NCBI GenBank assembly: GCA_001179505.1
Contig: CDMY01000468.1
Span: 1-64,000, forward strand
Length of the DNA stretch: 64,000 bases
Direction of reading: 5' to 3'
Source of the DNA: Vitrella brassicaformis CCMP3155
Taxonomy: Eukaryota; Protista; Chromerida
Within the stretch, counting starts at the first letter, position 1. Each line of letters begins with the position of its first letter. The notes under the pieces are model-generated. The model had not been told where the DNA came from, ran no database searches, and saw only the letters and a program-made list of their open reading frames with translations. Shown here one piece after another: positions 1-64,000 of this stretch. A program made the translations under genes and the position numbers.

Positions 1-642
1 CATTTCAGAGTATCAAGAAGGCCGGGGTGTCAGCAAGCCCGCCCATACAGGAATCGCTCACAACGTCCAATCGATGTCCCTCGTATGTGTTCCTGTCTGT
101 TTCCGCGTGTCTTTTCCATGCAATGTATCAATGCAGGTGCGGATCACCTTAGAGGGTGTGTCTTGAGCTCTGTGCACACGTGCGGACCCCCGTGACAAGC
201 AACATGCTCCTACTGGCCATTGCCACACGTGCTGGTCATTGCCACACGTGTGTACGTGGTATACGTGCTTCCTGAGGGGTCAATCACAATCAAATACACG
301 TGCACACGACACTACAAAGGCCAACAGCTAGTATGCGTCTGTGTATGTGTCCCATGGGCTCGCTGCCTATCGATGCTCGCTCTCCTGCCAGTGGTAGGTT
401 GGTTGGCGCATGTATACAAATGAAAGGAGATAGCGATAACACCCGTAATTTGCCCCTGATCCTACAGGCCGACAGATGCCCTTGGTCGCTCCACTCCTGT
501 GGCTGCCTGCGTAACGGCCGCGGTCGCAAGTCGCTCTTCCCGAAGAGCACGTCTGCCACCCCGCCACCTTGTGTCCCAGGTAGCCACGCCGCGATGAAGG
601 CATTTCCGTCCCGACAAAGCCATCATTGTCGAGGGAGATGAT

Positions 643-1032
643 GTGAATGCGTCATACCTTGCCCTCTCTCTTACACCAGCCACTGCCAGCATCGTGGTCC
701 CGGTTCTTCGGGACACCAAGCGCAACCGCTACGAACACGAAGAAGTCTGCGAAGCTGGCAGGAGCGTCGTGCGGGAGAAAGGGCTGCGCTATGAAGGCGG
801 CATTTTCTCATTCGCAATGCACGTTCCGGCCGATGATGGCCTAGTCCAGTGTGCTGCCGCCTGCGCGAAGACGGCAGGGTGCCGCTTATTCTCTGTGTAT
901 GACAGAAGCGATTGCACTGGCTTCGTTTCTCCTGCTCGACAAGTCCAGGACGAGAGAGCCGATGCAGGATTCATCTGCATGGACGGTGAGCCAGCGGACG
1001 ATCGTGTTTTCCGTCACCTTCGGGAACTGTAG
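643..1032 (+). CDS. Cys-rich PAN/apple-like extracellular protein fragment (3' part of a gene or gene relic)
   Basis: 129-aa ORF with PAN-like spacing 'QCAAACAKTAGCRLFSVYDRSDC'; resembles the PAN-like modules of the lectin gene at 4.1-5.9 kb. No clear 5' end found. Confidence 0.35.
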   Translation: MNASYLALSLTPATASIVVPVLRDTKRNRYEHEEVCEAGRSVVREKGLRYEGGIFSFAMHVPADDGLVQCAAACAKTAGCRLFSVYDRSDCTGFVSPARQVQDERADAGFICMDGEPADDRVFRHLREL

Positions 1033-1101
1033 GAAGTGCAGCGAGCTACGTGATGAAGAGCAGCTGCCAGCCCAGGCGACCTCTCGACATCCCACCTTAC
1101 G

Positions 1102-1566
1102 CTAACCCTTTGAGCTCACCCAGAAGAAGTCGACGAGGGATGGCCACTTTGTGTCGAGCTCGTCGAGGATCGCCTGGCGGTCGACGCTGGTGTAGCAGTG
1201 AATGATTTGTCTTTGCTCTGTTCGGTGAAGCGGCGTGAAGCCAGTGAACTCATGTTCGGTGGTGGGATACGCATACAAGACCAATGGGATCATCCTGTCC
1301 AATTGTTTGCTCCAGACCAACACGTCCATCCCATTCTGTCGTGCGATGCAGCCACGATGTATTCCATCTCTTCGTCGGCTGTTATCCTTGAGAGTTCTTG
1401 GTCCATGTACCAGTTCCACTGCAGAAGCGATAGCAGCTCCCGGGTGCGCAGCCTCACTCGTAATGTGGCTTACCACATCACGACACATTGAATTTGTGCT
1501 ATCCATTGTATTTATCCATTTATCCATCGATATAGTCTGGGAAGTCTGGCGGACCATCCGTGGCAT
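1102..1566 (-). CDS. Intronless hypothetical protein (154 aa)
   Basis: Uninterrupted ORF with globular-looking composition in microsatellite-free DNA; no motif recognised. Confidence 0.25.
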   Translation of the reverse strand: MPRMVRQTSQTISMDKWINTMDSTNSMCRDVVSHITSEAAHPGAAIASAVELVHGPRTLKDNSRRRDGIHRGCIARQNGMDVLVWSKQLDRMIPLVLYAYPTTEHEFTGFTPLHRTEQRQIIHCYTSVDRQAILDELDTKWPSLVDFFWVSSKG

Positions 1567-1775
1567 TTTTGAACTTGAACAGTCCCGGATTACTGTGAGC
1601 CTCGGATAAATGGGACCCTGCTTACAGTAAGTATCGCATAAAGCAATCAGTACTTACTATAAATGGGAAAATCGTTATATGGGAAATGTCGTGTGCACGG
1701 GGTTAACGGAAAGCGCATCGGCACGAGGAGTCCATCAAGAATGCAAACTAAGAACTAGCTAGCTGTCCCTTCAAT

Positions 1776-4038
1776 TCAATCACTGCAAGCATGCCAAGAG
1801 TAAGCCTCTGCCCGACCACCCACCGAGTCCGTCATAGAGTGTGTGTGTGTGCCATAGATCATCAATCCTTGACATGTAGAGTGCACATAAGTGATGCCCT
1901 CGGGGAAGTGGCCGTCAGCGTACGAGACGCCAAGTTGAAACGACGACGCACAAAGGGCGGGATAGTTGGCACGGAATAGCGCTGAGCTCTTGGGCTGGTG
2001 GGAGATGTCGTGCACGTGATGCTCGGCAATGGCGAGTTGGCACACGGCTGTACTCAGGTGGTTCGGCTCGGTTGAGAAGGGGCTGAAGCGGGTGGCGCAT
2101 GCGAGCAGCAAGAGAAAGAGGCCGATTGGACGCACATGGACTGCTGATTCCTGTTGCATGGGCAACTCAGGTCCAGCGCGGCCGACGTAGAATGGCTGCA
2201 TTGTTCGTTTGTGAGAGAGGTGAGGCGACCCGCACATCGGTGGGGAGCTCGCGATGACGTGGGCGTGATGGTGACGCTTGCGCAGCCCACCACAGGCAAC
2301 GTGAGGAGAAATTCTCCTCACACCGTGATATGCGAGCTCGGATATGGGAAATGTCCCATTTGACCATGTGCATTTTTCAAGCCGGTGACATTCATTCATT
2401 GTGAGCCGTCGCAATGACCTGCATGTGGTCCAGCGTGCCTCACTGATCACTGTGAACCAAATTTCACCGTCAGACACCCACAAACAACCGAGTTCGGGGC
2501 CGCTAAAGTGGGGCCAAGCAGGCACAAGAGAAGCAGCGAAGCAAACAAGCAGCGGAGCAGCATGAATGGCTTCCCTTTGGGCCCACAGTAGCATTTGCAG
2601 TGAGACAGCGAGTCAAGAACCATCGTCAGACGAGCAGGAGGCCGCCTGCGGCCCTCCTCACCAGNNNNNNNNNNNNNNNNNNNNNNNNNNNNNNNNNNNN
2701 NNNNNNNNNNNNNNNNNNNNNNNNNNNNNNNNNNNNNNNNNNNNNNNNNNNNNNNNNNNNNNNNNNNNNNNNNNNNNNNNNNNNNNNNNNNNNNNNNNNN
2801 NNNNNNNNNNNNNNNNNNNNNNNNNNNNNNNNNNNNNNNNNNNNNNNNNNNNNNNNNNNNNNNNNNNNNNNNNNNNNNNNNNNNNNNNNNNNNNNNNNNN
2901 NNNNNNNNNNNNNNNNNNNNNNNNNNNNNNNNNNNNNNNNNNNNNNNNNNNNNNNNNNNNNNNNGGCTCGGTTGAGAAGGGGCTGAAGCGGGTGGCGCAT
3001 GCGAGCAGCAAGAGAAAGAGGCCGATTGGACGCACATGGACTGCTGATTCCTGTTGCATGGGCAACTCAGGTCCAGCGCGGCCGACGTAGAATGGCTGCA
3101 TTGTTCGTTTGTGAGAGAGGTGAGGCGACCCGCACATCGGTGGGGAGCTCGCGATGACGTGGGCGTGATGGTGACGCTTGCGCAGCCCACCACAGGCAAC
3201 GTGAGGAGAAATTCTCCTCACACCGTGATATGCGAGCTAGAGGAAGGTCTCTGTGTGTGTGTGTGTGTGTATGTGTGTCCGTACCGTTTCCTGTGCTGCC
3301 GCGCGTGCGGTGGCCAGACGGACCGCATTGTCACTGTACTTGTCCGCCCGTGGGAAAGCCGGTGTGGGGTCATAGGAACAAGGCGTAATCACCAACTCCT
3401 GCACATCACAGACGAGCATGCAGAGAGATAGATAGATAGATCTATGCACGTGTGTGCGCATCCGAGTCTCCGCACCGCCCACCTTCCACGGCCCTCGCAC
3501 AGATTCCGAAGGAAGAGACACGTCTGGACACGGACACACACACAGATGTCCACACGATGCATCATTCATATTCCTCGTAGTCTTGCCTTCCGGCGTGAGC
3601 CGACGGACGTGACGGGCGGTGTCAGGGAGCTGCGCTCCAACGCCTGGAATGAGGTGCCAGCGAGTGTTGCTACGGATGGTGTCGTGCTTCTGAATGTTGT
3701 AGTCGCTGAGGGTGTTGTTCAGCACAGAGAGAGGCGTGGTCCCACGTAACAGCCATATGGCAGCGGCAGGCACGCTGGTCTTCTCCTGAACCAGCAGCAC
3801 GAGATCAAACACCTGCCAGCCAGTGCACACCATCCCACCACAGACAGCGTAGATGAATGACTTCCCCCCACCATAACCGTACCTCAAACGAAGGCTGCAC
3901 GTCGACCGTCCAGGTTTTAAATGCATAGTGGTTGCCTGGAATCATCTCCAGCTGGAAGGCACCCACGGGCCGACCTGTCGGTAGCGCAGGCCGCCTCGCC
4001 GCCTTCCCGCCCTCCACCTTCTGCCGCTTCTCATCCAT
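1776..4038 (-). CDS. Multi-exon protein with N-terminal ubiquitin-like domain; 3' part crosses a gap
   Basis: ATG 4038 (MDEKRQKVEGG...TWTVDVQPSFE), GT-AG intron about 3881-3812, then VFDLVLLVQEKTSVPAAAIWLLRGTTPLSVLNNTLSDYNIQKHDTI, which contains the ubiquitin signature TLSDYNIQK. Downstream exons and 3' end uncertain. Confidence 0.55.
2065..3238. repeat. Identical 274-bp direct repeat (2065-2338 and 2965-3238); second copy starts exactly at the end of a gap
   Basis: Direct sequence comparison: ggctcggttgagaagg...gatatgcgagct occurs twice, 900 bp apart. Confidence 0.9.
2665..2964. other. Assembly gap (300 N)
   Basis: Run of N. Confidence 1.
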
Positions 4039-4161
4039 CTATCTATCTATCTATCTATCTATCTTGTGAATCTACATACATACACACATGTGTAAGGTTC
4101 TGCCGCACAAGGTTCGTGTCAGGTTCTGGGCACAACTTCTGATCGCAGCAAAGCTCGCGGA

Positions 4162-5850
4162 ATGGCAAAGCTGGCGATCATGTTTGGGTTGTTTTGCATT
4201 CTCACCGCACTTCTGCCCCTGTCTGGGAGCGCCAAGCCCTCACACCGCCATGCCCTCAGGCCGCCGCAAGGTCCACACGACGACGCCCTCATCCTGGCCG
4301 GTATCGCGCCGTTCACCGCCCAGCTCCCATACAACACCTTCGCCCTGCTGACGTCGGCAGACCTGAGGCCTGAGGAAGCATCATCGCAGAGCGGCACAGA
4401 GATGGCGCGGCCTTCGCTGGTCTCTCGCTCTATGGCGGCGTGTTCGCCGACAAGGCCGTGCATCTGGCGTGTCCGTCGGATCTGAGGATCAGCGGTAAGC
4501 GAATGGCCAGACAAAGTGAGAGAGAGCAGTCGCGATGACCTTGCTTGAGCGTTGCTCGTCGTTTGCAGTGAGCCGAGCCAGCTACGGAAACGCCAAAGTC
4601 GATTCATCGCCATACTTTGCCACTGGGTGAGTCAGGCAACACGCTGTGAGTCCATCGTGTGACCATCTTCCCTCACGTCTGCATCAGGTCTTGTCACTTC
4701 CCAGCGTCCCTCACTCGCCTGCGTGATCTGTGTGACGGCAAGACTTCGTGTGACATCGATGTGGCCACGACATTCAAGGAGGACCCCTGCCCATGGGCAG
4801 CCAAGACACTCGCCGTTGCATATGGTTGCCAGTGGGGCGTCAAGGGCGAGACCAGTCTTGCGGCAGACCACGAAGGCCGACACGTCCAATACGGTGGGCA
4901 AAGGGCAACCGGATTGACCATTTTCTCTCTCTCTCGATTGATGTGTTGTGGCTTTCCTGGTTGGTTTGATGCAGACAGGGCAGCGGAGAGGCTGCCTGAG
5001 AATGACGGAGAGCCCCCATTCATGGTAAGGAGGGAGCGATGGAGCCGCATCCGCAAACACGATGGACAGCAAACCTTGTCTCTCTTCTCTCGTCAGGTTC
5101 TTTCATCCAGATCAGCTGACTGTGCGCCAGAGGACGTCCTACCGCCCGCAAACAACGTACACGGAACCACACGACAAACAAGTGCACCAAGACACTGTCT
5201 CTTGCGTCTCTTTGCGTGAATGCATCAGGTCCGCACGGTTGACCAGGCGGCAGAGCACTGCCGCATGACGCCAACGTGTGAGTTCTTTCTGCACGAGGGC
5301 GAGGCGTTCCAATACTGTGCGGGGGAGGCATGGACCAAAGCACGGCCCGCAACGTCGGCAGAGGTTCACGTCAAGCCACAAGCAGGTGAGCGAACGAGAC
5401 ACGCATACGCAACCATAGCTGGCAAAAAGGGGATGACGCTGTTTTGTGTGGGGTTCTGGTGACAGTGTCGCCCGCTGGCTACCAGACGTACATCAACAAG
5501 AAAGGCCGCTGCCCACCGACAGACGTCCTCGATCAGACGGTGACCGACTACCCGTGATGGTGTCTCATGCTTTTGTGTCCCCTCGTGTGTCCATGTGTGT
5601 GTAGTCGGTGGGTTCAGTTGCAGAGGCTGCCGTGAGGTGTGTACACGATAAGGAGTGCATCGCTTTCACTCTCGACTACACCGTCGGTGGGTGATGTCAC
5701 AACACAAGACTGTCGACGGATGAGCAGACAATTGGTTTCCATGCTGTCCTCGCTGCAGCTAAGAATGGAGGCTTCGAGTACGTGGCGTGCCGAAGCAGGC
5801 CCCGCCTCGCCGGCCAGTCTGGAGCCCTCACGGCTTTCCCCAAGATAGAG
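4162..5850 (+). CDS. Secreted SUEL (rhamnose/galactose-binding) lectin + PAN/apple-like protein with an apparent frameshift near 4371-4380
   Basis: Signal peptide MAKLAIMFGLFCILTALLPLSGSA. Spliced SUEL domain HLACPSDLRISVSRASYGN...SCHFPASLTRLRDLCDGKTSCDIDVATTFKEDPCPWAAKTLAVAYGC. PAN-like repeats VDQAAEHCRMTPTCEFF and VAEAAVRCVHDKECIAF. 3' end approximate. Confidence 0.7.
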
Positions 5851-5860
5851 ACGGCATGAG

Positions 5861-6650
5861 ATACGTACGTCTCAATTTGGCGTTAAAAATCAGTCGTCAT
5901 TGCATCCTATCCGCTCTCTGTCTGTCTGTCTGTCTGCGTGTTGTCTCGTCTGTCTGCTCTCAGCTCATTACTCTCGCATCTCACAGACACGCAGACACAC
6001 ACACACCACTGGCCCGACACACGGCAACAAGACACACACCGCAAGAACAGTGCGACAGCAGTCCTCTCGTCCTGAGCGAAAGACACTGACTGACACGCAG
6101 ACAGACAGACAGACAGACGCCGTTAGAATCAGATGACTTAGAGATGCGCAGCAGAGGTCAACACCCTTTCTCGTATGCCCCGTGTGTGACTGTGTCTTGG
6201 CCGGCCGACTCTGTGTGCGTGTGTGAGACACGACTAACATTAGAGGTACACATACGCACACACATAACTCTGAAAGAACATTCCTGATCGGCTAGCTACG
6301 TGCCATGGACGATATCAGCGCATTGTGCTTTCACTCGTGTCTGTCTGAGTGTGCGCGCCGTGATTCGCACGCACGCCGACCATCAACTGCGTGTGCGCAG
6401 GGGGCAGAGGTGTGTGTGTGTGTGTGTGTTCTCTTGCAGAAGCGTTCGTACGTCTCGACATGGCCTTAAAAATCGATCGTCGTTGTCAATCCATCGTGTG
6501 TCTGTCTGTCTGGGCTGTCTAGTTTCATGTCATTCTCGCATCTCGCAGACACACCACTGACCCCACACACGGCAACAAGAGAGACACTCGTCAGGTCAGT
6601 CATGACAGAAGATCTCTCTCTCCCAGGCAGAAAAGACACCGACCGAATGA
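5861..6650. repeat. Diverged non-coding tandem duplication (about 5861-6110 vs about 6444-6650)
   Basis: Shared colinear blocks cgtacgtctc..ttaaaaatc..tcgtc..ctcgcatctc.cagacac..ccactg.ccc.acacacggcaacaaga..aaagacac. Confidence 0.7.
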
Positions 6651-6782
6651 CTTGCGAACAACTCTCATTAGCTAAATCGAATCAAGTTGAAAAATCCCTC
6701 TCTCTCATTGATCGACCAATTGCTTCATTTGCAAACCACACACACCCCCTATAGCCGGCTCGACTCAGCAGTCATCGACGAG

Positions 6783-8811
6783 TCACCCTAGCCCACTCAG
6801 TCTTCTAAACAGCACCACGCCGAGAGAGGTCGCCGTGGCGTAGCCCACGGTGCCGTACACAATGGCCGGCAGCACCAGGTCGTCGCGCCCCATCGACCCC
6901 CCGGCCATCCCTGCCGCCGTCGAGGGGCCGCCCACATTGGCATTAGACGCCACAATGAGGTCGTCCAGAGGCAGCCGGAACTGCAGCCGCTTCAGCATCG
7001 AGTTGATCAGCGCCGAGATGCCGAACAGACCCATCGTGTGCACCAGCAGGATCAGCCCGGTCACCAGCGGCGCTGCCGCGCACTCGACGCCCATCAAGTC
7101 GGCGAAGCGCGCCGTCGCCCCGATGCCGCCGTAGAAGATCTGCAGCCCGACAGCCGCCAGTAGCGATGAGCTCTCCCCGGCCGCCGTGTAGAGCTGGTCG
7201 AGGAGGGGCGGCCCGCTGAGCGTCAGTCGCTTGAGGATGGTGGCCAGGCCGATGGCCACAGTAGCCATGACGAAAGTCGAGAGGCCGTCGATGGGCACGT
7301 AGCGGCGCGCCCACCTCTCGATTGCCGGGCTCACCGTCAGCACAGTTGACGCCAGACCCAAAGACACCATGAGGCCGAGCGCGCGGAAGGCCATCTTGCC
7401 CGCACGCTGCCGCCAGCCTGTGTGTTGCTGCTTGTCCTTCACAGAAGGGATTGTGTGCTGGGTGGGTGCTGCTGTGGCAATGCCGTATGTGGGGACGTTG
7501 CTGCCGGCGAGTGGAGCGTTGCGGCTGACTGCCGACACAGGCTGGCCGTTCTCGTGATGATGCGCCTTTGCGGTTTGGGCGCCGACGAGCACTTGCGTCT
7601 TCTCGATGGAGGCAGGGGCCTCCTCGGGATGGTAGCCGTTGAGCAAATAGGGGGAATCGTTGGCCTTGATGGCTGATGCATCCTCTGAGTGAACAAACAC
7701 AGAGGATGTATGGTGTTCCTCTCTCTCTCTCTCTCTCTGTCTGTCTGTCTGTGTGTGTGTGTCATCCACCTCTCTCTGGGAAGAGCTTGCGCAGCTTGAT
7801 CCATCCATGGGCATACTTCAACGCTGAACGACACAAAGAGCCCAAGGCGAACACGCCACGTGTTTCCGGGCGCATTCCTCCCTTTAACCTCTTCTGCCTG
7901 CTCACCGGCGAGGTAGAATCCCATGAAGAAGATGTCTGCGGCACAGAGGCCTCCCAGCAGCGCGCTGCTGCTCCCTTCCCCACTGCCCAGACCCACAGCG
8001 TTCGCCACGGCGAAGAAATTGACAGTCCCGCCTACACACACCAAGCCGGACACACAAGACAGATTCGAACAGATCAACGAAAGACTCGTTCCCTTCCCGT
8101 GTTTGCCCGCCTACCGATGTAAGTGGCGGCGAGGCATCCCACGGCCTGGGCCGCACTGTGGACGGGCATCTTGAGGAAGGCTATCGGCATGCGAGTCGTC
8201 ACAAGGAAGGCCAGCAGTCCGCCGACAACGGTCGTGACAGCACCGAGGGCGTAGGCGCTCCCCACCGTGCGCATCTTCTCCCAGCTGGCAGGGCAGGTGC
8301 TCGGTCCAGAGAGCCGCGACGGCGCCCCGAGCAGCACCAGTGCAATCGTGATGGGCAGCAGCTGCCCCCAGCACCAGTCATAGGCAGGATGCGTCGAAGG
8401 CATGAAGCCCAGGTTGCTGAGCAGGAAGGGGACACCAAAGCTGACGAGCGAGCCCCACGAGTACTTGCTGTCGAGAAAGTAGCCGCCGATGCCGTTGGCG
8501 AGCAGCACACCCCAGATGGCCACAGGCGACGTCAGAGCTGCCATTCTTGACTGGGCGACGGCTCGATTCTTTCTTCCCGCGATGAAGCTGGGTCGTTCTG
8601 GCGTCCGAGCAGTGGACGAGGATGAGTGCTGAGGCTGCGAGGGAGCCGATAAGGTTTGTGTCTGGTGTGTCGGCGAGACCGGTCTCAGGGCAGCGAATGC
8701 AGCCGCAGACCTGCGAAGCGACGGGACGGTCTTCTGCGAGAGTCCTCCGGTCGTCAGCAAGAGCACCACTGCCACCAGCACACCGCCCTGGAAGCCTCTC
8801 AGACAGAGCAT
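6783..8811 (-). CDS. DUF819-family multi-pass membrane protein with bipartite (complex plastid) leader
   Basis: C-terminal DUF819 motif LIVASNANVGGPSTAAGMA...LVLPAIVYGTVGYATATSLG; N-terminal signal peptide followed by SAAAFAALRP and an S/T/R-rich transit peptide; exons in ORFs 8074-8811 and 6783-7814. Confidence 0.85.
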
Positions 8812-9011
8812 GCTCCTTCGCAGCGCATTGATCTATCAAGATCTTGATAGCACAGACACAAATCGATGGACTGTGCCTCACAGTGAGGCACTCGAAGCCT
8901 TTAAAGCGTTGCTGCCCCCTTTCGGTGAATGCGAGCTTGAAGCATCTGCGAGCTAAAGCGGGAAGAAGCGGAGGCTCCTTACGTTGCTCATCTATCCCTC
9001 TGGTCATCACC

Positions 9012-9518
9012 ATGTTGGGCAAGAGGTGGGATTTCCAGTTTGAGAACCGCACCTCGCTGCCCGACCCTATCGGCTACCGCATGACGCTCGGCGAGGCTGA
9101 GGGATCCACACTATCGTCCAGGAAGACTCGGGAGCGCAGCTCACGGCACGCCAGCATCGTCGAGAGCAAAGCGTGGGAGGCCGCCTTGGCGCCGGGCAAG
9201 TCCATCGGGATGACCATCTTTATGCTGTGGATGGGCGGCTCCTCGCCTGGGATCTTCTCGATTCTCATCATGGGCTACGGCGCCATCAACACGGTCAAGT
9301 CGCTGTTCGGTCTGAACGCCGCCTTTGCGTCGTTCGAGACGGCCAAGGTGAACGTGATGCTGCAGAAGCTGGTGTACGTGCTGATCAACCTGGCTGCTCT
9401 GGGCTACATCTCCTACCACTGCGCCCACATGGGCCTGCTGCCGATCAGCAGTGGCGACTACATCGCCATGATACCCGAGAAGAAGGTCCTCGAGTTCTCT
9501 ACCGGCATCGTCACATAG
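9012..9518 (+). CDS. EMC4: ER membrane protein complex subunit 4 (TMEM85/DUF1077), intronless
   Basis: AWEAALAPGKSIGMTIFMLWMGGSSPGIFSILIM...QKLVYVLINLAALGYISYHCAHMGLLPISSGDYIA matches the EMC4 consensus; first true ATG at 9012 (MLGKRWDF). Confidence 0.9.
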   Translation: MLGKRWDFQFENRTSLPDPIGYRMTLGEAEGSTLSSRKTRERSSRHASIVESKAWEAALAPGKSIGMTIFMLWMGGSSPGIFSILIMGYGAINTVKSLFGLNAAFASFETAKVNVMLQKLVYVLINLAALGYISYHCAHMGLLPISSGDYIAMIPEKKVLEFSTGIVT

Positions 9519-10403
9519 CAAGGATGCGGCGACCAGAGGTGGCTTGAGCTTAGCTTGCTTTGTGGTGCTGCTCTCTCTCTCTCTGCCAGCCGGCGATGCA
9601 TGCATTGTACAGAAGATAGGCTGGGCGGTCTGTCTGTGTGTGTGGGCTGTGTCGATCATCGGTCGCATCTCTGCGGTCAACCTACTACTCTCGATGGTTG
9701 GATACATGCCGCTGTGATCTGGCAGCTCAGCGAGGGACACATGCCGCACTGACGGACACACTTGCGACAAGTGTAATGGAGATCTAGATGGGGAAAAAAG
9801 GAAGGGCAGTCCGTCAGTCAGTGGGGCAGACAGCGGAAGGTATCTTGTGTGGTGTTGTGTTTTGTTGTGGTAATGTGTTCGTCGGTCTTATTGTCCTTCT
9901 CCGCTAGCTGAGCTGAGTCACTCGGCTGCGGAGCAGGACAATGAGGCGGACGAGCACATGACCACACATGTGCACAAGAGAGCACGCGTCTGCGAATCGG
10001 TTCTTCCATGACGGTCAACCGTTGCAAGTACAAGTATGTTGATGTGTAGTGTGCGCGCCTTGTCTGAACGCATCAACAAGCGAGGCATGCATGGCCGTCG
10101 ATCAATCGATATCATGTACCCGTACCGCCATACAACAAGAAGCCGCCATTCTGGTCGCATACGCATTCCGCCCACTCCCATGCCCCGTCACGCCTCAAAC
10201 ACCATGCACAAGAGCCAAGACGCTGCTAAATGGATACACAGACAGGCAGACAGGCAGACAGACAGACACGCCAGCCGTCTCTCCATCATCCGATGAGTGC
10301 CAACGACCCAGCCCACCACCACCACCACCACTCAGCAAAAGTCGGCCATGGCATGGCAAGCGCCAATACATGTGGCAGCAGCAAGGAAATCCAGTGTCTC
10401 TGG

Positions 10404-12738
10404 TCACGTTTTGGGGCCCATATTGGCCGCGATGGCGCGTTCCATATCATCCTGTCTCTTCTTGATTCTCTCGGCATCGCTCTCGACAGCCCGTAGCAGA
10501 ATACGGACAGCGTCGAGCTTCTGCGTCATCTCAGTCTTGAAGCTGGACACCTCAGTTGCTGCTGCGGTAGGGGCTGGCGGAGACGCAGAGTGGGCACGCT
10601 GACCTGATGACAGAGAGAAATGCCGGTGCTTGCATGGCTATATCTGTGTGTGCGTGCCACTGGATGCCTGCCTGTATTGGAGGCGTTGATGCTTGCGATT
10701 TGGGAGTCGATGCGGTTGAGCCTGGCGTTGATCTCGGGGTTGATCGACTTCAGACCCTCCACATCAGAGTGCAGGTCTGCACACAAATCGTGTCTTTAGC
10801 TTAGCACGTTCCCTGCTGTCTCTACCGGCTCAGCTCACTGACCTTCGACCATCTTCCTGACAGCAGTCCATTCAGCATTGCTGCTTCTGGACGACAGGAG
10901 GAGAGTCCTGTCTCGCGCCGTCTCCAAGTTCGTGGGCGCCGCCATTCTTGACTCGAGCTGTCGGCGGTTGTTGAGGGTCCTCAGCTGCGCCCGCATTGAC
11001 TTGACCTCCGCCCGCAATGACGTCAGCAAAGTGGATATGTCTGGACAGACAGATGCAGGCGGGACATCTTGTTTTCTCTCCGTCTCCCTTCCTGTCTGCG
11101 TACCGTGCATCTGCTGCTGCGTGGCCGAACTCTCCCCCCTTATCTGCCATATCTGCGCCTGGATGACAGGAATGGCCTTGACGAGCGTCCCCTTCCCCCT
11201 CCCGCCCACGCCCCCATCATCCCTCTCGTCCTCGATGGTGGTAGTCCTGCTGCTGCCAGCATGATTTCCGCGCCTCTCAGCATCCGACAAATCGACCGTT
11301 GTCGGCCGCGAGAGGGCCCATTCCCTCGGCGACGTTTCTGCGGCCCTCTTGATCAATGAGGAGAGGGGCGGGAGGCAGCGGGGCGAGGTGTGGGTGGGAT
11401 GGTGGGGGGTCATGAGGAGGCTGGCGAGCTCGACCGAGAAATCGTTGACGCGCTTGATGGCCTTCATCGCCGCCGCCTTGGCCGAGTGCACTTCTGGCGG
11501 ATCGAGAGACACGGGCGTGTGTGGTCTGTCTGCCATCTGCATTATAAGTGGATAGTTCTTACCGTCTGTCAGCTGCTGCTGTCTTGTCAGTAGGTCCTTG
11601 TTGCTCTCTAGAAGGCCGTCCACCACACCTCTTAGTTCGGATAAGCTGCACGCCTTATCCGGTGCACCGTCCACCGCCGGCAGCGTTCCGTACGTTTCTG
11701 AAAAAAAAGCCCCATCGTCACCGAATGAACATTGCCCGAGCCTCCCTGCCAACCTGTGCAGGCAGATCTCCTCTGCATCTCTCTCTCCTGGTTCTGGACT
11801 CGTCTCTGCAGTGTATCGACGGTCTTTTCGAGTCTCGCGTAGGACTCCGCTCGTTGCTGATCGAGTGCATGACGGAGACAGGCGACATCAGCAGGGGGCT
11901 CCTTTGCACAAGCAGCGGATTGGGCGTTGTTCGAAGATGCGGCGACACACGGGCTCTCTGAGGAAACAGCGAAGTGACGACTTCTCACGCAGGAGAGTTG
12001 TCGTCTCTCGTGTGCGGCAATACCTTCTAATCGTCTGCTGAGATGGTCGGCCTTCTGTCGTGCTGCATCTGCAATGGATGAAGTCTCCTCCAGTCCGTCG
12101 CGCAGGTCTGTGTCGATCGATGGCAGGACACGAGACAGACAAACGCACCCCTGCTCCGCAAGTCGACATGTCTGCTGCTGCCTTACCCTTGGCCATGTCG
12201 ACGAGCTTGGTGTTCAGCTGTTGCACCTTCTCCTCAATAGCCGACAGACGGCAGTCAGCTGCTTCCGGCGTGGTACTGGAGGGCGAGACAGGGGCGTGGG
12301 CGGCCTGGTATGACGTGAGGAGCTTCTCACACAGCTTGACCACCTCCCGTACTGATACCACACACACACAAGAAAAGGGAAGGGACACTCATGCATGTGG
12401 ACGCTTTGCAATATTCATCGCTCACTCGCTTGTTGGTTCTGCACTATTTTCCTCTCCAGAACGCCAAACTGCCCCTGCCCAGACCCGTGTGAGCCACTCG
12501 ATGTCGCATCGCCATTCGTCGCAACTGCTGCTGCTGCCCTGGCGCCTCTCTCACTCCTGTCGCTTCTGCCGCTCAAGCACGGCTCCCACTGATGGCTCTT
12601 GGGCGTAGCGAGACCGGCCATGAGGGCGGGAGGGGGCACACCTGGTGAGGCCTTGGGGGTGTTCTGCAGTGAAGCGTTCGAGTCATGCCAAGCCTGCGGA
12701 CGCCGGCGCAGCTCCTTCAGACTCTCAACGGCATCCAT
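10404..12738 (-). CDS. Multi-exon coiled-coil hypothetical protein
   Basis: Chain of GC3-rich exon ORFs (12415-12738, 11888-12388, 11632-11988, 10835-11752, 10526-10786) with heptad-like segments; TGA at 10404-10406. Confidence 0.65.
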
Positions 12739-12904
12739 ACCGCAGAAAAGGTGTTGATTCTAATTTCTGAGCTCGCGCTGCCGGTTGAGGCATCGCGAAA
12801 AACGGCCTTTCCGTTGCGAGGGCATCATTGGCATTGCCTTCCCGCCCCGCCCTCTTCACTCTCTCTCACTCATCCGCTCTGCCCTCTCGGCAGATCTGAC
12901 GGCG

Positions 12905-14322
12905 ATGCAGCACCCTCAGCAGCAGACCGACCAGCAGCAGGCCGACCAGCAGCAGGAGCAGCAAAGCCAGAATCAGGAGCAGCATCCCTTCGTGTACATC
13001 TTTCTCGGCCGCCGCACCTTCTACCTTCTCAGCCTCAATGACATCCTGCGGCTGAGGAAGATCTGCAGATGGCTCAAAGAGCTCTTCGGAGCGCTTCAGC
13101 TGCGGCAGCGACTCAGCCATTCGCTCTGCACACAGGCGGGGCCGCGGCGGACTGCCAACGGACAGCAGCTCCTGACATTCGACGAGCAGCAGATGGGTGT
13201 GGGTGACCTGCTGGCGGCGCTGTGTGTGACGGAGGCGGGCGGCTGAAGTGAGATGAGCGAGGTCATTGAGCTGGCGGGGCAGTGCGGCCGCTGCCAGCTG
13301 CCTGTGAGGCTCACGGCGACCGATCTGCACCGATACCCAAACAAGACGGTAAGCCAACCGAGGGAGGGAGGGAGGGAGGGAGGCAGAGACAATGGCTCTC
13401 AATGGGTGTGTGTGTGGTGTGTGCAGGCGTATTTGGCCGATCCCCGTGTGTTGGCTCAGCTCAAGATGGTCGGCCGCCACATCGACTTCGGCAACGGGGT
13501 GACCTTCCAGCTGTTCCACCACGGCAACACACTGCGGGCCGTCAAGGACCAGGACGGCTTCGAGATGGACATCAACCCGCCCCTCCCTGCCAACCACCCC
13601 TACCAGCAGCACCGACAGCAGCACAACCCGCCCGTCCGCAGCAGGATCACATTTGTCCCGGCCTTGGGCTGGCACATGAGTTTGTCCAGGCCTCTGGCCT
13701 ACTCATCTGTGTCGTCGTGTGTCAAGAACATCGTCATCAAACACTTCGAGGTGACTCACCAGATCAACTTCACTAGGCGTACTATCCACAGGTGAGGCGG
13801 GGCATCACTCTGTGTGTACTTTGCCACGACAGACGAGTGTGTATGTTATGTGTGTGTGTGTCAGGCATGTCGACAACAACCGGCTGGACACCCTGCTGAC
13901 ACAGTCCCCCCACACACCAGTCGCCGGATGCACCACCACCACATCATACCGCACCACTGCCGGCTTCACTTCTCGTAGTCTCGTCCTGACCGGCGCAAGC
14001 CACTCGTTCGTGGCATGGATCTACATCGTCGAAGCCTCCTTTTACAACTTCGGTCAGCCCATTCACAACTTCGGTCAGCCCAGCACGGCACAGCGAGGGG
14101 GGGGGAGGGAGGGGGAAAAGCACACACACAAGACACACACAGCACTCACTCTCGTCTGCTGTGCTTTCCTGTCATTCGTTTGCAGTGATTGTGTGGGTCC
14201 ACACGACCGAGCCGGCTGTGTCTGGTGTGGGCGGTGCCTTCAAGGACCGCTTCCCTCAGACGACTCGGCTGGCGCGTGTGGTGCTGGGTACCATCATCTC
14301 AGCCATGGTCTTCGGCCAATAA
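12905..14322 (+). pseudogene. Member of a lineage-expanded (Vitrella-type) hypothetical family with an in-frame TGA at 13244-13246
   Basis: MQHPQQQ...YIFLGRRTFYLLSLNDILRLRKICRW...LCVTEAGG*SEMSEVIELAGQCGRCQLPV; the frame continues after the stop and the gene ends at FKDRFPQTTRLARVVLGTIISAMVFGQ*. Confidence 0.6.
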
Positions 14323-15029
14323 ACAGCTGAGGTGTGCACCAAACACGACTGACACGAGCAGAAGATGCGCACGCACGCACTTCTATATCCTCCGTGTGTC
14401 AGGTTGGGCGGTGGTGTCATGCCGGCCCACAACAGTGCAGACGTGTTGTGATCGGGGTGCATGGGGGTGGGTGGGCGATTGATTTTCGACTGCGTGACTG
14501 CATTGTAACTGTCTGTGCGCGACATATGTGCTGTTGCATGTGTTTCACAGTCGTTGCCCCTTCAGACAGACAGACACAAAGACAGACAGACAGACCGCTC
14601 GTTGTCCACGGGATCGATACGTGTGGATGCATTCATTCACATCTCTTTCTGTCCCGGTGGAGCAGCCAACGCGTGTGTACATGGGTGCGGCTCCCTCTCT
14701 GTATTCATGTGGGCCTTCAGCATGTGTGCGTGTATACATGTGGACTTTGATATGCAGCGAAGCATTCATTCAATCGATTGCCGTGTCGGTCATCAGTGTG
14801 TTTGTCAGTCAGTCAGTCAGTCCATCAGTGCGTCGGCTCCCTCGTCTGTTGGTCAATCATCCCGAGTCTGTCTGTCTGTCTCATCGAGTCCACTCACTCC
14901 ACCTCATTCACCAGCCGCTCGGTCAATTCAGTGGCCTGCTGCCACCACACACACACACACACACACACACACGGTGGATGAATGAGTTGTAATGTCCATT
15001 TGGCTCTTTGTTTGTTTGGCTGACCTCCG

Positions 15030-17860
15030 TGTAGCATTTCGTCCTTCTTGGCCACACGCTGCACGAACTCCGTCAGGACGTCAACCTTGACTGAACCGAC
15101 ACACACACTGCCTGATGTGTCTTTGGATGAGTGGTTGCGATGCACTGCATGCCTTGTTCCTCTGATGTGACGGCGGCCATGAGGTCTGTCAGCTCACTCG
15201 CCGTCACGGGCGGACGCAACTCACTCAAACCCTTCACCAATCCAACACACACACACACACACATCCATCCATCCATCCATCCATGTGTGTGTGTCACAGA
15301 CCTTGGCGAGTTCGTCGATGGAGATTTCGCCCGAGCGGTCGGCGTCGATCGAGTCGAAGAAGACGCGCAGCGCACCTTTCTCGCGCTCGGCTCTGGTCGA
15401 CGGATCTTTACATTTGAAACACACAGAGAGAGAGACAGACAGACAGGCAGGCATCCACACGTGTGTGACGTCAGTGTGTGTGTCTTTGGTGTTGTGCCTT
15501 CATAGTCGAAGAAGGCCATGACGAAGACGGTCTGAAACTCCTGGTTAGTGACCGGACAACGGATGCACTCACGCAAGAGGTGGATGTGTGTCTGTTTGGC
15601 TCACTCTCAGCTCCAGTTTGCCCGATCGGTCGTCGTCGACCGTCTCGAACAGCACACGAGCATAGTACCTGCACACACACACACACAGAGTTGGAGCTGG
15701 TTGTGTGTGTCTTGGTTGGTCACTGACTTGGCGTCTGGCGATGTCTTTGCGAGGCCGAACGACCGCACCGTCTCGTAGAAGCCCTCCAGGTCCATGCCGC
15801 CACTCTCTGCAGCACACACACACACACACACAAAGGGGCCATCCACTGATCCGTCCACCTATTTCTGTGTGTCGGGTGGCTGACCGTCTCGAGTGTCGCT
15901 GAGTGCGGCGAAGGCACTCACCACGGCGTCCTGCACGTCACGCGGCAGACGCTCGAAGTAGCTCACAGCACTGCACACACATTATCAACACACACAAGCA
16001 CACATATTCCCTCTCCCTCTCTCGCTCTGGTGCACTGCAACTGACCGGGCCCGTTTGTTTCGGTCCTCTTTGGCGGCCGTGTTGGCTTTGTTTCGGATGA
16101 AGGCGAGTATCTGTGTCTGCCGGGCGAGCCGCTGCGCGTCGATGTCAGCCATGAGCGTGTCGATGGTGTCTGTGTCGGTGAGGAAGTCCAGCGAGGTGAT
16201 CATCGTGAAGAGCCCCACTGCACTCGCCAGCACCATTGCACTCAGCCCCACCGGCAGAAATGTCAGCGGGTAGGCCCACAGCCCGTTGAACCACCACAGG
16301 CCACGGCTGCCGTGGGACGTGCTGATGACGGCCTTGAGCAGCAGAGCCGTGTAGGCTGACAGCAGGAAGAGCGTCAGCTGGACCAAGAAGGTCGTCGCCT
16401 TGACGGACGCCAGAGGCAAGACGGCCGCCGTCCGGTTGACCTTGCCGCACAGCCAGTGGGAAATGACCGGACGCTCCTCGTCGAGCCGAGACACAAACAC
16501 TGCATCCAACACACCACACAGAGAGAGAGATATGGCTGTGTGAGCATCATCCCTCTGTCTCTCTGTGTGTGTGTGTGTGTCCTTGCCGGTCTGGTCGGGC
16601 TCGGCGACGTCCGAAGTGATCCAGTTCTTGAGACGCGTCTTGTCGGGGCGGTGGTAATACTAACCCAGACAGACAGACAGACAGATGGAGGAGACAACAG
16701 AGAGAGGGGTCATGTGTTGTCCTGTTTGTGTTGTGTTGTGTTGTCTTGTCTTGTGTTGAGTGTGCGCATTATTACGTCGAAGGTGCGGTAGAATGAGAGG
16801 TGGAGGGCCGAGGCGGCCGCCAGCAGCGCAAAGGCCAACACCACCATCAGTGTCACCGACGGAACACCAGACAACTCCTGCACACACACATCCGTCCATC
16901 CGTCCATGTGACGTCAAGTCATGCTGTGTGTGTCGACTTGTGTTGCTGACGAGGAGGGGTCGGGCGGTGATGGCGATAGCGATGACTGTGATGAGCATCG
17001 ATGTCGGCAGCTCGATGAACTCGACGACGGTGTGGCCCACACGAGCTGCACACACACACACACACACACATCCATCCATCCAGCCAGCCCTCCCCCGTCA
17101 GTGTCTGTGTGTGTCTCTGTTGTGCCTCGGAGGTATTGTGAGAATGTGATTTCCTTCTCGTCCGGCGTCTTGACGAAGATGTTGGTGTGTCTGCCGTGGA
17201 ACCGTTCGCGGAGGCCGAAGAAGGAGAGGGCGTTGTCGAGCTCGGCCTCCTGTGTGCCGAAGGTGACTGTCTTGCGGATAGTGAGAGGAAATTCTCGGAG
17301 CCGCTGGGCAGTGCCTGGATCTGCTGGGAGAGGTCGTTGCGGGTGAGGCCAGAGAGGAAGTCCCAGCGGCGGCACGTCAGGTGGCCGACGACCAACAGGA
17401 TGGCCGTGTTGAGAATGAAGAGCGCCATCACGATGAAAATCAGAATGTGCACATCCTCAAACAGCTCCGTCAAGGGCGTGGGCGGCGGGGCCCCTGAAGA
17501 GGACAGACAACACACAGCAGGTGTGTATAGCCATGCGGTGGGTGGACTGACCCACCACACTGACCTGGGTGCACTTGGAGGGCGACCTTCTCCGTCTCGC
17601 TCATTCCCAGGTAACGGTCGTTGAACGCACGAACCACACCGGTCCGAACTGACACAGACGCACACACACGCGATGAATGAGCGTGTCGCTGGGCACCCTC
17701 TGTGTGTGCCGGTGGCCTACCGGCGATGAAGAGTGCGGGAAGGGGTCATGTAGCCCGAGATGTTGACGAACTCTGAAAAGTCATAGATGCACTCGACAGC
17801 AGCGAACTCCAGGCCGACAGGGCGATACAGAGGCCATCTTGCTGCCAGGAGAGGCACCGG
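15030..17860 (-). CDS. Multi-pass membrane protein with C-terminal EF-hands, MLO-like; apparent frameshift near 17285
   Basis: TM segments ELFEDVHILIFIVMALFILN, FSQYLRARVGHTVVEFIELP, FLVQLTLFLLSAYTALL; EF-hand loops DDDRSGKLEL and DADRSGEISIDEL. EF-hands are firm, the MLO assignment is tentative, and the ends are approximate. Confidence 0.65.
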
Positions 17861-18582
17861 GACGAGAAGGACAGCACCGCACAGAAGGCCACTGACTCAT
17901 CCTCGGTGCTTATATTCCAACTTGCAGCGTCATGCCCAGGTCTGATCCTCTCTCAGCCCAACTCAGCCCACTTAGATGGGCTGGCGGCGGGATCTTGATC
18001 TGTCGAGGCCGCCAAATCCAACACATCAGTGACAGTTACTCGAAGGCATAGCTGCTGCTGATAATGCTCGGAGAATGGCATCGATGTCGTCGACGGCCGG
18101 GGAGGCTGAACGGGGCTGCCAAGAGGGGCGAGAGGATGACATGCTGAGATCTCATCGGCCAAGATGAACGATAACCTCTCAGCCGATAATGGCGCTTCTC
18201 ACAGGCACCTCCCGTCGCCAAACACGTGAAAAAAGCCCCCTTCCCCGTTGTCGGTTCGATACTGTTTAAGCTCGCGATCAGAGAGAGAGATTGGAGAGAC
18301 CTGTCTTCCGGAAAGGAGCGAGGCTGTGCAGCATCGAGGGGTGGCCGAGGCGCCGTCTTGTGGTTGCTGCGCCTCATATCGATGAGTTGACTGAGAAGAA
18401 TCGTCGCTTTTGTCCTTCCTGAGGTAGCCAGACAGGGAACAGGCGAATTCGCCATCGGTGCCGCCCTCATGTGCTGTGTGTGTTTGCGCAGGGAGGGACC
18501 GTGAGCATCGGTCAATTAGCTGCGGCCTCAGAGAAGGCATTGGAGTTCTCATCGCAGCCGCTGAGTCAGATCTACAGCAGCA

Positions 18583-20770
18583 ATGGAGGAGGGAGATAGA
18601 CAGGTGAGCGCATCACAGCACCGCTGGCAATGGACGGCCGTGTTTGGGTTGGGTATGTGTGTGCAGGGCAAGAGGACCCGTCACAGTGAGGACGCGCCGG
18701 CTGCGGCTGCGGCTGCATCTGCTGGAGGTGGTGGTGGTGGCGAGAGTGACGAGGTGCGGCAGCGACGGGAGGAGAGGGAAAGGCCCTTGCGCAAGGAGAT
18801 CAGTGACACGGTGAGCCAGCCACCGACGCACTGAGGGCATACACACTGATGGATATCCTCTGCCGTCCCGTGTGCTGTGTGGCTGTACTTCAGGAGGGGC
18901 TTCTCAGCTACATGATGGCCTTCCTGCCCATCAACCTGATGGTGCAGCTGGCCAAGTCCATCTGGCAGCACGCCGCACCCGAGCTCTCGGACGTCACCAT
19001 CAGCTCGGCAACCAAGGAGGAGCGGTCCTTTTGGCAGCACGTCCGTCTCGCCTTCGTCACCCAGCTGGCGGCCCGACTCACCCACCTCACAGCCATCACC
19101 CTCCACTACCCCACCGGCTTTACCGGTGTCTTCTGCTGGTGTTTCGACGTGTTTGTGGCCATCATCGAGGGTCATATCGCTGGCCGACGGGCAGCCGACC
19201 TGGGCGGCGGGACTCTGGAGACAATCACCCTCCAAAGAGGGGTTCGTCTGACCAACACGGAGATGCAGACCCTCTCGAGGACTCGTCCGCCCCTCCCAGC
19301 TCTTCTCGACCCGCCTCCCACCCTCCACGCGCTCACCACCATTGATGGTCTGACCCGCGACCATCACGGGCTGGCCGACCGACGCCGGCGGATGCCCTCA
19401 CTCACCACCGTGCAGCAGCACGAGACATGGGGTGCCGACAGAGTGGGCCGCTTCATCAGCTCGTCCCGCTCACTGCGGCGTGTGGGCGGTAGCCTTAGGG
19501 GGGAGGACTGGGCGGGTGTGTTTGAGGGCATCCCTGCGGCACCTGCTGGGCAGCGGGGAGGGCCACTCGCACAGCTGGAGAGCATCGACACCATCAAGAT
19601 CAGAGGTGACGATGAGGCGGCGGGCATAGATCGGCTTCAGGTGACCACAAAAGACGTTCATGTTCAGCGTCGCGTGTGTGGGTTGGCTCATGATGTTCTT
19701 CCTCTATGTGTTTGTTGTCGCCTTCAGGCTGTGCTCGTGGCGCGTGGCTGTCGACGGTCGCTTAAGCAGCTGCACGTGGAGCTCAGTTCCTTCTACCGCA
19801 TCGGCCGCCGCACCCTGCCCACTCTGCTGGCCGTGGACCGGCTGGTCGGCGCGTGCTGCCGACCGGACGCCCCACTCACGCTGACCGCCATTGGCCATCT
19901 CGAGTTCGACCTCGCCATCTTCTACCAGGCCGACTTCCCCGCCCGCCCCTCACCCTCATTCAAGACCATGATGCAGCAGCTGGCCCGGCAGGCTTGGTGT
20001 GTGCAGTACATCTTCACCCAGGACGGCCTCACCGACCCGTACGACAAGCCGAGCCAATCGGCCATCGAGATGGCCAAGACACTCTCATTCGACAAGGCCA
20101 CGGATGTGCTGGTCATGAACGCCGACGGCTTCGATCCCCCGGCCAATACCGCAGCGCCCCTTCCCGCTATCGTCACACACCTACAGCAATTCCCGAAAGC
20201 CTCACGGCTGTGTGTCGAGAGCGACCTGGGTGGTGCTGCCGGGCGGCTGCTGGCGGCAAAGATGCCCAAGGAGGTGGGGGACGTGGACATCGGCGAGGTG
20301 TCGGGTGATGAGAAGGTGGGCGTGTTGGAGGCACTGGGGAGGGAGAGGGAGGTGGGTTGGATGAATATGGGGGAGTTTGAGGGCGGTGTGGACCAGTTAG
20401 TGGGGGCGGCCAACAGATTGCCTACGATAAAGGCACTAGACTTATTATTCGATGTGACATGTACGCCGAGAGAAGAGGACATTTGTGTCCCTCTGTCCGT
20501 CCTCATTGCTGCCTTGTGTGTGTTCTCTCCCCTTCAGTGCCTGACGATGTGGAGGAGGCGGGCAGCTTCGTCCGCACCGGCTTCTCGTCGGTGGTCTCGC
20601 GCATCAGAGGCCTCCAGCGCGTGTATCTGATAATCCGCAATACCGACTACCAGCAGGGTGCTTCCATCGGCGCCTCCCTCCCTGGCGGCACCAACATCGG
20701 TGCCTTCACAATCACACACGAGCACCGTGGGTCACACTTCACCGTCATGACTGTCAGTCGCAGTGCATGA
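18583..20770 (+). CDS. Member of a large lineage-expanded (Vitrella-type) hypothetical protein family
   Basis: 593-aa ORF core with family-typical segments (EERSFWQHVRLAFVTQLAARLTHLTAITLHYP; PSQSAIEMAKTLSFDKA), three short introns, stop at 20768-20770. Confidence 0.75.
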
Positions 20771-21430
20771 CGGTAAGGGAATGGCACTCATTCACACGGA
20801 GTTCTGATTGCGTGACCATGTTCGTGTCTCCTCTGTGTGTATGCAGATTGGTGGTGGTCTGTCGGGCCGGCTACTGTGTGTGATGGATCATAGCGGACGG
20901 GCAGTGGGGCCGTTCTTAGCTGACGACATTCATTCATTGCATAGCACAGCTGCATATGTGTGTCTGTGTCTGTGTGTGGATGACTGACTGGGTAGCTGTA
21001 CAGATCGGCGGACGACCGGGGGCTGCATGATGCTGACGTGTGAATGACCGTGTTGGCAGAGAGAGGGAACGAACACGCCAGAGGGACAAGTACCGGCAGG
21101 CGCACCACATAGCCATGCCGCATCAATCAAGCACTCCAACCAGCCCATTGCATTCAGTCAATCACTCGTCATGGATGGATGCAAATGTCTCTCGTCCGCT
21201 GGTTCGTTCGTTGGTCTGTCGTAGGAAGGACACCACTTACGCGTACACTCTCAGAACACCACACACACACACACACACAGCGAGAGCCAGCATCCCTCTC
21301 CGCTCTCTCTAAAACACTCACTCTCACATGAGAAGGGAAAAATCTCTCGTGTGAATGCGCACGTCATACGCCCACGCATCACACGCATCACACGCATCCA
21401 TCCATTCGGTATCTACCCTGTGCTGTCTGT

Positions 21431-23719
21431 CTAGGAGGATTCGCTGCCTGAAGCAACGGGAGCCGGCTCTTGGCTGGTTGATGCGGCTGTGGCAGGTTCG
21501 CCCAGCTTGGACTCCTTCTCCTGAAGCTCCTTGGCTGCACACACACACACACACACACACACAGGCAGACAGAAAGAGAGGACGGAGAGACGCATTGATG
21601 GATGGATGGATGGACGCGTGGGCGTGCATTTGCTCACCGCGCGCTTCGAGTTTTTCGGCGAGGTCTTTCTTGCGGCGGATCTCCATCTCTTTGAAGACCT
21701 TCTGGACCTGAGGTCGATCATCAGACAGACAGACAGACAGATGGCACCATGGCACACATCGTGTTTATGGTATGGAGGAGTGGGTGGTTACCTCTCTGAG
21801 CCGTTGCAGGTTGGCCGACCACACCGTGTAATCGGTAAAGCACTTCCTGTGATGTGTCACATCACACACGCACACACTGACTGTGAGCACACAGTCTAAG
21901 TGTGTCTGTCTGTCTGTCTGTCCGTGACGAGCGACTTACTTTGGTCCGCCGAATTTGTAGTTGCAGTCGAGAGCGCTCATCCACTCGGTAACGGACTCTG
22001 ATTGTTCGACGCCATGAGGCACACAGACATGCCATCCATCTCTCTCTCTCTCTCTCCCTCCCTCCCTCTGTGTGTGGCTTTGTGTGTGGCTTTGTGCGCA
22101 CCCTGTGTCACTTCGGTGTTGGCCATCTCCATCATTGTGTACAGGCCCCTAAATGACGCACACACAGACTCAGGTGGGTGGATGCACGGGGCTTGGCTTG
22201 AGTGCGGTAGGTAGAGTCACTTAAGTCACTTACACGCCCCAGACGCGGTTGTACAGCCACAAGGGATTCGCCTTGATCGACTCAATCGTCCCCTGACAAC
22301 ACACACCACACACAACAGACACACACACCGTGTTGTATACTCGTTGTGGGCGGGGTGGATGGAATCACGTCAACTCACTCACCTCAATGCCCTTGTCGCC
22401 AGGCTTGGCCGCATTGAAGGCCGAGAGTATCTCTGAAGAGCCCCCCTTGCCTATCCCACACAAAGAGAGAGGGAGAGACCTTCTGCGTGTATGCGTGCGT
22501 GTGCGCCTGTGTATCGGCACGTGACGTACGTACCTGTGACCCATTCTTTGAGCTTCTGGGCGTCTCCGCGCATCTTACTGGGGTCCTGTCCAGCACATGT
22601 AGGGACACACAGACGAGACGCCCATACACCACCATGAGTCCATGCGGACCTCTGTACACCCGTCCTCCCACCCACTCACTTCATCAACCGCCTTTGCAAG
22701 GCAGTCGAAGAGCCGCTGCTTCTCTGACTCTCCTGGTGGGTAGCCATCCTTCACACACGGACACACAGACACACCGACACAAGCACATGTGTGTATTGGG
22801 CATCTGAGGTGTTGGTTGTGCGAGCGGCCGGGCTTACTGTCAGCCTGTCGAATACTGTCGCGAAGCCCAGTGCAAAGATGGGATCTACACACAGCACGCA
22901 CACACACATAGACGGGCAGACACACAGACGAACACGCACACGAGAGCGCGCCGAAAGGCAGACACAGACATGCGCAGCTATGGAATGAGTGAGTCACTGA
23001 CCGTATGTGAAACGGACGTCGACTTTGGCGAAGTGCGCTGCAGTGAGGAGCTCGTCGACCACACGGCGGTAGGGCTCCATGATGGGAATGGCGCCCCACA
23101 AAGAGTAAAAGGCTGCACACATATATGGAGAGAAAGAATCGACATTTGTAAGTTCTTCAGCGCAGTGAATCTCTTTCCCTCTCTGTTTGTTCGTCTATCT
23201 GTCTGTCTGTCTGTCTGTCTGTCTGACGAGGCTGCGCGCACCTCTCGTCGAGTCAGAGAGGGTCTTGGCCTGAACGTCGACGAACACGCACACACACATG
23301 ACATGTGCTCTCCCTCCCTGTGTATGTTGTCATGTCGATGTGCGCAGGGATTGTTTACCTTGGTGGCCGCCCCTGCCTGGTTCTTGAGCACCTGTGTTGA
23401 GCAGTCAGGTACACACACACGATTGTGTCATAACATAAGACAGATCTGACGGGCAGTGGGTGCATCCATGACCTGCAGATCGATGTCCTTTTCTGCGAGC
23501 ATTGTCACTGCCTGCGCACGCACCAACACACACGCACAATAGGAGCCTCTATTCTCCTTTGTCTGCACGCACCTGCTGCCTCCTAAGACTGCTCCCCCTG
23601 TGTGTGTGAGGGCTGACGGTCCTCATCCCACTGTGATAAGGCGATGTGCCCGTGATGAGCGCATGGGCAAGCCGCGTCCACGCGCACACAGCCATCAGTA
23701 CTAGAAGGGCTTGCTTCAT
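21431..23719 (-). CDS. THF1: Thylakoid formation protein THF1/Psb29 with bipartite plastid leader, about 14 exons
   Basis: Spliced product KTLSDSTRAFYSLWGAIPIMEPYRRVVDELL...YDPIFALGFATVFDRLTDGYPP...DPSKMRGDAQKLKEW...LYNRVWGVGLYTMME matches Psb29; leader MKQALLVLMAVCAWTRLAHA from ATG 23719. Confidence 0.92.
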
Positions 23720-24380
23720 TTCGCAGACAGAGGAAGATCTGCCTCAGATCGACCTGCCTGAGTGCGCCCTTTGCACAGCAGGGAACACGCAAAGGAGATG
23801 CAGGCAAGATCTGTCTGAGAGAGATGCGAGCTGTAGTCTGATCTCGCAAAGGAGACCGAATGAGGAGAAGGAAATGGTGGCGCCGTTACTGCCATTGACG
23901 TGAGGCAGTGTCTACGCGACAACAGCTTCCTTGCCAACACATGATGATGATGATGCTGGCGTGCTGCTGCTAGTGCTGTTGCTTGGATCACATGATGCTG
24001 CTGGTATGTAAGCAAAGCACTGGGGTAGGCTTCGCTTCGTGTGCTTCGATGGCCTGCCTGCTGTGTGCTGCTGTGCGTGTCACCCACAGGTGTCGATTGA
24101 TTGATTTGATTGACTGCCTGTCTGTCTGTCTGACTGCCTGTCTGCCTGTCTGTCACACTGACTGACCGCATCAGGTAGACTGACTACGATGGGTGTGTGA
24201 GCATACAGATGATTGATTGAGTCCATGTGTGCCTTTATCAGATTGATTCATTGATTGGGTTGATTCACACCGACACATACCATCCGTATGGCTGACAGCC
24301 GCCCGCCGGTATAGAGTCCAGTCACGCCGACACGCAAACAAAGCAGTGCATGGTCGCACGCACGCCCTCTGCTGCGTACT

Positions 24381-24399
<19 letters not shown>

Positions 24400-24415
<16 letters not shown>

Positions 24416-27400
24416 GGGGGTGTGCTGCGTCCACCGAATGTGCAGGTACGTCAGCTTGTTTGTCATTGTGGGCGTGGAGGTGACTTGTGTGTGTCTGTGG
24501 TCTGTGTAGGTGGCTGGGGATGAGAGCGAGGAGTTGCTGCCGCTGCACACGCCCACGTACGTGTTACTTACGTGTGTTACTTACGTGTGTCTGTGGGCAC
24601 CCGCCCATCCATCCATCCATCCATCCATCCATCCACTGCTGTGTGTGCCTTCACAGGTGTCTATACGACGACCAAGACACCAGTGGGCCATGGGGAGATG
24701 ACCCACATGATGACAACGGTGAGTCGGTCGGTACACGCACACACACAGTGAGAGAGGAGAGGGACGACACACACGAGGGAGGGAGGCAGGCAGGCAGGAA
24801 TGTCTGGGTACCTTCTCTCTCTCTGTGTGTGTGTGTAGAGTGGTATGAGGACGAGTCGACAGCCGAGCATCACCTCGAGCTGATACGGCTCATACCACAG
24901 GCACGCGAAAGATGCGACGACGAATTGGACACAATGAACGACAAACATGAAGGGTACTCGTCTCGTTCATTGTGTGTGCAGCTGGCGGCCTACACCCAGA
25001 CCCATCCGCAGTATGCCAATCGCGCAGTGGTGCTCTATGTCAGCGGTGGGATGGACACGGTCACACCATCACACGTGGGGGCGTGTGCATGTGTGTGTGT
25101 GTGTGTGTGTGCAGGTGAGTCCATCGACTGTGTGGAGGTGACCGAAGGCGACATCAGGAAGGTCCGTGTGTGTGCATCAGTGTGGGGTGTGTGGCACTTA
25201 TTGCAAGCATTCTGTCTCCGGGTCTGTGTGTGTGTGTGTGTGTGTGTGTAGGTGTCGTTGCACTACGGACCGATCTGTGCTGTCGAGAGAATCGCACCCC
25301 ACTGCTACGTAAGTGCACATCTGTGTGTGGTTTGCACACATTTGTCTGTGTCTGTGTGTCTGTGTGTGTCTCTCTCTGTGTGTGTGGTCGTGTAGGTGAT
25401 TGTGTATGAGACGGAGAGTGCGGCGAGCTGTGCCAACGATGGGTTCAACGAACGGATAGAGGTCGGTACACACACACTCGCGCACAGCACACCGACACCG
25501 ATACACACTCTCTTCCTGTCTCTCTGGCCACTATGGCAGCACTCTCTGCCAGCGATTGACATGCACTGCCATCTGCTGAGCAAACTGACCTCACCACCAC
25601 CACCGCCACCACCGCCACACACGGAGGTACGCACCCACCACGATGTGCAGACGCACTGTAGTGCGCAGATGGTATGTGTGTGCTCGTCAGGACACCGCCC
25701 ATTCGCAGCAGCAGCAGGAGCAGCAACAGGTATGCCAGAAAGAGAGAGGGAGGGAGAGAGAGAGAGAGAGAGGGTGGGAGAGAGAGATATATATCGTCGG
25801 GGTGGCATTGTGTGTGTGCAGGTGCCTTTGCTGCCCACGCCCAATGTCCCTGCCTACCCATTGACAAGTGAGCACGCACACACGCGCGCGGGGCCCGACT
25901 GGGCATATTGTATGCCTTTCTGCATCCACAGGCTCTCATCCAATATATGGCGCTCAGCAGCAGCAGCAGCAGCATTTCGGTGGCCCCGGGCCGACATCTC
26001 CCACAAGTGAGCTGAGTGAACGAGTGCACACGTCAGTGGATGTCATTCGTGTGTGTGTGTGTGTGTGTGCGTAGATCTCGGTTCGCCCTCGTCATATGCC
26101 CATCATCCTGGCAGCAGAGTGTCAGGCCCCCCGCACCCTCAACCACACCCACACGGACATCCACACGCGCCACATCTGCACAGAAGGGGGGGCAAGGAGT
26201 GGATCCCTGTACCACGGTACATACACACACACACACACTCTCTCTCTCTCCCTCTCTCTCTGAGATTATCCCTGTGTGTGTGTGTGGTGCAGGTCTGTTG
26301 CTCGCGAGGCCGACGGGTATCCTGTGCTCAATCTCGCCAAAGAGCATGAGGCAACCAAGCACAAAACAGAGAGACCTCAGGGGGAAAGAGATGCAGGCAG
26401 GACGATGTGTCTGTATGGTGGTGCTATGCTATGTGTGTGTGTCTCTCAGTTTCCATCGCCCGCCCTGCGCAAATACACGGCGCGATTTGAGGCATGCATG
26501 CACCAATGCAGCCATGCAGCACGCACAGAAGGGCACGCATCACAGCGCTTGTGAGTGAGTGGATGTTGTGTGTGCAGGTGGGCATAGAGAATGAGAGAGA
26601 GTTCACCGTGGCCCGCCGAATCATCGGCAACAAGGTAACTGACGCACACACACACACACACAGGGAGAGAGAGATGCGAGTGTGCACGCAATAAACCACA
26701 CACACACACATCTCTCTCTCTCTCCCTCCCCCTCCTTGGCATTTATAGGGTTCGCACATGCGCGCTGTGTGGGAGATGACCAAGGCCAAGCTGAGGCTGA
26801 GAGGGCGGGGCAGCGGCTACTATGAGGGCAGCCAACAGACAGGTGGGTGAGGAAACGCGCTCAAACGAACGAACCGAACATTCGGATGGATGCTGATCTC
26901 TCCCTCTCCCTCTCTCTCTCTCCTTCTCTCTCTCTATCTCTGCGTGTGTCTGCAGAGTGCCCCGAGCCGCTGCATCTGTGCATCAGCTGCAGAACCTATG
27001 ATGGTACGTCCGCTTGTGTGGTGCCATCCATCCATCCATCCATCCATGTGTTTCTGTGTGTCCACCAGGCTATGTGTTGGCCATGCGGATGGTGGCGGAC
27101 CTGCTGCTCCGCATCCACGACGACTACAGAGAGTGGTGCGCCATACAGGTAGGTACCCTGTCCGCGCGCCCAATCGTGCGATCGATCTCCATGGCTTCTA
27201 TCTCCTTTTGGTGGCGCACAGGGCCGCCCGGTGCCCAATCTGCAACTGAGATACCGAGAGCACCCACGTGAGTCGAGTCAGGAGGGTCTTGCCGACACAT
27301 CGACCTCATTGGATGGATGGATGGATGGATTGTGTGCAGTGGACCGCCGTTCGAGCAATATCAACGCCAGCAAGAAGGCGGACAACAACAGAGAGCGGCA

Positions 27401-27510
27401 GCCGCACGCACCCGCACCGAGCGTCAGTGTGAGCGTGACGTCGCCTTCGGGGGCATCGGCGTCGCCATGGTGCAACCCTGACCACTTTGGTACACACCCT
27501 GCCACACACC
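24400..27510 (+). CDS. RRM-like + KH (SF1/BBP-type) RNA-binding protein, many small exons
   Basis: KH: VGIENEREFTVARRIIGNKGSHMRAVWEMTKAKLRLRGRGSGYYEG...PEPLHLCISC; RRM-like: AVVLYVSGG...YVIVYETESAASCANDGFN; P/Q-rich linker. Ends approximate. Confidence 0.8.
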
Positions 27511-28453
27511 CACACCCACACCCACACACACAGACACACAGAGAGAGACATTTTCCTCTCTCCGTGTGTGTGTGTTGGACTTGTGTGTGCAGGTGGGTTG
27601 ATGTCTTCGTATCTGCAGAGGGGCGAGAGCACAGAGGGGGGCGAGGCCACACGGCCATACACACACCACAACGGTGAGCAGTGGCGGATGAGTGCCCGCA
27701 TGCGGGGGTGTGTGTGAGTGTGTGCGTGTGTGTGGAGTGCAGAGATCGGCTTCCCCCTGCACATGCACAGCACCGATGACCGCACACCATACAATCGTCG
27801 ATAGACAGACACGGAGGGAGGGAGGGAGGGAGGGGGGGGGGCACAAGAGGTTGATTCGAATTTCTTTGCCAATTAGCGAGTCCATCTAGCCAGGCCAGCC
27901 ATGGATGGACCTCTGTATGTATGCGTCTGTCTGTCGATCTGTCTGTCTGAGTGAGTGAGTGGTCGGTTCGTCTGTAGAATTACGTCTGTGAGGGTGAGTG
28001 TATGCCGAGCATGTGTGTGTGTGTGTGTATGTGTGTATGTATGTATGTGTGTATTTGTCTCTGTGCGTACGTACGTGTACAAAAGGAGGATGGGATGATG
28101 GGGAAGGGGTGATGGAGAGAGAGAGAGAGAGAGAGACCGCCGGACCGGTGTACACTATGTATGAATGCCTAGAGATCGATGGATGGATGGATGGATCAAT
28201 GGAATGGATGGGCCTGATTATTATGTGTTAGTTACGTGAGGTGAGGTGCCGTACACAGGTGTCATGTGTGTGAGTCTGTGCGTTCACGGCAACCGACGTA
28301 CTCAAAAAGTCAATCACGGTCAATCAATCCTAATGCAATGCATACCGAAAGAGAAAGGAGAAAAAGAGCAGAAGACACCCACACAATCAATTCAGAGAGC
28401 AGCAACAGCAAAATTCACAGACACACGAGCAAATGCCACACGCCAATCTGCGT

Positions 28454-29404
28454 TCAAGCAGCGGCCTCGCCACCCAGCCCCAGCCCCAGCCTCTCTCTAA
28501 TCGACACCCAAACCCTCTCGAAGCTCTCCTCATCGCCGCCAGTAAGCTCCAAGATGTCTTCGCGCGACATCGGAGTCAGGTTCGACGGCTCGAAGAGTCG
28601 CTGCACGTCCTCCTTTGTCGTGTCATCGCCGAGGGGGATGGTGTGCAGGGAGAAGTGGCTGTAGCAGTAGCCGTCGTAGTAGGTGCCTTTGTTGTCGCAT
28701 TCCTCCGGTTTCTTTGTCCATTTGGCGTGCTCAGCGAAGGCGATGCGGCCTCGGTCGAGGTCGATCCAGTAACCATACTGCAGGCGCAAGAGAGAGAGAG
28801 AGAGAGAGAGAAGGAACATCTCCACACAGGCAATGTGTCTGCATCTTTCCGTCCGACACGGACCTCTTTGTCGTCATACGCACTAACTGGCCCTTCGTCG
28901 CAGTACTTGCCCATGCTCAACACCTTCTCCAGGCTCAGAGGGCCACCACCTGTCACCTTTTCCGTCTGCGACTGCTCACACACACAGACAGAACAACAAA
29001 GGCACCATCACATCGATACGCTCAGCCACACGTCGGTGCAGCTTGCCTTGTACAGCTCCTCGTCGTCGACCTCCTGCAGATTCTCGATCTGCCCCTTCCA
29101 CCGTGTGAGCTGCGGGTCATCCTTCATTGCCGAAGCCAGCTGCTGCACCAGTGCGACGCCCAAGCCATCAGGGTAGCTGTCCCAGTGGTTGTACACCGTC
29201 ACCGTCCGGCCCTTCCACCGGAAGCCGCCCACGCCGCGGGTCGCCATGGTCGGGGTCAGACGTGCACGCGATGGGCGAGACCAGTGGTTTGGCCGCAGGA
29301 GTGATCTGGTAGTGGTGACGGGTGATGATGAACGCAGCCGCGTGCGCCGTCGTGCAGGCGGCGCAGAGAACCGCGGCCAAAAGGGTCACCGATGGCGTCA
29401 TCAT
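28454..29404 (-). CDS. Uncharacterised 'TRG..GF...YNHWDSYPDGLG' family protein (3 exons from ATG 29247), preceded by a frameshifted bipartite leader from ATG 29404
   Basis: MATRGVGGFRWKGRTVTVYNHWDSYPDGLGVALV...YGYWIDLDRGRI; canonical GT-AG introns; stop at 28454. Confidence 0.75.
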
Positions 29405-29494
29405 CGAGTCGAAGAGCCGGGGAGAGGGCAGGGAACGGCCGGGAATGGCCGACTGTCACCTCCTGATGGGCTGATGAATGGACACCATCAATGA

Positions 29495-32400
29495 ATGAGC
29501 GTTTTCATTCTTTCGCTCTTTCTGCTTTGCTCACCGTGTGCAAGTGAGTGGATCAGATACGTCTGGGAGTCAAAGAATCTCCAGGTCGCGAGCTCAGGTC
29601 GCGAGCTCAAGCTCGCGGTGCGATCGGATCTTCCCTCCATCGCCCTTTCCCGCGCGTGGAGCAGCCAGACAGGTGCCATGACAGCCACCTGCCGGGACTG
29701 GACGCATTCGTGATTGGGATCTTTCTGCGTGTGTGTGGTATGCAGCAAGATCTCTCTGATGGGGTGCACGTCGTCGTCACAGCACGGTATCGGTGCTGGT
29801 GGGCATCACCGCGTGGCCGTGCCGACTGCAGAGGTAAGGGTGGTTACTCAATGTGTGGATGGATCTTTCGCTTTGGCTTCATCTTATATATCTCTCTCTC
29901 CCTCTGTGTGGCTTTGTGTGTGCGCAGGATGACAGGAACAGCGTGGCCAAGGGCCTCAGAGTCCGTTACGTCCCGCCCCACTATGTGTAGGCTGCGCGTG
30001 ATATGATGATCTGCCCGCCATCAACGGAAACCATGAGTCATGTGTGTGGGCGGATGGATGGATCTGGACGGATCAATGCAGGTACTCTCTGCTCAATGCG
30101 CCGTCAACTGTGCCGCCAGGTCAGCCATGCACACAGTTGAGGCGAGAGAAAGAGAGAGAGAGAGAGAGAGAGTGCACGTGGATGTGTGTCGTCCCTGTCG
30201 TGCAGTTGTGATCGACGCGCGAAAGGCGCTCGATTACGGCAAATGGCACATACAAGGTGGGGGCGTGCACTACTACAGACACATCCACATGCAGTTGCCA
30301 ATGTGTGTGTGTGTGTGTGTGTGTGTGTGTTCTACAGGTGCCTACAACTGGCACATAAGGGAGCAGCCATTAGTGCCTGGTACGCACACCCATCCCATCC
30401 CACTTCACCCGCCCACACAGAGGAGCATCCGATCCGAGCCACGCAAATGTGTGCACCTGTGTGTGTGCGTGTGTGCGCACATCTGCGCTGCGCATTGTAG
30501 GACGCTTCATTGAGACGCTGGCATCGACCACGGTCATCATTCACGGGGAGGAAACTCAGGAGAAGAACGACGAGAGGATCACCGGCGTCGTGGTAAGAAC
30601 ACACACAGACAGAGAGAGAAACAACCAACCGACATTTAACATATTGATAGCTCGTTTGTTTCACTCCTGTGTGGTGTGCAGGGGCAGCTTTTGAAGTTCC
30701 TGAGGGACGACTTAGGGCCACACAGTCAATGCAAGGCACGGAACTCCCACACACAACACAACACACACATCGACAGTCATCCTGGCAACCAACTGCACTG
30801 CCTGTGTGTGTGTCTGCATGCACACAGGGGTTCGACCCAGACAGGGCACACGAGCGGTGAGCTGAGCTTGTCCACCACCGAAGTAGCCATGGGTGCATCC
30901 AGACATCTGTGTGTGTGGGTGTGTGTGGGTGTGTGTGTAGGTCGCTGATGTCGCCGTCGTGTTTGTGGATCATGAAAGGCGGTCTGCCGGCGGCCAAGCT
31001 CTCCTCCCCGTTCCAACTGAGATGGGCATTCATGGGCAGCGAAGGTCACACAGACACACACACACACAGACAGACAGACGGACAGAGAGATCGCACACAA
31101 AACTCACTCACATATGGGAAGACTTGCGATATGTGTGTGTCATTATGCGTGCAGGTCGGCTGTCCACCGGCAGCCAGAGCAGCAAGAACGCCTCCAGCGG
31201 CGTCGGCGTCAGCTCGTCTGCACCAGCAGCGCTACAATCCGACAGCATCCTGCCACCAAAGGGCAAATCGGAGATGATCTCCGTGGTGACGAAACACACA
31301 CACACACACACACAGTGTGGGTGTACAGGCAGGCAGACAGGCACAGAGAGAGAGAGAGAGGGAGAGAGAGGGAGGATCGACATTCGTATTTCGTGGTGTG
31401 TGTATGTGGGTTGGGTGTTGGTGTGTCCAGGAGCGAGGCAGCAATGGCGTGAGGTCTCTGAAGACCTTTCACGACGAAGCGCCGGACAAGAGCGCCACAC
31501 ACAGTACGCACACACAAGTGCACACCACACCCACTCATATGGATGGATGGATGGATGGACGCAGGCATCACGCGGCGGTCGACAGGCGCCAAGTGGATCT
31601 ACCCTGCAGAGATCGTCCCGCCTACAAGCAGGTCCGTGTGCTACGCGTGTGAATCAACCATCGCACTTGAATTTATGAACATGCTTTGTGTCTGTGGGTG
31701 GGCGGACAGGTCGCGCCAATCGTTCTGTCTGTATGTTTGCTCGGAGGCCGTCTTTAACAACAGATGGGTACCTACCCTGTGCACACCCCCCTCCCCCCCC
31801 CACACACAGACACACGCACACACAGACGCATGGCTACCTCTCTCTCTCTCTCTCTCTCTGTCCCTCCCTCCATCTGTCAGACACAGTTCAGCCACTTTGT
31901 GCCCCCCATTGGGCACATTGTGTCGATCAACACGAGCAGCAAGCCTTATGCGGGCCCCATAGCGGAACACACGCAGAGCCACTGTCTGCAGGGAGACAGG
32001 TACGCACAGAAATGCTCGGAGAGAGATGTGCATGTGTGTGTGTGTGTGCAGTGCTCTGAAGGACTGTCTCTCGATTTTGGTCAAGGCCTTGGGCGAGAAG
32101 AAAGGTAGGTGCGTGTTCCTGGATGTGATGGATTCATATGCCTGTTGGCTGTGTGTGTGTGCGTGTGGTCAGGTGTGTTGGTGTATGACAGTGACGGCCT
32201 CTCCGACTGCATCGCCGTCACTGTGGCCTTCCTGGTAGGTACCCTCCCCCCCCTCCCCCCCCCCACAGACGTGTCTACAGTACAGTGACCCTCTCTCTCT
32301 CTGTATGTGTGTGTGTGTGTGTGTGCAGCTGCTGCATTCCTCTCTCTCCACTGCTGATGAGGTACAGTGGTGTGCAGTGCAGCCCACACACACATACGCT

Positions 32401-33003
32401 ACGCGTGGCGTGGTGAATTCTCTCTGCATGCAGGTGTTCGGCTACCTGAATGACATTCGGCCGACCATGCAGCTGACCGACACACACATCAAGCAAATCA
32501 CGTCGGCTGCTCAACTGACTGACGAGTGCACACACACGGACACACATCTGCCGCGGATGTCTGTCCGTCTGTCTGTCTGTCTGTGTGTGTGTGTCGATGC
32601 GTTCGTGTTGGCAGCGATTGTGTGGGTCAGCGGATCGCCGTGCCGAAGTCCATTGACGTCATACACACAGCCAAATGTCCGCACTCCCGCACAGACGAAT
32701 GAATGCACACACAGAAATAAATCCCCACCTGCATGTGTGTGTGGTGCGCATTGTGCAGTGACGATGATGGACCGAATATCCACTCAGAGCACCACGGACC
32801 CCTCACCGTCGCCGGCCGCAGCAGGAGCAGCAGTCACGCGAAGCATCACAGACCAAAGCAGTAGGTGGGCAGGGCAGGCACTCTCTTGCAAGAAGAAAGC
32901 ACCTGTAGGTAGGCCTGAGATTGTGTTTCGTCCATGCATCAGGCACCACCAGCAGCAGCGTCGAGCGGCCCATGACACCCGCATCGCAGCCGCCACTGTC
33001 TAA
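29495..33003 (+). CDS. Rhodanese + dual-specificity-phosphatase-fold protein (MKP-like layout), catalytically degenerate
   Basis: Rhodanese motif VIDARKALDYGKWHIQGAYN (about 30205-30350); DSP motif region KKGVLVYDSDGLSDCIAVTVAFLLLHSSLSTADEVFGYLNDIRP (about 32090-32470). 5' exons uncertain. Confidence 0.7.
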
Positions 33004-33719
33004 GGCCAACAAGGCGGTCGTCAGGCCATCATTCGCAAGACCACAGGACATCAGCCAGCAGTACTGACTGAGATGTGAATATGTATAGATATATCGATGG
33101 GTGGCCTTCTCGTTCGAACGTCGATGCCTATTGATTGTTCTTTATCGTACGCATTAAAGGCTGACTTCTCCGTGGCGTGGCCCATGGTGTCAGGTCTTTT
33201 TTGTGCCCGTTCGTTTCCTTACCGAGCTGCGTTCGTTGTGTCTGTGCTGGGGTTGTCCCAATTGGCTTTGTGTGTCGTGTGTGGTGGTAAGGTATTGTGT
33301 GTGGTGTCATTTTTATTCAACACACGGACATGGCGTGTGTATCTCGGCCAATACGTCAGCAGCACGTATTTTGCCTTCAGCAACTCAACGCAAGACGCTA
33401 ACCCTGACATCCAATACCTGCATGTCTCTCATGTGAGTCCACGCAAGAAATACAACCACATACACGTTCCCCGATCAAATGTGTAGCGCCTTGAGATAGA
33501 AACAGCTTCGTGGCGTCTTCTGGCAGAGGACTGGTGACGAATTCACCGATATCGACAAAACAGCATTCACTGAATGGGGAGAAGAAGAATAGCTGTTCGC
33601 GTGTCTCCAGTAACTGGTACTGTTTGCGTGTCTCTAATAGCATAAGCGTACGGTAAACTGGATGTCGATTTGTAGCAAAATTACAGTGTGTTGCAAAAGC
33701 TACGTACACACAAACTGTT

Positions 33720-34260
33720 ACCGTGTGTCGTTGCACGCCCTCTTGGGACATGTCATGTACAGCCTACCTCACAGCTTGCTCCCACGCCCTTCCACCGTGC
33801 GCACCTGCAGCTGTTCGCCACACAGCCTGCATGTGACCGGTGCCTTGGGGGTCTTGCTGCTGCACGCCAGCATGTCGTGCATCTTGAGGTTGATGGGGTC
33901 GTTGGGGTCGGGGATGGCCATGATATCCCGCTGCGACACAATCAATTCACACCAAAAGCTCCACTGCACCGTGTCCGTTGCGTGTACAATGCTGACCTTC
34001 TCACACCACTCAGTGATGCCATCATTAAACTGGACATTGCAGAACTTTTTCGGCACGAGGCGCCCGTAAGACACGTCAGAACAGACAGTCCAAACTGACA
34101 TTCCCCAATCGGCCCTATGTATATATAAGGCCTCATCTGAGCCTACAGTGGGATAGAGATGATGAGGAAAGTCGCTGACATCCGATAAAACCTCGTCAGG
34201 TCTGCAAAAAAGAGATATGGGGCTGATATCTTCACTGCCAACCCTCAAAGGGCTACACAA
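33720..34260 (-). pseudogene. Decayed ORF ending in a GRF-type zinc finger with an in-frame stop
   Basis: PVTCRLCGEQLQVRTVEGRGSKL*GRLYMTCPKRAC; the TGA at 33769-33771 lies inside the motif. Confidence 0.45.
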
Positions 34261-35499
34261 TATTCCTACACCTGGTGCACATACCCTGCAGTCCCGCCAT
34301 TGTTCACAACATACTTAGACGCAGACAAGGCTCATCCCGCTTTGAGCATAAGGTCGAGATCCTGATCGCTGAGAAGAAGGGATGAATGAAAGGAACAGAG
34401 CCAGCAATGTTATGGTTCCTTCAAAACATCAAAACACGTTCATACCTGGACGTCGCCGTTGTCGTGTCGGCCGGCCTTAGGAGCCAGCTCGCACGTCAGA
34501 GGTAGCAAGCGCGAATAAGCCAGTCAGGCCAGGTGAGTGAGCTTACGGAAGCGCTGGATCGGCTTGAGGAGAAGCGAGATGATCGAAGCCATCGGCTCGG
34601 TCATGAAAAGGCCGCAGCTGATGATATAGAGACACACGCTTTGTCCCCAGTGGTGCAGAAGATCGTAGGGGACATGTTTCGATGGGTAGAAGCGGGAAAA
34701 GCCGACAATAATCTGAGGCAACCCCCTCATAGATCAGTCCCACCAGCAAAGCCACCGTCCCCGGACCCAAGATCACAAAAGACTTGGTCCTGGCGCATGA
34801 GAACTCAACCGAACATGTGACGCATTACCGTCACCTTGCGCCGCCGTGTTCGTGCAGCTTCTGCAAAATCTGAATCACCCCTTTCTCTCTGTTCTCGCCG
34901 TACATTGTGCCAGTCCTTTTGTCTGCACAGACAATGGTAGCGGAAAATACTGTCAAACGACGATTACTAATAATATTCCAGTTATGTTGAGTGTGCAACT
35001 TTCGAGTAGACTCCCTCTGCGCCTACAGCAAGTCTGGCAACTTCACATGTTATCATCCTTCTGTGTACCCCCCAAAAAATGGACCCCTGCTGCTCGGTGT
35101 TTCGATTCTCGACGACGACGGATACGACAACGCTTAACGGGAGGATACAAATACAGAGCGTGGGCGCCTATTACTCATAAATACCTTTGCACTATGTCCA
35201 GAGGGCTTTGGCTGCTTGGACGGGTCCGTCGCGCCCTTGCCGGCCAAGGAGATCCTAAAAGCAGAGCAGCCACACAAGGACATTGAGCCAAGAGTACAAG
35301 AGGACAAAAGACAGGCATGGATACGCTGCCGGAGGTTGCAAGCCACGGCCGTGTCGGTGGCGAAGGCATGAGAGAGTGGGGCACCTGAACGCCGGCACAG
35401 CGAACAGAATGGCACGGGTGCATGTCAGTTGACACAGGCATGTACTGTCAGTGTGAACGCATACCAGCTCGCAATTTGCCGGCTCCTCATTCGTCACCA

Positions 35500-37400
35500 C
35501 AGACACGTGCACTGCACATGCACCAGAAATAAATGCATACAGGCAGAGAGTCAATAGGGAAGTGATATGCGCCTCCAGGCGGCCATGTGTGGCGTTCTTC
35601 TGACGAAAGAGTGCTTGCCTGTGCTCTCGCCGTCGAACTGTGAGATGATGATGTAGGCGATGAAGGGATGGCCGAAGGACGTCAGCAACAGCTGCTTTCA
35701 CTTGCGCTCAAGTCCTTGGAATCCCACCACGGCCGTCGTGCCCTTCACTTTGATGTGGGGAGACGAGCACATCAGCCTGGCCAACACACCGGGACGCCGG
35801 CTGAACGAAAAGCACACAAGACAAAAGTGCCACTGACTGTTGCTAGAGAGACGACGTGAAAAAGAAGCGACTCGTCGTGGCTGGCTCTCCCTCACAGTTG
35901 GAAGGGTTCTTTCTTAGTTCCACCCCTTCGTCATCGCCGACCGACAGGATGGTGCTGGTCAGGAGGGAGGTGAACGAAACCTCGTCGAACTTGTCCTCCG
36001 TCTCCCACTCCCCTTCTCCCTTGTGGCCTCCAATCTGTGCCGCACAGGGGGGTCCTCAGCACGCTGCGAGATGGGGCGGGTGGGNNNNNNNNNNNNNNNN
36101 NNNNNNNNNNNNNNNNNNNNNNNNNNNNNNNNNNNNNNNNNNNNNNNNNNNNNNNNNNNNNNNNNNNNNNNNNNNNNNNNNNNNNNNNNNNNNNNNNNNN
36201 NNNNNNNNNNNNNNNNNNNNNNNNNNNNNNNNNNNNNNNNNNNNNNNNNNNNNNNNNNNNNNNNNNNNNNNNNNNNNNNNNNNNNNNNNNNNNNNNNNNN
36301 NNNNNNNNNNNNNNNNNNNNNNNNNNNNNNNNNNNNNNNNNNNNNNNNNNNNNNNNNNNNNNNNNNNNNNNNNNNNNNNNNNNNAGGGGGGAGGGGGGAG
36401 TGGGAGGGGGGGAAGGGGAGCGACAGGTGGATGTCGAAGGCCGACTCATCTCGAATGGCACGCACAGCGCCCGGCGGCCCGTCGAACAGCTCGAATGTCC
36501 CGGCACCGTCAGGGAAGGCGACATGGGGACCGACCACTCCTCACTGGGCCAGCGCACGGGGAAGAGGCGAAGAAGCCTGACAGACAGACAGACAGACCAC
36601 CCCCACCCCAAGCAGATTGAAGCCCTCCACGTCCCGGCCAATATATGATGTTCCCCTTTCCTCCCTCCCTCCCTCCCTCTCCTTCCTTTCTCGCACGTCC
36701 CTCACAGCACAGGCACGAACATATATACCTGCTTGGTGAAGTGCTTCTGCAGGTCCGCCCGGGTGAGTCTGATGGGCAGCTGACAGAGGCGGCGCTGAGC
36801 CGCCAACCGTGATAGGGGCCTCGCATGCTCGGGTGGTAGCCCTCGACTTGGCTGGTACTGCGCACGTTGACCTTCTTGGTAATGAAGACGCCTGTCCCTC
36901 GATAGTTGACGGCCTCTCTGTGGCGGACAGAGATAGAGAAGACACACAGCCACACGTGCAGGCACACGTCGGTATGCCTTTCGCTCGTCTACAGCATACC
37001 CGTCCATATACATGGGCCTGCGGGGGTCGTCGCTCAGGCAGTCGTTCCACATGTGGGCAAGCAGTCGTTCGCAAGCCGGTCCTATAGTCCTCTGCTCAAG
37101 CCGTATTTTGAGGGGTTCCTCAATGCCTTGTCGCAAAATTTCGGCATCAGCCTTAAAGTGACCGTCGACCCTGGACAAACGACGAAGGACGGCGATTTCC
37201 ACGACATCCCTCCCGCGCTTGGCCGCGGCACGACGGCTGGTTTTCGTGCCGAACGGATAATCCTGCTGAGGACCCAGCATAGATCGTAGAAGTGAAAGTC
37301 ACCAATAAATAAAGCCCGGGGAGCAGGTGCAACTTCCGCAATGCTAGCGTGAGCTGGATACATGCGCAAACAGGGCGTGTCATGGAAGTTGCTGCATTCA
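35500..37400 (-). pseudogene. Decayed multi-exon gene of unknown family spanning a gap
   Basis: Coding-like segments (EAVNYRGTGVFITKKVNV; EGEWETEDKFDEVSFTSLL; PGVLARLMCSSPHIKVKG...LERK*KQLLLTSFGHP) linked by frame changes and stops. Confidence 0.3.
36085..36384. other. Assembly gap (300 N)
   Basis: Run of N. Confidence 1.
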
Positions 37401-37468
37401 TGCCGGTCTGTTCTAGCGCTCCTCCGCCCTTTTCCAGTGCGTGCCGATCTTTTGTCTTGTTGAGTTGC

Positions 37469-37850
37469 TCACCTGCAAAGGGCTCTGGCTGCTTCGACGG
37501 GTCCGTCGCGTCCTTGGCCGGTCCAGTTTACCCACTTCAGATTCTTCCCGCGGCTCAAGCGGCTGTCGTCCCGCAGACCCCTCTTGGAGCAAGTCAAGTG
37601 GAATGATATAGTCATCTTCGAAAGCCCCGCCATCTCAATGTAGGCATAGCAGCTTTTTGCCCGCAACTGCTTGCCATACTTCAAGTACAGCAACCGACTG
37701 GCCATATTGACCATATTGACGCTGGGATTCGCCGATTTGCCGATGTACAATACGTCATTGCTGCCGGTGCCGGGAAGCTTGTCGATGGGAAGCTGATCTC
37801 AAGGCACACCGCGGGGTAAGCGAAATAAAGTCAACCTGAGAACACCGGCA
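37469..37850 (-). pseudogene. Decayed GIY-YIG-like nuclease
   Basis: GVLRLTLFRLPRGVP*DQLPIDKLPGTGSNDVLYIGKSANPSVNMVNMASRLLYLKYG: a YIGKS motif with a downstream RL; in-frame TGA at 37799-37801; the first (GIY) motif is degenerate. Confidence 0.5.
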
Positions 37851-39627
37851 CACGCCACGTGCAGTGAGTCAGCGAGTCGCTGAACAGCTGACACATCTCC
37901 ACAAGGCCGTCCCAGGTCAGCGAAGACGCTAAGCCTAATAGACACAGAACAGACAAAGAGACATGCATCTCATGGCAGCATACTTGTAACATCGTCGACG
38001 TGCCTGAAGAAGGAGAGGAATTCCGGCGGCAACTGTAGGAAGCGACGTCAGCGTAAGTGCAGTGAGCGAGGGCGAGGTTCTTGCAGGTGGGTATGGGTGT
38101 ATGTGTGGTACCTGCAATAACAGGTTGAGGGAGTACAGGTTAAGGTCGTACATCTCAGCGTCGAAGTCGCCAAATGAAACGGATAGCATGGGTAGGTCCT
38201 TTTTGGGGTTCTTTGTGTCGAGGTGTGCTGATGTGGTATGGCGGCAGTTCATCGTTTGAGTGTAGGACCGCCTGCAGGGACAAACCGACAAACCGAGACC
38301 GGTAAATGTGCAGCTGACAATACTGAGACCTGTGCGAACGGCTAGGGTCTCAGACGAGGCACAGTTCGACTGTTGATAAAAGGAGAGCGTCATTGGGGAG
38401 AGGGTGAGGGGGAGATATATGATTGAGTGAGTGTGCTGTTTTCCCTCAGCCTGTCGACGGCCCGTGCGTGGTATAGTGAGTATCCTCCGAGCAGCTTGGG
38501 CTCTCCGACATCACTGATATCAGCACTCTCCCGTGCAGGGTCGCGTGCAGCAGCAGGAGCAGCAGGACTGGGTTCAATTTTTGACTGGGTTGGCTTGTAT
38601 CCGCCGCCACGCGAGCGGCCTCATAAATCTCCTAGATGCTGTCATCGCAGTCGAATCCGAGAGTGAAGGTTGTCCATCCGGTGGCTTTATCGTGCACAGC
38701 GGAAATCAGCCAGTAGTACCCACTCTCGGGAGGTCTCGTTCGCTCTCGGTTGTCTCCCAATCGACTTTTTTTCTGAAGACCAACAGCATGGGCTTGTTGA
38801 TGTCAAGCACCGAGATCTGCGGATGGCACCGCCCCTCGTTTGGGTTGCCATCATCGGGGATGACGGCCGGACACCAGTCACAGATGTGGAAATCCGAGCG
38901 AACAGGACCCTGCACAAAATCACACACACATTATGCACCGAAACCGTGGATACCCATTCACAGGCACAGGAGGGCAGGAAGCCACCATACGACCCGTGCA
39001 GATGGAGGGGAGGCAGTGCGGCGGACCTTTGTAGACGTGTAGAGAGAGATCGATGAACAAACAGCTGTGTGGTACATCAACCAGAGAGCAACGGGTCTGG
39101 GCTACACTGCACTACTCTTGCTCATCGTCTGCGTGATGCTGCCACGGGTGCACGCGCTGTTGTTATTGAGTACCACTCCCGCCATCGCTGGTGGTTCTTC
39201 TCAGCGGATTTGATGCCTGTATAGCTCTTCTCTAGGCACCGAAATTGTGAGAGGATCGAGGGCCGTCTCAGCACTCGGATTCTCGACGCTTGGATTGCAC
39301 ATCCGACGTCTCCGCACTTGGAACCAATATCGCTCCAGGGGGCCACCTGCAAATTTCAATATATTGGTTCCTGGCCGTGCGGATTGAGCCAACGCTTATT
39401 AACTTTCATATTGAATGGACAGGCGTGAAGGACAGCTGACAAATGTGTCGTCCTGACCTATCCCTCTCTCGCACCACACACACGCGTCCACCATTCGTCT
39501 GTTGGCTATCCATACCCCCCTGGTCCATGCACACACACTGACGGATGCAGAAGCCCATTGCATCAAATCACACCCACACACCCGGCAGCAGACGCGTGCT
39601 GCCTTGAGGGTGGGGTGGGTGAATGAG

Positions 39628-42600
39628 TCAGTACGTCAGCTGCTGCTGCTGCTGCTGCCGGTCTCCACCCAGCTTCACGGGCAACGCGATAGCTGACCCT
39701 GCACACACCACACACACACACGTCATACACAAGTGTGCACTTGACACACACAGGTGCGTCCACCTACCGGTGCTGTTGGTGGTGACGTCACTCGTCTTGG
39801 CAAGATCGGCACTCGCCAACTCCTTGGCACGTTTCCTGCGCAGGAAGACACACACACACAAATGTACCGTGCGGGTGCGCCTTCCTTATATTCTGTCACT
39901 CGTGTGCGGTGCAGGTGAGGTGCATCGTTTGCTCACTCACAGTTTGGTCTGCTTGTAGTACTTGTAGAGGGGGGTCTTCCATGCCTTCGGGCGCATCGAA
40001 CAGACACACACATCACGTCCAGTCCATGTGTGTGTAGCCGTGCGTGGCGTAGGGGGATGGGCGAATGGGTGTGGCTCGGTTAGCTTACGTAATAGGGGAC
40101 CTCTGGCTTGACCTCAGATGGCTGCAAACACACACCAACACGCCCCACACCAAAGAGGAAGATAGCGATTCGCATGTGTGTGCGTGTGAGAGAGACAGAT
40201 GGGCGCGTACCAGCACTGGATGGACAGTGGACCGAAACCCCTTTCTGAAGGTCCGCTTCCTTTCCTCTGAACACACACGACACGACACACCCATACAAAG
40301 CCATTCCATCACGCGTCTGTGTCTGTGGAGGTGCCTGTGCTGTGTATGTCCTTCCTCGACCTTTGATCTTGGCAATGCGCTCTTTGTGCTCTTTGAATAT
40401 CGGCCGAAACCACCTGCACACACACATGGCATGGCCAGGTCATGCGGCAAGGGGTGCGCATCGCAGGTGTGAATGGGATGGTTGTGGTGTGTACTTGCCT
40501 GTCTGGCCAGTGCACCCAATGGCTGCCGGGCGCCACGAGAAGGCTGTACTTCTTGCCTGCAGACAGACAGGGCACACACACACACAAAGGCACCCACACA
40601 GGCCTCGCTGTGTTGTGGCAATGATGCATTGCGTCCACACGCAGCGCAGACACTCACCGGTAGCGTTGGCCATTGTGCGCCGCGACTGTATCATGTCCAA
40701 TGCGCGACGAATAGCCCTGCCACCACACACACACACGGATGCATGGGATGCGCAAGTGAGTGAGTGAGTGCCATTCACTCGACCGACCGTATACGAGTGA
40801 ACCACTTGCTCTCATGCTTGGGAAACGTCACACGGCAATTGTCGAGACCTGCAGGGACGACGTGGGCATCCATACATCGATCCATCCATCCATCCGACAA
40901 CGGTATGCATCAGTGTGAGCGTACCGATCAAGTAGAGAATTGGCAGGAACTTTCTGTTGGCCCGAATGCCCCTCCCTGCATGTGGATGCATTCATGGAGC
41001 ACACAGAGGTGGTTGGTGTGCGTGAGGTGCGTGAGGTGGGTGAGGTGGGTGAGGTACCTATCGGCCGGCCAATGATCTTGAAGTGGCTGCCGTATTCCCT
41101 TCCTGCACGCACACACACACGACACACACACACACGCACAGAGAGAGAGAGAGAGGGAGAGGATCATTGACAGTGCTGACACCCTTCCTGACGGGCTGAC
41201 CGTATACAGGTGTGTTGAGTGTGCGTGCTCTGTCCAGATCGACAAACTCCATATGCTGCAACGCCTTCAGCGCCGCGTCAGCACGCGCCTGCCGTCCAGG
41301 AAGTGCACCACACACACACACACGTGTAAGTGACTCGTCCGCGTGAACACAGACAGAGAGCGAGAAGCGGACCTCTTTTGGCGACTCACCAAACCCCACA
41401 CCAAAGCCCACCAAACCGCGGCCATTGCCTATGGACACACCACACAGATATGACTCCTGTGGACCCATAAGCTCGGGGGGNNNNNNNNNNNNNNNNNNNN
41501 NNNNNNNNNNNNNNNNNNNNNNNNNNNNNNNNNNNNNNNNNNNNNNNNNNNNNNNNNNNNNNNNNNNNNNNNNNNNNNNNNNNNNNNNNNNNNNNNNNNN
41601 NNNNNNNNNNNNNNNNNNNNNNNNNNNNNNNNNNNNNNNNNNNNNNNNNNNNNNNNNNNNNNNNNNNNNNNNNNNNNNNNNNNNNNNNNNNNNNNNNNNN
41701 NNNNNNNNNNNNNNNNNNNNNNNNNNNNNNNNNNNNNNNNNNNNNNNNNNNNNNNNNNNNNNNNNNNNNNNNNNNNNNNNGGGGGGGCGGCTCACTCACC
41801 CACACAGACAATCGACCTGTAGTAATAGAGACGCCCATCTGCCAGAACACACAGACGCATCCACTCCACCAAAGTGGGTGGGCTGCGCATTCATGCGCGG
41901 CGCGTGTCGGGACCTGAGCACATGCTGCCCATGCGTGCGATGTGCAGCTGTGTCTGCCGCAGCTCGTCTATCTTGAGCAGCGGGTCGATGCCCTCCTGCA
42001 CGCGCCGCACCGAACCAGACACACAGGGAAAGGAAGGGCACACAGCTATCCGTCCATCCATCCATCCAGTCACCCAACCCAGGTAGGTGTTTGGCTGGCT
42101 GACCTGTTCTCTAACGTATCGGTCTCGCTTGGCGTCATAGAGAGCATTGGCCGGCTTGCGCCTGCACATATACCCTCACACGCGAATGGGTGATGGATGC
42201 CCGGACGAGTGACTGCGCCTTCGTATCTCTCTCTCTCTCTCTCTGTCTGTCCGTCTACTGGGTGTGTGCACACATCTGCAGCGTCACCATACCATGTCCA
42301 CTTGACGATCTCTCCGTCCTGTTCGACCCATTCCAGAGGGCCGGCCGTCTTGACGTGAGACATCTCGTGATCGACCTAAACACACACACACAAATGATGC
42401 ACCCATACACACAAAGATGATGATGCACCCACCGGCCAATGGACTCGCTCACCAGGACTTCCATAGGGGTCTTGCCATGCCGCTTGCGAAACGCTTCATC
42501 AACCTAAGACGCACACACACACACACACACAGGCACATGCCTTATGCGAGTGTGTCTGTGCGCACGAACCGAATGGTCAGCAATGATGCTGCTGCTGCTG

Positions 42601-45379
42601 CTGCCTTTGCGGCCGAGGGAGCGGCCTACATCCACACACACAGACCACAGACCGACTTGCGACTGGTGGCTCTTTGTGTGTGTGTGTGTGTGTGTGTGCA
42701 TGTCAGCTGACATGCGCCCTGAATGTCGAATAGCTGGTCGATCATTTCGTCGGAGAGGTGTCTGTTTTCGGGGAGGGAGGACAGCTCGGCTGATACCTGC
42801 GTTCAAGCACACGCACACACACACACGGACTCTGTGTGTGTGTGTGTGTGTGTGTGTTGCGCACGTCGGTGGGCTCGAATCGGTGGAGCAGCTTGTAGGG
42901 ATCCAACGCCTGACAGACAGACAGACAGACAGGTGATATCCTCTCTCTCTCTGCTGCTGTTGTGTAGCCCTACATCAAATTCCAGCAGGTTCGCCTTCCC
43001 ACGAGCAGCTGCCTTCAGCAATAGCCTGGCCGTCTGCACACACACACACACACACACATACACACACACATCCACACACGGATGCAGTCCGTCGACCCCA
43101 CTGTATGCGAACCTCTCTATCTCGTGGGCTGGCGTCGATCTGCGGCAGGTCGCCCGATGGCAGATACTCGGCCAGCTGATGTGCACACACACACACACAA
43201 ACACACACACACGGAGAGAGAGAGAGAGAGAGAGGGATAGAGACACAGAGAGAGCAGGTAATGGAAGGAAGCCGATTGGTGTGCTATGTCAGTCTCCGTG
43301 TGTGTCGTGGACCTCTGCTATGTCCATGGTGAGCCAGTTCCGCAGCCCAATTGTTTCAAGATCGCTGTGTGTGTCAGCACAGCACACACACCCTCATGCC
43401 CGTGTGTGTGCTGTGTGTGTGTGTGTGAGGGTGGGGTGGGGTGCGCGCACTTGCAGAGAGACTGGAACTGGTCTGCCAAGTCGCTGACGTTCTCGTCGCC
43501 CATCTGCCACCACACACACACGTCCATCCATCCATCCATCCACCGATATGCTGCAGGTCTACCTGCAGCAGCTTCGCGGTGCTCGTGAAGTATTCCCCTG
43601 CTTTGTCCAGCGGGAATGCATCTGACACCGATCACACACACACACACACACAAAAAGAGATGGAGAGAGAGAGAAACAGAGACGACATGCGCAGCGCACG
43701 GACCTTTGAGGTTTCGCTCATCGATCATGTCGGCTGGGAGGGGGAAATCTGCACACACACACACACACGGAGGCATCAGCGTGCGGTGCGGGTGCGCATC
43801 AGTGTGTGGCCGGGTGGGTGTTTAGCTGACCGTCGTACATGAAGTCCTCGCCAAAGTCATACCTGCACACACGGAGAGACCGCACACACAGGGATGCGTC
43901 TGCCCACACACGGACGGAAGGGTAAATGTGTGTGTACCATTCGACCCCGTCCCTCGGCTTGCTGTGCAGGTGGATCTGGCCACACACACACACACACGAG
44001 AGGGTACCCCTGTCTGTCTGTCTGTTCTGTGTCACAACACGCGGCTGGGCTGCATACCTACCTACCCTACCTCTTTGTGTGCCATCGACTGGTTCTTGAC
44101 CACACGAGTGAGGTGCCCCCGCAGCCACTCGGCTATCTCCTGCGCCGCAGCACACACACAGACACACGTGCGTCAGTTAATTGCCTGAGAGAGTGTTTGT
44201 GAGACCAACCTACCTGTGTGTCTCTCTCTCGGATCTCCTTCGGCAGCAGCGGCGCCAGCCTGTGCCAGCACCTGCACACACACACACGCTCACACGGACA
44301 GATACAATGAACTGTCTTTCTCTGTGTGTGTGCGATGCATCTACCGCTCCATCCACTCGTCGACGTACGAGGGGTCCTTCCTCAGACGGAACGAGTGAAA
44401 CTGGCCAGGCCAAGCGCAGACACACACGAGTCCCTCTGTCTCTCTCTCTGTTTGTTTGTCTGTCTGTCTGTCTGTGCGGCGAATCGCATGCATACGAGGG
44501 CGTCGATGGTCTTTCTGAACCGCAGTGGATCATCGCTCGTCGGCAAGTTGTCCACACCCAACACCTACACAGCCATCATACGACTGACTGCAGAGAGAGA
44601 CAGAGGGAGAGTACCTGGCAGATGTGGTGCAGGTCTTCTGCCAAGGACCGAGTTGCTGTCACACACAGACACACACATACACACAGACAGACAGACAGAC
44701 AGACAAGGAAGGATGCACAGACAGACAGACAGACCCACGGAGGCGCGGCGCGCATCGCATCATACCTACCTGCTTCAAGAGCAATGGCGAATGCGTTGGG
44801 GTTGACCACAGGCAGGTTGAAGGACAGGGGGTCCACCTGAGGCTTACGCCACGCCATGTCTCTCTGTGTGTCGGTGTGCGTGTGTGGGTGGGTGGGTGGG
44901 TGTTCGTGTGCCCACCGCCTTGCTGTTGCCTGCCGCAGAAGGCACCAATGCACCGTTGTGATCCCCCTCTGATTGTGCTGTCCCTGGTGCTGCTGCTGGT
45001 GCTTGGGCCATCAGCAGCTGCCACACACACACACTCGAGGGCGTGGCGTGGTGTGTTGGGGTGTGTGTGTGTGTGTGGGTGAATGGGTGGGTGGGGTACC
45101 GAGTTGAGCTTTGTTTCGAGGCCCAGCATTGAGTCCTCCTGTGTGTAGGGACCGCGGGCACCCCAGACAGATCAGAAACATGGGCGAGTGTGTGTGTGTA
45201 GGCACTTCACTCGGATTGCCTACGCGGTAGAATGGTTTGCTCTCGGGCCTCAGCAGCTTGTAGATGCGCAAGGCAGACAGCGACACGTCACGCGCCTCAC
45301 TGTGGCTGCGCACACACACACACACACACAAACACACTTGAATCCATACGTGTGGATGAGAAGTCGTCATTCTCTCTCC

Positions 45380-45410
<31 letters not shown>

Positions 45411-46100
45411 CTTACAGGTCTTTGCCATCCCCCATCTGCTGCTGCTGCTGCTGAATGTCGTTGCGGCCCTCATCACCAAACAGACCCGACAGACCCTCCT
45501 GCACACCCCACACCACAAGCCCACACAAGTGGACACACCTCTCTCTCTCTGTGAGAGTGTCGGTGTGGGAATCCGTGCCTGCGCCTCTTTGATTTGGCGC
45601 AGGAACCGCTCCTTGTCTCGCCGGATGGCTGCGTGGCACACACCACACACACATGGGATGGGGGGGATGCATATGTGATGTGTTGGCCACGTCAAGAAGT
45701 ACCTCACCTGACGGCTTGCCCGCCTCGATGTGCTCATCCAGGTGTTTATCGCGGATCTCACCTGCACACAGACACAAACACACTCTCACAGGCATTTGAG
45801 AGTCAGTTCGTTTGGGTGTATTCGGGCGACTTGTGTGTGTCGACAATCCCCCGCTCCACTCACTCACCCCAGACGGCTCTTCTCAGCTTGTTGGCCGTCG
45901 CCCCACCCAGCAAATGCCGTTGCTGCTGCCCAGTGCCCCTATGCCATCTGCACGCACCAGACGCCACAGTGAATGCACACGGCAGGCAGGCAGGCAGGCA
46001 GGCAGGTGTGTGTGCGTGCGTCCTTGTACGAGCTGGGCAGCAGGGCTCGAGACGGCCGCCTTCTCCCAGGCGATGAGCAACAGTGGTGACAGTGCTGCAT
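39628..46100 (-). CDS. Large hypothetical protein with more than 30 small exons, crossing a gap
   Basis: Long series of short GC3-rich exons bounded by GT/AG and (CA)n introns (e.g. AIRRDKERFLRQIKEAQARIP, AEYLPSGDLPQIDASP, KKYSLLVAPGSHWVHWPDRWFRPIFKEHKERIAKIKGR). No domain recognised; could be two genes. Confidence 0.6.
41481..41780. other. Assembly gap (300 N)
   Basis: Run of N. Confidence 1.
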
Positions 46101-46849
46101 CCTTCTCTTCTGCTTTCCTTCGTCCCTCCGACCGATCTCTTTTGTCAGGTCAGATCTTTGTCAGCTCAGACGTCAATGAAGGCCCGGCTCTCTCATCCAC
46201 ACAAACGTGCATTGCTCAGAGGCCCGAAGGAAGCGGAAAATCCATCGATTTCTGCAGATTGCTAGGGTGCTCCCTGAAACCGCTGCCGCAGATCTCGCTT
46301 GCCATCAGCGGCCAAGGCCGGCCGACGATGGAGCTGGTGACCCAGATCCGCCTGACGACACGGATGCGTGTGCGGCTGCAGCGAGAGGTCAGCCTGCTTG
46401 AGAAGCGAGCCGGCACGTCCATGAGCCGGGGATCGCCGCCCCCAAGCTCAGGAACCGACGGGTGTGGGAAAAAACGGATGATGAGCGACGACGAGCTGAG
46501 AGAATACCTCAGTGAGTGGGCGAGAGAGGAGGGAGGCTCACGGCCGCCCTGTGTGAGATCAGAGTTTGCCAGTGGCCGGCTCACAGCGTGTTTGTCTTCC
46601 GTTTGATCGGCTGCGAAGAGGGGAGTGTTCTGCTGATGACCGGCTGACTGACTGACAGAGGCTTATCAATGGATGTGGGGTGTCTGTCGGTCGTCATACG
46701 TGTGTGTGAGAGTGCGAGCGGGCGTGGGGGTGTGATGATCTGTGTGTGTGTGTGTACGTCTGATTGATGTATGGCTCACTCTTTTCCTTTGCCCATCAAA
46801 CACGGCCTTCATTCATTCTTCTGGTCCATCAACTAACGTACACACAGGT

Positions 46850-48276
46850 CAGTCACGCCATGCATCACTCACCAGACATTCGCAGCAGGCGCCTGTCTGT
46901 CTGTGTCTGTCTCCCCTCCTGCTGACCCTCAACCACACCACCACACGTGCAGCCCTCTACCGTGGACAATCGACACACTTACGATAAAGCCCCCGATCAC
47001 ATTATGGTGCATCTCCTCGTGTTGGCCGTCGCTCGCCCGTCGTCGCTGGCTGTCGCTTGCCTGTGCTCATTCTCCCCGCGCCACACCTTGCGACACAGGT
47101 GATCCCCGAGCACACTCGTCACGATAGTGCGTGTCTTGTCGTGGGGGGCCGACTCGGTCGTTAAGATATCCACATGAATCACTGCCATGTGGATCAGCTG
47201 ACTCACTGCCATGTGCCCCTCGCCCATCGCCTCACTGCCCAGCACCACCAGCCGCTCATGCCGTCCCAGCTCCTTCTTCTTGTCGAAGACGGCCGCCCCC
47301 GCCCCCCACTGTGCCGCATCGCTTGGAGAGGCCGCCAGCACCTCACACACACGCCGGGATGCAGCAGAAGGATGGCGCCAAGACCGCCAGGACCTGATGC
47401 GGCAAATGTAGTGGTCGCGCTTGAGCCAGCCGAAAAGGACGAACGAATGCCACCATGGAGGTGTAGGTGGGGTACGTCGAGGGCTCCAGCTGTGTGCGCG
47501 GGTCGGCGGGATCGAATCTGTCGTGAGGGAAAAAGAGGGGGCTCAGCTCGGTGAGGAGGGTGGGGGCGGAACGGCAATTGGCCCGGGGGGGGCGAAGGAT
47601 GCCGTTGCCGTCCATCAGCTGGCTATGCTGGCCTCTGTGACTCACAGTGACCCCCCAGCTGAGTATCTTCCACTGCCGGACAGCCTCCGTCTCGCCGATG
47701 AAGGCCGCCCGGCTGTTAAAGACGCCGAAGCTCTCATCACGCAGCACCACAATCCTCCGTCTCAGCAAGTACAGCATCTCCAACACTGGCCGCCATCCGT
47801 CCCAGTTGCCGCCCCTCTCAAGGATGAAGAGCCGACGTGTGGTGGCCACTATGATGGACACACTCTGGGTCAGCTGAGGCATCGGCACCTCCACCAGGCC
47901 GCCAAAGATGGCCTCCACCACGACGGGCAGCAGTCGGGTGAGAATGGGCAGGATGACGGCGGCGGTGAATTGGGTGGGATGGGCGTCGATGAGGGCCTCC
48001 AGCTGTGAGTAGCTGCTGACGTACTCGGCAACTGTGGGCACTGCCTCCTCAGGCACATCAGCGGCACTGATAAGGGGATCATGCTGATGCTGCTGACTGC
48101 CGCACGACACACGGCTGGCACCTGTAACACAATCACACGCACACACACAGACCTAGTTGTGGCTGCACGATTGTCCCTTCTGCAGCGATGCCGCCCCCAC
48201 CATCAGCAGCTGCAACCGACGCAGCGGATGACGATACCCTAGACGTGGGAGGGCCGTCACGAGCAGCACTCGACAT
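46850..48276 (-). CDS. Member of a lineage-expanded (Vitrella-type) hypothetical family
   Basis: ATG 48276 MSSAARDGPP..., then VAEYVSSYSQLEALIDAHP...RRLFILERGGNWDGWRPVLEMLYLL...ETEAVRQWKIL; 3' end approximate. Confidence 0.65.
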
Positions 48277-48424
48277 CTGCAAGAAACCAGTGAGACCACT
48301 CGCTGTTTGATTGTTCTCCCTCCCCGCCGCACTTACAGATCTGTCACAAAACACACAGAGGAACCACACAGACTGCCACGGGATCACGCAGAACCACATA
48401 AATCGAACAGGTGCAGCACAAACA

Positions 48425-48452
48425 TGACAGCTGGAGGGCTCGAACCCACGTG
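48425..48452 (-). pseudogene. 3' fragment of a tRNA (T-arm + acceptor strand, Leu-like)
   Basis: Minus strand CGTGGGTTCGAGCCCTCCAGCTGTCA: TTCGA loop with an imperfect stem and a GCTGTCA end; no D-arm or anticodon arm upstream. Confidence 0.45.
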
Positions 48453-48477
48453 TCGTCGAAGCGCACCACAAACGAAA

Positions 48478-48559
48478 CGTTGGCTGCAGGATTCGAACCT
48501 GCGCGGGCATAACCCACCAGATTAGCAGTCTAGCGCCTTAACCACTCGGCCAAACCAAC
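48478..48559 (-). tRNA. tRNA-Ser(GCT)
   Basis: GTTGGTT-TG-GCCGAGTGGTTAAGGC-G-CTAGA-CT[GCT]AA-TCTGG, long variable arm, GCAGGTTCGAATCCTGC, AGCCAAC-G; full cloverleaf, no intron. Confidence 0.95.
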
Positions 48560-48986
48560 CGCTCCCACCAACGTGTTCCCTCTTCACACCACTGAGTGTG
48601 GTTCCCGGTGTGTGTCCGAGCAAGGTTGACTCCAACTCATTCGACTGAGAGAGGCGCAGACAGGCAGACAGGCAGACAGACAGACAGACACTGGCACATC
48701 GGATGGCAAGCAGAATATGCGCCGTGCGTGTGTAAAGGGGCGTTGATCATCATTTCATTTGATTGGTAGCGCGGAGGACTGTCATGACAGACGCAGACAT
48801 CGATGCATCGGTCTGGCCGATTCCCGGTCTGTCTGGCTGCGTCATTGCCTATTTAGAGCGTTAAGACACGAACACAGCATACAACACGCACGCACACACA
48901 CACCATTCATGGGAACGCATGCATGGGCTCACAATGGTGATTGAGTGTAGCTATGGCTAGTGCTCTTTGCAATAGCTGGCCTGGCT

Positions 48987-49017
<31 letters not shown>

Positions 49018-49427
49018 TGCATTAAGAGTGGCTGCATTAGAGCTGGATGGATAGATGTAGGGGTCATTCATGTGTGCCAGTGGACACACAAGCAGACGAC
49101 ACAGACACACAGGCACACAGACAGACGACGCACGGCACCGGACGGACGGACATGGATAAAAAACATACATGTCATGATAGATATGGACATACACACGAGT
49201 ATGCAAGCAACGTAGTATGGAGCCTTGATGGATTATGGAAGGATCCCTCTGCTCCCCTCCCTCCCTCCCTCCCTCCCCTCTCTGTGCGTGGTCGGTGTGG
49301 ACGGAACTCTCTCGTCAATTCCATCTCCCTCTCATACACACGGCACCGACAAAACAAGACGTCACGGCAATCGTCCGTCCGTCCATCCGTCCGCCTGTCT
49401 GTCTGTCTGTCTGTCTGTCCGTTCTTT

Positions 49428-50028
49428 CTATCTGAGTGAAGGATTGTACAGGTGGACGTACTCGTCATAGGTCAGAGAGGCCTTCGCGCTCTCGTACCGG
49501 GTCACCTGGAGGCGCAATCAATCAACCACCGACACACACGAAGACATCACGGAGGTGTGGGCGGTGATTGGGCGGACACACACCTGCAAAGTGCTCATCA
49601 TGGCGCCGTCGATCGGCCCCCTATACCCAGCCTTGCGAATCTGCACACAGCACCCCACACACAGCACCACACACGCAGCACACGTGTGATGCCGAGCCGT
49701 TTCCACACACACACACATCGATCATCGGGCATGCGAGCAGACAGACGTACCAGCTCACGAATGGCGACTTCCTTGCTCATGTTGTGCTCTAGCGGCACCT
49801 CAGGCAAATACGTCGCTGACAACCTGCCAATCGAAATCGATACACACGGTAGGTATGCATCTTGGTCTCTCTCTCTCTGTGGGTCGGTGGGTGGGTGGGT
49901 GGGTGTGTGGGTGTGTGTGCCTACAGGGCTCCATTGTGCGGGTCGGGGAAGCGAATCAGCACACCATGCACACCAATCACCCAATCATCGGCGTCAACAC
50001 ACGACTGCTCACATCGACAGACACACAG

Positions 50029-50069
<41 letters not shown>

Positions 50070-51367
50070 CGCTGACGGACGATGAGCTGAGACCCCGATC
50101 GACCCCTCATCCCCCACACATACGCACCTGGAAGCGGCACAGCAGTGATATTTTGCAAATGACGAGAGGGAGCTCGTCGTAGTGCAGCGGGGGGAACCTC
50201 TTGTCCTATAGCCACACACACACACACACACACACGGTGTACACAAGCATCTAACGAACGGATCTCTCTCTCTTTCTCTCTCTCTTTCTCTTTCTCTCCT
50301 TGTCTGTCTGTCTAAGCGTACGCACCTCCCCTCACCTGCATGCCGCTCTTGATGGCGTACTCGCCCATTTTTTCGATCGGGATGGGGTCCAAACACCCAA
50401 TACAGCCTTGATTCACGTTTGATTGATGCACATCACATCACATCACACATTCATCCACACACACACACACTGCTTACGATTGCACAGTGTGCGTCTGGCT
50501 GGCTGGCTGGCTGGCTGTCTTTCTGCAGCATCGGATCGGACCCACCCCTCAATTCGGTCGATGCGCGATCGAACGACAAGTGCTCGTGCCTGCACACACA
50601 CACACACACACACAGATGGGGTGCTCTGTGTGTATTGATGGTGGGTGAGTCGATGCACGCGTAGCGCTAGGCGGGGCGGGTACCCTCTCCTTTTCTTGCA
50701 CCAGGTCACGAACAGGGGACACTCAATCCTGCTCACATGGCATGGCGTACACACACACACAGATGGATGGATGGATGGATGGTGTGTGTCGTGTAGGTTA
50801 GGTGTACCTAGCGTCAACAAACCGTTGCAGGTCCATTGGGATGACCGGACCGTTGAGGGGCTCACCCTACACACACAGGCAAACAGACACACAAAGGCAT
50901 CCGTCTGTCCATCTGCGTCTGTCTGTCCATCTCATCTGCGTTGCGTACCCATCTGTCAGATGAGAGCGCCAGGCTCGGCCGCATGTCGTGGATGACCACG
51001 TCAAAGCAGTACGCACACATGTCCTGACTCGCGTCCAACTCGGCGCTCGACAGCCTGCACACCACACACCACACACACGATCTCTCTCTCTGTTCGTTCG
51101 TGTGTTGTGTGGCCAAACATAATACCCAAGGATGGGCGGCGAAGGTGCGCTGGCGGGCGTGAGATGCGAGAGGGGTGGGGGGGGAGGGGTGGACGCGACT
51201 ACACCACAGAACAGAACAGACCACCGCACGACAGATACGTCACACACACATGAGAGTGTTTGTTGCAGGGGAGGTTTGGTTTGCTCACTGGCTGCCCTTT
51301 GGCTGTTGGCATTGCTGCTGGCGTTGTTGTCGTTGGTGGAGTTGTTGACCGTGACTGTCGTCGGCAT
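49428..51367 (-). CDS. AMMECR1: AMMECR1-domain protein
   Basis: Spliced motifs MCAYCFDV, CPLFVTW, GCIGCL...YAIKSGMQDKRFPPLHYDELP, DWVIGVHG, SATYLPEV, IRKAGYRGPI, VTRYES; TAG at 49428-49430; start uncertain. Confidence 0.92.
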
Positions 51368-51555
51368 GCTCGTGCTGACAATGCCGCCCTCAGCAGCAGG
51401 ACACGAATCACGGTCTACCAACCTGCCGCGAAGGTTACATGACCGAGAACACGACAGAGAGCCAATGGAATGACACACACACGCGTTCTCTCCATGCAGA
51501 ACGACGCGCAACAGCGTCAGTGTGTCCGCACACCACAACGGACCTTCCTATGTCC

Positions 51556-51586
<31 letters not shown>

Positions 51587-52347
51587 CCTGCCTCTCTGCT
51601 GGTTTGGTTTGACTGACCTGACGTTCGAAGGTCGTCTTCTCGCCCGCGAGAAAGGGCCACAGAAGCAGCCCACCGACGGCTTGATCGTGAGTAGAGCCAA
51701 CTAACCCAGGAACCAACGTACTTACTGACGAGGGAGAGCTAACACAGGAGGGGTGAGAGGGGGGGCTGAACAGGTGGAAGCGCGAGAAACAACGAGGACG
51801 CCAATCAGCTAGCTATCCATTCACCCACCGGCAGCCGCCACTCTCACGGCTGCTGGCTGGCTGACAAGGCGACATTGGCGCTTTCTTCTTCTTTGTGCGA
51901 GCTCAGTTGCGAGCTTTGCATTTGAAAAAGGAGGGATTGTTCCAATGCAAGAGGGGATGAAAACCATGAGAATCGGACAGGAATGGCTATCTGGGGGCAT
52001 TGATGTATGACATTGTGTGCTTATGTGTGATCGGCAAAAAAAAAAGAAACAATTGGCTGACATTACAAATGCACGCCTGCCCCGACAGCGTCGATGAGGC
52101 CCCCGGGCTCGGATCGCTGGTGTGTGAGAAAGCAACAGAGCTGGCCATCACAAACAGAGCTCGAGACCAGCTGCCGCTGCCGCGTACATCTCGGAGGACA
52201 CCGCATTGCTGTTTCCGAAAGTGACGGTAGGGAGGGGGAGAAGGGGAGGGGGCGTGTACGGTGGTGGGGCGTGACGTGTTGCATGCGACCTCTCCTCGGC
52301 TGAGTAAGGTGTGTTTCAAGCTGTCTGTCTGTCCGGCAGGCGAGGGC

Positions 52348-52496
52348 GACACGCTTAACCGATCGTCAGGATATAAAATGTAGGCAGAGATAGGCAGAGA
52401 CCAGCAGAGACATGATCTGCAGGCACACCTGGTCTACACGGATGATAGGCAGAGAGAGACACGCTTAACCAACCGTCAGGATATAATTGTAAGCAG
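52348..52496. repeat. Two imperfect 40-bp direct repeats 110 bp apart
   Basis: gacacgcttaaccgatcgtcaggatataaaatgtaggcag vs gacacgcttaaccaaccgtcaggatataattgtaagcag. Confidence 0.85.
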
Positions 52497-52714
52497 CGGC
52501 TGTACACAAGACGCCTCCCTTCTGCAACTGACGCACTTTCGTGCCACTCACTCTCTGCGTGCCTCCCTGTGGGCGTCATCGACCGACGCATGCGCAAGCA
52601 GCAACGAAGGGCGAACAGTCGACGTCGGGCTGGTGTGTTGCTCCTAAAAAGAGAAGGTGGACGCCACACATCAGTGTGGTGACGATGCACATCTCACACA
52701 TCACCTCGCAATTC

Positions 52715-53340
52715 TGACGCCTGGGTGGATGATGTGGTGGTCTTCTTCACATTCGTCGGTTCCGGCATCGTCACATACAACAAAAGTTGAATACCAACAA
52801 ATCTCTCGTGATGGGGGGCTCGGTCGTGGGGGAGGCGATCTCGCCTGCACCAAAGCGCGCAGGCGATTGTGTTGATGTTCAGTGTGAATCCTCTGTACCT
52901 TAATGACGCCCTCAGAGGTACAGAGGGCACGGTTGGTCTGGCGCCCGTTGGTCGTAGGCGCAGTTCTCGCGCGTGGCCATGGCCATGGCCTTGAGCTTCT
53001 CCACTTGGCTGGTGGTGCGAATCCATCGGTTCAACTCGAATTCGTGGGGGGCGTCTCTCTCGTGATGTCGACGGGACGAGCCGCGAGGACGAGCTTGGCG
53101 ACGCCTGGGTGTGTGATGGGCTGGTCTTTTTGACGTATGCTTGTTGCGGCATCGGTGGGTGGTCTTCTTCATGTACTTTGGTTCCGGCATTGTCACTCTC
53201 AACCAGGGACTTGATAACTTGTCAAGTTCGCCAAATGGGGGCCACGAGATCGCCTGAAACCAAGCCAGCAAGCGATTCAATTGATGTTCACTGTGATGGT
53301 TTGTGCTCCTCTGTACCTGAGTGAGGCCATCCATCGGTCC
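52715..53340. repeat. Diverged tandem duplication of a coding-like fragment (about 52715-52920 and 53100-53335)
   Basis: Shared blocks gacgcctgggtg..gtggtcttcttca..ggttccggcat.gtcac..atc.cctg.accaa..gcgatt...ttgatgttca.tgtga..cctctgtacct; minus-strand peptides VTMPEPKYMKKTT and VTMPEPTNVKKTT. Confidence 0.75.
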
Positions 53341-54109
53341 TCGTGACCTCTGCAATGCTCCAAAAACGCCGAGCGACCTTCAGCAGACAGCCACCAACTC
53401 AATCGACCCGGGCCTTGAAGGGTTGCCGACGGCCAACGCGTTGAGTGGATAATCACTTGCAGCCGATATAAAATGCAGGCAGCGATTTTTAGACGCCTGA
53501 CGAGCAAAGACACACAGAAGACCAGCGAGTCACATCTTGAATGAATGTCTACTCATGTCTCACCTTCTCTCGTGCTCACTCTGATAGGGCGGGGCGTTGC
53601 GATGGCAGCTCCAGTCTGAAGATGCTGCAGATAAGACACGCAAGTGTAGCAGCTGCTGTGCCTCGGTCGCAGTCAGATGGTGTGATAGTACACGAAAGAC
53701 TTATTTGACTCAGACACAAAGGGAAGCAAAGCCATATAGTGACGACACGCACCCCCAAAACCGCAGATTCTTATCGAAAAAGTCGCAAGAACGCATCCCA
53801 TGCCCACTGGATCGCTGTGCCGCAACCGCACTAGCACTGCATTCACAACACCAGAGAAGCGAAAGACATAAATCATTCGAATTCGTCGTACTCGTAAGCG
53901 CTCGCTTACATTCGCCAAATCCACAATATCGCTCTCGTCCCACACCCTTGCCTCGCCACGTTCAAGACCATGTCCTTGGTCGTCAGATGATGACGTCTCC
54001 TCTGCACGGACACGGACGTCCATTCGTGTGTCAATTCTGGCGAAACGGGCACGCATGTATGCGCTCACCAGAACCTTCTCTCCCACTCAGGATGGCGTCT
54101 AAAGTTATT

Positions 54110-54811
54110 CTATGTTAGGATGGGCGGCCGTACACGCAGTAGGGGGCGATGGGGGGCATCGATCTCGTCATCTCTTGGACAAGGGCATCGGCGTACGCTG
54201 CGGTGTAGAAGTCTTCGGCGGGGTCGTTCAGCGCCCTGCACATGAAGCAGACAACAGACAACACATAGTAGCTTCAAAGGCAGCTATGTTGTGAGGTGTG
54301 CTTGTACCTATCGATGACGAGACGGGCACGATCCGCCCGTCGCTGCCGCGCGACGCGCCGGCGGTGGGCCCACACCTCGGCCGCAAACTCACGGCAGACT
54401 GTTCATGCAGCAGGCACAAGAGACATTTGAGATGCACATATTCACTCACTGGCTGACGATCTTACCCACAGCCGCTTCATCGGCGACATGTCGCAAGATG
54501 TTCCACAACAGCTCCCGCGGAATCGCTGAAAACCCGCGGTCTGCTGACTGGGCGGGTGCAGCAGCAGCACCAGCAGACGACCCATCCCCCTCCTCGCCAA
54601 TCTGGGCAGGCGGCTGCTGGGTCTTGCCGTCTCGTCCATTGGCATCTTCTGCTGCCGGTGGTGGCGCGCTGGTCTCCTCCTCTGCGCCATTGTTGTCCTC
54701 CTCCGGCCCTGCTTCTCCCTCTTGCCCGTGTTGCTGCTCCTGCTCCTGCTTGCGCGCCTTAGCGGTGGTCACATCGGCCGTGTTGAGCTCTGCGGTGGCG
54801 CTGGCGACCAC
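54110..54811 (-). CDS. Small acidic protein with an F-box-like motif (possibly a truncated gene)
   Basis: MVASATAELN...acidic linker...GFSAIPRELLWNILRHVADEAAVGK, followed by two short exons. Confidence 0.4.
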
Positions 54812-55906
54812 ATCTGTACAGAGCCATCAGTTCATCTGCACGTACAAACACGGCAAGAGGAGGCATCTGAGCACACCCATGGCAACGAAATGCACCATGC
54901 ATTCATCCCTACACTTCATCCACACACCACACCATCACCACACCCAAGAGACATGACGCACAAGGCCACGCTCATCTGTATTTACCTGACGGAGTCGCTT
55001 TGGGGGAAAAGAAGGCGCCTGGGCACTTGGCTGACGCCAGGCAGGCGCCAGCCGCTCCGCAGAAGGCAGGGCGCCAGCAAAGGAGGCCTCGCCCGGGGCA
55101 CGGCGGTGGAGGAAAAAAGTGGCGGATGAAATCCGGACGAGTTGCGAAGGGTATAGGGAGATGCGGCGGACAACACAAGCCAACAACCAGCCGAAAAGAA
55201 AAAGAAACGGAGGAGATGTGGCCGAAACAAGGCTGGAAAGCCGAACGCGCTCGAAAACGAAAGAAACTGCTGCAAGTTCGTAAATCATTGTTGTCTCCGT
55301 CTCAGAGCGCTCGCAAAAATATATCTCGCCGCATTTGATTCTCGCTTTCTGCGGACAACGGGAGGCCAGTACTGGCAGACAGAGGCAGAGACGATGGCTG
55401 CTGCCAGAAGAAGCCATACAGATTGCGTGCGAGATCCGCTCACTTTTCTTTTTCGTCGGTTTGGTCGGATAGAGGTCTGACGTCTGAGATGCGATGCGCC
55501 TGTGTGGGTGCAGAGGCTCTTCATTTGACCTCTGGTGGATCCTCAGCGAAGCTCCAAGTATCCCACCAGCCAGCCTTGTGGACCGGAACGGCTTGCATTT
55601 CTTGTGTGTTGACCTTTGCAGTGGATGGATTTCACGCCATGTCTGCCGCACACACACGAACACACTGTTACTGTTACTGCACTGCTTAGCAGCTTGGCAG
55701 AAAATCTCGTCCCTCTACCAAACAATCAGACAGTCAAGACAGACAGACAGCAGACAGGCAATCCATCAGTGTGTGTACGCAGACAGACAGCCAGGCGGAC
55801 AGAGCAAAAACAGAACACACAACACAACACATGACACTACACACATCACAGCACATCACAGCACAAATCACATGCATGGACCTCATGAAGGGCACAAACC
55901 ACACAT

Positions 55907-58882
55907 TCAATCACAATCACACCAACGTGCACGCAGCCACTCAGACGTCGTCATATCATTGGATGGGGAGGGGAGGGGAGCGGGGAAGAACCACTCCACT
56001 ACCCTCCCCAGCCCACCCCACCAGGGCCCTCTGCTGGCCGTGGTCGTGGCTGTGGCTGTGTGCTGCTGGCTCTCGGCATGTGTGTGGCCGCTGACGGGGG
56101 GCGGGACGTCCTCCGGGGCGTCTAGCTGGTCTGAGGGCGAGAGGAGGTAGCATGAGGGCGGGAAGCACGCCTTGGAGGACGTGACGGGCGCCTCCAACTG
56201 ATCAACAGGTACAGAGACATACAGCGAGAACGACTGCAGATTGTCGCGTGTCTGTCTGACGGTATGGTCGCAAGTTCTGCTGCTCACCGTTTGTGACACG
56301 TCGAGTTTGCCGAGGATGGTGTTGCTCACCTGGAGTGGGGGCTCGGCGGTGGCTGGGTCGGGCTGCGGCACCACGCCGGTGGAGCTGGCCAGGTCGGCCG
56401 GCAGGTCGTAGTCGATGTCAGGATTGACAAAGCTCGCCACCTCGATCTCATTCTGACCAGACACACACATGCACGGAACCAGTGGGATCCACTCTTGCGG
56501 CCCGTCCCGTCCACCCTCCCCCCCTCTCCCTTCTCATCCCCCCTCTCACCAGCCTGTCGCTCGCGCCCTCATGGTCTGCCGCACGGGACACCATCCCCAC
56601 GCCCATCCCCCCGGTCACCTCTCCCGGCTTCTCACTCGGCATCGTCTGCCCTATCAGCTCGGCGATGATGATCCCCAACGCACACTCGTCGAGCTCCACC
56701 CGCCGCAGCTGCAGCAGCGCGAAAATGGCAGGCGTGAAGCCCGCCAGGTCGAGGGCCAGCTCGATGTTGGGCCGCTCGCGATCGAAGAGCCGCAGCGCGT
56801 AGGCGGCCTGGCCGGCCGCCCACGGCGACGAGGGCGTGGGGCCGCCGTGGTGGCCGCTGGCGGTGCCCGGGATGGCTGCGGGGCTGGTGGTGTAGAGCTG
56901 CTCGTGCGCCTGCTGCTTGGTCATGGGATCGTAGTGGTGCGCGGCCCGCCACATGACCTGTGCGATGGAGAGTCGGATCTCTGCACGCAGCGAGGGCTGC
57001 TGGGGCAGCGGGGCCTTCTCGAGGTAGAGCCGGATGAGCGTGTGGACGAAGCAGCTGTTGATGGTGCTCTCGAATTCGACCAGCTTGCTTTCCAACAGCA
57101 GGCCCAGGATCTGGCCCAGCTTGTGCTCGATGTCCTCGTTGAGCAACGCACTCGCACCTTCGGGCGTGAAGTGCCCGATGAAGATGCTCAGCGTCGTCAG
57201 GGCCTGCCGCAGCGGGAGCGGCTCCGCGAGGGCCTCGACCGACGGCTGCACGCAGGCCGCGTACTCGGAGAGCGGCGACAGGGTCAGGTCGTGGTCGAAG
57301 TCCCTCTCAAGCGTCATGTCGAGCGTCATGTCAGGACGGCTGCCCAGCAGACGGCCGATCACACGCAACGCTGAACACAGGTGAGAGAGAGAGAGAGAGG
57401 GAGATGTGTGTGTGTGTGTGTGTGTGAGTTGGTCATATCTACCGAGTGGCAGGTGTCCGCAGAGGTCTCCAGTTCTGGCGGCGGATTCGACGTCCACGTT
57501 GGGGCAGAGCTGCCGCAGCAGCCGGACAGAGTTGGTGCGGTCCAGCTCACCCAGGTGGATGTGCCTCGGAACCAACGGACACTTCTCGGGCAAATCTGCA
57601 CACACACACACACACACACAGATGAGACGCATGCAAATGCGTGTTATCCCTGTGTCAGTAGGTTTGTCTATCTGTCTGACCGCCAGGTTTGATGATTCGT
57701 GGCGATGTGAGCAGGGTCTTGAGGTGCGGGCATGAGTCCGGCATACACCGCACACACACAGACCCTTGGGGCGCACCGTTATCGAAAACGATGAGCCTCT
57801 TGCCGCTGGCGGTTCCCGGGGTGGCTGCGATGGGACCGGCTGGTTGCGGTGGCGCCTGTTGCGTGTCGAGCATGTGCTGTGTGGGTGTGCGGAAAAGATC
57901 GGCGATGCCGCCCCCGATGTTGACGAGCGAGCGGATGGGCGTTATGCCGGACAGACAACGGAGCACCTGAGACCTGACGACATGCAGACAGACAGACAGA
58001 CAAGGAGACATCGCAGAAAGCACCACTTCACGCCACATATTTATACCAGTCGACGCACAGCCCCGTCGGGAGTAATGACAAGAGCACCTCCGAGTGGTCG
58101 GCAGCCGCCGGCAGCAACACAAACTTGTTCGACTGTCAATCAAAAGACACATACAACGCATCACATCACAATGATCACAATGAGGCCATGCCCCCTCCTC
58201 CCTCCCTCCCTCGCACACACGTGTGTGTGAGAGGTGTGTACTGCACATACCTCTTGGTGGGGCGAGGGGATCTCCGCCGAGTGTCTGACGAGCCAGTTGA
58301 TGGAGTTGCCGACCAACAACGAGTCGTAGAAGGCGTAGACGAACTTGCGGGCGGCCGTGTCAGCCACGTGCAGAGCGCCCGCATCCAAACTGACCGGCCG
58401 ATCCACACACACACACACACACGACTGCTGTCTATGTCTTGTTTCCGTCGTGTGGCGGTGGTGGTGATTACAATGATGCGGAGGCGATGGCTCGCGAGTT
58501 GCAGCTGCTGAGCACCACGCCCTGGCATGACGGGCCGCGCTGAACAAAACTCCACGGGCCCGGAGACCTGACACCCAACACACCAACACACAACACAACA
58601 CACACATGGGGCCCATTCTGACAACTCACTCTATCTCACCTGAACAGGTCGCAGAGTGAGTCGGCCTGCAGTTCGGCAGCACGTGGGTCGCCCTCGGCCA
58701 CATCCTCGTTGATCTCGGCAGCACGCGGGTCGCCCTCACACGGGGCCGTGTTGAGCCAATCCAACCAGTTGACCACCTGACAGCAGTGGTGGAGATGCAC
58801 AGATGGACGGACGGACGAATGGACGGCGCAGAGGTGTGTGTTTGTGCGTGTGTGTGAACCTGGGAGAGTGTCTCTTGTTTGC
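55907..58882 (-). CDS. Array copy D: W2 end + CHAT Cys half + NB-ARC-like STAND core + winged helix + helical/TPR-like tail (most complete copy; 5' part lost in gap)
   Basis: VVNWLDWLNTAP; GVVLSSCNSRAIASA; DTAARKFVYAFYDSLL; KRLIVFDN; CPHLKTLLTS; CGHLPLALRVIGRLL; LSIFIGHFTPEGA; FVHTLIRLYL; ALRLFDRERPNIELAL. Confidence 0.75.
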
Positions 58883-59182
58883 NNNNNNNNNNNNNNNNNN
58901 NNNNNNNNNNNNNNNNNNNNNNNNNNNNNNNNNNNNNNNNNNNNNNNNNNNNNNNNNNNNNNNNNNNNNNNNNNNNNNNNNNNNNNNNNNNNNNNNNNNN
59001 NNNNNNNNNNNNNNNNNNNNNNNNNNNNNNNNNNNNNNNNNNNNNNNNNNNNNNNNNNNNNNNNNNNNNNNNNNNNNNNNNNNNNNNNNNNNNNNNNNNN
59101 NNNNNNNNNNNNNNNNNNNNNNNNNNNNNNNNNNNNNNNNNNNNNNNNNNNNNNNNNNNNNNNNNNNNNNNNNNNNNNNNNN
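58883..59182. other. Assembly gap (300 N)
   Basis: Run of N. Confidence 1.
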
Positions 59183-59800
59183 GGGGTGATCTCGGCAGAA
59201 GGGGACTTGACGGGCGCCTCCAACTGATCAACAGGTACACAGACATACAGCGAGAACGACTGCAGATTGTCGCGTGTCTGTCTGACGGTATGGCCGCAAG
59301 TTCTGCTGCTCACCGTTTGTGACACGTCGAGTTTGCCGAGGATGCTGTTGCTCAGCTGGAATGGGTGTTCGGTGGTGGCTGGGTCGGGCTGCGGCACCGC
59401 GCCGCTCGAGCTGGCCAGGGCGGCCGGCAGGTCGTAGTCGATGTCAGGATTGACCTCGGAGAGTGGCGACAGGGTCAGGTCGTGGTCGGAGTCCCTCTCA
59501 GGCAATGCCGCCACCGATTCGGGCGGCATGTCAGGACGGCTGCCCAGCAGACGGCCAATCACACGCAACGCTGACCACAGGTGAGAGAGAGAGGGAGATG
59601 GGTGTGTGTGTGTGTGTGTGTTGGTTATATCTACCGAGTGGCAGGGTCTCCAGTTCTGGCGGCGGGCTGGACGTCCATGTTGGGGCAGAGCTGCCGCAGC
59701 AGCCGGACAGAGTTGGTGCGGTCCAGCTCACCCAGGTGGATGTGCTTCGGAACCAACGGACACTTCTCGGACAAATCTGCACACACACACACACAGATGA
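59183..59800 (-). pseudogene. Array copy C: internally deleted fragment
   Basis: HLGELDRTNSVRLLRQLCP exon, then RVIGRLLGSRPD...TLSPLSE joined directly to VNPDIDYDL of the terminal exon (junction about 59455). Confidence 0.7.
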
Positions 59801-59844
59801 GACGCATGCAGACGCGTGTTATCCCGGACGGCCATGTGCTCAGC

Positions 59845-62800
59845 TCACCGGTAGTCGACAGAGATGAGGAGTCCGTCCATGAAAAAGTGCTGGATGAACA
59901 CCGGCAGGGGGGACGACAGCACAGAAGCGCCACCGCCACCGCCACGGCCACCACGAGCACCCGCAGCGCTGGTAGGCAACCCGCCCCCACTCCCCGACTC
60001 CTCAGAGGCTGTCCTGCTTGGTCCCTGCTCGTCGCCGTCATCGGGCCTGGACATCGGGCCTGGACTCCTGGCCCGCAGACGCCCTCTTCTCGACCATTTG
60101 TGGCATCCTGCCGTGCTCGAGGAAGGCGGCGATGAACTCGAAGGTGTTCTGGTCGGTGGTGATGGGCAGAGGCATCACACGGACGTCCACACGGGACTCG
60201 TTGGGACCCCAGCCGCTGTCAGAGGAGGTGTTGGGACGCTCGTCAAGCACCACTGACACCATGTCCACCGACGGCCCTGTGCTGGCGCCGGGGCTGGTGG
60301 TGCTGGCGGTGCCCGGGATGGCTGCGGGGCTGGCGGTGTAGAGCTGCTCGTGCGCCTGCTGCTTGGTGATGAGATCGTAGTGGTGCGCGGCCCGCCACAT
60401 GACCTGTGCGATGTAGAGTCGGATCTCTGCACGCAGCGAGAGCTGCTGGGGCAGCGGGGCCTTCTTGAGGTAGATCCGGATGAGTGTGTGGACGAAGTAG
60501 CTGTTGATGGTGCTCTCGAACAGCTGATGATGGTGCTCGGAGTCCTCGTTGAGCAACGTACTCGCACCTTCGAGCGTCGTCAGGGCCTGCCGCAGCGGGA
60601 GCGGCTCCGCGAGGGCCTCGACCGACGGCTGCACGCAGGCCGCGGACTCGGAGAGCGGCGACAGAGTCAGGTCGTGGTCGGAGTCCCTCTCAAGCGTCAT
60701 GTCAGGACGGCTGCCCAGCAGACGGCCAATCACACGCACCGCTGAATGAACACACGTGAGACAGAGAGAGGGAGATGTGTGTGTGTGTGTGTGTGTTGGC
60801 TATATCTACCGAGTGGCAGGTGTCCGCAGAGGTCTCCAGTTCTGGCGGCGGATTCGACGTCGATGTTGGGGCAGAGCTGCCGCAGCAGCCGGACAGAGTT
60901 GGTGCGGTCCAGCTCACCCAGGTGGATGTGCTTCGGAACCAACGGACACTTCTCGGGCAAATCTGCACACACAGATGAGACGGCATGCAAAGGCGTGTTA
61001 TTCCTGTGTCAGTAGGTTTGTCTGTCCGGCTGACCGGCAGGTTTGATGATTCGTGGCGATGTGAGCAGGGTCTTGAGGTGCGGGCATGAGTCCGGCACAC
61101 ACCACACACACACAGACCCTTGGGGCGCACCGTTGTCGAAAACGATGAGCCTCTTGCCGCTGGCGGTGCCCGGGGTGGCTGCGATGGGACCGACTGGTTG
61201 CGGTGGCGCCTGTTGCGTCTCGAGCATGTGCTGTGTGGGTGTGCGGAAAAGATCGGCGATGCTGCCCCCGATGTTGACGAGCGAGCGGATGGGCGTTATG
61301 CCGGACAGACAACGGAGCACCTGAGACCTGACGACATGCAGACAGACAGACAGACAGACAGACAAGGAGACATCGCATAAAGCACCACTTGACGCCACAT
61401 ATTTATACCAGTCGACGCACAGCCCCGTCGGGAGTGATGACAAGAGCACCTCCGAGTGGTCGGCAGCCGCCGGCAGCAACACAAACTTGTTCGACTGTCA
61501 ATCAAAAGACACATACAAGGCATCACATCACCATCACAATGAGCATGCCCCCTCCTCCCTCCCTCCCTCGCACACANNNNNNNNNNNNNNNNNNNNNNNN
61601 NNNNNNNNNNNNNNNNNNNNNNNNNNNNNNNNNNNNNNNNNNNNNNNNNNNNNNNNNNNNNNNNNNNNNNNNNNNNNNNNNNNNNNNNNNNNNNNNNNNN
61701 NNNNNNNNNNNNNNNNNNNNNNNNNNNNNNNNNNNNNNNNNNNNNNNNNNNNNNNNNNNNNNNNNNNNNNNNNNNNNNNNNNNNNNNNNNNNNNNNNNNN
61801 NNNNNNNNNNNNNNNNNNNNNNNNNNNNNNNNNNNNNNNNNNNNNNNNNNNNNNNNNNNNNNNNNNNNNNNNNNNNACTGCACATACCTCTTGGTGGGGC
61901 GAGGGGATCTCCGCCGAGTGTCTGACGAGCCAGTTGATGGAGTTGCCGACCAACAACGAGTCGTAGAAGGCGTAGACGAACTTGCGGGCGGCCGTGTCAG
62001 CCACGTGCAGAGCGCCCGCATCCAAACTGACCGGCCGATCCACACACACACACACACACGACTGCTGTCTATGTCTTGTTTCCGTCGTGTGGCGGTGGTG
62101 GTGATTACAATGATGCGGAGGCGATGGCTCGCGAGTTGCAGCTGCTGAGCACCACGCCCTGGCATGACGGGCCGCGCTGAACAAAACTCCACGGGCCCGG
62201 AGACCTGACACCCAACACACCAACACACAACACAACACACACATGGGGCCCATTCTGACAACTCACTCTATCTCACCTGAACAGGTCGCAGAGTGAGTCG
62301 GCCTGCAGTTCGGCAGCACGTGGGTCGCCCTCGGCCACATCCTCGTTGATCTCGGCAGCACGCGGGTCGCCCTCACACGGGGCCGTGTTGAGCCAATCCA
62401 ACCAGTTGACCACCTGACAGCAGTGGTGGAGATGCACAGATGGACGGACGGACGAATGGACGGCGCAGAGGTGTGTGTTTGTGCGTGTGTGTGAACCTGG
62501 GAGAGTGTCTCTTGTTTGCCTGGTGTCTTGTCCTGCTCGTCCTCCCGCCACTGGACACACAGAGGGGCCCGTGAAAGCAGTCAGCCAGTGCATCCTCTCC
62601 GTGTGTGTCAGTCAGTCATGTGTGTTGGGCTACCTACCCAGGTGAAGTACTGTTCCTCGATGATGTCCTGCGTGTAGAGGGCGTCGAAGACGGCCTCGAC
62701 CAAAGCCCACAAGGGCGATATGCGGACGTGACGCAACTCTATTATGTCACACACAATGGACACACACAATGGACAGAGACACACACACATAGCGGAGAGA

Positions 62801-63198
62801 TGGACGGACGTGCACTGCATGGCTCCTGGTCACGTCAGTTTGTTACCGAGTGTGCCCTTCTGAATGGCAAACAGGAACCGTAGCTTGTGCCGGTGGATGC
62901 AAGACGTCTGAATGAACACAAGGTTGCGCGTGCACATCCATGCCATCTGTGTCTGTCCCTCCCTCCCTCCCTGACTGACTGACTGATTGACCTGGAAGAT
63001 GTTCTCGAGTGTGGGCTTGATTTTGGCGACGAGGGCACTGACCGCCTCGAGGCTCTCCAAACTCTCATCAGCCACACCAGCTGCAGTGCACCCCACCACA
63101 CATCACATCAACCAATCGCCGTATGTCGGTGTCAGTCAGAGATGCGCACCATCGATGGCTTTGAGCAGCTCCTCGGCGATGGTGGCCGACGGCAACAC
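59845..63198 (-). CDS. Array copy B: eIF4G-type W2 module + CHAT half + NB-ARC-like core + different C-terminal tail; no own start codon, crosses a gap
   Basis: Five in-frame W2 exons 63198-62276, CHAT exons 62204-61890, NB-ARC exons 61325-60350, unique tail 60300-59845. Confidence 0.65.
61577..61876. other. Assembly gap (300 N)
   Basis: Run of N. Confidence 1.
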
Positions 63199-63269
63199 CT
63201 GACGACATGCAGACAGACAGACAGAAGACAGACAAGGAGACCATCGCATAAAGCACCACTTGACGCCAC

Positions 63270-64000
63270 ATATTTATACCAGTCGACGCACAGCCCCGTC
63301 GGGAGTGATGACAAGAGCACCTCCGAGTGGTCGGCAGCCGCCGGCAGCAACACAAACTTGTTCGACTGTCAATCAAAAGACACATACAAGGCATCACATC
63401 ACCATCACAATGAGCATGCCCCCTCCTCCCTCCCTCCCTCGCACACACGTGTGTCTGAGAGGTGTGCTGTCCATACCTCTTGGTGGGGCGAGGGGATCTC
63501 CGCCGAGTGTCTGACGAGCCAGTTGATGGAGTTGCCGACCAACAACGAGTGGTAGAAGGCGTAGGCGAACTTGCGGGCGGCCGTGTCAGCCACGTGCAGA
63601 GCGCCCGCATCCAAACTGACCGGCCGATCCACACACACACACACACACACACGACTGCTGTCTATGTCTTGTTTCCGTCGTGTGGCGGTGGTGGTGATTA
63701 CAATGCGGAGGCGACGGCTCGCGAGTCGCAGCTGCTGAGCACCACGCACTGGCATGACGTGCCGCGCTGAACAAAACTCCACGGGCCCGGCGACCTGACA
63801 CCAACACACCGACACACAACACACATGAGGCCCATTCTGACAGCTCACTCTATCTCACCTGAACAGGTCGCAGAGTGAGTCGGCAGTTCGGCAGCAAGTG
63901 GGTCGCCCTCGGCCACATCCTCGTTGATCTCGGCAGCACGCGGGTCGCCCTCACACGGGGCCGTCTTGAGCCAATCCAACCAGTTGACCACCTGACAGCA
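63270..64000 (-). CDS. Array copy A: last W2 exon + CHAT exons; truncated at the junction with copy B and continues beyond the window
   Basis: VVNWLDWLKTAP; CVVLSSCDSRAVASAFLDAGALHVADTAARKFAYAFYHSLL; SNKFVLLP. A 4-nt deletion in the W2 exon relative to copies B and D shifts its phase. Confidence 0.6.

Follow-up and report, generated by a model that had tools for sequence, protein, structure and literature searches.

A W2 domain of the eIF4G/DAP5 type in two deubiquitinase genes of Vitrella brassicaformis, probably followed by nonworking CHAT-STAND leftovers

The W2 domain of eIF4G, DAP5, eIF5 and eIF2B-epsilon docks lysine-box partners, and the structures closest to the domain described here are those of eIF4G1/eIF4G3 and DAP5/eIF4G2 (HEAT-3; PF02020; PDB 3D3M, 3L6A, 1UG3). 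The translation-associated deubiquitinases USP10, OTUD3 and USP21 act on 40S proteins; to our knowledge, the W2 domain is not used by any of them. In plant NLR-IDs (RRS1-WRKY, RGA5/Pik-1-HMA), a decoy has been added to a receptor family with an intact NB-ARC (P-loop, RNBS, MHD). CHAT-STAND proteins of bacteria, fungi and protists combine a CHAT protease, NB-ARC or nSTAND, and TPR or WD40 parts. A literature search returned nothing on deubiquitinase-W2 fusions and nothing on chromerid CHAT/NB-ARC genes.

The locus studied lies on the contig CDMY01000468 of V. brassicaformis, whose first 64,000 nucleotides are called the window; the contig CDMY01000570 was used as the second one. The first-pass annotation had proposed that a W2 domain was captured by an NLR-like sensor as an integrated decoy. 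Based on all analyses, it was considered probable (roughly 0.6) that W2 is native to a young pair of deubiquitinase genes, as their C-terminal domain, and that the receptor-like exons behind it are nonworking CHAT-STAND leftovers. The apparent integrated decoy would thus be less unusual than it looked, a gene fusion of recent date that carries receptor debris.

The Vitrella W2 resembled that of eIF4G and DAP5 in its whole-domain alignment of ~150 aa to eIF4G1, in the ..DIIEE..F..W..E....PGK....QV..WL.WL..A pattern with an acidic end, and in the Otubain copy also in its place at or near the C-terminus of the product. It differed in being preceded by Otubain/RING or USP and a long disordered linker rather than by MIF4G/MA3. 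A domain of a foreign pathway and NLR-type sequence were joined in one frame at a tandemly duplicated locus, as in NLR-IDs; however, the Vitrella STAND part was P-loop-less and under no detectable constraint, a receptor family was not seen, and W2 belonged to the upstream deubiquitinase gene. The order of the pieces (CHAT, Walker-B/GLPL/WHD-like, helical) was that of CHAT-STAND proteins, and the atlas look-alikes of both Vitrella pieces belonged to those families, but only the CHAT positions 190-256/289 were retained, the His half was missing and an ATG2-like scrap replaced Walker A. As in gene-pseudogene fusion transcripts, a constrained 5' gene was followed by unconstrained, efficiently spliced 3' exons and one copy was frameshifted with its expression kept. 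In Vitrella, by contrast, one paralogue kept an open frame through the fused exons, and the arrangement was duplicated as a whole.

In the copy named B, six GT-AG exons at 63198-62277 on the minus strand spliced in frame into an eIF4G/DAP5-type W2. The in-frame GT-AG joining claimed earlier therefore stood, with six W2 exons rather than five. The exons of copy B, all on the minus strand, were the following:

63150..63198, minus strand, W2 exon 1, 49 nt, truncated relative to the parent copies, AG/GT borders
62992..63080, minus strand, W2 exon 2, 89 nt, AG/GT borders, RNA joint 63080 to 63150
62847..62907, minus strand, W2 exon 3, 61 nt, AG/GT borders
62638..62738, minus strand, W2 exon 4, 101 nt, W2 core, AG/GT borders, in RNA contigs
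62497..62550, minus strand, W2 exon 5, 54 nt, AG/GT borders, in RNA contigs
62277..62413, minus strand, W2 exon 6, 137 nt, W2 end and acidic tail, in RNA X10 record 9
62109..62204, minus strand, CHAT-derived exon (CHAT-C) containing ..VVLSSC.., joined in phase to W2 exon 6
61888..62026, minus strand, second CHAT-derived exon (FY) with ..FYDSLL.., then a 300-N gap at 61577-61876

The W2 exons together with 62204-62109 and 62026-61888 formed a 242-aa open frame, which included the peptide quoted in the first-pass annotation and in which Met was absent. The CHAT-C exon followed W2 directly in the DNA as well as in RNA, and the junction was in phase as had been claimed (..TTC AG/G TCT.., the slash marking the joint). 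The same adjacency, previously reported for copies A and D, was found at 63859 to 63794 and at 58640 to 58567, respectively.

The identity of the domain was investigated with the gene model P0001, which was retrieved by a sequence search with W2 exon 6. The Pfam W2 profile (PF02020) scored 75.4 bits on P0001 for two stretches or copies (cut-off 30), and the best stretch spanned profile positions 3-74 of 79. The best PDB sequence matches were DAP5 (3D3M, 5.5e-6) and eIF4G1 (1.8e-5, query 9-160, ~150 aa), with the W2 of eIF2B-epsilon reaching 0.023 only, and the atlas look-alikes of the peptide were eIF4G3-like W2 domains. W2 exon 4 alone gave 17 bits against Pfam W2 (E 0.0046) and no match in the PDB sequence search. 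Judged from these profiles and alignments, the peptide is truly a W2 domain of the eIF4G/DAP5 type, and this part of the first-pass annotation was confirmed. The models P0002-P0006 were dropped as relatives; they were unrelated (PKD/RTX-repeat, NB-ARC/TPR and nSTAND1/TPR proteins) and had presumably been picked up by chance through the acidic tail of that exon.

Upstream of W2, P0001 encoded an Otubain deubiquitinase and a RING-like finger. The Otubain Peptidase_C65 profile scored 55 bits on residues 1-330, and both NCFYRA and GHYD motifs were present in the core. On the contig CDMY01000570, a second gene (P0008) encoded a USP deubiquitinase followed by the linker and W2 also present in P0001. 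The USP/UCH profile (PF00443) scored 139.6 bits there over positions 2-254 of 254, the motifs ..NLGNTCY.. and ..GGHYYSY.. were found, and the W2 region was 95% identical to that of P0001. The promoter, the first exon (first ten codons), the proline-rich and Lys/Glu-rich linker and W2 were common to both genes, while Otubain + RING orthologues elsewhere (700-768 aa) were without W2. A Pfam scan of P0001 and P0008 found no MIF4G or MA3; the upstream position where such exons might have been expected held Otubain and the RING-like finger. Hence, W2 is contiguous with deubiquitinase genes rather than with an eIF4G duplicate or an NLR. The alternative raised earlier, an eIF4G duplicate with NLR debris attached at its 3' end, came close to the favoured reading in placing debris behind a W2-bearing gene but differed in the host, which is Otubain/RING or USP. 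Compared with its orthologues, the Otubain core of P0001 also had 23 extra residues between GDG and NCFYRA; their reading as an unannotated intron was not demonstrable, the borders not being GT-AG in frame.

The exons behind W2 were then compared with receptor families. CHAT (PF12770) matched P0001 below threshold (15.3 bits vs the cut-off of 24, E 0.014) over profile positions 190-256 of 289. Although the Cys-side motif ..VVLSSC.. was present, the N-terminal two thirds of CHAT including His were missing. Thus, of the CHAT module named in the first-pass annotation, a CHAT-derived Cys-side exon was retained, corresponding to a sub-threshold C-terminal third only. The CHAT-derived part had no PDB sequence match, and its atlas look-alikes, taken as a lead only, belonged mostly to the CHAT or caspase clan. 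A motif search found no Walker A P-loop (G....GK[ST]) in P0001 or P0007, and the expected place was occupied by an ATG2_CAD-like stretch of 32 aa. No Pfam match to NB-ARC, NACHT or nSTAND was obtained on the tail even at E 10, BLASTP of the tail against an NB-ARC/TPR protein was not significant (E 0.68), and the STAND remnant had no PDB sequence match. Searched singly, the CHAT and STAND exons gave no profile match. The tail resembled GLPL and winged-helix sequences at the motif level only (..GHLPLAVRVIGRLL.., ..FVHTLIR..). Its atlas look-alikes were WHD_MalT, NB-ARC, nSTAND1 and TPR, at a TM of ~0.7 on a model with an ESM pLDDT of 0.42. The AF2 models were too poor to use, with a pLDDT of 33 for the tail (2-row alignment) and 34.5 for W2 with the half-CHAT (4 rows). 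Further, apart from P0001 and P0007, the search returned no protein of 925-2942 aa similar to the CHAT/STAND part, hence no receptor family with variable inserts was recognized.

These results bear directly on the integrated decoy, in which an NLR-like CHAT/NB-ARC sensor would have taken up an eIF4G-type W2 as bait, so that attack by a viral protease or effector triggers the receptor. The W2 is indeed of the eIF4G/DAP5 type, it lies in frame with the CHAT-derived exon in B/D-type transcripts, it is better conserved than its surroundings, and the tandem array amplification is like that of many immune loci. The chassis, however, was without every catalytic or switch element tested (CHAT His half, Walker A, NB-ARC match), W2 ran on from deubiquitinase genes on two contigs, the CHAT/STAND-like proteins of that size range that would make up a receptor family were lacking, the tail had a dN/dS of 0.90, and copy A was frameshifted ahead of CHAT. 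No working NLR chassis being present, we regarded the decoy as highly improbable. It was thought just as improbable that the in-frame arrangement of USP/Otubain, linker, W2, half-CHAT and STAND remnant is a new guard, with W2 as bait for a pathogen factor attacking translation, the helical remnant for assembly and the deubiquitinase as output. Such a guard would follow an NLR-ID-like logic without an NTPase switch in an alveolate alga.

The selection on the parts was estimated from the duplicates. The linker had a dN/dS of 0.53 (CI 0.37-0.76, p 0.003), and W2 had values of 0.28 for copies A-B (5N:5S) and 0.14 for copies A-E, resting on 10 substitutions. Values of 2.0 (6N:1S) and 0.90 (CI 0.57-1.47; 72 substitutions) were obtained for the half-CHAT and the tail, respectively, and the contrast of linker and W2 with half-CHAT and tail gave p = 0.10 (Fisher test). 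The linker and W2 look constrained; at ~0.14-0.28, from those few substitutions, W2 did not show the neutral evolution that would have counted against the first-pass annotation. Fast-evolving immune receptors can likewise show dN/dS near 1.

The reading frames were followed through the remaining copies, A, C and D, all on the minus strand:

contig 64756-64069, minus strand, copy A W2 exons 1-5, past the window end
63859..63991, minus strand, copy A final W2 exon (133 nt), carrying a 4-nt deletion; RNA joint 63857 to 63792 in X10 and X12
63794-63702, 63615-63477 and 63365-63280, minus strand, copy A CHAT-derived exons, not in frame past the canonical junction
61494-61409, minus strand, unit C SNKF exon
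61327-61131, minus strand, unit C ATG2-like exon, ending in the Walker-B-like LIVFDN
60962-60810, minus strand, unit C exon
60741-60038, minus strand, unit C GLPL/WHD-like exon, holding the stop of gene model P0001
58883..59182, no strand, assembly gap, 300 N
56550..58882, minus strand, unit D (gene model P0007), beginning with part of W2 exon 5
58776-58640, minus strand, unit D W2 exon 6
58567-58472, 58389-58251 and 58132-58047, minus strand, unit D CHAT exons
57973-57777, minus strand, unit D ATG2-like exon
57595-57443 and 57370-56550, minus strand, further unit D exons

Due to the 4-nt deletion in the last W2 exon, the CHAT exons of copy A were out of frame with the RNA-supported donor; the corresponding GCAG, at 62306-62303 in copy B W2 exon 6, was missing from copy A. 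The RNA used the canonical donor 63859 in copy A, giving an out-of-frame tail of ~120 aa, and the shifted frame stopped at 63070 or 61298. An A-like copy retaining the 4 nt was found in the DNA run X1, therefore the frameshift was not universal among copies or strains. In the USP-type copy (B/D-type sequence) the CHAT exons were still in frame. The path through unit D was open over >700 codons and, the B/D junction being expressed in frame, translation may yield a long chimera.

It was also asked whether the half-CHAT/STAND remnant could function as a tail of the USP-W2 protein without being an enzyme, e.g. as a helical scaffold for oligomerisation or regulation, with its fast evolution due to relaxed or diversifying selection. 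Such a function would agree with the open frame of the whole D unit, with C-D indels that were multiples of three up to ~residue 1600, with the expressed in-frame junction of W2 and CHAT, and with look-alikes among WHD/TPR regions, the assembly-mediating parts of STAND proteins. On the other side, synonymous change was not in excess in the tail (dN/dS 0.90), and the duplicates are young (dS ~0.09), so chance open frames are expected in GC-rich DNA, where wrong frames were also open for ~120 codons. The models were of very low confidence (ESM pLDDT 0.42; AF2 pLDDT 33), and the Otubain copy manages without the tail. A working chimera of this kind was considered unlikely.

According to the preferred reading of leftovers behind a native W2, the Otubain + RING-like finger gene (P0001) and the USP gene (P0008) would share promoter, first ten codons, linker and W2, and their transcripts would continue past W2 into the remains of a CHAT-STAND gene. 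These remains would comprise the last third of CHAT (Cys side only), the 32-aa ATG2-like scrap, a Walker-B-like stretch and a GLPL/winged-helix/helical remnant without P-loop, all presumably incapable of protease or NTPase-switch action and drifting neutrally. In the Otubain copy the 4-base deletion would have shifted the leftover exons out of frame, and in the USP type (B/D) they would still be in frame. We proposed that W2 may serve as a docking module by which the deubiquitinase is recruited to lysine-box partners within the machinery of translation initiation, and not as bait of an immune receptor. If W2 docks initiation factors as elsewhere, ubiquitin-editing enzymes would be directed to translation by a module for which such a role is not known, and the fusion, like USP10, OTUD3 and USP21, would presumably be aimed at the translation apparatus. 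The interest of the locus lies in an eIF4G/DAP5-type W2 behind two unrelated deubiquitinase cores with a common promoter, first exon and linker. At the level of exons, it is also a clean patchwork of a half CHAT, an ATG2 scrap and a STAND part without P-loop that would still be spliced into mRNA.

The splicing was followed in RNA contigs of two runs, X10 and X12. The spliced joints W2-1/W2-2, W2-4/5 and W2-5/6 were present, as were W2-6 to CHAT-C, CHAT-C to FY and FY to SNKF. The W2-to-CHAT junction proposed earlier, whose absence from transcripts would have counted against that proposal, was thus found in RNA, being A-type in X10 and X12 and B/D-type in X10 record 9. No SNKF to W2-1 joint was listed among the RNA contigs. 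An RNA contig extending 5' of W2-1 read CAG and then sequence foreign to the window, which fits the deubiquitinase-linker context better than the SNKF exon.

Copy B itself was also compared with the rest of the assembly. Its part 62519-61877 was 100% identical to 58882-58240 (copy D), and 63201-62477 was 100% identical to the contig CDMY01000570, introns included in both cases, whereas its identity to copy A was 92% only. The end of the contig CDMY01000570 (USP-linker-W2) overlapped the sequence just past the 58883..59182 gap by 43 identical bases. The first W2 exon began 15 nt farther upstream in the parent copies A and E (E being on the contig CDMY01000570). In copy B the place of those 15 nt was taken by the last part of the intron downstream of the SNKF exon, from which the acceptor was borrowed; hence the W2 of copy B is out of frame if spliced canonically from the SNKF exon, and translation of its own W2 is putative.

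Copy B matches two further pieces of the assembly letter for letter and may have been assembled redundantly. In that case, the USP gene 3' region (contig CDMY01000570 end and unit D) would have been repeated within the Otubain gene, and the W2-halfCHAT-W2-halfCHAT order of P0001 would be an artefact, to which we gave somewhat less than an even chance. This was suggested by the letter identity including introns, by the 300-N gap bounding copy B, by the missing RNA joint from SNKF, and by DNA contig depths of A-type and B-type of ~1:1 (51 vs 49.6; 8.3 vs 8.5) despite B-type being present twice in the assembly, although contig depths are a crude measure. The annotators of the public gene model P0001 kept the frame by two unsupported +10-nt donors, on which the model depends and which were unused in the listed RNA contigs. 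The left junction of copy B, in contrast, was gap-free with a microhomology of 5 nt (CAGGT), exactly as expected from a clean tandem duplication of [GTGTTGCC...GTCGTCAG], and an assembler should not invent such a join. Further recombinant variants in RNA and DNA contigs imply that the copy number may exceed that of the assembly. Two origins were considered for the 1.56-kb copy B unit, namely tandem duplication of [W2...SNKF] through the CAGGT microhomology and redundant assembly of the USP gene 3' part, and the region at 63198-62109 was treated as unreliable and possibly redundant. A microsatellite-mediated misjoin at the left edge was rejected, the (GTCT)n runs not being at the junction, where the shared letters were CAGGT only. 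At position 62890 in W2 exon 3, the RNA contigs carried the copy-A letter and the DNA runs both letters at ~1:1.

The best-supported reading of the locus was a young pair of deubiquitinase genes carrying a W2 domain, the transcripts of which would continue past W2 into remains of a CHAT-STAND gene that are still spliced. Contig CDMY01000468 (70,648 nt; Vitrella brassicaformis CCMP3155, assembly GCA_001179505.1) begins with the window, which takes up its first 64 kb, and positions are the same in both. The minus strand carries the feature, and 300-N gaps of fixed size interrupt the surrounding sequence at 58883-59182 and 61577-61876. The exons of copy B, a W2-bearing copy, were assembled by script on the minus-strand reading.

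Exons of copy B
63198-63150, minus strand, W2 exon 1, AG/GT borders
63080-62992, minus strand, W2 exon 2, AG/GT borders
62907-62847, minus strand, W2 exon 3, AG/GT borders
62738-62638, minus strand, W2 exon 4, AG/GT borders
62550-62497, minus strand, W2 exon 5, AG/GT borders
62413-62277, minus strand, W2 exon 6, AG/GT borders
62204-62109 and 62026-61888, minus strand, CHAT-derived exons continuing the W2 frame

Together these exons gave a stop-free frame of 242 aa. The first-pass annotation had described five in-frame GT-AG exons; the in-frame AG/GT exons and the quoted peptide were recovered, but the exon number was six. The assembly bore out the in-phase joining of the last W2 exon to the CHAT-derived exon at 62204, and the same adjacency, claimed for copies A and D, was found at 63859->63794 (A) and 58640->58567 (D).

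Exon 4 on its own matched Pfam W2 (E 0.0046), and a search with exon 6 retrieved P0001, the 1681-aa public gene model of the locus, which scored 75.4 bits over its two W2 copies (cut-off 30). In a sequence search of solved structures the best matches were DAP5/eIF4G2 (5.5e-6) and eIF4G1 (1.8e-5; ~150 aa aligned), with eIF2B-epsilon at only 0.023 and eIF5 absent. Language-model look-alikes were eIF4G3-like W2 clusters. Based on the Pfam score and both kinds of match, the earlier assignment to an eIF4G/DAP5-type W2 was right.

The N-terminus of P0001 was an Otubain-type OTU domain (55 bits) with NCFYRA and GHYD present. It was followed by a Cys-rich RING-like stretch, not significant as RING in P0001 and matching RING weakly, below threshold, in one orthologue, and by a Pro-rich and Lys/Glu-rich linker of ~330 residues. 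These parts were found upstream of W2 instead of MIF4G and MA3, which were absent from P0001 in Pfam scans. A search with the W2 region led to P0008, a USP model on contig CDMY01000570, with a complete USP domain (140 bits), a 95% identical W2 region and a linker as in P0001. The first ten residues were common to both models, and P0008 was cut off at the contig edge. Between the two loci, identity was 94.5% over a block made up of 2 kb upstream and 29 nt of the coding sequence, and 86% over linker and W2.

Blocks shared in the sequence alignment of the two loci
L002:8007-10029 versus contig 70648-68577 (beyond the window), upstream block
L002:12926-15151 versus contig 66292-64052, linker-W2 block

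Both breakpoints between the Otubain/RING and USP genes fell within exons, and the catalytic cores were unrelated; from the alignment, it looks as if two copies of a single gene frame had exchanged the deubiquitinase core as a cassette. P0001 and P0008 shared linker and W2, and W2 was missing from orthologues of 700-768 aa that combine Otubain with RING in other protists. It was concluded that W2 is a 3' module that two deubiquitinase genes have in common, and not a receptor insert. In the Otubain catalytic loop, GDG and NCFYRA were separated by a Cys-rich insert of 23 aa (L001:2230-2300; contig ~68420-68350, beyond the window), absent in three orthologues. In-frame GT-AG borders were not found there, which leaves a genuine insert or an intron with non-canonical borders.

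Downstream of W2, the CHAT exons reached 15 bits (cut-off 24; profile positions 190-256/289). The Cys side and C-terminal helices were kept, and the His-bearing two thirds were missing; atlas look-alikes, taken as a lead, were consistently of CHAT or the caspase clan. The following exon encoded a 32-aa ATG2_CAD-like stretch (..VLRCLSGITPIRSLVNIGGSIADLF..; profile positions 1496-1527; E 2e-7 on the segment, below cut-off) with a Walker-B-like LIVFDN at its end. This stretch occupied the expected place of the STAND P-loop.

Exons matching the ATG2_CAD profile
61327-61131, minus strand, ATG2-like exon
57973-57777, minus strand, ATG2-like exon

Beyond it lay GLPL-like and winged-helix-like motifs and then helices, a region whose look-alikes were WHD/TPR parts of STAND proteins. 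The downstream part had no Pfam match to NB-ARC, NACHT or nSTAND even at E 10 and no PDB sequence match, and a Walker A scan found G....GK[ST] nowhere. Searched as a whole among 925-2942-aa proteins, it retrieved only P0001 and the neighbour model P0007. The downstream part is debris of a CHAT-STAND gene and cannot be a protease or NTPase switch. Capture of W2 by an NLR-like gene as an integrated decoy, with W2 as the sensor, requires a working receptor; none was present and W2 belongs to two deubiquitinase genes, which made this proposal highly improbable. The alternative offered with it, NLR debris at the 3' end of an eIF4G duplicate, held for the debris behind W2, but not for the host, a deubiquitinase without MIF4G or MA3.

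Spliced contigs were present in two of the four public runs (X10, X12), and those of X1 and X5 were unspliced and genome-like. The spliced junctions were W2-1/W2-2, W2-4/W2-5, W2-5/W2-6, W2-6->CHAT-C, CHAT-C->FY and FY->SNKF, the last three involving successive CHAT-derived exons. The W2-6->CHAT-C joint occurred at 63857->63792 in both runs, and X10 record 9 was mismatch-free over 62128-62202 and 62275-62349; RNA thus spans the W2-to-CHAT junction, and W2 is really spliced to a CHAT-derived exon. An SNKF->W2-1 joint was not among the RNA joints listed. An X10 contig had, 5' of W2-1, three letters fitting CAG and then ~120 letters absent from the window, as expected from the deubiquitinase-linker exon (..SDWHQ) and not from SNKF. 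The letter of copy A stood at 62890 in the RNA contigs, and DNA runs had both letters at equal depth. The commonest spliced contig over W2-4/W2-5 (62551-62643; X10, X12) contained four unplaced letters, CATA. This contig probably derived from copy A, the sequence of which departs from B close to the two exon ends; in that case expression would be higher for the Otubain copy. Introns were filled with (GTCT)n, (GTCC)n, (GGGA)n and (GT)n runs (63207-63225, 62471-62493, 63420-63440 and similar). Short-read contigs of all four runs broke there and gave spurious long-range joints, hence the public short reads were of limited use for the array.

Copy A was without the four bases GCAG that copy B has at 62306-62303, and RNA contigs used the canonical donor at 63859, which together put the copy A CHAT exons in another frame of ~120 codons with a stop at 63070 or 61298. 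The P0001 frame was kept only via GT donors 10 nt downstream (63849 for 63859, and 63270 for 63280 after SNKF), not seen among the listed RNA joints (one joint not displayed). Because the listed joints use 63859, the 1681-aa model was probably not a real product. In B/D-type sequence the W2-CHAT junction was in frame, and the D path was open to at least 56500. An A-like copy retaining the four bases in DNA run X1 and a recombinant form in X12 indicated that copy number and variation exceed the assembly.

Copy B was identical to the end of contig CDMY01000570 (copy E) over 63201-62477 and to D over 62519-61877, and only 92% identical to A. The first W2 exon started 15 nt earlier in A and E; in B the end of the intron downstream of SNKF stands in place of these 15 nt, and the left junction shared only CAGGT, as a clean tandem duplication of GTGTTGCC...GTCGTCAG through microhomology would leave it. 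A redundant assembly is suggested, with similar weight, by the full identity to E and D, the gap alongside and a ~1:1 DNA depth of A-type versus B-type letters. In either case, canonical splicing of SNKF(A) into the copy B W2 shifts the frame and the copy B frame has no Met, so this W2 was regarded as a putative coding sequence only.

Selection was estimated from Nei-Gojobori counts, with codons mapped from gene models.

dN/dS by segment
Linker, A versus E: 0.53 (bootstrap 0.37-0.76; non-synonymous below neutral, p 0.003)
W2, A versus B: 0.28 (5N:5S, p 0.05)
W2, A versus E: 0.14
Half-CHAT, A versus B: 2.0 (6N:1S)
Tail, downstream units C versus D: 0.90 (0.57-1.47; 52N:20S)

Both W2 ratios were below 1, and A and B diverged by 2.4% in exons and 6.8% in introns. 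The difference between front module and tail was suggestive, but taken alone it fell short of significance (Fisher p 0.10). W2 has an established function in eIF4G, DAP5, eIF5 and eIF2B-epsilon; by analogy, the constrained W2 here probably serves for docking to partners in translation initiation. In this reading the remnant is unconstrained, and one copy has it out of frame already. That the USP copy carries a neo-functional helical tail was considered unlikely. An extra partial unit lay at 59880-59183 (minus strand), between the P0001 stop and the gap, comprising a second exon of LPEK type (59776), a GLPL-type exon in shortened form (59570) and a unit-D-like tail; P0007 begins in this unit and crosses the gap into W2 exon 6.
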